Of a stretch of DNA of 54,609 nt, positions 1 through 54,609 are shown piece by piece. The stretch is from the NCBI GenBank assembly GCA_020722945.1, contig DYJV01000007.1, positions 1-54,609 on the forward strand. The letters run 5' to 3'. A program made the position numbers and the translations under genes. The DNA comes from Candidatus Methylomirabilis sp. (GTDB taxonomy: Bacteria; DYJV01). How positions within the stretch are numbered: position 1 is the first letter of the stretch; each line of letters begins with the position of its first letter. Below the pieces are notes generated by a model. The model did not search any database. It saw only the letters and a list, made by a program, of their open reading frames with translations, and was not told the origin of the DNA.

Positions 1-382
1 TGCAATAAATAATACAAGTGGCTCAAGGGTCATCGAATGTGTTTCAGATTTTATGCTTACTTTTGATTACGATAGTGATGGTGATGGCTTGGTTGAAGAT
101 TCTGAAAAAGATATAAATATCCCCTCTTCAGATAATGCTTCTTTGATAAAAAAAAGGGTAAAAGCTGTTAATTTCTACCTTCTCTTTCACGAAGGGAAAG
201 TTGATCCAAATTATACATTTTCAGGTGATATAGATGGAAACTATCTAATATTTAAAGATTTAGATAGTGATGGGAGTTGTGACACAGATGATGTATGTCT
301 TAATTTACCAACAAATTATATTAATTATAGATGGAAAAAATTATATCTAAAGGTGACACCTCGTGGGAGTATAAGTGAATAA
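1..382 (+). CDS. 3' end of a gene truncated by the window start. Acidic secreted or pilus-associated protein with a DxDxDG-like motif; function unknown.
   Basis: Frame 2 is open from nt 2 to the stop at 380-382. The ORF track begins only at the first Met, nt 53. The product contains a DYDSDGDGLVED calcium-site-like motif. The gene ends 8 nt inside the next gene, which is pilin-like. Confidence 0.35.
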   Translation, partial: AINNTSGSRVIECVSDFMLTFDYDSDGDGLVEDSEKDINIPSSDNASLIKKRVKAVNFYLLFHEGKVDPNYTFSGDIDGNYLIFKDLDSDGSCDTDDVCLNLPTNYINYRWKKLYLKVTPRGSISE

Positions 383-818
383 AGATGGCTTTGTTTTACC
401 TACAACTCTTATTTTATCTCTTGTTTCAGTTGGTCTGGTAATGGCCCTATGTTATTTATCGAATTCTGGTTCTTATATCTCATACTCATCCAAAAAATAT
501 ACATCATCATTAGAAGCTGCAAGGGGAGCAGCTGAGTTTGTGATGAAGCAGGCTGAGTGGGACGAAGGTGGAGATATTTTGCAGTGTAGTGGTGGGAGCT
601 GCAATCAAGGAGAGTATGTTGATTTGGGTGATTATTCATCTATTGGTAATAGTAATGTAACTGTTGAGATGCTTTCAGATCCACTTGAGAAAAAGATGTC
701 TTGTGAAGGTGGAGCAGATTGTTTTTTTATGATATACTCATTTAGAATTACGGCTGTTGATAAGGATGATAGCAGTAAAAGGGCAGTTATTGAAGTTGTT
801 TATGAGCTTGAGCAGTAA
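375..818 (+). CDS. PilX-like type IV pilus minor pilin or pseudopilin
   Basis: GTG start. The N-terminus MNKDGFVLPTTLILSLVSVGLVMAL resembles the PilX N-terminal prepilin-type hydrophobic segment. It has the small size and Cys-containing C-terminal globular part typical of minor pilins. Confidence 0.45.
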   Translation: MNKDGFVLPTTLILSLVSVGLVMALCYLSNSGSYISYSSKKYTSSLEAARGAAEFVMKQAEWDEGGDILQCSGGSCNQGEYVDLGDYSSIGNSNVTVEMLSDPLEKKMSCEGGADCFFMIYSFRITAVDKDDSSKRAVIEVVYELEQ

Positions 819-862
819 AAGATTTAATATATTTTTTTTAGGGTTAAAGGTAGGATGTTTTT

Positions 863-1261
863 ATGTTAAAAAAATTTTCAATTTCTACAAGTAGTAGAAT
901 TCAGCTAATTGATATTACAGAAAAAATAGAGGGCTTTATAATAAAATCAAGGGTAAAAGATGGAGTTGCTCTTGTTTATACCCCGCATACAACTTCTGCA
1001 ATCACTATAAATGAAAATGCTGATCCATCTGTCCAATACGATATAAACAATTTTTTGAGTAAACTTATTCCTCATCTTGGTGGTTATACACATTTGGAGG
1101 GTAATTCTGATAGTCATATAAAATCAACTCTTTTTGGTGCATCTGAGCATCTGATAATTTCTGCTGGCAGGCTGCTACTTGGCACATGGCAAGGTGTATA
1201 TTTCTGTGAATTTGATGGTCCAAGAAGTAGAAATTTTTATGTAAAAGTTATTGAAGGTTAA
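863..1261 (+). CDS. yjbQ: YjbQ/UPF0047 family secondary thiamine-phosphate synthase-like protein
   Basis: 132 aa, the family-typical length, with an overall sequence pattern that I recognise as YjbQ. Confidence 0.75.
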   Translation: MLKKFSISTSSRIQLIDITEKIEGFIIKSRVKDGVALVYTPHTTSAITINENADPSVQYDINNFLSKLIPHLGGYTHLEGNSDSHIKSTLFGASEHLIISAGRLLLGTWQGVYFCEFDGPRSRNFYVKVIEG

Positions 1262-1448
1262 AAATATAGTAACTAATTAAGCTGGGTAACTGTTTTATCT
1301 CCTCTCATTTATTTACACATCTATTTTGATTCCATTAATTTATCAATAGCCCTAAAGTAATTTAACTTTCAAAGTTGTAAGTTTATTACTACTCATTTTA
1401 CCTCATTTGTTCCCAAAAATAGTGTCTATAATCTTGATGTATATTAAA

Positions 1449-1472
1449 ATTGTCGAACTTTTCGACAATTTT
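1449..1472. promoter_or_regulatory. Perfect 10-bp inverted repeat AATTGTCGAA-cttt-TTCGACAATT, followed by a partial third half-site TTGTCGAgg. Candidate operator or activator site; alternatively a weak terminator for yjbQ.
   Basis: Read directly from the sequence. It lies about 60-80 bp upstream of the putative -35 of the small-protein operon. Confidence 0.4.
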
Positions 1473-1528
1473 GTCGAGGCTTAATGTCTAAAAATTAATA
1501 ATTACAGATACTTATAGTTGGCATAGCT

Positions 1529-1557
1529 ATTGATATTACAATGTCAGCAGGTATTAA
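1529..1557 (+). promoter_or_regulatory. Sigma70-like promoter: TTGATA, 17 bp spacer, TATTAA
   Basis: Hexamers and spacing read from the sequence. The predicted transcription start falls just before the RBS aaaaggaga of the first small gene. Confidence 0.3.
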
Positions 1558-1583
1558 AATAAAAGTAAAAAGGAGAATTTAAA

Positions 1584-1838
1584 ATGAAGGGTAAAAAAAT
1601 TGTAGTATCAGTATTAGTAGCAGGAATGTTGGTATCAGTGCCACTATTTGCAAAGGGTAAAGGGTATGCAGGTGGTCAGAATAGTGGGATTACACAGCCG
1701 TCAGGACAACAATTGATGCAGGGCAATGGTGATGGAACACAGCCGAGACCTATGGATGGAACAGGTTTTGGAGCGGCAAATGGTGGTGGAAATGGGTTAG
1801 GTTTGCAAGATGGTAGTTGTTTGATTAATGAATTATAA
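1584..1838 (+). CDS. Small secreted Gly/Asn/Gln-rich protein, paralog A (84 aa)
   Basis: Strong RBS aaaaggagaattt-aaa-ATG. Sec-type signal peptide MKGKKIVVSVLVAGMLVSVPLFA. Low-complexity mature region with a single Cys near the C-terminus. Confidence 0.6.
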   Translation: MKGKKIVVSVLVAGMLVSVPLFAKGKGYAGGQNSGITQPSGQQLMQGNGDGTQPRPMDGTGFGAANGGGNGLGLQDGSCLINEL

Positions 1839-1865
1839 AAATAAAAGTAAAAAGGAGAATTTAAA

Positions 1866-2126
1866 ATGAAGGGTAAAAAAATTGTAGTATCAGTATTAGT
1901 AGCAGGAATGTTGGTATCAGTGCCACTATTTGCAAAGGGTAAAGGGTATGCAGGTGGTCAGAATAGTGGGATTACACAGCCGTCAGGACAACAATTGATG
2001 CAGGGCAATGGTGATGGAACACAGCCGAGACCTATGGATGGAACAGGTTTTGGAGCAGCAAATGGTGGTGGGAAGAGATTAGGTTCGCAAAATGGTAGTT
2101 GTCCTCTAACAACTGTAACACAATAA
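1866..2126 (+). CDS. Small secreted Gly/Asn/Gln-rich protein, paralog B (86 aa). Its C-terminal tail has diverged from paralog A.
   Basis: Residues 1-69 are identical to paralog A. The tail is KRLGSQNGSCPLTTVTQ, against NGLGLQDGSCLINEL in paralog A. Confidence 0.6.
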   Translation: MKGKKIVVSVLVAGMLVSVPLFAKGKGYAGGQNSGITQPSGQQLMQGNGDGTQPRPMDGTGFGAANGGGKRLGSQNGSCPLTTVTQ

Positions 2127-2145
2127 TAAAAGGAGGTATTTGAAA

Positions 2146-2580
2146 ATGTCTACTCAACAAAGATTAATTAGTTCCATTTTTATCTTAACATTTTTAATGA
2201 CAGGGTCACTTTTTGCAAAAGGTTTAATGTTTAACCAGCATGAGATTCTTAAAGATTCTAAGCAGGTTGAGTATCAGGGGAATGTAGTTGCGGTTCCCAC
2301 TCCGTATAGTCAGGAGCAGGGGTTAGGGCTCACTCTTTCAACAGAGCAAGGTGGGATTGTTTTTTACGGTTTGGGGCCTATATGGTATTGGGAGAGTAAG
2401 CAGTTAACAAGACCTAAAGTTGGTGATAATATAAAAATTACTGCTTATGAAGTTGAAATTAATGGGAAAATGTATTATGTAGCTAAAAGTTTGATATTGG
2501 CAAATGGTGATTCTTTAGAATTGAGGGATGAAAATGCTTACCCAGTATGGGTTGGAGGTAAAAGTAAAAAATTTAAATAA
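2146..2580 (+). CDS. Secreted hypothetical protein (about 144 aa)
   Basis: RBS aaggagg lies 10 nt upstream of the ATG at 2146; the ORF track starts at an upstream TTG, nt 2140. The signal peptide ends ...SLFAKG, the same signal-peptidase region as the two small paralogs. No family recognised. Confidence 0.5.
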   Translation: MSTQQRLISSIFILTFLMTGSLFAKGLMFNQHEILKDSKQVEYQGNVVAVPTPYSQEQGLGLTLSTEQGGIVFYGLGPIWYWESKQLTRPKVGDNIKITAYEVEINGKMYYVAKSLILANGDSLELRDENAYPVWVGGKSKKFK

Positions 2581-2647
2581 AATTTATACTGGCTCTCTCC
2601 TATTTTAGGATTGAGAGCCAGTAATTTCCATTTTTAAGGGGGTTATT

Positions 2648-3226
2648 TTGAAATTTAGAAGATTTACATCTTTTTTTCTTTTTTTTACCTTTATTGTTAT
2701 GTGTTTTTCAGGGATAGTTCTTTATATTATGCCTCCTGGGAAGATTGCATATTGGATTGATTGGAGATTTATCAATCTGAATAAGACTCACTGGAATGCT
2801 TTGCACACAATTTTTAGCTATATTTTTGTTATTATCTCCTTTTTCCATATAGTTTTTAATTGGAACCCTATCCGTCAATACCTCATTAAAAATAGAAAAG
2901 AACTTTTCTCAAGCATTGCTTTGTCAATTATTATTGCTGCATTTACTATATTGAATGTTTCACCTTTTAAGCAGGTTATGGATTTTAGAGAGTATATCCA
3001 CACTTCATGGGAAAATAAAAAAATTGCACCATCTATTCCACATGGGGAGCTCCTACCACTTGTAAAGCTCTGTAAAATGATAAATGTTGATGTAAAAATA
3101 GCAGCAGAGAGACTAAAAAGTAACGGCATTATATTTTCCGATATGGAAGAGAGAGTTGTTGATATTGCCAAAGTAAATAAAGTCAAACCTGTAAAAATTT
3201 ATTACATCATAAAAAATGGAAAATGA
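2648..3226 (+). CDS. DUF4405-like integral membrane protein, putative heme-b-binding
   Basis: TTG start with RBS aagggggt. Three TM helices. His residues cluster in and near TM2 (THWNALHTIFSYIFVIISFFHIVFNW), as in DUF4405 proteins. A C-terminal soluble extension follows. Confidence 0.5.
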   Translation: MKFRRFTSFFLFFTFIVMCFSGIVLYIMPPGKIAYWIDWRFINLNKTHWNALHTIFSYIFVIISFFHIVFNWNPIRQYLIKNRKELFSSIALSIIIAAFTILNVSPFKQVMDFREYIHTSWENKKIAPSIPHGELLPLVKLCKMINVDVKIAAERLKSNGIIFSDMEERVVDIAKVNKVKPVKIYYIIKNGK

Positions 3227-3603
3227 GAATTTATTTTCTTGCTCTTATCTTAATTATATTTCTCCTTTCTGAGTTAGCTGGAAGAGATTTTATAAAAGCA
3301 AAAATTTTAGAATTTGATGGAGAGAGTAGATACAAACTTATAGATATATTTGATCAAAAAACTTACGATTTGATTTTAGATAAAGGGAGCACCCTAAATC
3401 TTCAAAATGAAAGCATAATTTTTATTAATTCAGATGGCTTGGAGGGTAAAAGTATTATAAGAGAGAGTGATATTATTGATGTTAAAAGTATTAAGGGGTG
3501 CAAAATCCGTGAAAGGATGAAACATATTGATAAAAAGAGAGCCTTTTTTAAAGGGGGTAATCTACTTAATCATGGTGGTTCTGGCACTCACCATAGCAAG
3601 TAG
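3223..3603 (+). CDS. Secreted hypothetical protein with a His-rich C-terminus (126 aa)
   Basis: N-terminal signal peptide MRIYFLALILIIFLLSELAG. C-terminal HGGSGTHHSK. Its 3' end overlaps the next gene by 77 nt. Confidence 0.4.
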   Translation: MRIYFLALILIIFLLSELAGRDFIKAKILEFDGESRYKLIDIFDQKTYDLILDKGSTLNLQNESIIFINSDGLEGKSIIRESDIIDVKSIKGCKIRERMKHIDKKRAFFKGGNLLNHGGSGTHHSK

Positions 3604-4438
3604 ATTGTTTTCTGAAAATTTGTTTGATATTAGAACAGGGTGGGGATATTCAGATAATATTTTGAGAAATAGTGACAGTTTAGGCAGTGGGTTTATCAAT
3701 TTAAATTTTTCAGATTATTTTATATTTGACAATAGTTCTTTTGCACTTATTACAGATAACAACATCAAAGTATTTACAGAAGAATCTTGGAGTAGTAATA
3801 GTAATTTACTTTTTGAGATTGATTATAACTTTGAAAATTCTTTTATTGGATTGGGAGTAAATAAGCTAATTGATAATAATGATAGGCAGAACAGTTTTTA
3901 TTCACTTTTTCTTATTTCTCAATATTCGTATAAAATTTTTGATATATCGTATATTTTATCATTTAAAAATTTTTCTGAAGAGTATGAATATGGCTCATTT
4001 AAAAATTCTATTTCCAAAAATAGACAACCTTTAAAAAAAAGGAGTAAAGAAGTCAATTTTATTGATGTTAATCAAGAGGATTTTAACCATATTCTATCTT
4101 TAGAAGTAAATCTTGATAATGTCAAATTTACACCTTTGATTGAATACAATAAAAGTAATGTTTCACGAGAAACTTACTTCTTGTATGGTCTCTCTTCATC
4201 TTATTCAAAACAGATAGATAGAGTGTTAGTTGACTTTTTGTTGTCTTATAATTCTTACAATTATACCAAAATTGACAGGGATGACAATCTGTTTAAAGTT
4301 GCTATATCTGCTGAGTATATGCTTGGGAAATTACTATCATTGACACTTTCTGATACTTTTGAAAAAAATATATCAGATTTTGATGGTGAGGATTACAACG
4401 CAAATACAATTATGCTCAACATAGGATTGGTTTACTAA
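3527..4438 (+). CDS. Putative outer-membrane beta-barrel protein (303 aa)
   Basis: TTG start with RBS aaagga. The signal peptide is MIKREPFLKGVIYLIMVVLALTIASRLFS. The protein has alternating amphipathic beta-like segments rich in Y/N/S and a C-terminal aromatic residue, ...GLVY. Confidence 0.5.
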   Translation: MIKREPFLKGVIYLIMVVLALTIASRLFSENLFDIRTGWGYSDNILRNSDSLGSGFINLNFSDYFIFDNSSFALITDNNIKVFTEESWSSNSNLLFEIDYNFENSFIGLGVNKLIDNNDRQNSFYSLFLISQYSYKIFDISYILSFKNFSEEYEYGSFKNSISKNRQPLKKRSKEVNFIDVNQEDFNHILSLEVNLDNVKFTPLIEYNKSNVSRETYFLYGLSSSYSKQIDRVLVDFLLSYNSYNYTKIDRDDNLFKVAISAEYMLGKLLSLTLSDTFEKNISDFDGEDYNANTIMLNIGLVY

Positions 4439-5941
4439 GTGTCTCGTAGAAGATTGCTAATATATAATCTCCTATTTCTCTTCATACTTATTTCTATTAT
4501 TATTTTTCATTATCAGAGGCACTATTCTGACCTAAAAAGAAAAATTGTGGTTTTAATTACTAAACAGGCTGAATCTGTTGCCAGAAGGGTAGAAGTTGCT
4601 GCAAACATTGCTTTTGAGTCAACCCAGTTTGTAAATAAAATAATCAGAGACAACCTCATCTCACATGCCAAATTTTTAGACCTTCTCAATTCGATAGAAC
4701 CTTTTACATCTCAGGAACTTGACGAATACACACTTGAGACAAATATCAACCTTATAGCTATCAGAAGTATAGATAAAAAAATTGTATCTTCTAATATGGG
4801 CAAGTTTAAACAAGAGGATATTGAAGCTCTTTTTAATAATTTTGATAGAGCTACTGTTAAGTTTCAAGAAATGGATCAATCGTATCTTCTTTTTTACTCT
4901 GGTCAATACTCTTCTGGTAGTGATATTATCATTGGTTTTGATGGGAGAGAGTATACTCAAAACATTAAAAAGATATCTGTAGAAACTCTCCTTGAAAATA
5001 TAAAGAAAAGGGGTGCAGTAATCGATGCGGTTTTAAAAAATGGAGTGGCAGATGGCGGGGTGAGATTAGTAGAAGATAAATTTTTCGAGGTAAAGGTTCC
5101 TGTAATGGGTGATTCACAGAGGTTTTTGGAGTTACGTATAGATGCTAAAAATGCTTTAAGGATCATAGATAATTTTAGGCATAACCTTATAGTTTTTATC
5201 TCAGTTATTCTATCAAGTGGTCTTTTTGGGATTATTCTAATTTATATACTTCAGAATTTCTATTTATCTAAAATAAAAGTTTATGAAAAGAAACTTTTTG
5301 ATAATGAAAAGGATGCTGCACTTGGAAGGAGTGCTGCTATGGTTGCACATGAGATAAGGAATCCTATAAATGCTGTAAGCATGGGTATTCAGAGGATAAA
5401 GTATGAAACTGACATCTCCAAAATTGATGAGTATAGTCAGCTTATCGAGACTATTGATAATGAACTTAAAAAAATCAATAGTGTTGTGAATAATTTTCTT
5501 GATTTTACAAAACCTGTAAAAGCAGATAAAAAAGATATAAAGATTAGAGAGTTGATTGATAACATTCTCCTTCCATATAGAAATAGCTTATCTGTCGATG
5601 TATCAGTTTTAATTTCTGAAGAGTTAATTATCCCTTGTGATAAAATTCTTGTTGAACATATATTTGGTAATCTTATAAAAAATGTATTTGAGAATGAAAA
5701 GGCAACCTATTTAAAAATTTATTATGAAAAAAATTTTAATCAGAAATTGATTATATTTGAAAATGATGGTATTGAAAAAGATGCTGCTACTGATAATTTT
5801 TTTGAACCTTACTTTACCACTAAGAGTAAGGGAGCAGGTTTGGGACTTGCTATTGTCAAAAAATTTGTAGATGCCCATAATTGGGAGATAAGTATAGATA
5901 ATAGTAGAAAAAACATTATCAAATTTATGATTTCTATTTAA
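4439..5941 (+). CDS. Sensor histidine kinase with a ~220-aa periplasmic sensor domain. No response regulator is adjacent.
   Basis: GTG start. Two TM segments, at roughly aa 8-24 and aa 246-268. H-box AMVAHEIRNPINAV. G2 box KSKGAGLGLAIVKKF. Confidence 0.8.
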   Translation: MSRRRLLIYNLLFLFILISIIIFHYQRHYSDLKRKIVVLITKQAESVARRVEVAANIAFESTQFVNKIIRDNLISHAKFLDLLNSIEPFTSQELDEYTLETNINLIAIRSIDKKIVSSNMGKFKQEDIEALFNNFDRATVKFQEMDQSYLLFYSGQYSSGSDIIIGFDGREYTQNIKKISVETLLENIKKRGAVIDAVLKNGVADGGVRLVEDKFFEVKVPVMGDSQRFLELRIDAKNALRIIDNFRHNLIVFISVILSSGLFGIILIYILQNFYLSKIKVYEKKLFDNEKDAALGRSAAMVAHEIRNPINAVSMGIQRIKYETDISKIDEYSQLIETIDNELKKINSVVNNFLDFTKPVKADKKDIKIRELIDNILLPYRNSLSVDVSVLISEELIIPCDKILVEHIFGNLIKNVFENEKATYLKIYYEKNFNQKLIIFENDGIEKDAATDNFFEPYFTTKSKGAGLGLAIVKKFVDAHNWEISIDNSRKNIIKFMISI

Positions 5942-5958
5942 AGATTGGGAGGCTTTTA

Positions 5959-7251
5959 ATGATACAAAGGTATTCAAGGGAAGTTATGAGAAAAATATGG
6001 AGTGAAGAGAACAAATTTAGAAAATGGCTCGATATTGAAATAGCTGCATGTGAAGCTTGGAGTAATATAGGCGTTATCCCTTCTAAATCTTTAGAGATTA
6101 TCATAAATAAAGCAAATTTTAATATTGATAGGATAAATCAGATAGAATCTGAAGTAAAGCACGATGTTATAGCTTTTCTTACATCTGTAGCTGAATTTGT
6201 GGGAGATGATTCAAGATTCATTCATAAAGGGCTTACTTCTTCAGATGTTCTTGATACTGCGTATAATCTTCTACTAAAAGAAGCTGGTATGATATTACTT
6301 GATGATCTAAAAAACCTTGCAGAAGTTTTGAAAGATAAGGCAGTAAAATACAAAATGACTCCTATGATAGGTCGATCTCATGGGGTCCATGCAGAGCCGA
6401 TTACATTTGGTTTGAAGATGCTGCTTTGGTATGATGAAACTTTAAGAAATATTGAAAGATTAAAAAAAGCTATTGAATCTATAAGTATTGGCAAAATATC
6501 TGGAGCAGTGGGGACATTTGCCAATATCCCACCTGAGGTAGAGGAGTATGTTTGCAAAAAGCTTTCTGTTAAGCCTGCACCTGTATCTACCCAGATAGTG
6601 CAGAGGGATAGACATGCAGAGTATTTCACTACTTTGGCTGTTATTGCATCATCTTTTGAAAAATTTTCTATAGAGATAAGACATCTTCAAAGAACAGAAG
6701 TTCTTGAAGCTGAAGAGTTTTTCTCAAAAGGTCAAAAAGGGTCATCTGCAATGCCCCACAAAAGAAACCCTGTTCTTTCAGAAAATGTTACAGGTCTTGC
6801 AAGATTAGTAAGAAGCTACTCAATTGCTGCAATGGAAAATGTTGCATTGTGGCACGAAAGGGATATAAGCCACTCCTCTGTTGAAAGAGTTATTGGTCCT
6901 GATGCGACTACCAATCTTGATTTTCTTATATGTAGATTTACTAACATCATAAAGAATCTTGTAGTTTATCAAGATAATATGCTTAAAAATATAAATCAGA
7001 CAAAAGGGCTTATCTTCTCTCAAAGGGTAATGTTGTTACTTACTGAAAAAGGTGTAAGTAGAGAGGAAGCTTATAGGATTGTTCAGCGAAATGCTATGAA
7101 AGTCTGGGAGGAGCATTTAGATTTTAAGAGTTTACTCCAAAATGATTCTGAGATAACTAAATTTTTATCTATGGATGAGCTTGATGAATTATTTGACCTA
7201 AATTATCACACAAAAAATATAGAGTATATTTTCAAAAGAGTTCTTGGGTGA
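5959..7251 (+). CDS. purB: Adenylosuccinate lyase
   Basis: 430 aa. MIQRYSREVMRKIWSEENKF... and the fumarate-lyase signature GSSAMPHKRNP. Confidence 0.9.
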   Translation: MIQRYSREVMRKIWSEENKFRKWLDIEIAACEAWSNIGVIPSKSLEIIINKANFNIDRINQIESEVKHDVIAFLTSVAEFVGDDSRFIHKGLTSSDVLDTAYNLLLKEAGMILLDDLKNLAEVLKDKAVKYKMTPMIGRSHGVHAEPITFGLKMLLWYDETLRNIERLKKAIESISIGKISGAVGTFANIPPEVEEYVCKKLSVKPAPVSTQIVQRDRHAEYFTTLAVIASSFEKFSIEIRHLQRTEVLEAEEFFSKGQKGSSAMPHKRNPVLSENVTGLARLVRSYSIAAMENVALWHERDISHSSVERVIGPDATTNLDFLICRFTNIIKNLVVYQDNMLKNINQTKGLIFSQRVMLLLTEKGVSREEAYRIVQRNAMKVWEEHLDFKSLLQNDSEITKFLSMDELDELFDLNYHTKNIEYIFKRVLG

Positions 7252-7364
7252 TTTGAATTTTGAAATTTTTATGTAATACAAATAAGACTTTTAGATTTAT
7301 TTTAGAGTTAGAGATTGTAATAGATTTTCTAATGCCACATCTCTCTCATTACAAAAATTTCTCA

Positions 7365-8153
7365 TTATTTGATATCGATGATTAGATTTTTTATTCCTTT
7401 TTCGTAGACTTCATTTACTGTGATTGTAAATTTGCTGTTTTCGATGGTTTCTTTCTTTTCAGGAATTTTGCCGAGCTCTTTTATGATATAACCACCAATT
7501 GTGTCGTAAGGACCCTCTTCAAAATCTATGTCAAGCTCTTCACTGATATCTTCAATAGGGCATTTGGCATCAATGAGATATTGTTTTTCATCCAATTTTT
7601 TGATTAATGATTCCTCTATTTCTTGAAATTCATCCACAAAATCACCAATTATCTCCTCCATAATATCACCAAGTGTCACCAAACCACAAACACCACCAAA
7701 TTCATCAACTACAACTGCTGTATGAACCTTTTTCTCTTTGAACTCTTTAAGAAGGAGTAGTATTTTTTTGGTTTCGGGAACGAAATAAGCGGGGCGGAGA
7801 TATTTTTTTAAGGAGAATTGAGTATCTTGCAAATTTGATAAAAGTAGATCTTTTGAGTATATAAAACCTACAATATTGTCGATATTTTCCTCATATACAG
7901 GGATTCTTGAGTGCTTGCATTCGTGAAAGATAGCAAGAACCTGATTTAAATCTGAATCTAAGCTTAATGCTACCATTTCGGTTCTTGGAACCATTATCTC
8001 TCTTACAATAGTATCAGAGATATCAATTACATTTTTGATTATCTCTTCAGACTCTGTATTGATAATACCTTTTTGGACAAGGAGAGTTATAAGTTCTTCA
8101 AATTTATCTTTGTCTTCAAGATTATTCATTAATTCTAATATGTTACTCTTCAT
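7365..8153 (-). CDS. CBS-pair plus CorC/HlyC C-terminal domain protein (CNNM/CorC family, soluble form)
   Basis: 262 aa. Tandem CBS-like segments followed by a transporter-associated C-terminal domain. No DUF21 TM region. Confidence 0.7.
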   Translation of the reverse strand: MKSNILELMNNLEDKDKFEELITLLVQKGIINTESEEIIKNVIDISDTIVREIMVPRTEMVALSLDSDLNQVLAIFHECKHSRIPVYEENIDNIVGFIYSKDLLLSNLQDTQFSLKKYLRPAYFVPETKKILLLLKEFKEKKVHTAVVVDEFGGVCGLVTLGDIMEEIIGDFVDEFQEIEESLIKKLDEKQYLIDAKCPIEDISEELDIDFEEGPYDTIGGYIIKELGKIPEKKETIENSKFTITVNEVYEKGIKNLIIDIK

Positions 8154-8548
8154 TAAATATACCTTTGTAAAAAAGATTTTATTTCTGGGGGTATTTTGCT
8201 GATTTTAAAGTTTTCATCAATTGATACAAGCAGTGTCTCTGCTTTGAATTTGAGGAAATTTTCTGAATATATTTCGTATAAAAGAGAGAAACTGCTGTTT
8301 TTGATAAATTTTACAGAGAGTATAACAGATATCTCTTCTCCATAAAAAACAGGTTTGATATATTCACATTCAATTTTCTTTACAGCAAAAAAAATTTTTC
8401 TGGCATAGAGTTCTTTTGAAGAAATTCCTGCCTGCTCTAAAAAATCAGTTCTTCCTCTTTCAAGGAAACGCAGGTAGTTTGCATAATATACAACTCCACC
8501 TGCGTCTGTATCTTCATAATAAATTTTGTAATTAAAGATATTTTTCAA
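8153..8548 (-). CDS. YbgC/4HBT-type acyl-CoA thioesterase
   Basis: 131 aa. N-terminus YKIYYEDTDAGGVVYYANYLRF is typical of the hotdog-fold YbgC family. Confidence 0.7.
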   Translation of the reverse strand: MKNIFNYKIYYEDTDAGGVVYYANYLRFLERGRTDFLEQAGISSKELYARKIFFAVKKIECEYIKPVFYGEEISVILSVKFIKNSSFSLLYEIYSENFLKFKAETLLVSIDENFKISKIPPEIKSFLQRYI

Positions 8549-8558
8549 TATTGACTGA

Positions 8559-9989
<1,431 letters not shown>

Positions 9990-9997
<8 letters not shown>

Positions 9998-10442
9998 TTT
10001 TGAACTCCTCTTTGAATTTAGGTTTAAAAACAAGAACTGGGCATTTAGCAAGTTTGATAACTTTTTGAGAGACACTCCCCATTATAAATCCCGGAAGTCC
10101 CACTCTTCCGTGAGAAGGGATAATAATAAGTCCTGCTTTTATCTCTTCAGCATAATCGAGTATCTCTCTATAGGCTATCCCCTCTCTGATAGAACTTGAA
10201 TTGGGGATACCCCTTTGATTAAATTTTTCAGAATAATTTTTGATGTAATCTTTAAGTAAATTTTTATGTTGTTCAAGAAGGGTCTCCATAAGGTTAAGAT
10301 CTGCAATTCCTGTATGGTATATTTCAGAAACTGTTAACAAAAATATTTCTCCGTTGTATTTGGATGCAATATCTGAAGCAATATCAATACAACTATCATC
10401 TATTATCTCTCCAAAAACTGGAAATAAGATTTTCTTAAACAT
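9990..10442 (-). CDS. Universal stress protein (UspA family)
   Basis: 150 aa. Called from the Usp-family architecture and an ATP-binding G-rich motif (IIIPSHGRVGLPGFIMGSVSQKV). Confidence 0.75.
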
Positions 10443-10466
10443 CTCTCCACCCCCTTAAAAATTTAT

Positions 10467-11900
10467 TTAACCTTTTATTACACCAATAGGTCTTAGTTTT
10501 GCAACCTTTTTTGCAATATTATGAAAACAAATTACATCTACAACATCATCTATATTTTTGTAAGCTTCAGGCAGCTCTTCAGCTAAAGTTTTACTGCTTG
10601 CAGCTAAAATATGTATCCCTTTATCTTTTAATTTCCCTAATATCTCTTGACTGTTCAATGTAGATAATGCTTTTTTTCTGCTAAAATTCCTACCTGCACC
10701 GTGGCTGCAACTTAAGAATGTTCCACTTTCTTTACCAGTCCCAACGAGAAGATACGATGCTCTTCCCATATCCCCCGGTAAAATTATAGGCTGTCCGATT
10801 TTGGAATATTTATCTGGGATAGAATCTGAATATGGTCCGAGTGCTTTTGTTGCACCTTTTCTATGAACTAAAACTTTCTGACCGTTATGAGTCTCTATTT
10901 TTGCAATATTATGTGAAATATCAAAAATCTGATAAAATCCAAGCTCTCTTGGGGTGAGAGCAAAAGTTTTCATTAAGTTGTCCTCTGTGAGTGATTTGAT
11001 TATTTGCCTATTAGCCCACGCATAGTTTGCTGCTGCGTTCATACAATTAAAGTATCTCTGAGCAGTTTCTGATTTGAAAGGCAAAGCTATAAGCTCCCTG
11101 TCTATTGGAGTGTATCTGTATTTTGATATATCTTTTCTCATTATCTTTAGAAAATCATCACAAACCTGATATCCAAAACCTCTTGAACCAGTGTGTATCA
11201 TTACCATTACTTGTCCATAAGTTATATTAAAAGCAGCTGCTATATCAAAATCAAAAATTTCATCTACCACCTGTATCTCTAAAAAATGATTGCCAGAACC
11301 GAGTGTGCCAAGCTGCTCTCTGCCCCGCTCAATTGCTCTTTGAGATAGAAATTTTTCAGAGTCGTTTTCTATGCAGCCATTGTTTTCGGTGTATTCAAGA
11401 TCGATGTTACTGCCGTAACCGTATTCTACAGCCCATTGTGCACCTCCTTTTAAAACTTTTGAAAACTCTTTTGCTGTAATATTTTTTATTGCGTGTTTAG
11501 AGCCAAGACCAGAAGGGATATTGTTATACAAATTTGCCATTAGAGAAGATAATTCATTTTTTATATCATTATAAAAGAGATTTGTCCTTAGTAGCCTAAC
11601 TCCACAATTTATATCGTATCCTACTCCACCCGGTGATATATAACCATCTTCAATATCAACAGCAGCTACTCCACCAATAGGGAAACCGTAACCTTCGTGA
11701 ATATCTGGCATTGCTATGGAGCTACATACTATTCCTGGAAGAGTGGCAACATTTTTTACCTGTAAAAGACTTCTATCCTCCTTTATACTTTTTAAAAGGG
11801 GTTCAGAGGCATAAATTTTGCCAGAAACAAGCATCTGGTCGTGTTTGGGGATCTCCCATAAAAAATCAGATATTTTACTGAGCTGCATGTTTAAAATCAA
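10467..11900 (-). CDS. rtcB: RNA-splicing ligase RtcB
   Basis: 477 aa. Conserved metal and GMP-His motifs, including ...CSHGAGR... and HNIA. Confidence 0.9.
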   Translation of the reverse strand: MILNMQLSKISDFLWEIPKHDQMLVSGKIYASEPLLKSIKEDRSLLQVKNVATLPGIVCSSIAMPDIHEGYGFPIGGVAAVDIEDGYISPGGVGYDINCGVRLLRTNLFYNDIKNELSSLMANLYNNIPSGLGSKHAIKNITAKEFSKVLKGGAQWAVEYGYGSNIDLEYTENNGCIENDSEKFLSQRAIERGREQLGTLGSGNHFLEIQVVDEIFDFDIAAAFNITYGQVMVMIHTGSRGFGYQVCDDFLKIMRKDISKYRYTPIDRELIALPFKSETAQRYFNCMNAAANYAWANRQIIKSLTEDNLMKTFALTPRELGFYQIFDISHNIAKIETHNGQKVLVHRKGATKALGPYSDSIPDKYSKIGQPIILPGDMGRASYLLVGTGKESGTFLSCSHGAGRNFSRKKALSTLNSQEILGKLKDKGIHILAASSKTLAEELPEAYKNIDDVVDVICFHNIAKKVAKLRPIGVIKG

Positions 11901-12040
11901 CTCTCTTTCTATTCTTAAAATAAGATTATCTTAAATTGTGCTTTAAAGTATTGTAATAATTTTCTGAAGGGGTTAGAAAATCATTTTCTAATAATTAAAA
12001 TAACAAGTTATTCTCTAATGGTCAAATGAAAAGTTAATTA

Positions 12041-12069
12041 TTGACATAAAAAAATTTATTTTATAACAA
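12041..12069 (+). promoter_or_regulatory. Sigma70-like promoter: TTGACA, 15-17 bp spacer, TATAAC/TAACAA
   Basis: Read from the sequence. It lies about 30 nt upstream of the small ORF at 12102. Confidence 0.35.
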
Positions 12070-12101
12070 TAGATTTTCTTTTTCAAAGTATTTAAGGGGT
12101 T

Positions 12102-12296
12102 ATGATGGCTGTAGATACAGGTTTTATAAAAAATTTACTAAAAAATCCAAATATGAGCTTATTGAGAGAGTTTACTTTCAATCAGGGGAATGTAGTCAAA
12201 ACTACTTTTAATAGTCCTAATGCTATTACAAAAGTTAAATCAATGAGTGCCAAGAATACTTTTATAGTCACAGATGATCTTGCAACTACTGATTAG
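12102..12296 (+). CDS. Small hypothetical protein (64 aa)
   Basis: RBS aagggg 4 nt before the ATG. The promoter-like element lies upstream. No family recognised. Confidence 0.3.
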   Translation: MMAVDTGFIKNLLKNPNMSLLREFTFNQGNVVKTTFNSPNAITKVKSMSAKNTFIVTDDLATTD

Positions 12297-12402
12297 CAGT
12301 TTATTACAATTGCTCAAGGTGATAAAATTGCAAAGATTTATTGACAGTATCAGAGATTAAAAAACAACTGGCGAAAATTGGTTTTAATATCTAAAAAATA
12401 TT

Positions 12403-13365
12403 ATGAAAAAAGAACAAAAACTTTCAAACATCATAATTTATCAAGCACCAAATGGAGCCATTGAACTAAAAGGTGATTTTGATAAAGAAACAATTTGGGC
12501 AAATCAAAGTCAAATTGTAGATCTTTTTGGAGTAGATCAATCTGTTATCTCAAGACATATCAAAAATATTTTCAAAGATGGTGAAGTAGACCAAAAAAGC
12601 AATATGCAAAAAATGCATATTCCAAATTCTGATAAACCTGTTGTTTTTTATTCTTTGGATGTGATTTTGTCTGTCGGATATAGGACAAATTCTAAAGTTG
12701 CAATTGATTTTAGAAAATGGGCGACAAATATTCTAAAAGATCATTTAATACAAGGCTACACTATCAACAAAAAAATACTTGCCAAAAACTATACACTCTT
12801 TCAACAAGCACTTTCTGATATACAAAAGATTTCTCAAAATAAACTTTTTTCAAATGATATTTTGGAATTGGTAAAAACTTTTAGTTATACTTGGTTTTCG
12901 CTTGATGCTTTTGATAAGGAAAGATTGCAAACTAAAAAAATAACAAAAAAATCTATAAAACTTGATGCTAAAAAACTTTATGAAGATTTAGAAATATTAA
13001 AAAAGGAACTTATAGCAAAAAATGAAGCAACTGGCCTTTTTGCACAAGAAAAACAAAAAGGAAGTTTAGAAGGTATTTTAGGAAATGTTTTTCAGTCAGC
13101 TTTTGGACAAGATGTTTATCCAAGTATAGAATCAAAAGCAGCACATTTACTATATTTTATCGTCAAAAATCATCCCTTTAATGATGGCAACAAAAGAAGT
13201 GGTGCTTTTGCTTTTATCTGGTTTTTGCAAAAAGCAAAATATGGTTTTATAGATAAAATCACACCTCAAGCATTAACAGCAATTACCTTGCTTATTGCAA
13301 TAAGTGATCCAAAGGACAAGCAAAGAATGATTGATTTGGTAATTTTACTTTTAACTGGAAAATAG
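12403..13365 (+). CDS. RhuM-family N-terminal domain fused to a Doc-type Fic domain (Fic/DOC family protein)
   Basis: The N-terminal ~200 aa match the RhuM pattern (...IWANQSQIVDLFGVDQSVISRHIKNIF...VILSVGYRTNSKVAIDFRKWAT...). The C-terminus carries HPFNDGNKRSG, which is the Doc-type HxFx(D/N)GNKR variant of the Fic motif. Confidence 0.8.
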   Translation: MKKEQKLSNIIIYQAPNGAIELKGDFDKETIWANQSQIVDLFGVDQSVISRHIKNIFKDGEVDQKSNMQKMHIPNSDKPVVFYSLDVILSVGYRTNSKVAIDFRKWATNILKDHLIQGYTINKKILAKNYTLFQQALSDIQKISQNKLFSNDILELVKTFSYTWFSLDAFDKERLQTKKITKKSIKLDAKKLYEDLEILKKELIAKNEATGLFAQEKQKGSLEGILGNVFQSAFGQDVYPSIESKAAHLLYFIVKNHPFNDGNKRSGAFAFIWFLQKAKYGFIDKITPQALTAITLLIAISDPKDKQRMIDLVILLLTGK

Positions 13366-13386
13366 ATAATGGTGAATGGTAAATTA

Positions 13387-13431
13387 AGAATTGTGAATTA
13401 AAAAAAAATTCATAATTCACAATTAATTTTT
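13387..13431 (+). terminator. Hairpin (aattgtgaatt ... aattcacaatt) followed by a T-run; terminator for the Fic/DOC gene
   Basis: 11-bp inverted repeat followed by aatttttcc, read from the sequence. Confidence 0.4.
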
Positions 13432-13659
13432 CCCCGACCCATTTTGAAAAAATCGAAACAGAAAAAATTAAATTTTCAGAAATAATATAAAATTTCTCTA
13501 CTAAAAATAACGAGTGGAAAAATGGCTTCTCCACTTTGCTCCGACCCTTCGGGACACTTGAGCAGCTGAATATCTGCAAGGGTTTTGCCATATTCTTTTT
13601 TGCTATTGCTACGGTAAACATCAGATATTCTAAAACGTAAGATACTCCATTTTAAATTT

Positions 13660-14193
13660 CTATTTTATCTTATCCTCTGTTTTAAAAATACCGCTGTCAT
13701 TATCCTTCTCCTTGTTAGCCACCTCGACATCCTTTTTGACAAGTTCGTTAAATGCACGTGAATTGATTTTTATATGGTAAAGTCCCCAATTCCCATTTCT
13801 GTTGATAATTGTAAGCTCTATCTCTGCCCGACCAGTTTCTTTAAATCTGGCTAATGCGACATATTTCCCATAATAATATTTCCTCTCTTTAAATGAGTAG
13901 GATGTTTTTATCTTCCCTTTTGCACCGAGAAATTGGTCGAAAGTCCCCATTTTCTTGTAAAGATTAAGCATCTCTTTTATTTTACTGCTGTCTAAATTTT
14001 TTAAGAGATCTGGTGATGAATATTTTAAAAAGGTATCTTCATCTAATGTTTGTAATATTTGTGGCAGAGCTGTTTTTACAAATTCATCTCCCTCTTTTTG
14101 CATAGTGGGGTCACCCTTCCCTATAAAGAAAGTTATACCCAAAATTGTGATTACAAAAATTACTCCAAAGATAATTAATAATTTCTTAAACAT
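13660..14193 (-). CDS. Membrane-anchored hypothetical protein (177 aa)
   Basis: N-terminal TM helix. It starts 1 nt after the stop of the heptosyltransferase gene, so it is probably co-transcribed with murJ and waa-like genes. Confidence 0.5.
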   Translation of the reverse strand: MFKKLLIIFGVIFVITILGITFFIGKGDPTMQKEGDEFVKTALPQILQTLDEDTFLKYSSPDLLKNLDSSKIKEMLNLYKKMGTFDQFLGAKGKIKTSYSFKERKYYYGKYVALARFKETGRAEIELTIINRNGNWGLYHIKINSRAFNELVKKDVEVANKEKDNDSGIFKTEDKIK

Positions 14194-15210
14194 TTAAACC
14201 CCCAATAATTTTTTGACTATATCTTTAATCTCTTCAACAGAGATACTCTTCATACAGTTGTTGTGTCCATATTGACATAACCTTTTTTTACAAGGTGAGC
14301 AAGGTAATTTTTTGTAAATTATATTCTGATTCATTGTGTAAGGTGGTGTCTCCTTTGGGTCAGTTGGTCCAAAAATAGCCACAATATTAATTTGTAAAGC
14401 ATCTGCTATATGCATTGGACCAGTATCGTTTGTTATAAATATCTTGAATTTACTCATAATGCTTGAACTATTTTGGAGTGATAATTTGCCAGTAAGATTT
14501 ATAACATTTGGAATTTCTGAAAATATCTGATTGTAAGAGACATTGTCCCTGCCACCAATTATTATAAAAGTGACCTCAGGGATGCTTTTAGAGAGAGATT
14601 TTATCAGCTTTAAATAATTTTCCCTCCCCCAGCATTTTGCTTCTCCATATGTAGCACCAGGGTTTAAGCCTATGATGATTTTGTTAGATAAAGAGTTTTC
14701 CTGTATAAAGTAATTAGCCCAATTTATCTGAGATTCTGATAATTCTAAGTAAGGGGGTGGTTCTTCCTGAAACTCTTTGTATAATTTGAGAATATTGAGA
14801 TAATATTTTACCCTATGCTGTTTTAAGCTATTATTATCCCTATTAAGATATTTTTTAAAGAAGAGCTTTTTAAAACTATCTGCATATCCGTAAATATTTT
14901 TTACTCCACCAAGTAGAAGTGTAAAAAACATCCTATATGATCTGGGTAGTATAAATCCTTTATCAAAAAGATGTGCTCTTATTGTTTTAATTACCTCTAA
15001 AGTTGTCCCTATTTTTTTGTCTTTGTAAAAGATAGGATTGATACGAAGATTGTGGCAAGGATACTCTATTAGTGAGAAGATATGCTCATTAATTAAGATA
15101 TATATCTCTGAATCAGGGAAAATATCCCTTGATTTATTTAAAAAGGGGAGACTCATCACAACATCCCCTATCCAATTTGGAAGAACAATTAGAATTTTCT
15201 TCTTATCCAT
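14194..15210 (-). CDS. ADP-heptose:LPS heptosyltransferase (glycosyltransferase family 9)
   Basis: 338 aa. The N-terminus KKKILIVLPNWIGDVVMSLPFL is typical of the GT9 family (WaaC/WaaF/WaaQ). Confidence 0.75.
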   Translation of the reverse strand: MDKKKILIVLPNWIGDVVMSLPFLNKSRDIFPDSEIYILINEHIFSLIEYPCHNLRINPIFYKDKKIGTTLEVIKTIRAHLFDKGFILPRSYRMFFTLLLGGVKNIYGYADSFKKLFFKKYLNRDNNSLKQHRVKYYLNILKLYKEFQEEPPPYLELSESQINWANYFIQENSLSNKIIIGLNPGATYGEAKCWGRENYLKLIKSLSKSIPEVTFIIIGGRDNVSYNQIFSEIPNVINLTGKLSLQNSSSIMSKFKIFITNDTGPMHIADALQINIVAIFGPTDPKETPPYTMNQNIIYKKLPCSPCKKRLCQYGHNNCMKSISVEEIKDIVKKLLGV

Positions 15211-16745
15211 ATAGTTAGATTCTTTATCTCCTCAATTTTTGTAATGTAGCATGACCAGAAATATGAAATGACAGATATAAAAATCATTCCTATTATGTAT
15301 AAAGATTTTATAATCAGGTTGTAATCTGCTGAGAATAGAAATATTTTCTGATAAATAATTAGAGTAAAAATCAAAATAGAGGAGGGGAAGGTAAGTTTCA
15401 AAATATATTTAAAAATATCCCTTATGTCAAATGTGATAAATGTTTTTAGAAAACAGAGTAAAATGATAAAATTGAAGATTGATGATATTGAAGTTGCAAG
15501 AGCAAGCCCTAAATGAAAAAGTGGTTTCATCAGAATAAGGCTCACTAAAATATTTACAATTAGAGCATAAAACCCTACTTTTACAGGTAATTTGGTGTTT
15601 TTAAATGCATAAAATAGTGGAATTACAACTCTTATCCCTGAATAAGCCCAAAGAGCGACACTGTAACCTATCAAGGCTGAATAAACATTTTTAAGTGCAA
15701 TCTCATCAAATTCTCCTCTTTCAAATAGGAGAGAAAGTATAGGTTTGCCACCAAAGATTAGACCTATCATTGCTGGAATTGTAATTAAAAATAGTAACTT
15801 TAAGCTGTAATTCATTGTTTGAATCATACTTTGAGTATCTGTTTTTACCTGCTGCTCTGACAAGATAGGGAGTAAAGCTGAACCTATTGAAACAGCAAAT
15901 ATTCCAAGAGGAAACTGTATCAACCTATCTGCATAGTAGAGGTAAGAAACTGTTCCACTTGGTAGAAATGAAGCAATCAAAGTTCCAATAAAGATATTTA
16001 TCTGAGTAATCCCTAAGCCGAGAATAGATGGTCCCATTAGATTTAAAATTTTTTTTATAGCATTGTGTCTAAAGTTAAAATTTGGAGTGATTTTTATATC
16101 AAATTTCTTTAAATATATCATTTGTAGAGAGAGTTGTAAAATCCCGCCTCCGACTACACCCCACGCAACTCCATAGACTATATTTTGACCTGAAAAAGCG
16201 GCAAAAAATGCCCCTAAGATTATGCTGATATTCAGTAATGCGGGTGATATGGCAGGAGCAAAGAAATGTTTTAATGAGTTTAAGATCCCCATACATAGTG
16301 CAACAAGACTTATAAACAGTATGTATGAAAACATTATCTTATTTAAATTGACAGTAAGTGTAAATTTTGTAATATCTTCACTGAACCCGGGGGCTATTAA
16401 CTTCACTACTTCCTCAGAGAAGTAAATTCCAAAAAATGTGATTAAGATGAGAGTTATCGTAAGTAGTGTAAATGATATTGATGCAATTCGTGAACCTTCC
16501 TCTCTCCCCTGCTGAGTGTAATATTGTGTAAATACAGGGATAAATGAAGCTGTGAGAGAGCCTTCACCAAATAGTCGTCTTAAAAAATTAGGAATTCTAA
16601 AAGCAACAAAGAAAGCATCAGCCCTGAAACCTGTCCCAAGATAATTTGCAATGACCATATCCCTCAAAAACCCAAGTATCCTACTTATAAATGTAGAACT
16701 TCCCATTACCAGAGCAGCTTTTGTGACTATTTTGTTATAATTCAT
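15189..16745 (-). CDS. murJ: Lipid II flippase MurJ (MviN)
   Basis: 518 aa with multiple TM segments. The N-terminus SRILGFLRDMVIANYLGTGFRADAFFVAFRIPNFLRRLFGEG is the MurJ signature. Confidence 0.9.
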   Translation of the reverse strand: MNYNKIVTKAALVMGSSTFISRILGFLRDMVIANYLGTGFRADAFFVAFRIPNFLRRLFGEGSLTASFIPVFTQYYTQQGREEGSRIASISFTLLTITLILITFFGIYFSEEVVKLIAPGFSEDITKFTLTVNLNKIMFSYILFISLVALCMGILNSLKHFFAPAISPALLNISIILGAFFAAFSGQNIVYGVAWGVVGGGILQLSLQMIYLKKFDIKITPNFNFRHNAIKKILNLMGPSILGLGITQINIFIGTLIASFLPSGTVSYLYYADRLIQFPLGIFAVSIGSALLPILSEQQVKTDTQSMIQTMNYSLKLLFLITIPAMIGLIFGGKPILSLLFERGEFDEIALKNVYSALIGYSVALWAYSGIRVVIPLFYAFKNTKLPVKVGFYALIVNILVSLILMKPLFHLGLALATSISSIFNFIILLCFLKTFITFDIRDIFKYILKLTFPSSILIFTLIIYQKIFLFSADYNLIIKSLYIIGMIFISVISYFWSCYITKIEEIKNLTIWIRRKF

Positions 16746-16754
16746 ACCGTTTGG

Positions 16755-17318
16755 TTACTCTAATCCAAGCATCCCATTTTTGAGTGATTCTGTTGGTGGG
16801 TTATTCCCAAACCAAATTGAGAAAAGTGCTACCATAAAATCACGATTTGGTATCAGTTTCTTGAAATTATTATTTATTTCGATTGTAGTCCCTTTATTAG
16901 GTATAAATGTAAGTTTTATCTGATCACCTTTTTTTATATCTTGGTTGAAACATGAGTAAAATGTATCAAGCTCCCCTTTTATCTTATTTAGAAGTTCTGG
17001 TGAATTATCTTCAAACCCATCTTTGAATGATGATACTATTTTCTCCTTTTTAACCTCATCGTATAAAAAGTGCATAAATATCTGTTTTGGGATATCACTG
17101 TTTATTATCTGATTACTATTTGAACTTTTTTCTGGTAGATAGAGTGCTCCAACATAGATATTAAAAAACAATTTTGTTCTGATTCCAGCACCATTTAATA
17201 AAAGATTGGAATTTTCAACTGTTATTCTTTCAGGCAGAGTCACTCCGTTGATCTCAACAGCATATAAATTGGATGTTATTGATAGAATTATAAATAGTAA
17301 AATAAAGATATTTTTCAT
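16755..17318 (-). CDS. Chalcone-isomerase-like family protein, secreted
   Basis: 187 aa. Signal peptide. VEINGVTLPERI...LLNGAGIRTKLFFNIYVGALYL is characteristic of bacterial CHI-like proteins. Confidence 0.65.
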   Translation of the reverse strand: MKNIFILLFIILSITSNLYAVEINGVTLPERITVENSNLLLNGAGIRTKLFFNIYVGALYLPEKSSNSNQIINSDIPKQIFMHFLYDEVKKEKIVSSFKDGFEDNSPELLNKIKGELDTFYSCFNQDIKKGDQIKLTFIPNKGTTIEINNNFKKLIPNRDFMVALFSIWFGNNPPTESLKNGMLGLE

Positions 17319-17477
17319 TTTCTCCCCCTAAAAAAAATTTTATTAAACATTTATGGATAAATATTTAGATGTTGTTTTATTTCTTTATATTGCTCTACTT
17401 TTTACTCATAGCTACCAATAGGTGAATGAAAGCCTATAATAGTAACTTTTGTATTACTCTTAATTATCCCTCTTTAC

Positions 17478-18524
17478 TTAAAATAAGATAGAGTAAAGGA
17501 GTGTTTTATTTTCGTCAAGTAGTGTAACTCTAAAATAAAACTTTCTATCTAAAAAAAATTTTGCAACCTCATTTTTTATCACTAATTCGGTCACTCTACT
17601 TTTGTAAAGAAGAGATGTAACAAATGTTGAATCAGGGCTTATTTCAAGAAATATATTTTTCTCTGTATCAAACCTTGCTACTACCATATTTTCTGAATAT
17701 TTTCCAAGAAATTTAAATTTAGCTTCGATATTATTGTTAATTGAGTTTATATACTTCAAAAAGTTAATAAATTTTTTAAAATGTTTTTCGTAGTAGATAT
17801 TTTTTGAGTTTTCTATCATTTGGGCTTTATGGTTGCTGTAAGAGGATGTGTGAATAATTGATGCACTATTGTCATAGGCAAGTTTTTCCCCATTTGTATA
17901 CATTCTTCTAAAAAGATCAGTATCTTCAAAGTATAAAAAAAATCTCTCATCAAATTTGTATCTTTTAAATGTTGCTCTGTTGATCATAAAATGACCACCA
18001 GACAAAGTATTTGTAAAAAATAATTGATTGTGAAGATAGTAGTTGTAGTTTCTACGATGGATAATATAGGAAAAAATGCTGTAAAATAAGCTATTATTCA
18101 TTGATATTTTATAAAGAAAAAATTTAAAAGGTGTCTTTTCTGATGCTGGAGTTACGATATACTCCTTTTCTGAATCAAAATAGACTTTTGGGGAGATAGC
18201 GGACACTCTTTTGTCTGATATTTTTTCTGAAAGTCTGATTATCTCCTCTACTGATATATCTGTATCAGGATTCAGAAAAAAGATCTTATCGCTATTTATA
18301 AATTTGTCGACTGCAAAATTACAAGCTTTTGCAAACCCTGAATTGTAGGGCATTTTATGGTATATGATATTGCTCTGATTAGGCAACTTTGAAGATAAAT
18401 CTATGCTGTCGCCATTATCTATTATAATAATATCAAAAGATTGTTTATTTAATTTTTTTATTAGATTTAATATTTTCTCACCTGTAAAGAAATTAACAAC
18501 AATAATTGAAATATCTTTTTTCAT
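17478..18524 (-). CDS. Family 2 glycosyltransferase
   Basis: 348 aa. MKKDISIIVVNFFTGEKIL... is a GT-A N-terminus, with DxD-type motifs. Confidence 0.7.
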   Translation of the reverse strand: MKKDISIIVVNFFTGEKILNLIKKLNKQSFDIIIIDNGDSIDLSSKLPNQSNIIYHKMPYNSGFAKACNFAVDKFINSDKIFFLNPDTDISVEEIIRLSEKISDKRVSAISPKVYFDSEKEYIVTPASEKTPFKFFLYKISMNNSLFYSIFSYIIHRRNYNYYLHNQLFFTNTLSGGHFMINRATFKRYKFDERFFLYFEDTDLFRRMYTNGEKLAYDNSASIIHTSSYSNHKAQMIENSKNIYYEKHFKKFINFLKYINSINNNIEAKFKFLGKYSENMVVARFDTEKNIFLEISPDSTFVTSLLYKSRVTELVIKNEVAKFFLDRKFYFRVTLLDENKTLLYSILF

Positions 18525-18653
18525 ATCGCTTTTCTATTATTTTTATATAAATTTTACAAATAAAAAATTTTTTAAATATATTGTTATTTTTATAAGTAAT
18601 TGTTTTTAAAGCATTTTTATGGGAGAAGAGTTATCTTTCTTAAAATATATATA

Positions 18654-18676
18654 ATGTAATGTGATTACGATTACAT
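18654..18676. promoter_or_regulatory. Overlapping palindromes ATGTAAT-gtgattacg-ATTACAT containing the direct repeat GATTACGATTAC. Candidate operator upstream of the large secreted protein gene.
   Basis: Read directly from the sequence. The site lies 78-100 bp upstream of the ATG at 18754. Confidence 0.35.
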
Positions 18677-18753
18677 ACTTTTCTATTTTTTTGTTTTATA
18701 TAAGTAAAACTATAAAGATATAGTTCCCAAAAAACCCAAAAAAGGAGGCTCAA

Positions 18754-20724
18754 ATGATTTCTAAAGTTTTAAAAGTCTTATTTTTAGTTATTTTTTCTGT
18801 AACAATGTTAAATGCAAGGGATGTTGTGAATACCCCCACTCCCCTTGGTAGTGGAAGGAACGGATTTGCTACTGCAATGACACTTCCATTCTTTGATAAT
18901 TTTGAAAGCACAGATGCTGGCTGGACAAGTGATGGTTTCTGGAATCTGATTGCAAACCCTGAAACTATAAAGGTTGCGGACAATATTTACACTAATCTTG
19001 TTAAGCTTGCTGATGATGGCTATCTTCCTGCTTCTTATAGTGGAAGTTACTGCTGGTGGTATGGTGAAAAAGATACAGGGACTTTTATCGGTAGTGATTA
19101 CACTACTACCCAGTCAAATCTTAGTGGTGGTAAATCAACTCAGGCAAATTCTGGTTCTTTAGTCTCTCCAAGTATTATTATCCCTACAGATTCGTATGTT
19201 GAGCTCTCATTTGCTTCATGGTATGAGATAGAGGGTGTTGATGCAAATAGTTTTGATATGATGTATGTAGAGGTTTCTACTGATGGCACAAATTATACAG
19301 AGTTAGGTCATCTTAATCCTTTTGATGACTACAATACAGGCTCTTATATAGCTTACAGTAATAAAGGGGTTGGTGTTCCGGGTGAATGGAAAATTTATAC
19401 ATTTAATCTTTCTGATTATGCAGGACAGACAGTTAATATCAGATTTAGATTTAATACTAAAGATTCATTATACAATGGTTTTAGAGGTTGGTTGATTGAT
19501 GATGTATCTGTAAAGAGTTTGACATCTTCTGAAGTTGGTTATGCTCCAATTATCAAAAGTGTGTACCCTACAGTAGTTTATACTACAGATTATAATCAAC
19601 TTGTATCTCTTTTCTGTGACAATATAAACAACGAAACAAAAGTTTATGTAAACGGTGTGGAAGTTACATCAAAATATCAGGGTGATAGTTTACAGTTTTT
19701 ATTCAGTGGTTCATCTTATACTGTTGGACAAGATGTTGAAGTATATGTAAAAAACAGTGATGGAAAGGTAAGTAACACTGTAACAATTAAAATAGGTGAT
19801 TCTAATGATGCTGTTGCAGTTCCATCTATTACACCTATAGAGGTAATGGATAATGAAGAAAATACCTTTACTATGTCGGGGAGTAACCTTGATAATGTTG
19901 AGTATGTAAAAATAGGTGGTGTTGCTGCTAAGAGTGTTTCATTAGATAGTGCAGGTCTTGTTGCTGTTTTTGATGCATGCACAGTTGAACCTGGTTACAA
20001 AACAGTTGAACTTGTTAGTAGTGACTCCTCTGTGCAAAAATTATTTGGTGCTATTTTATTTAAAGAGTCAGGTCAGTGTGTATTTGATGACGAAGAAGAG
20101 CCAAAGCCAACTGGTGAGTGTTGTTATGAAGGTATGAATGCTGCTCCTCAAAATCCTATGAATCCTATATATTATACTAAAGAGAATGTGGTTGCAGATC
20201 CTACGGGGGAAGTTGTGAATATTGCAAATTGTGAATCTGTATATCTCAACCCATCTATCAGTGTAGATAGCTCTTTGATTGGACAAGAGGCTTATGATGT
20301 TTTCTTCATTACTACACCTACAGGTTTTCAATTGATGCTTCCACCTAAGAAAGTAGTTCTTTCTGAAGACCCACACAAAATGGCAAATTTTGAAGCACCT
20401 TTAGATTTCTCAGGTGCTGCAGGTTTTCAGTTTTATGTATATTATGGTTACAGAACTCTCGCAAAACAGCTATATTACAATGCTTATACTGTAAATGTTC
20501 AAGAGTGTTCAAACCAAACAAATGTTGATTGCACAACTCTTGATGAAAAAGGTTGTATGAATAATTCTCCAACATGTTTATGGACACCTTTTACAAAAAC
20601 ATGTGGTTACAACTGCACTTCTATAAAAAGCTCTTCATCTTGTGGAGAGGCTTTTGGTGGTGGTATTTGTGAATGGAAAAAAACTCCATTTGGAGAAGTT
20701 TGTTCAGTTGTTACATCTGATTAA
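18754..20724 (+). CDS. Large secreted protein (656 aa). N-terminal MAM/choice-of-anchor-J-like domain, IPT/TIG-like Ig region, Cys-rich C-terminal region.
   Basis: RBS aaaaaggagg. Signal peptide. FFDNFESTDAGWTSDGFWNL fits the F.E....GWT pattern of MAM/choice-of-anchor J domains. The central segment PIIKSVYPT...VNGVEVTS...VEVYVKNSDGKVSNTVTIKIG looks like IPT/TIG. The last ~230 aa contain more than 20 Cys. Confidence 0.55.
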   Translation: MISKVLKVLFLVIFSVTMLNARDVVNTPTPLGSGRNGFATAMTLPFFDNFESTDAGWTSDGFWNLIANPETIKVADNIYTNLVKLADDGYLPASYSGSYCWWYGEKDTGTFIGSDYTTTQSNLSGGKSTQANSGSLVSPSIIIPTDSYVELSFASWYEIEGVDANSFDMMYVEVSTDGTNYTELGHLNPFDDYNTGSYIAYSNKGVGVPGEWKIYTFNLSDYAGQTVNIRFRFNTKDSLYNGFRGWLIDDVSVKSLTSSEVGYAPIIKSVYPTVVYTTDYNQLVSLFCDNINNETKVYVNGVEVTSKYQGDSLQFLFSGSSYTVGQDVEVYVKNSDGKVSNTVTIKIGDSNDAVAVPSITPIEVMDNEENTFTMSGSNLDNVEYVKIGGVAAKSVSLDSAGLVAVFDACTVEPGYKTVELVSSDSSVQKLFGAILFKESGQCVFDDEEEPKPTGECCYEGMNAAPQNPMNPIYYTKENVVADPTGEVVNIANCESVYLNPSISVDSSLIGQEAYDVFFITTPTGFQLMLPPKKVVLSEDPHKMANFEAPLDFSGAAGFQFYVYYGYRTLAKQLYYNAYTVNVQECSNQTNVDCTTLDEKGCMNNSPTCLWTPFTKTCGYNCTSIKSSSSCGEAFGGGICEWKKTPFGEVCSVVTSD

Positions 20725-20749
20725 TCGTATTACAATATATTTTAAAATA

Positions 20750-20790
20750 AGAGTGCCTATCACACGATAGGTGCTCTTATTTTATCTTTA
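20750..20790 (+). terminator. Rho-independent terminator (12-bp stem with two G-U pairs, ACAC loop, T-rich tail)
   Basis: agagtgcctatc-acac-gataggtgctct followed by tattttatcttt, 26 nt after the stop codon of the secreted-protein gene. Confidence 0.55.
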
Positions 20791-20961
20791 TTTACTGATA
20801 ATTTACGCTAATTGGTCATAGATTATAATTAATTTTTAGAATTATCATCGTCATTGTCCATCCCCTATCTTTTACAAAATATTTAATTGATTAAAAAAAT
20901 CTTGATTAATGTAAAATTGTATGTTAGAAAAAGTAGAAATTTTTATATTTTTTCCTTTAGA

Positions 20962-20987
20962 AGTGGGTTAATCACCCACTTTTTTTG
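20962..20987 (+). terminator. Hairpin agtgggt-taatc-acccact plus TTTTTTG, only 12 nt upstream of the rimP start. Terminator or attenuator in the nusA-infB operon leader.
   Basis: 7-bp stem followed by a U-tract, read from the sequence. Confidence 0.4.
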
Positions 20988-20998
20988 TTTAAACTAAA

Positions 20999-21463
20999 AT
21001 GATAAACTTTGAAAATATTACTAAAAAAACTTACATTTTATTTGAGGAATATCTCAAGACTCTTGGCTACGATCTTGTCTTTTCCGAGTTTTTAAGAGAT
21101 CAGCATGGTTTAGTTTTGAGGTTATTTATTGATAAAGATGGTGGCGTTACAATTGATGATTGTGCAAAAGTAAGTGAATTAGTAAGTCCAATACTTGATG
21201 CTGAAAATCTGATAAATGCCCACTACTCTCTTGAAGTTTCTTCTCCTGGTATAAATAAGCCTTTAAGGAGATTGGATCACTTCATAAATGTCATTGGTAA
21301 TGAGATAAAAGTTGTACTTGATACCCCTTTAGATAATAGGAGGAATTTTAAAGGTGTTCTATTGGGGGTTAATGATGGTTCTATTGAACTGCAAGTTGAT
21401 AATCAGATATACAATTTATCAATTGCTCAAATAAAGAAAGCTAACTTAGTATATAAATTTTAG
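20999..21463 (+). CDS. rimP: Ribosome maturation factor RimP
   Basis: 154 aa. Called from its size and RimP-type sequence pattern (...GLVLRLFIDKDGGVTIDDCAKVS...) and from its position directly upstream of nusA. Confidence 0.8.
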   Translation: MINFENITKKTYILFEEYLKTLGYDLVFSEFLRDQHGLVLRLFIDKDGGVTIDDCAKVSELVSPILDAENLINAHYSLEVSSPGINKPLRRLDHFINVIGNEIKVVLDTPLDNRRNFKGVLLGVNDGSIELQVDNQIYNLSIAQIKKANLVYKF

Positions 21464-21475
21464 AAAGGGTTTAAA

Positions 21476-22708
21476 ATGTTATCAAATCTGCACTTTGTCA
21501 TAGAACAAATTAGTAAAGAGAAAAATATTCCACCGGAGAAACTTATTCAAAGTTTAGAAGAAGCAGTTTTGAATGCTGCTAAGAAAAAATATCCTGAACG
21601 GGAGCTTGAAGCCCAATACAATCAAGAAACAAATGAGATAGAGGTATTTGAATTTATAGAAGTTGTCAAAACAGTTGAAGATTCTTATACCCAGATTGAG
21701 TATGATGAGGCTGTTTTACACGACCCTGATATTCAGGTAGGTGACTACTTGGGCTTAAAGATAGATGCTAATGAATTAGGGCGAATTTCTGTTCAACAAG
21801 CTAAGAATGTTATAATCAACAAAATAAGGGATGCAGAGAAAGAATCAATTTTTAACGAATACAAAGATAAAATAGGACAGCTTGTCATCGGTTTTTACCA
21901 AAGATCAGAATTTGGGAATATAGTTGTTAATTTAGGGAAAACTGAGGGTATTATCCCTAAGGTAGAGCAATCTCCAGCTGATAGATTTAAGCAAGGTGAA
22001 CGTATAAAATCAGTTATTGTTGATATAAAAAGGGACACAAAAGGTCCTCAGATAATACTTTCAAGAACTCATCCTAATTTTCTTATAAGGCTTTTTGAAT
22101 TAGAAGTTCCTGAAATTTATGAAAATCTTGTTGTTGTAAAGGGTGCTTCCCGTGAGCCGGGCAGCAGAGCTAAAATAGCTGTTTACTCAAAAAATATTGA
22201 TATTGATCCTGTAGGAGCTTGTGTTGGAGTAAGAGGTTCAAGAGTTAATGGAATAGTGAGAGAGCTTAATGGTGAGCGTATAGACATTGTCCGATGGGAT
22301 CCAGATCCCACCAAATTTGTTATTAATGCTTTGTCTCCTGCACAGATCACAAAAATTATTCTCGATGAAGAGAAAAATTCTATGGAGATAATAGTCCCAA
22401 ATGAAAATCTTTCACTTGCCATAGGTAAAAGGGGGCAAAATGTAAAATTAGCCTCTAAATTGACAGGGTTTAGGATAGATATTAAGAGTGAATCTCAATC
22501 AGAGGAAGAATTTGAAAAGATATATAATCCTCTAAAGGAGAAGTTGGATCTCGATTTTATCAGTATGAGAATATTGTTTGATGAAGGGTATAGAACGCTT
22601 TCACAGCTTGTAGAAGCTGATGCTGATGATATATCTGAAATATTAGGAATTGAAGTTAATAAAGCTTACGAAATTATTGATTCTGCTGGTGAGCTACTAA
22701 AAGTTTAA
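21476..22708 (+). CDS. nusA: Transcription termination/antitermination factor NusA
   Basis: 410 aa. N-terminal domain, S1 domain and two KH domains are recognisable. The track annotates the 21476 start codon as Met; I did not check the DNA codon. Confidence 0.95.
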   Translation: MLSNLHFVIEQISKEKNIPPEKLIQSLEEAVLNAAKKKYPERELEAQYNQETNEIEVFEFIEVVKTVEDSYTQIEYDEAVLHDPDIQVGDYLGLKIDANELGRISVQQAKNVIINKIRDAEKESIFNEYKDKIGQLVIGFYQRSEFGNIVVNLGKTEGIIPKVEQSPADRFKQGERIKSVIVDIKRDTKGPQIILSRTHPNFLIRLFELEVPEIYENLVVVKGASREPGSRAKIAVYSKNIDIDPVGACVGVRGSRVNGIVRELNGERIDIVRWDPDPTKFVINALSPAQITKIILDEEKNSMEIIVPNENLSLAIGKRGQNVKLASKLTGFRIDIKSESQSEEEFEKIYNPLKEKLDLDFISMRILFDEGYRTLSQLVEADADDISEILGIEVNKAYEIIDSAGELLKV

Positions 22709-22726
22709 AATATTGAACTCCCATTT

Positions 22727-23332
22727 ATGAAGAATTTAAGGACATGTTTAACTTGCAATGCCAAAGATGATAAAAAGAATTTATTTAGATATATTATCAA
22801 TGATGGCTTGCTTATGGTTGACTATTTCCAGAAATTACAAGTAAGGGGGATTTATACCTGCAAAAGGGAGAGTTGTATAAAAAATTTGACTATAAAGAGT
22901 GTTAAAAGAAGTCTAAAAGATGAAAATCTTTTAAAAATAGATAAAGAGAAAATATTGATAACCATCAAAAATAACTTAATAAAAGATATATTTTCTAAAA
23001 TACATATTGCCAATAAAGGTGGTTTTGTTACTGCAACAACGAATAAAATTATGGAGAGTCTCAAAGCTGGGAAGGTCTTTACTTTTTTTTTCATTGCAAA
23101 TGATATATCTGACAACAGCAAAGAGAGGGTATTAAAATTTCTAAGAGATCCGTATCAGTTTTCATCATTTTTTTCAAAAAGTGAGTTGGGAAGTATATTT
23201 GGAAAGAGTGAAACCAATATTCTTGGATTATTCGAGTCTGCTATTACTGATTATATAAAAGATCAGGTAAAAATATATTCAAATATTTACACAGAGGGAG
23301 TTGTATCTAATGGAAATAGAAAAAATAATTAG
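22727..23332 (+). CDS. Fused YlxR (DUF448) and L7Ae-like (YlxQ) protein
   Basis: The N-terminus [19 protein letters not shown] is the YlxR zinc-ribbon-like motif. The C-terminal [41 protein letters not shown] resembles L7Ae/YlxQ. The gene occupies the canonical position between nusA and infB. Confidence 0.6.
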
Positions 23333-26024
23333 TTTAGCAAAAGATTTAGGGTTAAGTAAAGAGGAAGTCCTTAAAAAACTTGAAAAGAAGAGAAAAGAGA
23401 ATGCAGCTGTATCGGACGAAGAAGTTGCAGAACAGATAAAAAATGAACATAAAATAGATAGTGGTGATTTTATTGAAAAAAGACTTGCAACAGATGTTAT
23501 AAGAAGAAGAAAGATTCCTTCAAAAGTCCCTGACAAGCTTCCAATCCCCTCTGTAAAGGAAGAAGATATTAAAGATAAAGTTATCCAACCCAAAATCGAA
23601 GAAGCACCAAAAGAACCAATTTTAAAAGTTGAAACTGAAAAAATAGATAAAGAGGAAGTTGCTCTTGATAAAACGATTGAATCTACTCCAACTTTGGCAA
23701 AACCTGAAGAAGTGATAGTGTTAAAAGAGAGAGAGAGTCAACCTTTAGCAGAAGATAGAAAAAGTCAACCTGCAATGGAATATTTACCTAAAAAAGTAAG
23801 ACCAATAGATGAAGAATCTCAAAGACGAGAATTTGAAAAATCAAGAGAGAAGTTAGAGAAAAAGATAGAAGAGTTTTCAAACAAAAAAGCTTTAAGACCT
23901 AAAAAAGTAATAAAACCTCAAGAGAAAGAGGCGATACCTGTATTAAACAAAGATAAAACTCTTCAAGAGCAGCCTGCCTCTACCCCAGCCAAAGATGATA
24001 AAAGTGCAGCAGCCCCTAAATTTTTAAAAGATAAGAAACCACCCGAAAAAGCAGTTGATGAAGAGTCAAAAGATAAGAAAAAAAGCAGAAAAAAAGTAAA
24101 AGATTTTAAGACAATATTTGATAAACGGAAGAAATTGAAAGATGTTGAAGTAGTCGTTGTTGAAGAGGATTCTAAGAAATTAAAAGAAAAAGCTAATTTA
24201 AAGAAGTATAAAGAGAAGAAGCAGTTTGATAAAAAAATTTCTACAAAACCTATTGTAAAAGAATCGAAGAAGAAAATAAAAATATTATCAAATGAAATTA
24301 CTGTTTCAGAGCTTGCAAAAGACCTTAATGTAAAAGCTATAGAGCTTATCAAAAAATTAATGCTCAATGGAATTACTGCAACAATAAATAACGCTATTGA
24401 TATAGATACAGCTACATTGATTGCTACCGAATACGGTTTTGAAATTGAGAAAATAGGGAACATTGAAGAGAAGATAAGTGCTGAAATAAAGCAGGTGGAC
24501 AGAGAGGATGAATTGATGCCAAGACCACCGGTTGTTACTATTATGGGTCATGTTGACCATGGCAAAACCTCACTCCTTGATAAAATAAGACAAACTAACG
24601 TTACAGCTTCTGAAGCTGGTGGTATCACCCAACATATTGGAGCTTATCTTGTTGATCTTGAAGGTAACAAGATAACTTTTATAGATACTCCGGGGCACGA
24701 AGCTTTTACTGCTATGCGGGCAAGGGGTGCAAAAGTAACAGATATTGTAGTTTTGATAGTTGCAGCAGACGATGGGGTTATGCCCCAGACTATTGAAGCG
24801 ATAAACCATTCAAAAGCTGCAAATGTTCCAATTATTGTTGCTATTAACAAAATTGATAAAAATAGTGCAAATCCTGACAGGATACTTACTCAACTAATGG
24901 AGCACCATATAGTTACTGAGCAGTTTGGTGGTGAGACTATCTGTATAAAGGTATCAGCCAAAACAGGAGATGGAATAAAAGAGCTGCTTGAAGCAATCTT
25001 AATACAAGCAGAGATACTTGAATTAAGGGCTAACCCAAACAAAAAAGCAAAAGGTTACATTATTGAATCAAAGCTTGATAAAAATAGAGGTAGTGTTGCT
25101 ACAGTATTGGTTACAGAAGGGACTCTTAAAATAGGTGATTTTTTAGTTGCAGGTAATTTATACTGTAAGGTAAGGGCAATGTCAAATCATCTTGGACACA
25201 AAATTGATGCAGCAACACCTGCTACACCAGTTGAGATACTTGGTTTTAATGGTGTGCCTGAAGCTGGTGAAGTTGTAATTGCTATATCAACCGAAAAAGA
25301 AGCAAAAGAGTTAATAGAGCATAGAATTACAAAAGATAAAGAGAGGGAGCTAATCCAAAAACAGAAAATATCTTTGGAGGATATACAGAAGCAGATAATG
25401 GAAGGAGCAGTTAAAGAGCTCAATATTCTTGTGAAGGTTGATGTTCAAGGGACTTCTGATGCGATAAGGCTCTCTTTGGAAAAACTGAAAACATCTGAGG
25501 TAAGTGTAAAGATAATCGGCACTGGAGTTGGTGGAATTACAGAGAGTGATGTTCTTCTCGCTCAGGCTTCTCAAGCAATAATCATAGGATTTAATGTTCG
25601 TCCTGATGTTAAGGCCAGAAAGCTTGCTGAAAAAGAGCAGATAGAGATAAAAACATACTCCATAATTTATGAGTTGATAGATGATATCAGAAAAGCTTTG
25701 GAAGGGTTGCTTGATCCAGAATATAAAGAGGAGTATCACGGAAGAGCAGAAGTAAGGCAGATTTTCTCTGTTCCTAAGGTAGGGACTATTGCAGGGTGTT
25801 ATCTCGTAGATGGCAAAATTACCAGAAATTCTAAAGTAAGATTATTAAGAGATAACATTATTGTATTTGATGGTGAACTTGCATCACTCAAAAGATTTAA
25901 AGATGATGTAAAGGAAGTTTTATCAGGTTATGAGTGTGGAATGGGATTGTTAAACTTTAATGATGTAAAAATAGGGGATATTATCGAGGGTTATACTATA
26001 GCCAAGAAAATAAGGACTTTATAG
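23310..26024 (+). CDS. infB: Translation initiation factor IF-2
   Basis: RBS agagggag 9 nt before the ATG at 23310; the track shows an alternative TTG at 23301. G1-G4 GTPase motifs are present ([24 protein letters not shown]). Confidence 0.95.
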
Positions 26025-26186
26025 TCTTTACTCATTGTTCATCTAATTTTTATAGCAACTAATTTTATTTAAAGAATCAAATTTTATTTGAATGTTGCAC
26101 TCTTATCTTTTAAAAACTACAATTACTCTGCTTGTTATCTGTCAATATTTTATTTTTATATAAATTTATAGAATTGGAGATTTTTT

Positions 26187-27146
26187 ATGGAACAGATAAT
26201 TAATATGATTAAAAAAAGTAAAACTTTTTTAATTATTTCCCATATAAACCCTGATGGTGATACAATTGGTTCAAATATTGGATTATCACTCTCCCTAAAA
26301 AGTATTGGGAAGGATGTAATTAGCTATTGTGATAGTAAGATACCTTTTGAGTATCAGTTTTTATTATCCAATGATTTTAAAATGTTAACTATTCCTGAAA
26401 ATATTATGAAGAGTAAATTCGATGTAATGATTATGCTTGATTGTGCAGATAGTAAAAGAACCAAACATTATCAAGAATTTAGAAATATATCTGAAATATT
26501 AATTAATATTGATCACCACAAATCCAATGACAAATTTGGAGATTTAAATATTATATATGAAGATTATAGTTCAACAGGTGAAATAGTTTACGATATTCTT
26601 ATCAATGGAGGTTTTCCTGTAAATCGTTCAATTGCTGAAGCAATATATACTGCTATCATAACAGACACAGGTTCTTTTAGATACTCAAACACCAATTCAA
26701 GGACATTTGATATTGCTTCTGATTTAATAAAATATGGGGTTAATAGTTGGGAAATATCACAGAAAATATATGAAAATAAACCTTATAAAAGGATTATGCT
26801 TCTAAAAGAAGCTTTAAACTCTCTCAAATTAAATACAAAAGGGAAAATTGCTGTTTTATCTATCTCTAAAAATATATTGGATGTTTACAATGCAACCGGT
26901 GAGGATACGGACGGTTTGGTAAATTATGGCAGAAGTATTGAAGGGGTCGAGGTTTCTATCTTTATACGAGAGGAAGAGAATGGTTGTAAATTGAGTTTTC
27001 GTTCAAAAGGTAAAGTTGATGTATCATCACTTGCAAGAACTTTTGATGGTGGTGGGCACAGAAATGCTGCAGGTGGTTTTATTAACAAACCTCTTTTTGA
27101 AGTTGAAAAATTAATTATGAATATTGCAGAGGAGTATGTTTTTTAA
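26187..27146 (+). CDS. nrnA: DHH/DHHA1 phosphoesterase NrnA (oligoribonuclease / pAp phosphatase)
   Basis: 319 aa. DHH motif NIDHHKSND. DHHA1 motif GGGHRNAAGG. Confidence 0.8.
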   Translation: MEQIINMIKKSKTFLIISHINPDGDTIGSNIGLSLSLKSIGKDVISYCDSKIPFEYQFLLSNDFKMLTIPENIMKSKFDVMIMLDCADSKRTKHYQEFRNISEILINIDHHKSNDKFGDLNIIYEDYSSTGEIVYDILINGGFPVNRSIAEAIYTAIITDTGSFRYSNTNSRTFDIASDLIKYGVNSWEISQKIYENKPYKRIMLLKEALNSLKLNTKGKIAVLSISKNILDVYNATGEDTDGLVNYGRSIEGVEVSIFIREEENGCKLSFRSKGKVDVSSLARTFDGGGHRNAAGGFINKPLFEVEKLIMNIAEEYVF

Positions 27147-27149
27147 TTT

Positions 27150-28028
27150 ATGGATGGAATTGTTCTTGTTGATAAACCATCAGGGATTACTTCGTTTAAT
27201 GTATGTAGTTTAATAAAAAGGAAATTTAATATTAAAAAGGTAGGACATGGTGGGACGTTAGACCCATTTGCAACTGGCCTGCTGATAGTTGCTCTTAACC
27301 GTGCCACAAAGATTCTTCCACACTTCCTCGATTCTTTCAAAGTTTATACTGGTTCGATATTTTTAGGTGAAAAAAGGGATACTTGCGATATAACAGGTAA
27401 TGTAGTTAATTCAAGTGATTATAGTAAAATATCTGTTGATGATATAGAGAGAGTGAGGAGTAATTTTGTTGGTTTAATAAAGCAGAAACCTCCATTTTTC
27501 TCTGCACTTAAGCATAATGGAAAGCCTCTTTACGATTATGCGAGAAAGGGTGTTTTTATTGACAAAGGTGAGCGCGAGGTAAATATAGAGAGTTTCCAAA
27601 TATTAGATGTTACACTCCCTGAAGTAAAATTTTCTATAAAATGCTCTAAAGGAACTTATATAAGAAGCATTGCTGATGATTTTGGTGAACAATTAGGAGT
27701 TTTTGGATATTTAAAAGATTTGAGGAGGGAAGAGATAGGGTCTTTTAATGTAAAAGATGCTCTTTCACCTGACGATATAGAGATAGAAAATTTAATAAAT
27801 ATTGATGAAATATTTAATTATAAAAGATTCAGAATAAAACCTGATTTTGATAAGTTGATAGATAATGGTCAAATATTGAAAGCAGAGCATCTTGAAAATT
27901 TCATTTCTGATATCAATAATAATGAAGAAATTATAATAAAAGGGACAAATAGCAGTGTCATAGGTTTGTTTGATGGTATCAGAAAAACAATAAAACCTTT
28001 TGTTATCTATAAAAACTCTTTACAATAA
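27150..28028 (+). CDS. truB: tRNA pseudouridine(55) synthase
   Basis: 292 aa. GIVLVDKPSGITSFNVCSLIKRKFNIKKVGHGGTLDPFATGLLIVAL contains the catalytic Asp motif. Confidence 0.9.
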   Translation: MDGIVLVDKPSGITSFNVCSLIKRKFNIKKVGHGGTLDPFATGLLIVALNRATKILPHFLDSFKVYTGSIFLGEKRDTCDITGNVVNSSDYSKISVDDIERVRSNFVGLIKQKPPFFSALKHNGKPLYDYARKGVFIDKGEREVNIESFQILDVTLPEVKFSIKCSKGTYIRSIADDFGEQLGVFGYLKDLRREEIGSFNVKDALSPDDIEIENLINIDEIFNYKRFRIKPDFDKLIDNGQILKAEHLENFISDINNNEEIIIKGTNSSVIGLFDGIRKTIKPFVIYKNSLQ

Positions 28029-28079
28029 GTTTAATTAATGTTACAAAAAGGTAAAATTTGATTTAGGAGGGATTTAAAA

Positions 28080-28349
28080 GTGTCTATTGAAATGTCAGTT
28101 AAAAGGCAGATAATTGAGAAATTTAAATTACACGAGACAGATACAGGCTCACCAGAGGTTCAGATTGCAATCCTCACTGAAAGGATAAATAATCTTACAA
28201 AGCATTTTGAATCACACCAGAAAGATCATCATTCAAGAAGAGGTTTGTTGATACTTGTTGGTAAACGTAGAAGGCTTCTTAATTATCTAAAAAGTAAAAA
28301 TGTTGATAGATATAAACAGACAATAGAATCATTAAATTTAAGAAAGTAA
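28080..28349 (+). CDS. rpsO: 30S ribosomal protein S15
   Basis: 89 aa with the S15 pattern ...[41 protein letters not shown]. The start may be the GTG at 28080 or the ATG at 28092. Confidence 0.9.
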
Positions 28350-28359
28350 GGTCTAATAA

Positions 28360-30417
28360 ATGAATAAAATAGAAGTAAGTAGAGAGATATTAGGTAAAAG
28401 GTATGTGTTTGAGACAGGAGAGTTAGCAAAGCAGGCAAATGGGTCTATCCTTGCAAGGTGTGGAGATACAGCTGTTCTTATAACGGCTGTTTGTGATGAA
28501 GTAGGGAGAGAGAATATAGATTTCTTCCCACTTACTGTTAATTATGTTGAGAAAACTTTTGCAGCCGGGAAAATCCCCGGTGGTTTTATAAAAAGAGAGG
28601 GTAAATTTTCGGAACATGAAGTTTTGCTTTCAAGATTAATAGATAGAGCTATAAGGCCAAGATTTCCAGAGGGTTTTAAAAACGAAACACAGATAATGGC
28701 TACTGTTTTTTCACTCGAAAATATCAACAAACCTGATATTCTTGCTCTAAATGGAGCATCTCTTGCTTTATCAATATCTAATATCCCTTTTGGTGAACCT
28801 ATTGGTGCTGTAAGGGTAATTTTAGTTAATGATAAATTCATTATTAATCCCTCTTTTGAAGAGGAGCAGAGTGCTGCTATCAATTTATTTGTTGCTGGAA
28901 GTGATAATGCACTTGTTATGGTTGAGGGAGAATCTAAAGAAGCTACAGAATCACAAATTATAGAAGCTCTAAAACTTGCACACGATAGTATAAGAGATTT
29001 TATCAAACTACAAAAAGAGCTTATTGCCCAGATTAATCCTCAAAAAATTTCTTTTGAGCCATCAAAATTTGATGAAGATCTAAAAAGTAAAATAAGGGAG
29101 CAGTTCCTTTCAGAAATTGATAAAAGTATTTTTATATCAAAGAAGCTTGAACGAAGAAGCTCTCTGAAAAGTCTTAAATCTCTTATCCAACAATCTTATC
29201 CTGATTCTGATATTGCAGCTATATTTGAAGAAATTGTTGATGAAAGAGTCAGAGAATTTATCGTAAAAGATAAAAAAAGAATAGATGGACGTAACCCTGA
29301 AAACATAAGAGATATAAATTGCCAGATATCTCTTTTTAATAGAGTTCACGGATCAGGGCTATTTACAAGAGGAGAAACTCAGGCTTTTGTTACTGCTACA
29401 CTTGGAACAGGGGAGGATGAGCAGTTTGTAGATTCGCTTAATGGTGAAGCATACAAAAGATTTATGCTTCATTACAATTTTCCACCTTTCTCTGTAGGAG
29501 AGGTAGGAGCACTTAGAGCACCTGGTAGACGTGAAATAGGTCACGGAAATCTTGCAGAAAGAGCAATTAATGCGGTGTTACCATCTGCGGAAGAATTTCC
29601 ATACACTATAAGAATTGTTTCAGAAGTTCTTGAATCAAATGGTTCATCCTCTATGGCTACTGTTTGTGGGGGGACGTTAGCGCTTATGGATGCAGGAGTT
29701 CCTATTAGTAGCCCTGTTGCAGGTATTGCAATGGGTCTAATTGTCGAAGGTGACAAATATGTTGTCCTTTCTGATATATTAGGAGATGAGGATCACCTTG
29801 GTGATATGGATTTTAAAGTTGCAGGGACATCCAAAGGTGTTACTGCAATACAGATGGATATTAAAATATCTGAGCTTACTTTTGAAATAATAGAAAAAGC
29901 TCTTGCACAAGCAAGGGAAGGAAGACTTTATATATTAGGCAAAATGGCAGAAACGATATCCTCTCCCAAAACAGAGTTATCACAATATGCCCCAAGGTTT
30001 GCAACTTTCTCTGTGAATCCTGATAAGATAAGGGATATTATAGGTCCTTCTGGCAAAAATATAAAAGCTATAATTGAGATTACAGGAGCTAAAATAGACA
30101 TTGAAGATAATGGTTATGTAAAAATATTTGCAGCTAATGCAGAGAAGCTTGAGCAGACAAAAAATATCATTCTTAATATAGTAAAAGAGTATAAAGAGGG
30201 TGATGTATGCAAAGGAAAAGTTGTAAAGATATTAGATTTTGGTGCTATTGTTGAATTTGGTCCCAATTCATCAGGATTACTTCATATTTCAGAGATAGAT
30301 AATCAAAGAACAAATAAAGTTACAGATATCATTAATATTGGTGATGAAGTTGAAGTCAAAATAATAAAAGTAGAAAGAGATGGTAAGCTAAAATTAAGTA
30401 GAAAAGCTTTACTTTGA
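28360..30417 (+). CDS. pnp: Polynucleotide phosphorylase
   Basis: 685 aa. Two RNase PH domains, then KH and S1 domains, with typical motifs throughout. Confidence 0.95.
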   Translation: MNKIEVSREILGKRYVFETGELAKQANGSILARCGDTAVLITAVCDEVGRENIDFFPLTVNYVEKTFAAGKIPGGFIKREGKFSEHEVLLSRLIDRAIRPRFPEGFKNETQIMATVFSLENINKPDILALNGASLALSISNIPFGEPIGAVRVILVNDKFIINPSFEEEQSAAINLFVAGSDNALVMVEGESKEATESQIIEALKLAHDSIRDFIKLQKELIAQINPQKISFEPSKFDEDLKSKIREQFLSEIDKSIFISKKLERRSSLKSLKSLIQQSYPDSDIAAIFEEIVDERVREFIVKDKKRIDGRNPENIRDINCQISLFNRVHGSGLFTRGETQAFVTATLGTGEDEQFVDSLNGEAYKRFMLHYNFPPFSVGEVGALRAPGRREIGHGNLAERAINAVLPSAEEFPYTIRIVSEVLESNGSSSMATVCGGTLALMDAGVPISSPVAGIAMGLIVEGDKYVVLSDILGDEDHLGDMDFKVAGTSKGVTAIQMDIKISELTFEIIEKALAQAREGRLYILGKMAETISSPKTELSQYAPRFATFSVNPDKIRDIIGPSGKNIKAIIEITGAKIDIEDNGYVKIFAANAEKLEQTKNIILNIVKEYKEGDVCKGKVVKILDFGAIVEFGPNSSGLLHISEIDNQRTNKVTDIINIGDEVEVKIIKVERDGKLKLSRKALL

Positions 30418-30508
30418 TTTTTAGCTGATTTTTATAAATAGATTGATTCTTTTACCCTCGAATTTTACATCAATTTCTTGTTAACAAATCTTCAAAAAGG
30501 GGATTAAA

Positions 30509-31417
30509 ATGAAAATTTTTTTTAAAAATCTTATAATTTTCCTTTTATTTATCTCTTTTGTGGGTGGAGCTTTATTTTTAGGATACTACTACTCTCCTGA
30601 GGTAAAAGTTGGAGAGATAGGGATTTTATACAAAAATGGTGGTAATGAGCCAAATTTTACCCCCAAAGTTTTACAGCCGGGCAAATATTACTGTTTTATT
30701 ACAGTCTTTAATCCACTTATCCACAAAATTTACACTCTGAAATTATCTACCAAAAATTTTCATCTTAATTATAAAGCAGAACAGGGTATTAACCTTGACA
30801 TATCTCTACTTTACTCTATTGATCAAGATAAAATTTTAAATTTTATAAAAAGAGCTGATGCAACTGAAGATTCCAAAATAATCGAGATTTATCTCTCTAC
30901 TTCTTTGAGAGAGTATTTTTCAAATTTGAAGATAAATGATTTTTTTGCAAATGATTTCATCCACAAATTCAACTCCTATATCCCTGATAAAATCAACAAA
31001 GATATATCATATTTTGGTCTTAAAATATCAAAAATTGATATTACAAAATTTGATATATCTGAAGATGCAAAAAAGATTTATGAAGCGATAAAGCAAAATG
31101 ATAAAGATATTGCTATGCTTGCTCTTGAATCGGAAAAGAAATTAAATGAAACCAAACTTACAAATAAAGTAAAAGAGGAAGAGTTGAAATTTTTGCTTTA
31201 TAAAGCTGAATCAGAGAAAGCTATAGTGATGCAGCAGATAGAATCTCAGAAACTTTTGAGAGAAGAGAGCCGCAAAAGAATGGAGCAGGATGTAGAGATT
31301 CTTAGTAAGCAAGGTGGAGCATTAGCTGCAAAGCTTGAAGCAATAAGAATTTTAGCCAACTCGCCTTCTAAAGCAGAGGGTATCTTGAAAAAAATGGATG
31401 ATGTTTTTAATCGTTAA
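30509..31417 (+). CDS. SPFH/band-7 (HflK/HflC-like) membrane protein
   Basis: N-terminal TM helix, then VKVGEIGILYKNGG...LQPGKYY..., which resembles the start of an SPFH domain, then a coiled-coil C-terminus. A DUF2065 (yjeT-like) gene follows, as in hflKC-yjeT loci. Confidence 0.5.
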   Translation: MKIFFKNLIIFLLFISFVGGALFLGYYYSPEVKVGEIGILYKNGGNEPNFTPKVLQPGKYYCFITVFNPLIHKIYTLKLSTKNFHLNYKAEQGINLDISLLYSIDQDKILNFIKRADATEDSKIIEIYLSTSLREYFSNLKINDFFANDFIHKFNSYIPDKINKDISYFGLKISKIDITKFDISEDAKKIYEAIKQNDKDIAMLALESEKKLNETKLTNKVKEEELKFLLYKAESEKAIVMQQIESQKLLREESRKRMEQDVEILSKQGGALAAKLEAIRILANSPSKAEGILKKMDDVFNR

Positions 31418-31600
31418 ATGAAATATTTTCTTTCTGTTATTGCTATGGTAATGATAATAGAAGGGTTACCCTACTTCTTATCCCCCGCCAAAATGCGTGA
31501 ATTTGTCAAAATCATTTCAGAACTCGATAGTAAAATTCTCAGAACTATTGGTTTGACACTTATTTTATTTGGATTATTTATACTTTATCTGATCAGGTAA
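31418..31600 (+). CDS. DUF2065 (YjeT-like) small membrane protein
   Basis: 60 aa with two TM helices. MKYFLSVIAMVMIIEGLPYFLSPAKMREF matches the DUF2065 pattern. Confidence 0.6.
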   Translation: MKYFLSVIAMVMIIEGLPYFLSPAKMREFVKIISELDSKILRTIGLTLILFGLFILYLIR

Positions 31601-32625
31601 TGAAATTATCCTCTTTTGATTACTACCTTCCAGAGTATCTTATTGCCAAATACCCTTGTCAAAAGAGGGATGAATCAAATTTACTGATTTTAAAAAGCAA
31701 AACTGGACTCATTACTACAACAAAATTTAAAAATATAGTTAATTATCTATCTAAAGATGATCTTATTGTAGCCAATGATGTCAAAGTTATTCCTGCAAGG
31801 ATTTTTGGAAATAGAGAGAGTGGTGGGAAAGTAGAACTTCTTCTTACTGAGAAAGAGGATCAATTTAAATGGAAAGCGTTAATCAGAAGCTCTAAAAGAT
31901 TAAAAATCACAAATAAAATTTTTTTTAAAGATTTTACTTGTGATATTTTAGATTTTAAAGAGCAGTTATTTACTGTAAAATTTTCAAGAGAACTTGATTA
32001 TCATGATCTTTTTAATATAGATAGTCATATGCCTATTCCACCTTATTTGAAAAGGGGAGATGAAGAGATTGATAAATCTGCCTATCAAACAATATATTCA
32101 AATGATTTAAAACTTGGTGCAATTGCAGCTCCAACAGCAGGTCTTCATTTTACCAAAGATACTTTTGATACGATTAAAGGTAAAGGTGTGGAAATATGTT
32201 TTGTTACCCTTTATATTGGAATTGGAACATTTAATCCCGTTCGAGAAGAAGATATAAATAAGCATAAAATACATAAAGAGTTTTATGAAATCTCTGAAAA
32301 GACAGAAAAAATAATAAATTCTGCTATAAAGAGTGGTAAAAATATTATTGCTGTCGGGACTACAAGCACAAGAGCATTAGAAGATAACTTTAAAAAGTTT
32401 GGATGTATCAGAGCTGGAAGATTTGAAGCTGATATTTTTATTTATCCTGGTAAAACTTTTAATGTAATAAATAAATTGGTTACTAATTTTCATCTTCCCA
32501 AATCTACTCTCCTAATGCTTGTTTCTGCTTTTGGGGGCATTGATAATATTAGAAATTGTTATAATCTTGCCATAACTAAAAAATTCAGATTTTTTAGTTA
32601 TGGCGATGCTATGTTTATAGAGTAA
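31600..32625 (+). CDS. queA: S-adenosylmethionine:tRNA ribosyltransferase-isomerase
   Basis: 341 aa. FDYYLPEYLIAKYP is the canonical QueA N-terminus. Confidence 0.9.
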   Translation: MKLSSFDYYLPEYLIAKYPCQKRDESNLLILKSKTGLITTTKFKNIVNYLSKDDLIVANDVKVIPARIFGNRESGGKVELLLTEKEDQFKWKALIRSSKRLKITNKIFFKDFTCDILDFKEQLFTVKFSRELDYHDLFNIDSHMPIPPYLKRGDEEIDKSAYQTIYSNDLKLGAIAAPTAGLHFTKDTFDTIKGKGVEICFVTLYIGIGTFNPVREEDINKHKIHKEFYEISEKTEKIINSAIKSGKNIIAVGTTSTRALEDNFKKFGCIRAGRFEADIFIYPGKTFNVINKLVTNFHLPKSTLLMLVSAFGGIDNIRNCYNLAITKKFRFFSYGDAMFIE

Positions 32626-32910
32626 TTTCTGCTCGGTTATCAAAATTCAACATAGAGATTTAACTCTACTATCTCTTCACCTACAGACTATTTTTGTGGG
32701 ATTACTTTGTTCCTTTTCCCCTTGTGCAATAACCAAACTCTGCTACTATGATACACATAAACCTATCTGCCGATAGGTGTGCAGGTAAGTTCAGGGTTAC
32801 AATTACTTTTGTATTCAAAAAGAATACCTCATAAATGTTATTCTGAAGTTTTCGGAATCCCTTATCTTTAGTTGTTGATCTTTTAGCCTACTTGTATCAC
32901 TTTAACCTTT

Positions 32911-34077
32911 CTATGTAGAGATAGAAGGTAAATTAATTTGTGCTTCAGTTATTGTAAAATTTTTACTTTTTATCCAGTCTTTTAAAATAGTTGCTATCTC
33001 TTTTGCCTTTTTGTAGCTTGATAAAGGTGATGTAGGGACTTTCCTTCCATTAAACTCTACACTCCCTGTTTTTAGCTCTGCGTATGTAAATTCTGCAAGC
33101 AGATTATCAATTTTGTTTGGATAATCATTTCCATAATCGTATAAACCTGCATAGATTTCTTCATCTGATACAGATGTATAAAGGGCAATCTCCTCATTTA
33201 AAATCGGGATTGGTATCCCAATACCAACTGAAAGGCTACAACCGTAGCCAAGTATACTTACTCCCTTTATCCATTTGGAGCTCATACTTTTCATATCCCC
33301 TGTTACTGCAATTGTCCCTGCTCCACCCTTGACCACACCATTTGCTGATCTTGGGACATCTGGATTATGTTGAGTCCCTTGCCAAGCAATTACACCTGTC
33401 CCCCCTCCGAGAAATATTTTTGTGCCTATCCCTATGGTTTTGTAAAATGGATCATTCAGGAGTGGTGAAAGTTGTCCTGCACTACAGTAATTAATATTCC
33501 CAGCTTTTGGTTTGAGGACACCCATATATGTATAAATTGTTTTGTTTGATAGATTTACAGCAACATTGTAATTCTGATAACAATTTCTTGGATTGTATAA
33601 AAAAGCATTTCTAAATTTATCTATGGTCAATATTGTTTCATAGTATCTTCTTGGATAACAATCTGTCCCATAACTCTCTGCAACAAGGTGAACTTCTTTG
33701 CCATCTATCAGCTCTTCAATAACATGCCCGCCACCATATTTAAATTCACCCGGGTAATTATTGTTTGCAGGGTCATTTCTTGATATTTGAGTTGCTCCTA
33801 TAAAAAAATCAACAGCAGCAATTCCACCATAGCATAATACATCATTTAGCCAAACAGTGCTTGCCTTTATTTTAGGTTTGGTATGACCAAAGTTTAAAAA
33901 AGCACCTGAAGAGCACATAGGAGCAAATGTCCCTGTAGTTACCACATCTACTTGTGAGGCGGCTTCAACAGCACCATTCTCTCTTACTATCTTTATCATC
34001 TCCTCTGCGTCTACAACAAAAGCTTCACCTCTTTTTATCTTTTCATTTATCTGTTGGACAGTTTTATTCACTTTCAC
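32911..34077 (-). CDS. DUF39 (COG1900) homocysteine-biosynthesis / sulfur-incorporation family protein
   Basis: 388 aa. A conserved Gly/Cys-rich pattern typical of DUF39 runs throughout. Confidence 0.65.
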   Translation of the reverse strand: MKVNKTVQQINEKIKRGEAFVVDAEEMIKIVRENGAVEAASQVDVVTTGTFAPMCSSGAFLNFGHTKPKIKASTVWLNDVLCYGGIAAVDFFIGATQISRNDPANNNYPGEFKYGGGHVIEELIDGKEVHLVAESYGTDCYPRRYYETILTIDKFRNAFLYNPRNCYQNYNVAVNLSNKTIYTYMGVLKPKAGNINYCSAGQLSPLLNDPFYKTIGIGTKIFLGGGTGVIAWQGTQHNPDVPRSANGVVKGGAGTIAVTGDMKSMSSKWIKGVSILGYGCSLSVGIGIPIPILNEEIALYTSVSDEEIYAGLYDYGNDYPNKIDNLLAEFTYAELKTGSVEFNGRKVPTSPLSSYKKAKEIATILKDWIKSKNFTITEAQINLPSIST

Positions 34078-34146
34078 TTACAAATCCTCCTGCTATTACT
34101 TTATTTGACAACTAAAAAAGATAAATCTATAAATTCATTAAAAAAA

Positions 34147-37789
<3,643 letters not shown>

Positions 37790-37895
37790 CTTTACCCCTT
37801 TTTATTTTCTGTTATAATTTTTATTACTTCTGCTTTAGATAAAAATGGTTTATTTAAACCTATTAAAAAAAGGAAATGTAATGTAAGAAGTAGAT

Positions 37896-39614
37896 CTACC
37901 AACCTCTCAATTTATAGTAATCTTTGAGCATATAATCGTAATCTTCATATTTTAAAGAATTCCCCTCAAAAGTTGGCTCAAAAAATTTTGAAGATGGGAT
38001 ATCATCATCCCTTGTCAACCCCTCCCTGATATTAAAAAATCTTGTAATATTGACTATATTTGAAGCTATTTTTTTTATTTGGTTTGTATCAAGCTGCAAC
38101 CCTGTCAGAGTATTAAAAATTTTTGTAAGATCTTCCCATCCATATATATCTCTAAAGAATCTGCAAAGTATCAATGAGTCAAAAAAAGCGAGTCTATCTT
38201 CATACTCGATAACAAGAGCAGCTTTACCCTCTATCTTCTCTGGTGGAATAATGCCTGATATTTCTGGTTTGTAGAATGTTGTCCTTAGATGACATGCACC
38301 TCTATCACTTGTCCCATAACTCAGAGCCATACCCTTGAAAATTCTTGGGTCGTAACCTGCAGGCTCAAGTCCTTTGACATACATTGCCGGGATCTTGTAT
38401 TTTTTCTCAAGATATTTGATCCCTTGTGAAAGTTCTTTGCCGATATCTTTTTTGAAAGCTATTTTTGTTAGTGTATCTGCAATCTTATCTGTATCACCCC
38501 AAGTGATTTGATAATCTATTTTACGATTTTCGACTAATTTTATTAGATATCCTATGATATTGCCTGATGTTATGGTGTCTATGCCAAGATTATCGCAAAT
38601 ATCATTAAGGTAAATTATCTCATCAAGTGATTTTACGAGACAAAGACCACCAAAGGCATAAATTGTCTCATATTCGGGACCCTCTATAGTTATCCCTTTA
38701 TATTTACCTTCACGGATAGATGTCAATTTACCACAAGCAATAAAACATCTCTTACAAGCTTTTGCCCTTGATTTAAATTTGGAGATCAATGTATCTGCAC
38801 TTATATCCTCCCAAAAATCACAGTAACCTTTTTCCCAGTATTGGGTTGGGAATGCATTAAATTTGTTGAGCAAGGCTACCATCATTGGTGTGCCAAATTT
38901 CTTGTAGTTGTTGACTGGTGGGGAGTCTTTAAATGTTGTAAAAATATTACTTGAGTAGGTATCTATTTCGGTTTGGTCAGGATAATTACGTTTATTATCA
39001 CCTGCAAATAAAATAGCTTTTATTCGCTTACTCCCTAATACAGCTCCAAGCCCACATCTTCCTGCACTTCTCCATTTGTCGTTCTCAACAACTGAAAATA
39101 GGACGCAATTTTCACCAGCGGGACCTATAGTCAGAGCTCTGGCTTTTATCCCAGCGTATTTATTTTGAAGAAACTCTTCTGTATAGTATGTCCCTTGATT
39201 GGCAAGCTCAGGACATTCAAAGATTTCTACTTTGTTATTATTGATGAGAATATATGAAAGTTTTTCTGATTTACCGGTCAAGATAATAGTATCAAAGCCG
39301 GTAAGAGATATATGTTCTGGAAGTTTACCACCAGAATAACTTTCGGCGTAGAAGTGAGTTAGTGGTGATTTTGCAAATAATCCATACCTTGAACTACCCC
39401 ATATTTTACTCCCTGTTACAACACCTGTAGCTATTATCAAAGGAGCATCTTCTGATAGTGGATCAAAATTGGGTGATGAATAATCGAGAAGATATTTTGT
39501 GGCAAGGCCTTTCCCCCCAGAATATTTAAGTAGGGTAGTATCATCAATGTCAAAAGAGCTTACAATCTTTGAAGTAAGATTGATAAGCATCCCCCTTTTA
39601 TAAAACCCCTCCAT
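37896..39614 (-). CDS. Aldehyde:ferredoxin oxidoreductase family protein (tungsten/molybdopterin, 4Fe-4S)
   Basis: 572 aa. AOR N-terminal domain pattern (LINLTS...GGKGLATKYL). A Cys cluster region ...CKRCFIACGK... is present. Confidence 0.75.
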   Translation of the reverse strand: MEGFYKRGMLINLTSKIVSSFDIDDTTLLKYSGGKGLATKYLLDYSSPNFDPLSEDAPLIIATGVVTGSKIWGSSRYGLFAKSPLTHFYAESYSGGKLPEHISLTGFDTIILTGKSEKLSYILINNNKVEIFECPELANQGTYYTEEFLQNKYAGIKARALTIGPAGENCVLFSVVENDKWRSAGRCGLGAVLGSKRIKAILFAGDNKRNYPDQTEIDTYSSNIFTTFKDSPPVNNYKKFGTPMMVALLNKFNAFPTQYWEKGYCDFWEDISADTLISKFKSRAKACKRCFIACGKLTSIREGKYKGITIEGPEYETIYAFGGLCLVKSLDEIIYLNDICDNLGIDTITSGNIIGYLIKLVENRKIDYQITWGDTDKIADTLTKIAFKKDIGKELSQGIKYLEKKYKIPAMYVKGLEPAGYDPRIFKGMALSYGTSDRGACHLRTTFYKPEISGIIPPEKIEGKAALVIEYEDRLAFFDSLILCRFFRDIYGWEDLTKIFNTLTGLQLDTNQIKKIASNIVNITRFFNIREGLTRDDDIPSSKFFEPTFEGNSLKYEDYDYMLKDYYKLRGW

Positions 39615-39744
39615 CTTTCCCCCCCCTTTTTGATTTTTTTTATCAAAAAAATTATATTAAGTAAAGAGGATTAAAGTATTGACTTTTTTTTTATTAACTA
39701 ATATCTTTAAATATCTTTAATAAAAATAATTAAAGGAGGCAACA

Positions 39745-40023
39745 ATGGCTGTTAATTATCCTCAGATAGGGAACAAAGTAATTGCAAAGATAATTGAAAC
39801 AAAGGGTAAATGCACTATCGGAATGAAAGTTGGTGATGAGTTTGAGTTGAGTCTTCACAAGTGTGGAAATTTTTGTGGTTTATTTTACCATAATATTTTT
39901 CAATGGGTCACTTTACTCCAATTAAATGGAACATTCCCTATTGGAGAAAATCCTGATGTAATGGTTTGGGAGTGTCCAAATTCTATGAATAGAGTAAAAG
40001 TTGAGCTGAAAAGGATTAAATAG
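39745..40023 (+). CDS. TIGR04076-family small Cys-containing protein
   Basis: 92 aa. RBS aaaggagg. Pattern ...GKC..G.KVGDEF...CG.FC...Y........G.FP.......WECP...N.V..E..RI with four Cys. Confidence 0.55.
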   Translation: MAVNYPQIGNKVIAKIIETKGKCTIGMKVGDEFELSLHKCGNFCGLFYHNIFQWVTLLQLNGTFPIGENPDVMVWECPNSMNRVKVELKRIK

Positions 40024-40055
40024 TTTTTACTGATTGAGTTTATCTCTTTTATAAG

Positions 40056-40077
40056 GACGGGCTTACCCGTCTTTTTT
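40056..40077 (+). terminator. Rho-independent terminator ggacgg-gctta-cccgtc plus TTTTTT
   Basis: 6-bp GC-rich stem, 4-nt loop and T6 run, 33 nt after the TIGR04076 stop codon. Confidence 0.6.
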
Positions 40078-40135
40078 ATTTACATTTCCAATATTCGGTG
40101 TTAGATAAATTTTTATTAATGCTTGGAGAGTTAAT

Positions 40136-41110
40136 GTGGGTAGTAGTATAAGAGTTGGTGTTGTAGGTCTTGGTTATTTAGGTTCTTTTCATCTTGAAAA
40201 ATACTTTAAATTAAACAATATCACTGTTACTGCTGTTTCAGATATAAATCAGAGTGCTTTAGATAAAGTAAGAGACAAGAGCATCTTTAAATCTTTAAAC
40301 TACAAAGATATTATTGATTATGTTGATGCTGTAAGTATTGTTTCAAATACAGATAATCATTATACAATTGCCAAATTCTTCCTTGAAAATGGTAAGGATA
40401 TTCTTGTTGAAAAACCTATTACCTCTACTGTTGAGCAAGCAGATGAGCTTATAAAGATAGCAGAGGATAAAGCACTTATTTTACAGGTTGGGCACCTTGA
40501 GAGGTTTAATCCTGCAATTGTAGCTTTTCAAGAGTATGTTAAAAAGCCTATGTTTATAGAGAGCATACGCATATCTCCATTCTTTGGGAGAAGCACAGAT
40601 ATTGATGTTGTGAGAGATCTTATGATTCACGATATTGATATTATTCTCTCGATTGTAAAAAGTAAAGTCAAGAGTGTTCATGGTGTTGGAGGGTCTATAC
40701 TTACAGACAAAATTGATATTGCAAATGCAAGGATTGTTTTTGATTCAGGTTGTGTTGTAAATATTACATCAAGCAGAGTTTCTTTTAAAAAAGAGAGGAA
40801 GATCCGTATATTTCAGAGTGATTTGTATGCTTCAATAGATTATGATAAAAAAAATATCAAAATATATAGGTTAGATAAAAAGGGGAAAACTGTTATCAAA
40901 CCACTCGATTTTTTGTCGTGCTTCAAAATAAAAAAATTAAAATTGCCATCTGATGTTGACCAGCTTCAGCTTGAAATAGAATCATTTATTAATTCTGTAA
41001 TTACACGATCATCTCCTGCTGTATCAGGAGTTGATGCACGAAATGCACTTGAAGTTGCTTTAAAAATTTTATCAGATATCGAGGTAAATATCAATGATAC
41101 CATTTGTTGA
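40136..41110 (+). CDS. Gfo/Idh/MocA-family NAD-dependent oxidoreductase (GnnA-like UDP-GlcNAc 3-dehydrogenase candidate)
   Basis: 324 aa. The N-terminal Rossmann motif is IRVGVVGLGYLGSFH. It sits directly upstream of a DegT-type aminotransferase and lpxB. Confidence 0.65.
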   Translation: MGSSIRVGVVGLGYLGSFHLEKYFKLNNITVTAVSDINQSALDKVRDKSIFKSLNYKDIIDYVDAVSIVSNTDNHYTIAKFFLENGKDILVEKPITSTVEQADELIKIAEDKALILQVGHLERFNPAIVAFQEYVKKPMFIESIRISPFFGRSTDIDVVRDLMIHDIDIILSIVKSKVKSVHGVGGSILTDKIDIANARIVFDSGCVVNITSSRVSFKKERKIRIFQSDLYASIDYDKKNIKIYRLDKKGKTVIKPLDFLSCFKIKKLKLPSDVDQLQLEIESFINSVITRSSPAVSGVDARNALEVALKILSDIEVNINDTIC

Positions 41111-42194
41111 TGTAAGTAAAGAATTTGAGCTCTTAAAGAACGAAATTACATCTAAAATCAATAAAATCCTCTTCAGCGGGCAATTTATTCTTGGAGAGGA
41201 AGTTTCTACTTTTGAGGAGAGTATTTCCCATCTTTTTAAAACAAATTTTTCAATAGCTGTAAACAGTGGGACAGATGCATTACATTTTGCTCTTATTGCA
41301 AATAATATCCAAAAAGGTGATCAAGTAATCACAACCCCTTTATCTTTTATGGCTACTACCGAGGCAATACTTTATGCAGGTGCAGAGCCGGTTTTTGTGG
41401 ATATTGACAAAGATACGTTTAATATTGATGTCAACAAAGTAGAACAAGCTATTACAGAAAAGACAAAAGCCATCCTCCCTGTTCATCTTTATGGCAATCC
41501 CTGTAACCTTGATAAGCTTACAGAAATTTGCAACAAACATAATCTTATTATGATTGAAGATTGTGCACAAAGTTTTGGAACTAAGTATAAAGATCGGTAT
41601 GTTGGCACATTTGGAGATGTAGGCTGTTTTAGCTTTTATCCCACTAAAAATCTTGGTTGTTATGGCGATGGAGGTCTTATAATTACAAATAAAAAAGAGC
41701 ATTTCCATAAATTTCTACTATATAGAAATCATGGTTTAGTTGATGGTGAGCATAAGATAATAGGCTTTAATAGTAGATTAGACTCTATTCAGGCGGGTAT
41801 CTTAAATGTAAAACTCTCTTACCTAAACCAATTTATCGAAAAGCGAAGAAAGTTGGTTCATCTTTACAAAAATTACCTTTCAGATATTGAAGAGATATCT
41901 ATGCAGAAAGAGGAGGATGGAGCATTCCATAGTTACAACCTTATAACTTTTGTTGCTAAAAAGAGGGATGAACTTTTTTCCTATTTGAAAGATAAAGGGA
42001 TAAGCTGTGGAATATACTATAAAAAATCTATTCCTGAGCAGCCTTCTCTATCTTTTCTCTCTATCCCCAAAGATAGCTATTTTATTGCATCCAATATTGC
42101 AAAGCAGGTAATATCATTACCTCTTTATCCTACTCTGTCTGAAAGTAGTGTGAAAGATATTTCCCAAAAAATTAAGGAGTTTTATGCCAGCTAA
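41094..42194 (+). CDS. DegT/DnrJ/EryC1/StrS-family PLP aminotransferase (GnnB-like candidate)
   Basis: 366 aa with the DegT-family pattern. The gene overlaps the upstream dehydrogenase gene and lpxB downstream. Confidence 0.7.
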   Translation: MIPFVDVSKEFELLKNEITSKINKILFSGQFILGEEVSTFEESISHLFKTNFSIAVNSGTDALHFALIANNIQKGDQVITTPLSFMATTEAILYAGAEPVFVDIDKDTFNIDVNKVEQAITEKTKAILPVHLYGNPCNLDKLTEICNKHNLIMIEDCAQSFGTKYKDRYVGTFGDVGCFSFYPTKNLGCYGDGGLIITNKKEHFHKFLLYRNHGLVDGEHKIIGFNSRLDSIQAGILNVKLSYLNQFIEKRRKLVHLYKNYLSDIEEISMQKEEDGAFHSYNLITFVAKKRDELFSYLKDKGISCGIYYKKSIPEQPSLSFLSIPKDSYFIASNIAKQVISLPLYPTLSESSVKDISQKIKEFYAS

Positions 42195-43293
42195 CTATCT
42201 ACTGATTGCAGGTGAAGCATCAGGTGATACTTATGGTGCATCTATTGTATCCAAGATAAAAGAGCTCAGAGCAGATTATGAGGTTTTTGCAATTGGTGGT
42301 GAGAAGATAAGAGCTTGCAATGTAAATATAGTAGAAAGCATAGAAAACCTCTCTGTAATGGGTTTGACAGAGGTTCTAAAACATATCCCTTTTATTCTGA
42401 AACTTTTAGGGAGATTAAAAGATATTATAAGAAAATCTTCACCTGAATTTATAATCCTTATTGATTTTCCTGATTTTAATTTCAGAGTTGCAAAGTATGC
42501 GTATAAATACAAAATACCTGTTTACTACTTTGTAAGTCCTCAAATTTGGGCATGGAGACAGAGCAGGGTTTTTTTCTTAAAAAAATATATCAAAAAAATT
42601 TTTGTTTTATTCCCTTTTGAAGTTGATTTTTATAAAAAATTTGATGTAGATGTTGAATTTGTAGGGCATCCTTTAGTGGAAAAGATTCACAATTTTTCCC
42701 CTACTTCACAAATAGATAGAGATTTTTTAAATATTGCACTACTCCCCGGTAGTAGAAAGAGTGAAGTTGAGAAACTTTTACCGATTATTCTGGAAAGTGC
42801 TAAATTAATTAAAGAGCGATACCCCACAACAAAGTTCTTTATTCCGGTTGCTCCGAATATTAATTTTGAAAGTATAAATGGGATGATAGGAAGCAGGAGA
42901 GATTATATTACTTTAATAAAAGGGAACAGCTATGAAGTTTTATCCTCTTCAATAATAGTTGTAGCTGCTTCAGGGACAGCTACTCTTGAAGCAGCACTTT
43001 TTGGGAAGCCTGTAATCATAATTTATAAAGTAAATATGTTGTCTTATATTTTGGCTAAATTTCTTATAAAAGTCCCTTACATTGGGATAGCAAATCTCTT
43101 GCTTGGAAAGATGTATAACCCTGAGTTGATACAAAATAAAGTAACACCTGATAATATATTTGTTGAGGTTAGGAAATTTATTGAAAATAAATTGAAGTAT
43201 AAAGTTACATCAGAGAAAAATAACTCTTTGAAAGAAACTCTTTACAAAGAGGATATTTTTACAAAGAGTGCAAAAGCCATACTTAAAATTTAA
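42184..43293 (+). CDS. lpxB: Lipid-A-disaccharide synthase
   Basis: 369 aa. The N-terminus LLIAGEASGDTYGASIVSKIKEL is canonical LpxB. Confidence 0.9.
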   Translation: MPANYLLIAGEASGDTYGASIVSKIKELRADYEVFAIGGEKIRACNVNIVESIENLSVMGLTEVLKHIPFILKLLGRLKDIIRKSSPEFIILIDFPDFNFRVAKYAYKYKIPVYYFVSPQIWAWRQSRVFFLKKYIKKIFVLFPFEVDFYKKFDVDVEFVGHPLVEKIHNFSPTSQIDRDFLNIALLPGSRKSEVEKLLPIILESAKLIKERYPTTKFFIPVAPNINFESINGMIGSRRDYITLIKGNSYEVLSSSIIVVAASGTATLEAALFGKPVIIIYKVNMLSYILAKFLIKVPYIGIANLLLGKMYNPELIQNKVTPDNIFVEVRKFIENKLKYKVTSEKNNSLKETLYKEDIFTKSAKAILKI

Positions 43294-43322
43294 TTGTTGG
43301 GTATGTTGTATTAACGTGTATC

Positions 43323-43742
43323 CTAACTTTGTGTTTCAAAAATACTCTTTAATAAAGTTTTTACACTATTCATATCAGAGTCGGAGATGTTACTTTTTAC
43401 TGAACACATAAAATTGTCCCCAATAGTTAAAATTTTATTTTTCATTGACAATGCTTTTTTTGTAAGCTGAATAGTGAATGCTCTCCTATCATTTGCATGG
43501 GGAGTCCTTACCACAAAGCCTCTTTTGGAAAGATTATCAAGCATTTTGGTAATAGTAGGTGTCTCTACAAATAAGATATCGGCAATCTCTTTTTGAGTTA
43601 AACTCCCATTTTCAAATAATACCATTAAGACACACCAGCACGAAGCTGTGAGCCCAAAAGGCTCTAATTTTTTATCAAAATCTTTCTTTAACTTTCTTGA
43701 TAATCTTGCTGATAAGAAGTATATGCAATCTTTAAGTTTCAA
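43323..43742 (-). CDS. MarR-family transcriptional regulator
   Basis: 139 aa. The winged-HTH segment is ...LTQKEIADILFVETPTITKMLDNLSKRGFVVR... Confidence 0.8.
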   Translation of the reverse strand: MKLKDCIYFLSARLSRKLKKDFDKKLEPFGLTASCWCVLMVLFENGSLTQKEIADILFVETPTITKMLDNLSKRGFVVRTPHANDRRAFTIQLTKKALSMKNKILTIGDNFMCSVKSNISDSDMNSVKTLLKSIFETQS

Positions 43743-44053
43743 TAGTGGCTCCTTTAATTTTATTTACTGTTTTAATAAACGATAATCTGATATTTTGTCA
43801 AGTTTAAATTTTAGAACTTTATTTTATTTTTATTGTATCCTTTTTGTAGTTTATATTTAGTTATGCTGATTTTACTAATTTGTCCTTTAAATTTTTTCTA
43901 TCTTTATAGATTTTAAATTTTAAATCCAATTTTTCATTAATAACTAATAACGATTTTTTATAAATTATTAATAAGAGAAACTTTAAGATTTACTTTGGAA
44001 TGTAGGTGTGATTATATTTCTTGTAAAATTATATAGAGAGAGAAGATATAAAA

Positions 44054-45028
44054 TTGCTTGATAAACTTAAAAATCAAATTATTTCAGCTCCACTTGCAGG
44101 TTTAACCAACGAGCCTTTGAGACTACTTTTCAAAGATATTGGTTTAAAGATTACATATACTGAGATGGTGAGTGCTGATGCATTAATAAGAAGAGAGAAG
44201 AAAACTTTGGGCATGGTTACACTTAAATATGAGAGGCCTATTGTTATTCCGCAGATATTTGGCTCTGATCCTGATATTTTGTCTGATGCTGCAAAAATTT
44301 TACATCAAATGGGTTACACTTTTGTTGATATTAATATGGGTTGTCCTGTGAGAAAAGTGAATAATAGAGGTTCAGGTGTAAAACTTATGGATAATCCTGA
44401 TACAGTTAGAAAGATTATCCATAAGCTAAGAGAGATTCCTGTTGTAATATCTGTTAAGCTGAGACTTGGGGTTAAGGAGAGCACTCTTAATTATCTTGAT
44501 ATAATAAATATTCTTTACAATGAAGGAGTTGATTTTGTAACGCTTCATCCAAGGAGTGGTGAAGAATTTTTTAAAAATAGTGCAAGATGGAGCTGTATAA
44601 AAGAGGTTAAAGATAAATTTCCAAAACTCTTTCTTATTGGAAATGGTGATATAAAATCACCTGAAGATATTGAACAGATGTTTTTACAAACAGGTTGTGA
44701 TGCTGTAATGATTGGGAGGAAATTGTCTGAAGACCCTCTACTTATTCAACAATGGGAAAAATTCAAGGAAGATGGAAGTTATCAATTGAGCACACCAGAA
44801 AAAAAGATGGAGATATTTAAAACACTGTTTAATTACATTAATCTATTTTATAATCAGAAAATTTCCACTACTTTAGCCAGAAAATACCTATTTCTATTCT
44901 CAAAAGGATTTAGCTGTAGTGCTGATTTTAGAAAAAAAATATCATTAATAAAAAATTGTATTGAAATTTTAGAAGAAATAAGTTATTGGGAAAAAAATTA
45001 TAAAACAGATAGAGATATGTATGGATAA
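44054..45028 (+). CDS. dusB: tRNA-dihydrouridine synthase (DusB-like)
   Basis: TTG start. 324 aa. APLAGLTNEPLRLL...INMGCPVRKV is the Dus signature, and a fis-like gene follows. Confidence 0.8.
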   Translation: MLDKLKNQIISAPLAGLTNEPLRLLFKDIGLKITYTEMVSADALIRREKKTLGMVTLKYERPIVIPQIFGSDPDILSDAAKILHQMGYTFVDINMGCPVRKVNNRGSGVKLMDNPDTVRKIIHKLREIPVVISVKLRLGVKESTLNYLDIINILYNEGVDFVTLHPRSGEEFFKNSARWSCIKEVKDKFPKLFLIGNGDIKSPEDIEQMFLQTGCDAVMIGRKLSEDPLLIQQWEKFKEDGSYQLSTPEKKMEIFKTLFNYINLFYNQKISTTLARKYLFLFSKGFSCSADFRKKISLIKNCIEILEEISYWEKNYKTDRDMYG

Positions 45029-45281
45029 AAATATTAAAGATTTAGATAAGTTTTCTTTAGAAGAGATTCTTGAATATAAATTTGATTGCTTATTAGAGCA
45101 TGTAAACCCATCCAAGAGCAACAATCATAATTTTTATAATATTGTTTTAGAGAGTATAGAAAAATCTCTTTTTAAGAAAGTTATCTCAAAAACTGGTAAT
45201 AACCAATCAAAAGCATCAGAGATGTTAGGCATCAATAGAAACACTCTCAAAAAGAAGCTTTTGAAGTATAATCTAATATAA
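45021..45281 (+). CDS. fis: Fis-family DNA-binding protein
   Basis: 86 aa. The C-terminal HTH GNNQSKASEMLGINRNTLKKKLLKYNL matches Fis. The dusB-fis order is conserved. Confidence 0.7.
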   Translation: MDKNIKDLDKFSLEEILEYKFDCLLEHVNPSKSNNHNFYNIVLESIEKSLFKKVISKTGNNQSKASEMLGINRNTLKKKLLKYNLI

Positions 45282-45290
45282 TTTATTACC

Positions 45291-45959
45291 TTACTGCAGC
45301 AAATAACCAACCTTTGAAATAGCTTTTATCATTCCTGCTCTCTCACCCAGCTTTCTTCTTAATGCAGAGACATGTGAATCTACGGTTCTTGTCTGGACAT
45401 CTGATGAATATCCCCACACTCTGTCAAGGAGCTGGTCACGAGTGAGTATTTTATTTGGATTCTGAATAAATATCTTCATTAAGTCAAACTCTTTTTTTGA
45501 AAGTTGATGTTTCTGGTCATTAATAGTCATTATGTATGTATCAGGGTCTATCTCAATATCGTTGTATTTAAAATTCTCTATTACAACTTTGTTCCCTCGT
45601 CTAAGGACTGCTTTTATCTTTGTGATTAGAAGTTTAAATGTAAAAGGTTTTGCAATATAATCATCCGCTCCGAATTCTATCCCTTTTACAATATCATCTT
45701 CACTGTTTTTAGCTGATATTATTATTACAGGGACATCTTTAAAGGAGTTGTTGTCCTTTATTATTTTTAAAAAATCAAAACCTTTAAGCCCCGGAAGCAT
45801 TAAATCAAGCAGAATAAGGTCAATCTGCATATCCTCAAGACATAGCAGAGCATCATTTGCATTTGTAAAATTTAAAACTTCAAAATTTTTTGCTTGAAGA
45901 TTAAATTTTATAAGGTCGCCTAACTCTTTATGATCTTCAATTAGAAGTATTGTCTTCAA
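45291..45959 (-). CDS. phoB: OmpR/PhoB-family response regulator, probably the phosphate-regulon regulator
   Basis: 222 aa, receiver plus winged-helix domains. It is immediately downstream of, and overlaps, phoU in the pstSCAB-phoU cluster. Confidence 0.7.
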   Translation of the reverse strand: MKTILLIEDHKELGDLIKFNLQAKNFEVLNFTNANDALLCLEDMQIDLILLDLMLPGLKGFDFLKIIKDNNSFKDVPVIIISAKNSEDDIVKGIEFGADDYIAKPFTFKLLITKIKAVLRRGNKVVIENFKYNDIEIDPDTYIMTINDQKHQLSKKEFDLMKIFIQNPNKILTRDQLLDRVWGYSSDVQTRTVDSHVSALRRKLGERAGMIKAISKVGYLLQ

Positions 45960-46626
45960 TATTTTCAGCCTCTTTTAGGTGTTTATGTTTGATTATTTTA
46001 CCTGTTGCCATAAACACTACAAGTTCTGCTATATTTGTGATATGATCAGCTATTCTTTCATAATTTTTTGATATTATCATTAATGATTGTGCACACTCTA
46101 TCTTTTCTGGCTCCTCTTTTATTAATTTTAAGAGCTCTCTTATTATCTGGTCATTTAATTGGTCTATATAATCATCTTTTGAGATTATATTGTATGCTAA
46201 TGCAGTATCTTTGTTAAAATATGAATCTATAGCCTCTTGAAGCATATCCATTATAGATTTTGCCATCTTGGGAAGATCTATGTAAGGTTTAAGTGGTTTG
46301 ACATTGTTTAATTTTAATACCTGATTTGATATATTGCCACATAGATCGCCTATTCGTTCAAGGTCTATGATTATTCTAAGTGCAGTGATTATAAATCTGA
46401 GATCAAGTGCTTTAGGTTCATAAAGTGCTAATATCTTTAAGCATGTATCCTCTATTTCAAGTTCTAATCTGTCTATTATTGAGTCATCCTCTTTTACCTT
46501 AAGAGCAAGATTAGAATCCATATTAACGAGTGAAGTTATACTGCTATCTATCATAGATTTGACGCTTGAACACATTTTAGCAATCTCTGTTTTCAGAGAA
46601 ATATAAAATTGATCTGTATGTTTCAT
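45937..46626 (-). CDS. phoU: Phosphate signalling complex protein PhoU
   Basis: 229 aa. Two PhoU repeats with a D..ERIGD-type motif. Confidence 0.9.
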   Translation of the reverse strand: MKHTDQFYISLKTEIAKMCSSVKSMIDSSITSLVNMDSNLALKVKEDDSIIDRLELEIEDTCLKILALYEPKALDLRFIITALRIIIDLERIGDLCGNISNQVLKLNNVKPLKPYIDLPKMAKSIMDMLQEAIDSYFNKDTALAYNIISKDDYIDQLNDQIIRELLKLIKEEPEKIECAQSLMIISKNYERIADHITNIAELVVFMATGKIIKHKHLKEAENIEDNTSN

Positions 46627-46674
46627 AATGTCTCCTATAAAAGTTATATTTATTTTATAAATAGATTAGAAATT

Positions 46675-47430
46675 TTAACCAAATCTTCCACTTACATACT
46701 CCTCTGTAAGTTTCTGGTTTGGATTGGTAAAGATACTTGCTGTAACATCAAATTCTATTAACTCTCCAAGATACATAAATGCTGTAAAATCTGATATTCT
46801 TGCAGCCTGTTGCATATTGTGGGTTACTATTATTATTGTTACAAGATTTTTTATGGAATACATCAACTCCTCTATCTTGGAAGTGGATATTGGATCAAGA
46901 GCACTTGTTGGCTCATCAAAGAGTAATATTTTCGGTTCTACGGCAAGAGCTCTTGCAATAACAAGTCTCTGCTGCTGCCCGCCTGATAGCCCTGATGCCT
47001 GATGTTCAAGCCTTGACTCAACTTCTTCCCATATAGCTGCATCTTTTAAAGCTTTTTCTACTCGATCCTTTAACTCTGTTTTGTTCTTGATACCTTTGAG
47101 CTTTAATCCGTAAGATACATTGTCAAAAATAGTCATAGGAAAAGCTGTTGGTTTTTGGAAAACCATCCCAATATCGCTTCTTAATTTGATTAAATCGTTA
47201 TTATTTGCAAGAATATTCTCGCCATTTAATAGAATCTTCCCCTCATATTTGTTGTTATGATATAGGTCGTGCATTCTATTAAAACAGCGCAGTAGTGTAG
47301 TTTTCCCACAACCTGAAGGACCTATTAAAGCAGTAATTTTATTCTCAATAATTTCCATAGATATATTTTTGAGAGCTATAGAGTTTCCATAGTAGAAATT
47401 GAGATTTTTGATCTGTAAAATTGAGTTCAT
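46675..47430 (-). CDS. pstB: Phosphate ABC transporter ATP-binding protein
   Basis: 251 aa. Walker [10 protein letters not shown], signature LSGGQQQRL, and a PstB-type N-terminus. Confidence 0.95.
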
Positions 47431-48272
47431 TTTTTATATCTCCAAGAAATAAGTATTCTTCCCAATATTGTGAGAAATAATATTGTTATTGTTATAATAA
47501 AAGATGCTGCCCATGCCAAACTATGCCAATCTTCATAAGGTCCCATTGCATATTGAAATATAGTAACAGTGAGTGAAGGTGTTGGTTGGTTGAGGTTTAG
47601 TGTAAAGAAAGAGTTGTTAAAAGAAGTAAATAAAAGTGGTGCGGCTTCTCCTGAAACTCTTGCAATTCCAAGTAAAACACCTGTTAGTATCCCTGTTGCG
47701 GCACCCTTGTATAAAACTTGTATGATAACTTTGTAGTATGGTGCACCGAGTGCAAAAGCAGCTTCACGTAATTCGTCAGGGATAAGTCTGAGCATCTCTT
47801 CAGTTGTTCTTATTATTATAGGGAGCATAATTATAGCAAGAGAGACCCCACCTGCCCAGCCGCTGAAATGTTCTAAAGGTCTTACCATTATTGCATAAAC
47901 AAATGTTCCAACAACAATTGCAGGAATGCTTATAGTTATGTCTGCTAAAGTGCTTATCATCTGAGGAATGAATTTGTTTCTCCCATACTCTGCTAAATAT
48001 GTCCCACCAAGAATTCCTATTGGAACTCCAATTAATACTGCAACAAGAATAATTAGAAATTGTCCTATAAAAGCGTTCCTTAATCCTGCTCCTTCTACCC
48101 CTGGTGGAGCAGGATCGTGTATAAAAATATCAAGGTTTATTGAATGCATCCCGTGCCAGAGAAGGTCTACAAGGATGAAGATGAGCCAAAAGAATCCTAC
48201 AAATGCACATATGGCTGAAATTGAGAGGAAAAGATTATTTTTAATTCTTCTTTTAAATAAATTATCGAACAT
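47427..48272 (-). CDS. pstA: Phosphate ABC transporter permease PstA
   Basis: 281 aa, multi-TM, with the EAA-type motif region of PstA. Confidence 0.9.
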
Positions 48273-49185
48273 TTTTCTTCCTGATTATATATTTTGCAAA
48301 CGATAAAATAATAAAGCTTGAAATGAATAGTATTAATGCGAGAAAAAATAGAGATGAAAGATATAAATCTGTTGTTGCTTCGGTAAATTCATTTGCAAGA
48401 ACGACTGTTATAGTAGTTGCTGAATCAAATAATGATAGGGGGATTTTGTGAGTATTTCCTAAAACAAATGCAACAGCCATAGTCTCTCCAAGAGCTCTAC
48501 CAAGTGCAATAACAATACTTCCGTAAATTCCATATTTTGAATATGGCAACATAACATCTTTTATTACTTCCCACTGATTAGCCCCCATACCATATGCAGA
48601 TTCTTTGAGAATCTGAGGTGTAAGAGACAAGGTATCTCTTGTTATTGAAGCAATAAATGGTATGAGCATTATACTTAGCACTATACTTGCTGTGAGTACA
48701 TCTATTCCAAGTGGTGTCCCTTGAAAAAGGTATTTTATGATGGGGATTGAACCAAATATTTTTTGTAAAGATGGTTCAATATAATCAGACATAATTGGAG
48801 CAAGGGTGAAAAGCCCCCACATCCCGTAGATTATACTTGGAATTGATGCAAGTAGCTCTATAGTGCTTCCAAAAGCTGTTTTTAAAAATTTAGGACAAAG
48901 TTCTACAATAAAAATCGCAATTCCTATTGATATTGGGATTGCGATAAGTAGTGCAAGAAATGTAGTCAAAATAGTCCCTGCTATCATTGTAAGAGCTCCG
49001 TAGATCTCATTAACAGGGTCCCATATAGTTGTAGTTACAAATTCAAAAAATCCAAATTTGGTAATTGATTCTTTTGATTCGATTAAAAGGGTTATGAATA
49101 TTCCAATGATGATTAAAATTACTGAAAAAGATGCACCTGATGTGATATATTTAAAGATGTTATCAAAGGTTCTTGCTTTATTCAT
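48262..49185 (-). CDS. pstC: Phosphate ABC transporter permease PstC
   Basis: 307 aa. Called as PstC from its multi-TM permease architecture and its position between pstA and pstS. Confidence 0.9.
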   Translation of the reverse strand: MNKARTFDNIFKYITSGASFSVILIIIGIFITLLIESKESITKFGFFEFVTTTIWDPVNEIYGALTMIAGTILTTFLALLIAIPISIGIAIFIVELCPKFLKTAFGSTIELLASIPSIIYGMWGLFTLAPIMSDYIEPSLQKIFGSIPIIKYLFQGTPLGIDVLTASIVLSIMLIPFIASITRDTLSLTPQILKESAYGMGANQWEVIKDVMLPYSKYGIYGSIVIALGRALGETMAVAFVLGNTHKIPLSLFDSATTITVVLANEFTEATTDLYLSSLFFLALILFISSFIILSFAKYIIRKKNVR

Positions 49186-49270
49186 AGAATTTGTGCCTTA
49201 TTAGAATTAGAGTGTATTTACCAAGTTACCATAATGTTAAATTAGAAATTAAGAAGATTAATCATAAATA

Positions 49271-49306
49271 AACAAAGGTTGGTAATTTGGGTTACCAACC
49301 TTTGTT
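49271..49306 (-). terminator. Perfect 15-bp stem with a 6-nt loop between pstS and pstC. Intra-operon partial terminator or mRNA-stabilising element.
   Basis: aacaaaggttggtaa-tttggg-ttaccaacctttgtt with a U-rich flank in both orientations. It lies 7 nt downstream of the pstS stop on the minus strand. Confidence 0.5.
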
Positions 49307-49312
49307 TTTATA

Positions 49313-50323
49313 TTAGTATGCTCCGTTATCCTTCCAATAACCCCTGATACTTTCTTTTAAATTTTCAGGTAAAGGTATATAAATAAGTTTTATTGCTGCC
49401 TCGTCCCCATTTTTGAAAGACCAGTCAAAGAATTTAACAACTTTTTTGTTTGCTTCAGGATTGTCTTTTCTTAATAAGATAAAGCTTGCTCCTGCTATTG
49501 GCCAAGATTTTTTGCCAGGTGAATCTACTAACCAAAGATAGTAACCTTTGCTTTTATCCCATTTTGCATAAGCAGCAGCTTCTTTAAAATTATCAAATGA
49601 TGGCTCAACAAAATTACCCTCTTTGTTCTGAAGTTTTGTGTAAGTAAGTTTATTTTGCTCTGCGTATGCAAATTCTACATAACCGATAGAGTTATCAATT
49701 TTTTTTACATAATTTGCAACACCTTCATTACCTTTTCCACCAATACCTGCAGGCCATTTAACTGAAGTCCCTTTGCCAACAGCTTTTTCCCATTCAGGAG
49801 AGACAATAGAAAGATATGATGTAAAAATTGCTGTAGTCCCTGAACCATCAGCTCTATGAACTATCTCTATCTTTGCATCTGGAAGATTCACATCTTTGTT
49901 GATACTTTTGATTGCAGGATCGTTCCATTTTGTGATTTTAGCAAGGAAGATATCAGCAAGAACTTTTGGAGTCAAAGATAATTGTCCATTACTAACCCCT
50001 TTGATATTAACTATAGGAACTACTCCACCCATAATAGCAGGGAACTGGAGTAACCCATTTTTTTCAAGTTCTTCAGGTTTTAATGGATTGTCAGAAGCAC
50101 CAAAATCAACTGTTTTAGCTTGAATTTGTTTAATTCCACCACCAGAACCGATAGATTGATAATTCAACTGAACTCCTGTAGCTTTGTTGTAAGAGTGGCT
50201 CCAAGCCCCATAAACAGGATAAGGGAAAGAAGCACCAGCCCCATTTATCTGCTTTTCATCTGCAAACGAAAAAGTTGCAGTTAAAAGCAGAGCAAGAACA
50301 CTCAATAAAAATCTTTTTAACAT
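49313..50323 (-). CDS. pstS: Phosphate ABC transporter substrate-binding protein
   Basis: 336 aa. Signal peptide, then the PstS family pattern (GAGASFPYPVY..W...Y). Confidence 0.9.
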   Translation of the reverse strand: MLKRFLLSVLALLLTATFSFADEKQINGAGASFPYPVYGAWSHSYNKATGVQLNYQSIGSGGGIKQIQAKTVDFGASDNPLKPEELEKNGLLQFPAIMGGVVPIVNIKGVSNGQLSLTPKVLADIFLAKITKWNDPAIKSINKDVNLPDAKIEIVHRADGSGTTAIFTSYLSIVSPEWEKAVGKGTSVKWPAGIGGKGNEGVANYVKKIDNSIGYVEFAYAEQNKLTYTKLQNKEGNFVEPSFDNFKEAAAYAKWDKSKGYYLWLVDSPGKKSWPIAGASFILLRKDNPEANKKVVKFFDWSFKNGDEAAIKLIYIPLPENLKESIRGYWKDNGAY

Positions 50324-50383
50324 TTTTTCCTCCTCGAATTTTTAGTTTAATTTAAGAAAATTTAAAGAAGAATACCTTTATAA

Positions 50384-50463
50384 TGTTAAATAAAAAAAAA
50401 AAAAATGTAAAAAAAATGTAAAATATTGAGCAGCTAACTGTAAAGTAATTATATCTTGTAAAA
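50384..50463 (-). promoter_or_regulatory. Array of TTTACA/TTAACA direct repeats in 11-bp register upstream of pstS. Candidate PhoP/PhoB binding site (Pho box).
   Basis: On the plus strand, tgtaaa or tgttaaa occurs at 50384, 50406, 50417, 50439 and 50458. The offsets between copies are 22, 11 and 22 bp, so the copies share an 11-bp register. The array lies 60-140 bp upstream of the pstS start codon. Confidence 0.45.
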
Positions 50464-50530
50464 TTAAAGTCTAAAAATAAATATTTCCTTATATAAAGAG
50501 ATGAGGGGAAGTTATAATTTTGGTGAAAAA

Positions 50531-51481
50531 TTACTTCCCTCTCCTGTTGTTTATAAGGGTCTCAAGTATTTCTACAAGTTTAGGGAGCTGAGGTTTACTA
50601 ACAAAATCATCAGCTCCAATTTTTTTAATTTTTAATTTCATTTCATCTGATGCCATTGACGAAAAAACAACAATTGGAATAGGATCAAATTCAGGTAAAT
50701 TTCTTATTTTTTTTATTAAATGAGAGCCGTCAATTAGCGGCATTTCGAGGTCTGTAATTATAACATCGATAAAATCATTAATCTTTTTGTTACTTTTTTT
50801 AAGTTGAGCATAAAAATCCATTAAAATATTTAAAGCAATAGAGCCATTTTCTGCTTCTATAGTTTTATAAGCACCTTTTTGTATTGCTGATATGACCATT
50901 TTTCTGATCCCAGGTGAATCCTCTGCAATTAAAACTTTCCTATCTCTACCCTTTGCTTCTAATTGGATGTTTTCAGGTTTGAAGTAACTTTCAGGGAAGA
51001 TATCCCCAATTATTTTCTCAAAATCAAGCATAAGGATTAATTTGTCATCCATCTTTACAACAGAAGTAATGCAGCTGTTGTCGCTACCTTTTGTCATCTC
51101 TTCTGGCTGAATGACATTTTCCCAGCTAATTCTGTAAATACGGGAAACATCATTTACAAGAAAACCGTTTATGACATCGTTAAACTCTGTAATTATGACT
51201 TTGTTTAATGTTCCATTTACTTTTAGGTTGAGCCATTTGGGGAGATTAATCATTGGGATGACTTTGCCTCTAAGATTGACCATCCCTTCAATATTAGAGT
51301 TGGTCTTGGGGATATCGGTGATTTTTGGAGCTTTGATTATCTCTCTGACTTTGGCAACATTAATGCCGAAATAATTTATAATCTCGTTACCATCTTGGTC
51401 TAAAGATTTAATTGTAAATTCTATCAGCTCTAATTCGTTTGTCCCTGTTTCAAGTAAAATATTAGTCAGTTGTTGAGCCAT
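50531..51481 (-). CDS. cheV: Chemotaxis protein CheV (CheW-like domain plus receiver domain)
   Basis: 316 aa. N-terminal CheW-like region and a C-terminal receiver with conserved Asp (VIITDLEMPLIDG). Confidence 0.8.
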   Translation of the reverse strand: MAQQLTNILLETGTNELELIEFTIKSLDQDGNEIINYFGINVAKVREIIKAPKITDIPKTNSNIEGMVNLRGKVIPMINLPKWLNLKVNGTLNKVIITEFNDVINGFLVNDVSRIYRISWENVIQPEEMTKGSDNSCITSVVKMDDKLILMLDFEKIIGDIFPESYFKPENIQLEAKGRDRKVLIAEDSPGIRKMVISAIQKGAYKTIEAENGSIALNILMDFYAQLKKSNKKINDFIDVIITDLEMPLIDGSHLIKKIRNLPEFDPIPIVVFSSMASDEMKLKIKKIGADDFVSKPQLPKLVEILETLINNRRGK

Positions 51482-51499
51482 AAATACCCCCTCCTATTG

Positions 51500-52552
51500 T
51501 TATAAATTCTTGACTACTAAATCTCCTACTTCTGTTGTAGAGTAACCCATTTTACCGGCTGACATACTTTTGATATGTTTTGTAAGAACATGGACAACAC
51601 TTTTCTCAACTCTGTCAGCGTCTTGATTACAGTCAAGAAATCTGAGCATCATTTCACCAGCCATAATTGCAGCAATCGGATTTATTACATTTTGTCCTGT
51701 ATATTTTGGAGCTGACCCACCTATAGGCTCAAACATTGAAACCCCATTAGGGTTGATATTTCCACCTGCGGCTATACCCATTCCACCCTGAATCATTGCT
51801 CCAAGGTCAGTGATAATATCTCCAAACATATTATCAGTAACAATAACATCAAAGTTTTCAGGATTTTTAACCATCCACATACATACAGCATCTACGTGTC
51901 CATAATCTTGAATAACTTTTGGAAACTCTTTCCCCACTTGTTCAAAGACTCTTTTCCATAAGTCAAAAGCATAGGTTAGGACATTTGTTTTCCCACACAA
52001 CATAAGTTTGTTGAGCTTATTTCTCTTCTGAGTATATTCGTATGCATATCTAATGCATCTCTCTACACCCATATAAGTATTGATAGATTCTTGGATTGCT
52101 ACTTCATTCTTGGTGCCTTTTTTTAAAAAACCTCCAGCTCCGGCATATAATCCTTCAGTATTTTCTCTTATTACTACAAAATCTATATCTTTGGGTGTTT
52201 TGTCTTTGAGAGGAGTCTCCACATTGGGGTAAAGTTTTACAGGTCTGAGATTGATATATTGGTCTAACTGAAATCTCAAGTTAAGCAGTATCCCCTTTTC
52301 TAAAATACCGGGTTGGACTTTAGGGTGTCCAATTGCTCCTAAGAGAATAGCGTTATGTTTTTTGAGCTCTTGAACTGCTGTTTCGGGGAGAGTTTCTCCG
52401 GTTCTTAAATATCGCTCTCCGCCAAAATCAAAGTAGTTAAAATTAAATTTTAAATTTTCTGATTCAAGAGCTTTAAGCACTTTTATAGCTTCATTAACAA
52501 CCTCTGGTCCTGTGCCGTCACCTGCAATAACTGCGATATCAAAGCTTTTCAT
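51500..52552 (-). CDS. leuB: 3-isopropylmalate dehydrogenase (isocitrate/isopropylmalate dehydrogenase family)
   Basis: 350 aa. IAVIAGDGTGPEV... and NMFGDIITDLGA... The gene is adjacent to leuD. Confidence 0.8.
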   Translation of the reverse strand: MKSFDIAVIAGDGTGPEVVNEAIKVLKALESENLKFNFNYFDFGGERYLRTGETLPETAVQELKKHNAILLGAIGHPKVQPGILEKGILLNLRFQLDQYINLRPVKLYPNVETPLKDKTPKDIDFVVIRENTEGLYAGAGGFLKKGTKNEVAIQESINTYMGVERCIRYAYEYTQKRNKLNKLMLCGKTNVLTYAFDLWKRVFEQVGKEFPKVIQDYGHVDAVCMWMVKNPENFDVIVTDNMFGDIITDLGAMIQGGMGIAAGGNINPNGVSMFEPIGGSAPKYTGQNVINPIAAIMAGEMMLRFLDCNQDADRVEKSVVHVLTKHIKSMSAGKMGYSTTEVGDLVVKNL

Positions 52553-53052
52553 ATTTGAACTCCTTTTTCATTTTTGATTACATAATTTAGAAGCCCGCCT
52601 TCATTTAATAAGTGTTCCATAAAATCTGGAATGGCAACTACTTTGAAAATTTGTTTGGTGGTAAGGTTGGTAATTGTCCCCTTATCACCATCTATCTCTA
52701 TTGTATCGCCCTCTTTTATATTGTCAACTGCCTCAGGACATTCAAATATAGGTAAGCCCATATTAAACGCATTCCTAAAAAATATCCTTGCAAAAGATTT
52801 TGCAAGAACGCAAGAGATGCCTGCATACTTTATTGCGATAGGAGCATGTTCCCTTGATGAACCGCAACCGAAGTTGTCCATAGCAACTATTATGTCACCT
52901 TGTGAAATCTTCTTGACAAAATTAGGATCGGCATCCTCCATACAATGTTTTGCAAGCTCTATTTCGTCTGCAGTATTAAGATATCTTGCAGGAATAATCG
53001 CATCTGTATCAATGTCTGAACCAAATTTCCAAACTTTACCTGTAAATTTCAT
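52549..53052 (-). CDS. leuD: 3-isopropylmalate dehydratase small subunit (LeuD; short archaeal-type)
   Basis: Start chosen at the internal ATG at 53052, which is preceded by ataggaggtttagaa. The ORF track's longer ORF begins at 53088. About 167 aa. The aconitase swivel domain has the GCGSSREHAP motif. Confidence 0.8.
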   Translation of the reverse strand: MKFTGKVWKFGSDIDTDAIIPARYLNTADEIELAKHCMEDADPNFVKKISQGDIIVAMDNFGCGSSREHAPIAIKYAGISCVLAKSFARIFFRNAFNMGLPIFECPEAVDNIKEGDTIEIDGDKGTITNLTTKQIFKVVAIPDFMEHLLNEGGLLNYVIKNEKGVQI

Positions 53053-53179
53053 TTCTAAACCTCCTATTTTATAAAATTTCATATACATAATTAACCTTTT
53101 AATTTCAAGATTAAAATAATATTGAATTTAAAATTATTTTATAATATCCTTGTTTTATCATTAAAGATAGGAGAAAATT

Positions 53180-54538
53180 TTGATAGACGATTTTTTTAAA
53201 GGATTAGAGAAGAAATTTTACACAGTATCAGAATTAACTTCAAAGATAAAAAATATAATTGAAGATAATTTTTTCGATATATTCGTGGTTGGTGAAATTT
53301 CTAATTTATCTGTTCCATCTTCAGGTCACTACTATTTTACTTTGAAAGATTCAGGTTCATCTATAAAAGCTATTCTGTTCAAATCTCAAAAGATGTTGTT
53401 CAACTTTAATTTGAAAAATGGTGACAAAATTTTAGTTAGGGGGAGACTATCCCTTTATGAACCGAGAGGGGAATACAATATTATCGTTGATTATATTGAG
53501 CCTTTTGGGGTTGGACAGTTATTTTTGAAAATTGAAATGTTAAAGTCCAAATTATTTAAAGAGGGTCTTTTTGATAATAAGTTTAAGAAGCCTATCCCTT
53601 TGCTTCCTTCGAAAATTGCAATTATTACATCTTCTACAGGTGCGGCAATTATGGATATACTAAATATTTTAGGGAGAAGATTCAGTGGTTTGGGTATTTA
53701 TATTTACAATGTCAAAGTGCAGGGGAGTGAAGCTGCACAGATGGTAGTAAAAGGGATAAACTTTATAAATAATGAATTTAAAGATATAGATGTCATAATT
53801 CTATCAAGGGGTGGTGGCACACTTGAAGACCTTATGCCATTTAATGAAGAGATTGTTGCCAGAGCAATTTTTACTTCTAAAATACCTATTATTACTGCGA
53901 TAGGACATGAGACTGATTTTACCATTGCAGATATGGTTGCTGATTTAAGAGCCCCCACACCATCTGCCGCAGCAGAAATGGTTGTAAAGAGTAGAGATGA
54001 GATAACTATCCATATTGATCAGTTAAAAAAAAGGTTAATTATTAATTTTGAGAATAAAATAAAAAGTTGGAGGTATCAATTACTCAGTAGTGAAAAAAAA
54101 TTGCAAACTTTCTATTTTAAATTTAAAAATTTAAAAGATAGAGTTGAATTAAGTAAAAGTCTTATCGTAGGTGGTTTTAAAAGGCTTCTTTTCTCTTATA
54201 AAAGCAATCTGAATATCAATGTTATTGAATTAAAAAATAATAACCCTCTTATAAAATTAGAAAAAATTAGAGGAGAGGTTAATAATAGGAAGAGTATTCT
54301 AATAAAAGAGTATCTCGATTATCTTAAAAATAAAACTTCTTCACTTGTAAATATCCAACGGCATCTTCACCTTTTGAGTCCGCTTAATATACTCAAAAGG
54401 GGTTATGCAATAGTTTATAAAGATATTGAGATAGTAAAGAGTATTGAAGATATTTTAAAAGATCAAATGGTAGATATTCGTGTGGCAGATGGGACATTTG
54501 AGGCTGAAGTAAAGAGAGTAAAACAGGGACAGAACTAA
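53180..54538 (+). CDS. xseA: Exodeoxyribonuclease VII large subunit
   Basis: TTG start after the RBS taggagaaaa. 452 aa. The N-terminus YTVSELTSKIKNIIEDNFFDIFVVGEISNL is the characteristic XseA OB-fold segment. The catalytic-domain pattern follows. Confidence 0.9.
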   Translation: MIDDFFKGLEKKFYTVSELTSKIKNIIEDNFFDIFVVGEISNLSVPSSGHYYFTLKDSGSSIKAILFKSQKMLFNFNLKNGDKILVRGRLSLYEPRGEYNIIVDYIEPFGVGQLFLKIEMLKSKLFKEGLFDNKFKKPIPLLPSKIAIITSSTGAAIMDILNILGRRFSGLGIYIYNVKVQGSEAAQMVVKGINFINNEFKDIDVIILSRGGGTLEDLMPFNEEIVARAIFTSKIPIITAIGHETDFTIADMVADLRAPTPSAAAEMVVKSRDEITIHIDQLKKRLIINFENKIKSWRYQLLSSEKKLQTFYFKFKNLKDRVELSKSLIVGGFKRLLFSYKSNLNINVIELKNNNPLIKLEKIRGEVNNRKSILIKEYLDYLKNKTSSLVNIQRHLHLLSPLNILKRGYAIVYKDIEIVKSIEDILKDQMVDIRVADGTFEAEVKRVKQGQN

Positions 54539-54609
54539 TTAAAATCATTTAACTTAAACAGAGAGAAAAATAAAAGAGTATGACCCGCTGTCAGGCTCTG
54601 CCTGCCGCC

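Follow-up and report, generated by a model that had tools for sequence, protein, structure and literature searches.

Two adjacent small genes, here called A and B, lie near the start of the window (the whole 54.6-kb stretch of DNA that was analysed). They are best explained as old tandem paralogs in an unnamed, widespread family of small Sec-secreted Gly-rich proteins, with bodies homogenised by gene conversion and a position at the head of a sigma-54-controlled envelope regulon that probably serves metal stress. This joint reading is given a probability of about 0.6.

The two genes sit in a direct repeat with 282-nt spacing (1552-1820 versus 1834-2102), and the AAGGAG ribosome-binding site is common to both copies.

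1552..1833, + strand: tandem repeat unit 1 (282 bp), with the ribosome-binding site and gene A
1834..2115, + strand: tandem repeat unit 2 (282 bp), with the ribosome-binding site and most of gene B, without a promoter element of its own
1584..1838, + strand: gene A, an ORF of 84 aa with a signal peptide at residues 1-23
1866..2126, + strand: gene B, an ORF of 86 aa, identical to A through residue 69
1556..1789, + strand: gene-converted (homogenised) tract of copy A; its partner in copy B is 1838-2071, with 1 difference in 234 nt

Compared base by base in register, the copies show a single difference at 1556-1789 (1775, G/A) and six differences in the 31 nt at 1790-1820, and from 1821 on they are not alignable. 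This step in identity (1/234 versus 6/31) has a Fisher p of 1e-5. The proteins are identical through G69 and differ only in their final 15-17 residues, with one Cys per tail, at residue 78. The first-pass annotation had already described the ORF positions, the repeat, the shared ribosome-binding site, the identity through residue 69 and the Cys tails, all of which are confirmed. It had also stated that the 5' parts of the ORFs differ by one synonymous base; the near-identity stands, but the count is two ahead of the first amino-acid change, at ORF nt 192 (GCG/GCA) and nt 207 (GGA/GGG). Codons 69-76 of A and B then differ by four amino-acid replacements versus one synonymous change. No further copy of the family was found in the window.

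Residues 1-23 of A and B look like a Sec signal peptide, comprising a basic n-region followed by a hydrophobic core of 17 residues with LFA at its end, and Ala23 is invariant in the alignments. Mature A has 61 aa, 30% Gly and a pI of 4.7, and mature B has 63 aa and a pI of 9.6; both contain the core GDGTQPRPMDGTGFG, followed by the tail NGLGLQDGSCLINEL in A and KRLGSQNGSCPLTTVTQ in B. The mature proteins are 27-30% Gly and hold 12 Gln+Asn. In an AlphaFold2 model based on a 34-sequence alignment, residues 24-53 and 63-84 have pLDDT below 50 and the signal-peptide helix at residues 2-17 alone is moderately confident; the mature part is predicted to be intrinsically disordered. Both copies carry the family core motif G-D-G-[TS]-x-x-[RKA]-P-x-D-G-[TS]-G-[FY]-G, in which G49, P56, D58, G59, G61 and G63 are invariant across the family alignments; the form typical of the family is GDGT-x-P-R-P-x-DG[TS]GFG. 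Both also fall within the family size range (~80-170 aa) with an N-terminal signal peptide. The single-Cys motif [LM]-[RQ]-D-G-S-C is counted as present in A (LQDGSC) and in B (SQNGSC). Lineages differ in the side of the core on which this motif stands, C-terminal or N-terminal; in Thermodesulfovibrio-type members, as RDGSC, it is N-terminal.

Single-sequence word-indexed searches with the small proteins return only the query itself or the sister strain, so that exhaustive HMMER and profile searches are needed to reach the family. Exhaustive HMMER searching recovers short motif-bearing homologs, and the profile search finds at least 330 protein clusters (90% identity) at E <= 0.001. The best 120 of these 330 clusters contain no Pfam domain, and every source name shown there is "hypothetical protein". 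Scanned against Pfam and NCBIfam, the two small proteins and a diverse set of homologs give nothing meaningful (E <= 1-5), which bears out the earlier remark that no named family is recognised. DUF5320, considered for its similar DGTGP motif, is rejected, with no Pfam report even at E <= 5, and small-family profiles run against PDB sequences find no significant match to a solved structure. The 36 loci recovered belong to Ignavibacteriota, Thermodesulfovibrio/Nitrospirota, Deferribacterales, Thermotogae, Bipolaricaulota, Chloroflexota and Holophagales, and most related loci carry a single copy of the small gene. The analysis uncovers a hitherto unannotated family of small proteins in several anaerobic phyla, with a conserved sigma-54-type promoter and operator and with MamS/MamX, DUF4405, DUF2202 and a CusA/CzcA-family pump as recurrent partners.

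Two candidate regulatory elements lie upstream of gene A.

1451..1477, no strand assigned: upstream activator-like site with half-sites TGTCGA (1451-1456), TCGACA (1462-1467) and TGTCGA (1472-1477)
1519..1534, + strand: sigma-54-type -24/-12 promoter-like element TGGCATAGCTATTGAT, 65 nt upstream of the gene A ATG

Within the activator-like site, the palindrome TCGACA-ATTT-TGTCGA occupies 1462-1477. TCGACANNNNTGTCGA has a single match in the window even with one mismatch, versus 0.00 expected by chance. Family operons in L005/L006, L010, L012/L050 and the sister strain L046 are preceded by an identical palindrome, and near-copies occur in L002, L009 and L047. The promoter-like element is the single match to TGGCAYNNNNNTTGMW in the window (0.34 expected by chance); its -12 element reads TTGA versus the consensus TTGC. 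Comparable sigma-54-type elements stand 53-87 nt 5' of the start codon in L002, L009, L010, L016-L019, L023 and L040. Relatives also supply candidate regulators, with sigma-54-activator response regulators encoded divergently upstream in L005, L047 and L050; the relatives' response regulators match AtoC, ZraR and NtrC models, all below the equivalog cutoffs. The promoter-like element and the palindrome, which recur in relatives at homologous positions, suggest that A and B expression depends on sigma-54. Both genes would be transcribed from the single sigma-54-type promoter, presumably activated by an NtrC-type response regulator that binds TCGACA-N4-TGTCGA and is the phosphorylation target of the cluster's terminal kinase.

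Behind gene B the cluster continues co-directionally and ends in a histidine kinase.

2146..2580, + strand: secreted MamS/MamX-domain protein of 144 aa, probably an OB-fold, with PF26390 recorded for the exact protein
2587..2623, + strand: stable hairpin followed by a U-rich stretch, just 3' of the MamS/MamX gene
2648..3226, + strand: DUF4405 membrane protein of 192 aa, a putative haem-b cytochrome (Pfam PF14358, E = 1.8e-17)
3223..3603, + strand: protein of 126 aa with a hydrophobic N-terminus and no Pfam/NCBIfam match
3527..4438, + strand: outer-membrane beta-barrel protein (BBP2_2; Pfam PF10082, E = 7e-8)
4439..5941, + strand: sensor histidine kinase of the NtrB/AtoS/ZraS type with HisKA and HATPase_c domains

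The gene directly downstream of B carries the MamS_MamX domain (PF26390). MamS and the MamX C-terminus are predicted OB-folds, and MamS has been modelled on YgiW (PMC3905215). The 2146..2580 protein is likewise probably an OB-fold: its single-sequence model is beta-rich (pLDDT 63) and its best Foldseek PDB matches are OB-folds, none of them significant. PDB sequence searches with profiles of the MamS/MamX neighbours also find nothing significant. Unlike MamX, the protein has no magnetochrome CXXCH motif and no Cys, and it matches the NCBIfam MamX model weakly (E 0.0025, 17.4 bits), failing the equivalog score (cutoff 400). The window MamS/MamX gene is followed by a DUF4405 b-type cytochrome candidate, in parallel to the partnership of MamX with the YedZ-like ferric-reductase domain of MamZ; no MFS-transporter or YedZ-like ferric-reductase domain of the MamZ type occurs among window ORFs >= 150 aa, and no magnetosome-island genes were found in the window. 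Haem-b binding has been shown for one DUF4405 protein and for FezC (PMC11334425).

The hairpin between these two genes has a folding energy of -27 kcal/mol (z = -5.8; 0/200 shuffles fold as well). It was not called by a simple terminator scan and is likely a partial terminator or mRNA-stabilising element. For the 126-aa protein, ORFs of similar size occur in the same position in L012 (127 aa) and L047 (125 aa), a likeness of size and position only. The barrel gene has an alternative start at 3572 that yields the 288-aa JGI gene call; its ortholog is present in L012, and in 11 Ignavibacteria-type loci its role falls to a different putative barrel of 360-390 aa. Two membrane segments of the kinase flank a large periplasmic region. 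The top-scoring NCBIfam models for the kinase are AtoS (4.7e-36) and ZraS (4.8e-27), neither of which reaches its curated cutoff. The co-directional cluster and its orphan sensor kinase had been recognised from the outset; no sigma-54-type response regulator was found in the window. In L012/L050 the cluster that holds the kinase ortholog also has a sigma-54-activator response regulator, which is transcribed divergently.

Synteny was counted over the 37 related loci that span 4 kb or more. Of these, 28 contain one or more parts of the module (an outer-membrane barrel, MamS_MamX, DUF4405, or a kinase with a sigma-54 regulator), and the window lacks only the regulator. MamS/MamX homologs lie 3' of the small gene in 8/37 of these longer loci, and also in L005 and L047; DUF4405 homologs lie near it in 6/37, and two-component-system genes lie within 5 kb of a family member in 24/37. 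Behind the module in L029 (Thermodesulfovibrio) come genes for a TolC-like outer-membrane protein, a CzcB-type adaptor and a CusA/CzcA-family RND pump (TIGR00914, 1155 bits versus a cutoff of 701). L017 adds a thioredoxin and a CcdA/DsbD protein, and L010 encodes a DUF2202 ferritin-like protein that ends in the same ...LRDGSCLYNTNQ tag. Ferrosome clusters repeatedly contain DUF4405 and DUF2202. The link to metals consists of neighbour genes in distant lineages, not of genes in the window, where no efflux pump, ferritin-like gene or cognate response regulator was found. The small proteins themselves contain few His and only one Cys, and no homology ties them to metal binding.

In the proposed mechanism, A and B would come first among the products of an envelope regulon and would probably be the most abundant of them; the regulon also encodes the MamS/MamX-type OB-fold periplasmic protein, the DUF4405 b-type cytochrome and the outer-membrane barrel. 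Their most likely job would be to bind, buffer or hand on periplasmic metal through the Asp/Gly core and the Cys thiol, and they may also feed back on the kinase. The anatomy, the family membership, the synteny, the conservation of promoter and operator and the pattern of concerted evolution are demonstrated by the sequences, whereas we infer the sigma-54 dependence, the periplasmic metal role and the feedback.

A close parallel is ZraP, a small periplasmic protein that is the main output of a sigma-54 promoter under an NtrC-type activator and its partner kinase of the NtrB type. ZraP binds metal, has a C-terminus that is rich in Gly and contains Cys, and belongs to the zinc-responsive envelope stress response of E. 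coli and Salmonella (ZraS/ZraR). A and B may have a similar regulatory layout: a promoter-like element, a conserved operator and a neighbouring kinase are present, with regulator genes in relatives. ZraS is the second-best NCBIfam match of the window kinase, although all kinase and regulator matches here lie below equivalog cutoffs. ZraP is a helical protein of the CpxP/Spy (LTXXQ) family and forms oligomers, whereas A and B have mature chains of ~60 residues that are predicted to be disordered, with no Pfam match and no sequence relationship to ZraP. Membership of the ZraP/CpxP/Spy family is rejected, as the LTXXQ helical domain is absent from Pfam/NCBIfam scans at E <= 1-5 and the mature part is predicted disordered. 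The best reading is that A and B would do for their kinase system what ZraP does for ZraSR, by analogy of function and not by homology. A second parallel concerns the OB-fold neighbour and not A or B. YgiW is a periplasmic OB-fold (BOF) stress protein encoded beside QseBC, and the window protein likewise lies in a cluster with a two-component gene; the likeness is one of layout and predicted fold.

A bolder extension of the preferred reading, itself rather doubtful, would make A and B a new class of periplasmic disordered metal-handling peptides. Together with the OB-fold protein and the DUF4405 cytochrome, they would form a sigma-54-controlled module for metal (iron?) redox, detoxification or mineral handling in non-magnetotactic anaerobes, a free-living relative of the magnetosome MamS/MamX-MamZ redox step. 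Conversion would maintain a shared metal-binding body and two oppositely charged tails for different partners. If the metal role is true, it gives a physiological context for non-magnetotactic MamS/MamX homologs and defines a new type of disordered periplasmic metal-stress protein.

A and B could instead be mainly periplasmic accessory regulators of the kinase, acting as inhibitor or co-sensor in the manner of CpxP-CpxA or ZraP-ZraS, and not metal buffers or carriers. The frequency of two-component genes within 5 kb and the large periplasmic region of the kinase are consistent with this, as is the placement of the small genes directly behind a regulated promoter, the layout of autoregulatory accessory proteins. 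However, about a third of loci have no two-component system nearby, and the co-occurrence of MamS/MamX, DUF4405, the barrel, DUF2202 and the RND pump suggests a role with those partners. The small proteins also have no homology to CpxP, Spy or ZraP and no LTXXQ match, which leaves this account unlikely.

The history of the pair bears on the rest of the main reading. The duplication had been called fresh, with gene conversion of the 5' portion only offered as the alternative. A four-way comparison of window copies A and B (winA, winB) with the sister-strain JGI copies (jgiA, jgiB) shows exactly this alternative. The sister strain has both copies, with tails base-for-base identical to those of the window, and within the tract the two copies of each strain share strain-specific bases: ORF sites 109 and 117 are A and G in winA and winB, and T and A in jgiA and jgiB. 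Sites 210-226 and the whole tails are split by paralog (winA = jgiA, winB = jgiB), and no site within nt 1-206 supports the orthologous split. Since the sister strain already has the two tails in identical form, the pair is older than the strain split and the duplication is not fresh. As judged from these four sequences, the A and B bodies owe their identity to concerted evolution, through gene conversion that breaks off near ORF nt 207; the conversion signal comprises two informative sites in metagenome assemblies, and with both JGI contigs breaking within the repeat, copy assignment could be imperfect. Two metagenome scans for exact DNA from the A tail and the shared body found no more strains. 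Ongoing conversion between the copies would keep the ribosome-binding site and the first ~207 coding nt near-identical, while the last ~50 nt, outside the conversion tract, would retain two paralog-specific tails and so yield one acidic and one basic mature protein.

A truly recent tandem duplication, followed by very fast and possibly positively selected divergence or replacement of the 3' end without gene conversion, is improbable. Such an event fits the presence of only 1-2 synonymous differences in the first 207 nt and the preponderance of replacements in codons 69-76. The tails of the sister strain are nonetheless identical to those of the window, so ongoing fast tail evolution is not seen, and the bodies carry strain-specific substitutions common to both copies. 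In addition, the A tail finds matches among homologs that occur as a single copy at syntenic MamS/MamX loci: the tails of P0023, P0033, P0049 and P0030 have scores of 30-50 with tail A and of 17-30 with tail B (BLOSUM62), which argues that the tail types are old. The description of the tails as hypervariable gives way accordingly. The resemblance of the A tail to those of homologs at these loci is clear, and the B tail qualitatively resembles a recurrent ...KRLRDGSC-x-N-T-rich-Q class. Most B-type tails score about equally against tails A and B (BLOSUM62), and the grouping into tail classes is suggestive.

Partial gene conversion between tandem bacterial paralogs is exemplified by tufA/tufB and by pilin and surface-protein cassettes. 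As in those cases, A and B are more alike within a genome than are orthologs across strains in a sharply bounded tract, and orthology is kept outside it. The A/B tract differs from those of tufA/tufB and the pilin cassettes in being very short (~235 bp) and in ending exactly before functionally distinct tails. The result, unlike tufA/tufB-type cases, is one shared body with two alternative ends.

With gene conversion between old paralogs as the preferred history, two further readings of the proteins themselves can be weighed. A and B could be subunits or cargo exported through the cluster barrel to form a fibre, matrix or amyloid-like material, as a pair comparable to CsgA/CsgB or FapB/FapC. 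The cluster does combine two tandem paralogous small secreted proteins with an outer-membrane barrel and small periplasmic accessory proteins, and the Gly and Gln+Asn content of the mature proteins fits such a role. However, the mature part lacks internal imperfect repeats, its conserved core is proline-rich (PRP) and it is predicted to be disordered, not beta-rich. The barrel belongs to the porin-like BBP2_2 family and not to CsgG or FapF, and most related loci have one copy only, all of which makes the fibre reading very improbable.

The first-pass annotation saw in the locus the architecture of signalling-peptide, bacteriocin or RiPP precursors, whose leader would be cut at the GGG tract to free variable Cys tail peptides. 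Several features invite this view: the products in the window differ only in their Cys-containing ends, a kinase closes the cluster, and in L012/L050 the small gene is followed by a terminator-like hairpin of the type often seen after highly expressed precursor genes. The resemblance to double-glycine bacteriocin and RiPP families extends to short tandem ORFs with identical N-terminal regions and differing C-terminal ends. A double-glycine leader lacks a hydrophobic core and ends in GG, GA or GS after 15-30 residues, whereas the N-terminus of A and B is hydrophobic and Sec-like, and the GGG lies at residues 67-69 (of 84 in A), behind the signal peptide. The annotation had proposed a search for homologs and a comparison of leader with tail conservation. 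The search did find homologs, but conservation peaks inside the would-be core peptide and not on the leader: among 14 close homologs, mean pairwise identity is 0.53 for the signal peptide, 0.62 for the N-terminal mature part, 0.84 for the core, 0.47 for the linker, 0.85 for DGSC and 0.44 for the tail. The N-terminal position of RDGSC in Thermodesulfovibrio-type members breaks any fixed leader-then-core order, and gene conversion accounts for the identical "leader". Among window ORFs >= 150 aa, Pfam finds no maturation or export genes, with no match to C39 peptidase, radical-SAM, YcaO or lanthipeptide enzymes; the only ABC-transporter match in the window belongs to a phosphate-transport cluster beside PhoU. 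The bacteriocin or signalling-peptide interpretation is largely refuted, and a precursor role of any of these kinds is most improbable. The locus is a caution for genome mining: genes homogenised by conversion over part of their length can look like peptide precursors with a "conserved leader, variable core".

It is scarcely credible that the tandem array is an assembly artefact, such as one gene whose strain variants were joined end to end: the source is apparently a metagenome-derived assembly and the JGI contigs break within the repeat, but the sister-strain contig L046, from an independent JGI assembly, crosses from the A tail and stop codon to the B ribosome-binding site and start, JGI contig L001 runs from the B body through the B tail to the MamS/MamX gene and downstream genes, and the junction sequences of both are the same as those of the window. 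As a separate observation, the gene content of the window (LpxB, a heptosyltransferase and an aldehyde:ferredoxin oxidoreductase) indicates a Gram-negative anaerobe.

Genes A and B encode small secreted Gly-rich proteins of an unnamed, conserved and uncharacterised family. In the window they form a lineage-specific tandem pair at the start of the following cluster (forward-strand coordinates):

1451-1456, third half-site of the palindrome
1462-1477, palindrome TCGACA-N4-TGTCGA, the sole match to this pattern in the window (0.00 expected)
1519-1534, sigma-54-like element TGGCATAGCTATTGAT, the sole sigma-54-like match in the window
1584-1838, gene A ORF, 84 aa
1866-2126, gene B ORF, 86 aa
2146-2580, MamS_MamX-domain protein, 144 aa (PF26390, precomputed; weak MamX match)
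2587-2623, very stable hairpin right after the MamS/MamX gene (-27 kcal/mol, z = -5.8), then a U-rich stretch
2648-3226, DUF4405 protein
downstream of the DUF4405 gene, 126-aa protein with no assigned function
from 3527 (TTG, overlapping the 126-aa ORF) or 3572 (JGI call), BBP2_2 outer-membrane barrel gene
4439-5941, AtoS/ZraS-like histidine kinase

The A and B ORFs lie within a direct repeat spaced at 282 nt, in a window of 32% G+C. In register, the copies show a single difference across 1556-1789 (1775, G/A) and 6 differences per 31 nt across 1790-1820, a step from 1/234 to 6/31 (Fisher p = 1e-5), and cannot be aligned from 1821 on. The AAGGAG ribosome-binding site is inside the repeat unit and the promoter region is outside it. 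Both proteins have the same sequence up to G69 and one Cys each, at residue 78, which confirms the first-pass annotation of two ORFs with a shared body and differing tails. That annotation allowed the body one synonymous difference; the near-identity holds, but two synonymous differences (ORF nt 192 and 207) precede the first replacement.

By exact-sequence look-up, A and B cluster with two proteins from one metagenome (JGI 3300000227), whose contigs represent a sister strain with 99.3% identity upstream and 99.9% downstream. Contig L046 passes from the A stop codon into the B start and ends just beyond it; contig L001 starts 18 nt before the B ATG and runs through the operon. Together they span the A-to-B and B-to-operon junctions, so the array junctions are backed by two assemblies and the tandem array is real. 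In a four-way nucleotide comparison, ORF sites 109 and 117 read A and G in both window copies and T and A in both sister-strain copies, and no site in nt 1-206 supports an orthologous split. Sites 210, 211, 213, 221 and 226 and the entire tails instead follow a strict paralog split, with A matching A and B matching B between strains. This incongruence between body and tail, with a breakpoint near nt 207, bears the signature of gene conversion acting on a duplication that predates the strain split; the conversion signal comprises two informative sites only, and because both JGI contigs break in the repeat, the variants may be imperfectly phased. The comparison thus favours homogenisation of the 5' portion, initially listed as an alternative, over a fresh duplication, since the sister strain already has both tails. 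Gene conversion is an ordinary mechanism for such a pattern. Two metagenome scans found no further strains, and among 50 loci the tandem pair is restricted to the window and the sister strain. Confidence in family identity, in conversion and in operon anatomy is near 0.85.

The break points of L046 and L001 both fall within the 282-bp repeat, and many close homologs (P0002, P0026, P0030, P0032, L011) are on contigs shorter than 1.1 kb, a hint that assemblies often break where the small gene is repeated or present in several copies. A syntenic small gene at L012 3658-3940 (GTDB MAG binchicken_co219_16) carries a +1 frameshift in a G-run and is intact in another assembly (P0023/L050); the frameshift probably reflects either an assembly error or a phase-variable tract. 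Upstream of YjbQ, both the window (53-818) and L046 (252-2113) carry type IV pilin or pseudopilin-like genes, with an N_methyl domain in those of the sister contig. Between-strain divergence is 0.7% in the pilin-side flank versus 0.08% in the downstream flank.

As first noted, A and B fit no recognised named family: Pfam, NCBIfam and PDB sequence matches are absent. A HMMER search run exhaustively over 1.84 billion representatives returned a few short homologs with GDGTxPRPxDGTGFG and (L)RDGSC in common, and a motif scan of GTDB genomes gave 36 loci. These come from Ignavibacteriota/Melioribacteraceae, Thermodesulfovibrio/Nitrospirota, Deferribacterales, Thermotogae, Bipolaricaulota, Chloroflexota and Holophagales. 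At E <= 0.001, a profile search recovers 330 protein clusters; none of the 120 best hits listed has a Pfam domain, and the source names shown for them all read "hypothetical protein". All members have a signal-peptide-like start, with Ala23 invariant in alignments. Mature A and B are about 6 kDa and 27-30% Gly. They are best described as intrinsically disordered, as predicted by AlphaFold2 (34 aligned sequences), which gives pLDDT < 50 at residues 24-53 and 63-84. The tails flip the charge (pI 4.7 for mature A, 9.6 for mature B), and the single Cys at the same position makes an A-B heterodimer or disulfide pair possible.

Mean pairwise identity among 14 close homologs is 0.53 for the signal peptide, 0.62 for the N-mature segment, 0.84 for the core, 0.47 for the linker, 0.85 for DGSC and 0.44 for the tail. 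Conservation therefore sits on two internal motifs and not on the leader, contrary to the conserved-leader, variable-tail architecture first proposed. In Thermodesulfovibrio-type members, RDGSC sits on the N-terminal side of the core. A DUF2202 ferritin-like protein (L010 8293-9021) terminates in ...GLRDGSCLYNTNQ, so the motif is portable and not tied to a leader/core junction; it behaves as a portable C-terminal module. The tag on this DUF2202 protein, ...GMGLRDGSCLYNTNQ, is the one seen on the small proteins. The A tail (QDGSCLINEL) resembles those of P0023, P0033, P0049 and P0030, of which P0023 is a single-copy gene in a syntenic MamS/MamX locus (L012/L050). The B tail (KRL...GSC...TTVTQ) resembles the ...KRLRDGSC[LVI]NNTTTQ class, which the nearest MAG carries at a second locus, L010, alongside DUF2202 and DUF4405. 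In BLOSUM scoring, the A class stands apart clearly, the B class only weakly. Among window ORFs of at least 150 aa, no Pfam match was obtained for a C39-peptidase domain, radical-SAM enzyme, YcaO or lanthipeptide enzyme, and the sole ABC-transporter match is in a phosphate-transport cluster. These points do not support the earlier reading as a secreted signal or a bacteriocin- or RiPP-like precursor.

The family heads a putative sigma-54 envelope regulon; sigma-54 control is probable. Comparable sigma-54-like elements lie 53-87 nt 5' of the start codon in ten lineages, the palindrome also occurs upstream of homologous operons, and L005, L047 and L050 carry sigma-54-activator response regulators divergently upstream; the window encodes no sigma-54 activator. 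Its only DNA-binding response regulator, of OmpR type and unrelated to the kinase at 4439, belongs to a phosphate-transport-type cluster (45291-50323; PhoB and PstSCAB-like) with PhoU, an ABC ATPase, two BPD_transp_1 permeases and a PBP-like binding protein. Gene calls for the kinase disagree on its start (500 aa from GTG 4439, as in the JGI call, versus 464 aa in an NCBI/Logan record). The hairpin at 2587-2623 may separate a highly expressed A-B-OB portion of the operon from a more weakly expressed one downstream. In L012/L050, a terminator-like hairpin directly follows the single small gene.

Neighbours were counted within 5 kb at 37 related loci of at least 4 kb. Two-component-system genes occur at 24/37, a MamS/MamX homolog (usually immediately downstream) at 8, DUF4405 and DUF2202 at 6 each, and an alternative 360-390-aa putative barrel at 11; one or more module components occur at 28. 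Thermodesulfovibrio loci place the small gene, together with the MamS/MamX gene, between a kinase/sigma-54 regulator pair and an efflux operon (L029 8823-14986; L017 8796-12950) encoding a TolC-like protein, a CzcB-type adaptor with a His-rich N-terminus and a CusA/CzcA-family RND pump scoring above its curated cutoff. L017 additionally has a thioredoxin and a CcdA/DsbD protein. In Ignavibacteria, a second small secreted protein stands beside the family member (L013 8384-8821; L015 1384-1875; L026 8436-8876; L038 8335-8775; L039 8282-8764), with thrombospondin-type-3-like DxDGDG(Y/I)xDN repeats resembling calcium- or metal-binding ones.

MamS and MamX have a role in magnetite maturation and predicted OB-folds (PMC3905215); the model of the window protein is beta-rich and has OB-folds as its top PDB matches, none of them reaching significance. 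Ferrosome clusters repeatedly contain DUF4405 and DUF2202, and one DUF4405 protein and FezC bind haem b (PMC11334425). The DUF4405 match in the window protein is limited to residues 6-72, a short form of about three membrane helices with His48, His53 and His67 before a soluble C-terminal domain; in this it is more like the short FezC-like type, for which haem binding as a dimer is proposed, than like six-helix DUF4405 proteins. These metal and redox links, drawn from the partner genes, favour a tentative role, at somewhat less than an even chance, for A and B as abundant periplasmic metal-binding or metal-buffering proteins based on Asp, Gly and Cys, possibly feeding back on the kinase. They would be functionally like ZraP with ZraSR, though not homologous. 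Family and module alike are uncharacterised and open to direct testing. Elsewhere in the window, a Fic/DOC plus RhuM-domain protein (12403-13365) lies amid housekeeping genes and is possibly left over from a mobile or toxin-type element.

Follow-up and report, generated by a model that had tools for sequence, protein, structure and literature searches.

Seven co-directional genes on the plus strand (G1 to G7) of the 54.6-kb stretch of DNA analysed here, referred to as the window, raise the question which function such a set of predicted envelope proteins could serve. A preliminary description had read them as a candidate new module for either electron transfer across the envelope or ligand relay. 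The set indeed matches no described system, and its genes represent a real envelope module which recurs in two other lineages.

Gene layout and products

All seven open reading frames are present (Table 1), and their junctions are, in order, +27, +19, +67, -4, -77 and 0 nt, hence short or overlapping as described before. For G3 the ATG was preferred to a TTG at 2140 on SD spacing, and G6 has an alternative start at ATG 3572 leading to 288 aa. A hydropathy scan revealed a single N-terminal hydrophobic segment in G1, G2, G3, G5 and G6 (long start) and TM segments in G4 and G7, in line with the predicted envelope location. The upstream yjbQ and the downstream purB (17-nt gap) share the direction of the cluster; neither is conserved with it.

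Table 1. Positions of the genes and other sequence elements within the window.
Feature	Position	Strand	Description
Candidate NtrC-family enhancer (UAS)	1450..1478		three 8-bp half-sites, TTGTCGAA-ctt-TTCGACAA-tt-TTGTCGAg
Sigma-54-like -24/-12 element	1519..1533	+	TGGCATAGCTATTGA; 51 nt upstream of G1 ATG
Tandem duplication	1557..2120 (1557-1838 / 1839-2120)	+	282 bp, G1 and G2 with ribosome-binding sites; 262/282 identical
G1	1584-1838	+	84-aa secreted Gly-rich peptide; motifs GDGTQPRPMDGTGFG and QDGSC
G2	1866-2126	+	86-aa G1 paralog; C-terminal end differs (QNGSCPLTTVTQ)
G3	2146-2580	+	144-aa secreted protein, MamS/MamX (PF26390) domain, predicted OB fold
RNA hairpin	2587..2623	+	strong, followed by U-rich stretch; dG -27 kcal/mol, z -5.8, 0/200 shuffles fold equally well
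G4	2648-3226	+	192-aa, 3-TM half-size DUF4405 protein, TTG start
G5	3223-3603	+	126-aa secreted protein
G6	3527-4438	+	BBP2_2 outer-membrane beta-barrel, 303 aa from TTG
G7	4439-5941	+	500-aa sensor histidine kinase

The two copies of the duplication differ at 20 positions, one within the first 233 bp and 19 within the last 49 bp. Both variants, G1 and G2, are present in an independent JGI metagenome, and the related clusters L006 and L011 have a single copy. No cluster protein is better conserved than G1 (68% identity to the L011 and 60% to the L006 ortholog), which shows no internal imperfect repeats. G1 and G2 contain one Cys each and G3 none; His, Met and Cys are scarce in all three. The resemblance of ...PLFAKG in the paralogs to ...SLFAKG in G3, pointed out earlier, is genuine.

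The domain of G3 also occurs in MamS and MamX, which act in magnetosome iron biomineralisation, MamX being proposed to cooperate with the YedZ-like cytochrome domain of MamZ; an earlier model of MamS was based on YgiW (PMC3905215). Among 169 members of the MamS/MamX family a Gly-rich segment is located N-terminally in 59 and C-terminally in 20. Several of the C-terminal Gly-rich tails finish in G[DST]C[PL] like G1 and G2, and the G2 tail resembles fused tails such as ...TGDCPLT and ...DGSCLTP. By sequence, G1 and G2 look like separately encoded versions of the Gly-rich, Cys-ending segments fused in many family members, and because these segments are fused to the OB domain, G1/G2 and G3 would form one unit. 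The nearest homologs of G3 have tails rich in Met, His and Cys, a feature of only 5/169 members. Invariant positions in the OB domain are occupied by Gly, Pro, Trp and Arg, none of them a typical metal ligand.

In two Thermodesulfobacteriota-type loci (L009, L010) a kinase and a sigma-54 regulator directly adjoin the MamS/MamX genes beside rpoN. The same pair accompanies the gene in L016, which has a canonical TGGCAC-N5-CTGC promoter. In L015 it is flanked by two heavy-metal P-type ATPases, with a CsoR/RicR-type repressor alongside. A regulatory or metal gene is absent from 5 of the 12 interpretable contexts (L007, L012, L017, L018, L021). The partners vary: Gly, His, Met and Cys abound in the L009 peptide, the L010 peptide has an extreme content of Gln, Asn and Tyr, and in L013 the partner protein is helical, its tail being Gly-rich and Cys-ending.

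G4 had been described as DUF4405-like with three TM helices, and both points are borne out by Pfam (E 1.8e-17, above cut-off) and the hydropathy scan. The three His residues around TM2 suggested as heme ligands (His48, His53, His67) are all present, but of these only His53 and His67 are invariant in both homologs found (n=2) while His48 is variable. The two conserved residues lie in the same helix, 14 residues apart. For the DUF4405 family heme b binding was demonstrated experimentally, DUF4405/FezC heme-b cytochromes are tied to iron handling, FezC was modelled as building heme sites through homodimerisation, and the family is proposed to carry electrons across the membrane (PMC11334425). We thus regard G4 as a putative FezC-like heme-b cytochrome, a half-size member of the family. 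Its small helical C-terminal domain is common only to G4 and its two close homologs, and the AF2 model is of low quality (pLDDT 61). The 4-nt overlap couples G4 and G5 translationally.

The N-terminal part of G5 is beta-rich and its tail basic with His residues; the protein also contains an invariant IRER motif, and profile searches including Pfam returned no family match. The tail, previously called His-rich, does have 3 His among the last 11 residues, but is only modestly His-rich and mainly basic. Orthologs with ~20% identity occupy the equivalent position in L006 and L011. The outer-membrane beta-barrel proposed for G6 is corroborated by the BBP2_2 match (Pfam; E 7e-8, 32.2 bits vs cut-off 23.7) and an aromatic C-terminal residue; a signal peptide is present if translated from TTG. 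G6 begins 77 nt inside the 3' end of G5, with a ~80-nt overlap likewise in the orthologs (26-27% identity). Assignment of the secreted proteins to housekeeping families would have spoken against a module; none was assigned to one.

G7 matches HisKA and HATPase_c (Pfam), and its transmitter is nearest to AtoS/ZraS. Two TM segments bracket periplasmic residues ~25-249, in agreement with the large periplasmic domain noted before (~225 aa), for which profile searches gave no match to a known domain. His24, His28 and His248 are situated at the membrane-periplasm boundary and are invariant in three lineages; the orthologs show 42-44% identity. The 54.6-kb window encodes no sigma-54 activator. Receiver domains occur there only in a PhoB-type regulator by phoU-pst and in CheV, so that G7 is locally orphan, as had been observed.

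Conserved core and upstream elements

The cluster order is shared by three lineages with differing flanks (window/L005, L006/L014 and L011). Conservation holds for five of the seven gene types, namely Gly-rich peptide, MamS/MamX OB-fold protein (38-47% identity to G3), ~127-aa secreted protein, outer-membrane barrel and kinase, but not for the other two. The complete five-gene core is known from these three related low-GC uncultured lineages only. The DUF4405 gene is missing from the L006 and L011 clusters and found in the window lineage only, and the closest named homolog of G4 is a stand-alone gene. Hence G4, the heme component, is, judged by this distribution, a lineage-specific add-on outside the conserved core.

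L006 and L011 encode, divergently from the cluster, an NtrC-family response regulator (REC + Sigma54_activat + HTH_8). A TTCGACAA-N2-TTGTCGA(A) repeat and a -24/-12-like element, TGGCAY-N5-KTGW, precede the first gene in all three lineages. TTCGACAA-N2-TTGTCGAA is located equivalently in L006 and L011, with invariant columns in the three-way alignment. The perfect palindrome of half-sites occurs once in the window, and two of the three window copies of TTCGACAA fall within the candidate enhancer. The TGGCAY-N5-KTGW pattern has a single match in 54.6 kb with ~0.8 expected by chance, so the evidence for it is its position, not its count; it is similarly placed in L006 and L011. Its -12 part is non-canonical, with TGA/TGT in place of TGC. 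The response regulator's absence here is best described as a local rearrangement, given the divergent NtrC-type sigma-54 regulator gene of the relatives and the shared repeat and promoter-like element retained in the window.

A hairpin 3' of the MamS/MamX gene is likewise found in L006 and L011. The window hairpin was not called by a simple terminator scan; it is a candidate internal attenuator, terminator or stabiliser after a G1-G3 unit. Because such a strong structure lies in the G3-G4 junction, one uniform seven-gene transcript appears doubtful.

Comparison with known systems

The logic of the putative module resembles that of the enterobacterial ZraPSR system (as described in PMC4987338), with elements recalling Pco/Cus, but the proteins are different. 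Alike are the G7 transmitter, nearest ZraS/AtoS, the sigma-54-type promoter elements and the position of the relatives' NtrC-family sigma-54 activator divergent from a small periplasmic effector gene. Moreover the periplasmic effector is tied to a Gly-rich, Cys-containing segment, a character which the ZraP tail would share. In contrast, the cluster has no LTXXQ/Metal_resist (ZraP-family) protein, and its effector consists of separate peptides in addition to an OB-fold MamS/MamX protein. The G7 sensor domain is unrelated (the ZraS model matched at 174-441 only, 94.8 bits vs cut-off 479). Additional components are G5 and the outer-membrane barrel, joined here by a cytochrome b.

To our knowledge, the Pco/Sil/Cus proteins (CusF, PcoE/SilE, PcoB, PcoRS) have no sequence relationship to the cluster; we know of no CusF Met/His/Trp site in it and of no PcoE/SilE Met/His motifs in G1/G2. 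The regulator class differs as well, OmpR in Pco/Sil/Cus versus sigma-54/NtrC for the cluster.

With the magnetosome proteins MamS and MamX-MamZ the cluster shares the domain of G3 and its vicinity to a b-type cytochrome-like protein, G4, of the MsrQ/YedZ/DUF4405 structural class (PMC3905215, PMC11334425). Unlike MamX, G3 has neither the magnetochrome CxxCH motif nor a membrane anchor; G4 carries no MFS transporter domain, the G3-G4 pairing is confined to this lineage, and no other magnetosome gene was found in the cluster or the window ORFs scanned with Pfam (outside 34.9-45.0 kb). FezC/DUF4405 proteins associated with ferrosomes or flavinylation resemble G4 by family score and 3 TM, the two His of one helix fitting the homodimer heme-site model. 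They differ by the C-terminal helical domain of G4, and neither fez nor ApbE nor a flavinylated partner is present in the cluster or the window ORFs scanned (outside 34.9-45.0 kb).

Possible functions of the cluster

From these sequence comparisons we infer, tentatively, that the cluster represents a two-component, sigma-54-dependent periplasmic stress module centred on the MamS/MamX protein and the Gly-rich peptides, most likely for metal-ion or metal-linked redox stress. The metal link is suggested by the ATPase/CsoR locus L015, the Met/His/Cys-rich tails of homologs, the L009 and L013 partners, and the MamS/MamX and DUF4405/FezC families. Against the module as a whole count G1-G3 poor in His/Met/Cys, the OB invariants which are not typical ligands, the rarity of the tails (5/169) and the 5 of 12 contexts devoid of regulatory or metal genes, furthermore the non-canonical -12 part in a loose pattern expected about once by chance, the sensor domain with no known match and a core in three lineages only. 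The genome's own response regulator and rpoN, not seen in the 54.6-kb window, count against it too.

A module answering envelope or protein-folding stress in general, without any role for metals, in which G3 would act like YgiW/YdeI or Spy/CpxP/ZraP with G1/G2 as flexible partners and the kinase would sense envelope damage, is rather unlikely. It would suit the YgiW-based MamS model (PMC3905215), the description of ZraP as chaperone answering envelope stress (PMC4987338) and the lack of metal-ligand-rich sequence in G1-G3 of the window. However, profile searches did not relate the proteins to the LTXXQ (Spy/CpxP/ZraP) or BOF families, the L015 locus and the tails of the nearest G3 homologs speak for metals, and a cytochrome b recruited in this lineage alone points to redox chemistry.

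Less probable still, G1-G3 and G5 could serve mainly as accessory sensors rather than effectors: they would capture a ligand and hand it to the periplasmic part of G7, or exert feedback there, in the way ZraP and CpxP influence their kinases. Secreted proteins and kinase are co-conserved in one cluster, the sensor domain is large and of no known type, and such a role is compatible with a metal-related stress module, ZraP reportedly being effector and repressor both (Appia-Ayme et al. 2012). Yet the G1 duplication and the hairpin after G3 point to abundant products, unusual for pure co-sensors, and MamS/MamX proteins are found without any kinase too. Of the two options proposed initially, sensing or ligand relay is nearer the mark.

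The other one, electrons passing from quinol via the G4 cytochrome b and periplasmic carriers out through the barrel G6, is improbable as the basic function since neither CxxCH nor another recognisable redox-cofactor motif occurs in any of the seven proteins. The G4 family binds heme b and is a proposed transmembrane electron mover (PMC11334425), G4 and G5 are translationally coupled and a barrel is at hand; both related clusters, however, retain all other gene types without G4. Profile searches of the cluster proteins gave no flavin-, Fe-S- or copper-centre family, the window ORFs scanned (outside 34.9-45.0 kb) include no ApbE-type gene, and the barrel, at ~270 mature residues, is small, with no cytochrome partner encoded.

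We likewise give little credit to curli- or Fap-like export and assembly with G1/G2 as major and minor subunits, G3/G5 as chaperones and G6 as channel. Small secreted tandem paralogs rich in Gly/Gln/Asn, an attenuator-like hairpin after abundant products, a dedicated barrel and the Gln/Asn/Tyr-rich L010 peptide would agree, but the Gly-rich segment is often fused covalently to the periplasmic OB domain, its pair with MamS/MamX exists without a barrel in L009, L010 and L016, G1 is devoid of internal imperfect repeats, and profile searches did not link the cluster to Csg or Fap. A regulatory or export locus of the PEP-CTERM or exopolysaccharide type, for which BBP2_2 barrels such as G6 and PrsK/PrsR-like regulators are typical, is very improbable: with 378-392 bits the relatives' regulators do resemble the PEP-CTERM-box regulator model but stay below its cut-off of 502.6, and AtoC, NtrC and ZraR score equally well or better, G7 scores 47 bits on PrsK vs a cut-off of 300, no protein has a PEP-CTERM tail, and the cluster contains no exosortase or glycosyltransferase.

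In the periplasmic stress module we favour, G7 would sense a periplasmic signal, with the invariant His24, His28 and His248 at the membrane surface as candidate ligands, and phosphorylate an activator encoded elsewhere in the genome. The activator would drive strong expression of G1/G2 and G3, and read-through past the hairpin would lead to lower expression of G4-G7. G1/G2 and G3 may act as a single periplasmic binding or buffering unit which G5 and the barrel G6 could link to the outer membrane. G4, seemingly a b-type cytochrome acquired in this lineage only, may move electrons across the inner membrane and thereby alter the redox state of the bound species, a role that would parallel the MamX-MamZ pairing of magnetosomes.

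Layout and recurrence of the gene cluster

The seven genes G1 to G7 are separated by +27, +19, +67, -4, -77 and 0 nt in this order. According to the hydropathy profiles G1, G2, G3, G5 and G6 each carry a single N-terminal hydrophobic segment, G4 has three transmembrane (TM) segments and G7 has two TM segments flanking a loop of ~225 residues. Hence ORF list, junctions and hydropathy bear out the co-directional envelope cluster noted in the preliminary description. The window is low in G+C (~27-38% around the cluster region). The genes yjbQ (upstream) and purB (downstream, gap of 17 nt) are also co-directional and neither is conserved with the cluster.

Genes of the cluster and sequence elements upstream of it (window positions)
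Feature	Position	Strand	Basis
Three half-sites	1450-1478		unique in 54.6 kb, invariant in three-way alignment
Sigma-54-like element TGGCATAGCTATTGA	1519-1533		unique in 54.6 kb, invariant in three-way alignment
G1, Gly-rich peptide, 84 aa	1584-1838	+	ORF list
G2, Gly-rich peptide, 86 aa	1866-2126	+	ORF list
G3, MamS/MamX, 144 aa	2146-2580	+	ORF list
G4, DUF4405, 192 aa, TTG start	2648-3226	+	ORF list
G5, secreted protein, 126 aa	3223-3603	+	ORF list
G6, barrel, 303 aa, TTG start	3527-4438	+	ORF list
G7, kinase, 500 aa	4439-5941	+	ORF list

Homolog alignments favour long starts for G4 (TTG at 2648) and G7 (GTG). Public gene calls give G4 as 175 or 165 aa (window 2648-2700), cutting into the first TM helix, and G7 as 464 aa (window 4439-4550). 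G1 and G2 lie in a tandem duplication of 282 bp (window 1557-2120) with 262/282 identical positions, whereby only one of the 20 differences lies in the first 233 bp and 19 are found in the last 49 bp. Both variants are present in an independent JGI metagenome; the 84-aa variant was found there on a separate 3.2-kb contig. In other assemblies of the same organism a contig of GCA_975418705.1 and a JGI contig start inside or just before G2. The duplication thus appears to break these assemblies.

Two uncultured lineages, represented by locus L006 (same organism as L014) and locus L011, keep the order of the cluster. It reads divergent NtrC-type regulator, Gly-zipper lipoprotein, one Gly-rich peptide, MamS/MamX protein, secreted protein of ~127-129 aa, outer-membrane barrel and kinase. 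Since the flanking genes differ, the order does not reflect general synteny. Identities to the window proteins are 60-68% for G1, 38-47% for G3, ~20% for G5, 26-27% for G6 and 42-44% for G7, hence the small "disordered" Gly-rich peptide is the best conserved member. The DUF4405 gene is absent from both related clusters. All three lineages share a hairpin directly after the MamS/MamX gene; a simple terminator scan of window 800-7400 called nothing, yet folding shows this strong hairpin after G3. Likewise, the end of G5 and the start of the barrel gene overlap by ~77-80 nt in all three (window 3527-3603, L006 4893-4972, L011 6829-6908). It encodes the basic end of G5 and, read in a second frame, the signal peptide of the barrel, and is kept although G5 is only ~20% identical. 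In L006 (3658-3941) the G1 ortholog is split by a one-base frameshift beside a G run (atgggcggggtaac), which may reflect either faulty assembly or a genuinely slippery run; read through, it has 94 aa and is 60% identical to G1. A metagenome scan with the kinase sensor domain recovered only the L006 organism again. We found no paper describing the cluster in the literature. Taken together, it is a real, conserved and uncharacterised envelope module.

The window ORFs scanned with Pfam, which lie on either side of 34.9-45.0 kb, belong to the housekeeping set of a diderm chromosome (nusA-infB, pnp, murJ, a heptosyltransferase, pst-phoU). A lone RhuM + Fic domain protein (12403-13365) lies between housekeeping genes, with no ORF of 120 aa or more in ~500 bp upstream and ~300 bp downstream. 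It may have been inserted as a small mobile or toxin-type element. An enzyme of the HcyBio family for homocysteine biosynthesis (sulfur incorporation) is encoded at 32911-34077 (-, E 3e-152); its pathway is known chiefly from strict anaerobes such as methanogens and would agree with an origin from an anaerobic bioreactor. Two small proteins at 53-818, neither with a family match and the second with a pilin-like N-terminus (MNKDGFVLPTTLILSLVSVGLV), probably close a pilus or pseudopilus operon.

Regulatory genes and the upstream region

G7 contains HisKA and HATPase_c (Pfam). Its transmitter half resembles AtoS and ZraS most closely and gave the sole match in the sequence searches of solved structures with the kinase and the G1 and G3 families. 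The sensor half gave no match in profile and solved-structure searches. Three invariant His residues of G7 are located at the membrane-periplasm boundary. The divergent gene in L006 and L011 encodes a REC + Sigma54_activat + HTH_8 protein. These regulators score best on the AtoC, NtrC and ZraR models, all below the equivalog cut-offs; the ZraR model yields 345-424 bits with a cut-off of 760, and the AtoC model scores higher. The intergenic regions of both loci contain TTCGACAA-N2-TTGTCGAA and, about 60 nt further on, TGGCAY-N5-KTGW. The corresponding window elements are listed in the table. The -12 part reads TGA/TGT rather than TGC, hence we call the element sigma-54-like and do not regard it as proven.

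The preliminary description had seen no response regulator near the kinase. This holds true for the window as a whole as regards sigma-54 regulators: a search detected no GAFTGA activator, no RpoN box and no Gly-zipper lipoprotein of the kind that precedes the cluster in the relatives. Receiver domains are confined to a CheV and a PhoB-type regulator encoded next to phoU-pst. An 86-aa Fis-like HTH protein is encoded beside the PhoB-type regulator gene (45021-45281); considered as a sigma-54 regulator it was rejected, matching the HTH_8 end of the query regulators only. No RNA family was found by Rfam over the whole window nor in a sensitive scan of 1200-2700, and a riboswitch leader is therefore not indicated.

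Three further loci give independent support for kinase/sigma-54 control of MamS/MamX genes. L009 and L010 combine a kinase, a sigma-54 regulator, a Gly/Gln-rich secreted peptide and two MamS/MamX genes beside rpoN, with the peptide of L010 (Thermodesulfobacteriota) carrying DGTQPRP. In L016 the genes for kinase and sigma-54 regulator are followed by a MamS/MamX gene whose promoter, TGGCAC-N5-CTGC, is canonical. The rpoN gene of L010, with an ARRTVAKYR box, adjoins the kinase / regulator / Gly-rich peptide / MamS-MamX unit at 8862-10136 (-).

The MamS/MamX protein and its putative partners

A precomputed PF26390 match exists for the exact G3 protein, and the NCBIfam model MamX matches weakly with its C-terminal part (E 0.0025). 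PF26390 was not listed in a separate Pfam scan of G3 at E<=1. A genome-collection scan with a narrow alignment gave five loci. Word-index searches with G3 or G4 returned the query and two matches only, so that the full HMMER/phmmer search was needed for relatives. With G3 it yielded 552 representatives (clusters at 50% identity) at E<=1e-3, many of them annotated PF26390. Proteins of this family often carry two or three domain copies. G3 is consistent with the OB-fold beta-barrel predicted for the C-terminal domains of MamS and MamX, and YGLGPxWYW, LRD and PLW are the invariant residues of the OB domain. No relative of the G3 or G1 family was found among solved structures searched by sequence.

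MamS and MamX have a role in magnetite maturation (PMC3905215). In contrast to the magnetosome proteins G3 has no Cys at all, and therefore no paired CxxCH magnetochrome motifs; CxxCH was found in none of the 150 best G3 matches examined. Moreover, its N-terminal hydrophobic segment is read as a cleavable signal peptide and not as a membrane anchor, and its neighbours, like the scanned window ORFs, are housekeeping genes instead of a magnetosome gene cluster.

G1, G2 and G5 have no family match in Pfam or NCBIfam profile searches. Among 169 proteins of the G3 family examined, 59 show a Gly-rich stretch between signal peptide and OB domain, often GNGxGxGDGTGPIH, and 20 a Gly-rich C-terminal tail. 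Family tails such as ...LRDGSCLTP (L016 protein), ...GDGTGNGPKDGSGNGSRTGDCPLT and ...GGGDGSCS end like G1 (...GLQDGSCLINEL) and G2 (...SQNGSCPLTTVTQ). Both peptides share GDGTQPRPMDGTGFG with their counterparts in L006 and L011. Based on the fused segment and the matching ends, G1 and G2 can be read as separate copies of an accessory segment that other proteins carry in fusion with the OB domain. Such a pattern, fused in some proteins and separate in others, is classically taken to indicate a physical or functional pair, here presumably of G1/G2 with G3. The invariant OB residues could plausibly form an aromatic docking surface for the proline-containing motif of G1/G2. A RiPP precursor was rejected for G1/G2 owing to their Sec signal peptides, the sole match being a weak, low-complexity one of another protein to a Gly-repeat RiPP model. 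Two genes after its MamS/MamX gene L016 encodes a 156-aa secreted or lipoprotein-like product (6349-6819) built nearly entirely of GPGDGTGNG-type repeats and ending in GDCG, followed by a cytochrome c peroxidase gene.

G4 matches PF14358 (DUF4405) over the whole 66-position profile (E 1.8e-17, 64 bits, cut-off 26.7). Heme b binding has been shown for one DUF4405 protein and for FezC of ferrosomes; full-size DUF4405 proteins have six TM helices with four central His, and FezC is modelled as forming equivalent heme sites by homodimerisation (PMC11334425). The three TM segments of G4 and two invariant TM2 His fit a half-size, FezC-like design. The earlier suggestion of heme b ligation is therefore reasonable for G4, where two of the three His in question (His53 and His67 on TM2, 14 residues apart) are invariant in the small sample of three available sequences; the third, His48, varies. 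An AF2 monomer model built from three sequences was poor (pLDDT 61, pTM 0.35). G4 is inserted between the MamS/MamX gene and G5 in the window lineage only, translationally coupled to G5, and being confined to one lineage it cannot define the function of the conserved module. Its nearest named DUF4405 homolog, from a Bacteroidales genome, stands alone. The pairing with a MamS/MamX gene recalls magnetosome MamX with the YedZ-like domain of MamZ (PMC3905215) and is, even if restricted to one lineage, the most intriguing point of the cluster.

Candidate functions of the cluster

The best-supported reading is a periplasmic stress response under sigma-54/two-component control, probably to metal. A metal role is the best single guess, not a strong one. 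Tails rich in Met, His and Cys (e.g. HGRMMMQNGNNGHMMHDDC...) terminate the closest G3 homologs. One family member is flanked by two heavy-metal P-type ATPases, one of them copper-type, and adjoins a CsoR/RicR-type repressor. The partner peptide in L009 is rich in His, Met and Cys, and the helical partner in L013 has a Gly-rich tail that ends in Cys. Further support comes from the kinase His residues, the magnetite role of MamS/MamX and the ZraS/ZraR class of kinase and regulator, the model system answering to zinc and envelope stress (PMC4987338). The main rival is a general envelope-stress role. Counted against metal are the near absence of His, Met and Cys from G1-G3 of the window, the occurrence of Met/His/Cys-rich tails in only 5/169 family members and the 5/12 interpretable MamS/MamX contexts that are uninformative.

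The cluster is similar in logic to ZraPSR but fails on membership: G7 reaches 94.8 bits on the ZraS model (cut-off 479) with the transmitter half alone aligning, and no cluster protein matches the ZraP family (LTXXQ/Metal_resist) in Pfam or NCBIfam. G6 has the features of an outer-membrane barrel, namely a BBP2_2 match (32.2 bits, cut-off 23.7, over the last 70 residues only), a signal-like N-terminal segment when read from the TTG start and a C-terminal aromatic residue (...GLVY, orthologs ...GINF). Trans-envelope electron transfer, as initially considered, was assessed as a Mtr/Pio-type multiheme conduit; none of the seven cluster proteins contains CxxCH, and the cluster is therefore not such a conduit. 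PEP-CTERM / PrsK-PrsR was rejected, with G7 scoring 47 bits on PrsK (300 required), the regulators of the relatives 373-413 bits on PrsR (502.6 required), and no C-terminal PEP motif with TM segment in G1-G5. A defence system gave no match to PADLOC models. A flavinylation site in G5 was rejected, as ...GGSGT... does not fit the motif S/T-G-A-S/T and no ApbE was seen among the window ORFs scanned.

In the proposed stress response to metal, the MamS/MamX OB-fold protein and the Gly-rich, Cys-ending peptides would act as effectors, with G5 and the barrel G6 as conserved accessories and the FezC-like cytochrome b (G4) as a lineage-specific addition. We consider it rather unlikely, if worth stating, that the cluster and the wider sub-module of Gly-rich peptide, MamS/MamX protein, kinase and sigma-54 regulator represent an undescribed periplasmic system of anaerobes for metal (iron?) redox buffering or mineral handling. 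It would derive from the same domain stock as the magnetosome (MamX-MamZ) and ferrosome (FezC) machinery, with the conserved GDGTxPRP...DGSC peptides as OB-domain partners of a new class that bind metal or mineral. If true, it would offer a first functional access to the MamS/MamX domain in bacteria that are not magnetotactic. There is likewise a small chance that the cluster reveals an ancestral, non-magnetosome role of the domain.

The MamS/MamX domain has so far been discussed only for magnetite crystal maturation, yet 552 representatives match G3. The cluster and its relatives allow the function of the domain to be approached through a defined class of regulators (kinase with sigma-54 activator) and a candidate operator sequence. 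They also offer a Gly-rich partner ending in Cys, which looks obligatory and is either fused or encoded separately, and now and then a connection with heavy-metal export genes or a FezC-like cytochrome. Should the metal or redox reading be wrong, the cluster would still represent a compact and conserved envelope operon, inducible, in uncultured anaerobes. If this reading is true, it would represent a new periplasmic metal-stress effector and would suggest that an ordinary toolkit for envelope stress was the source of the magnetosome proteins MamS and MamX.
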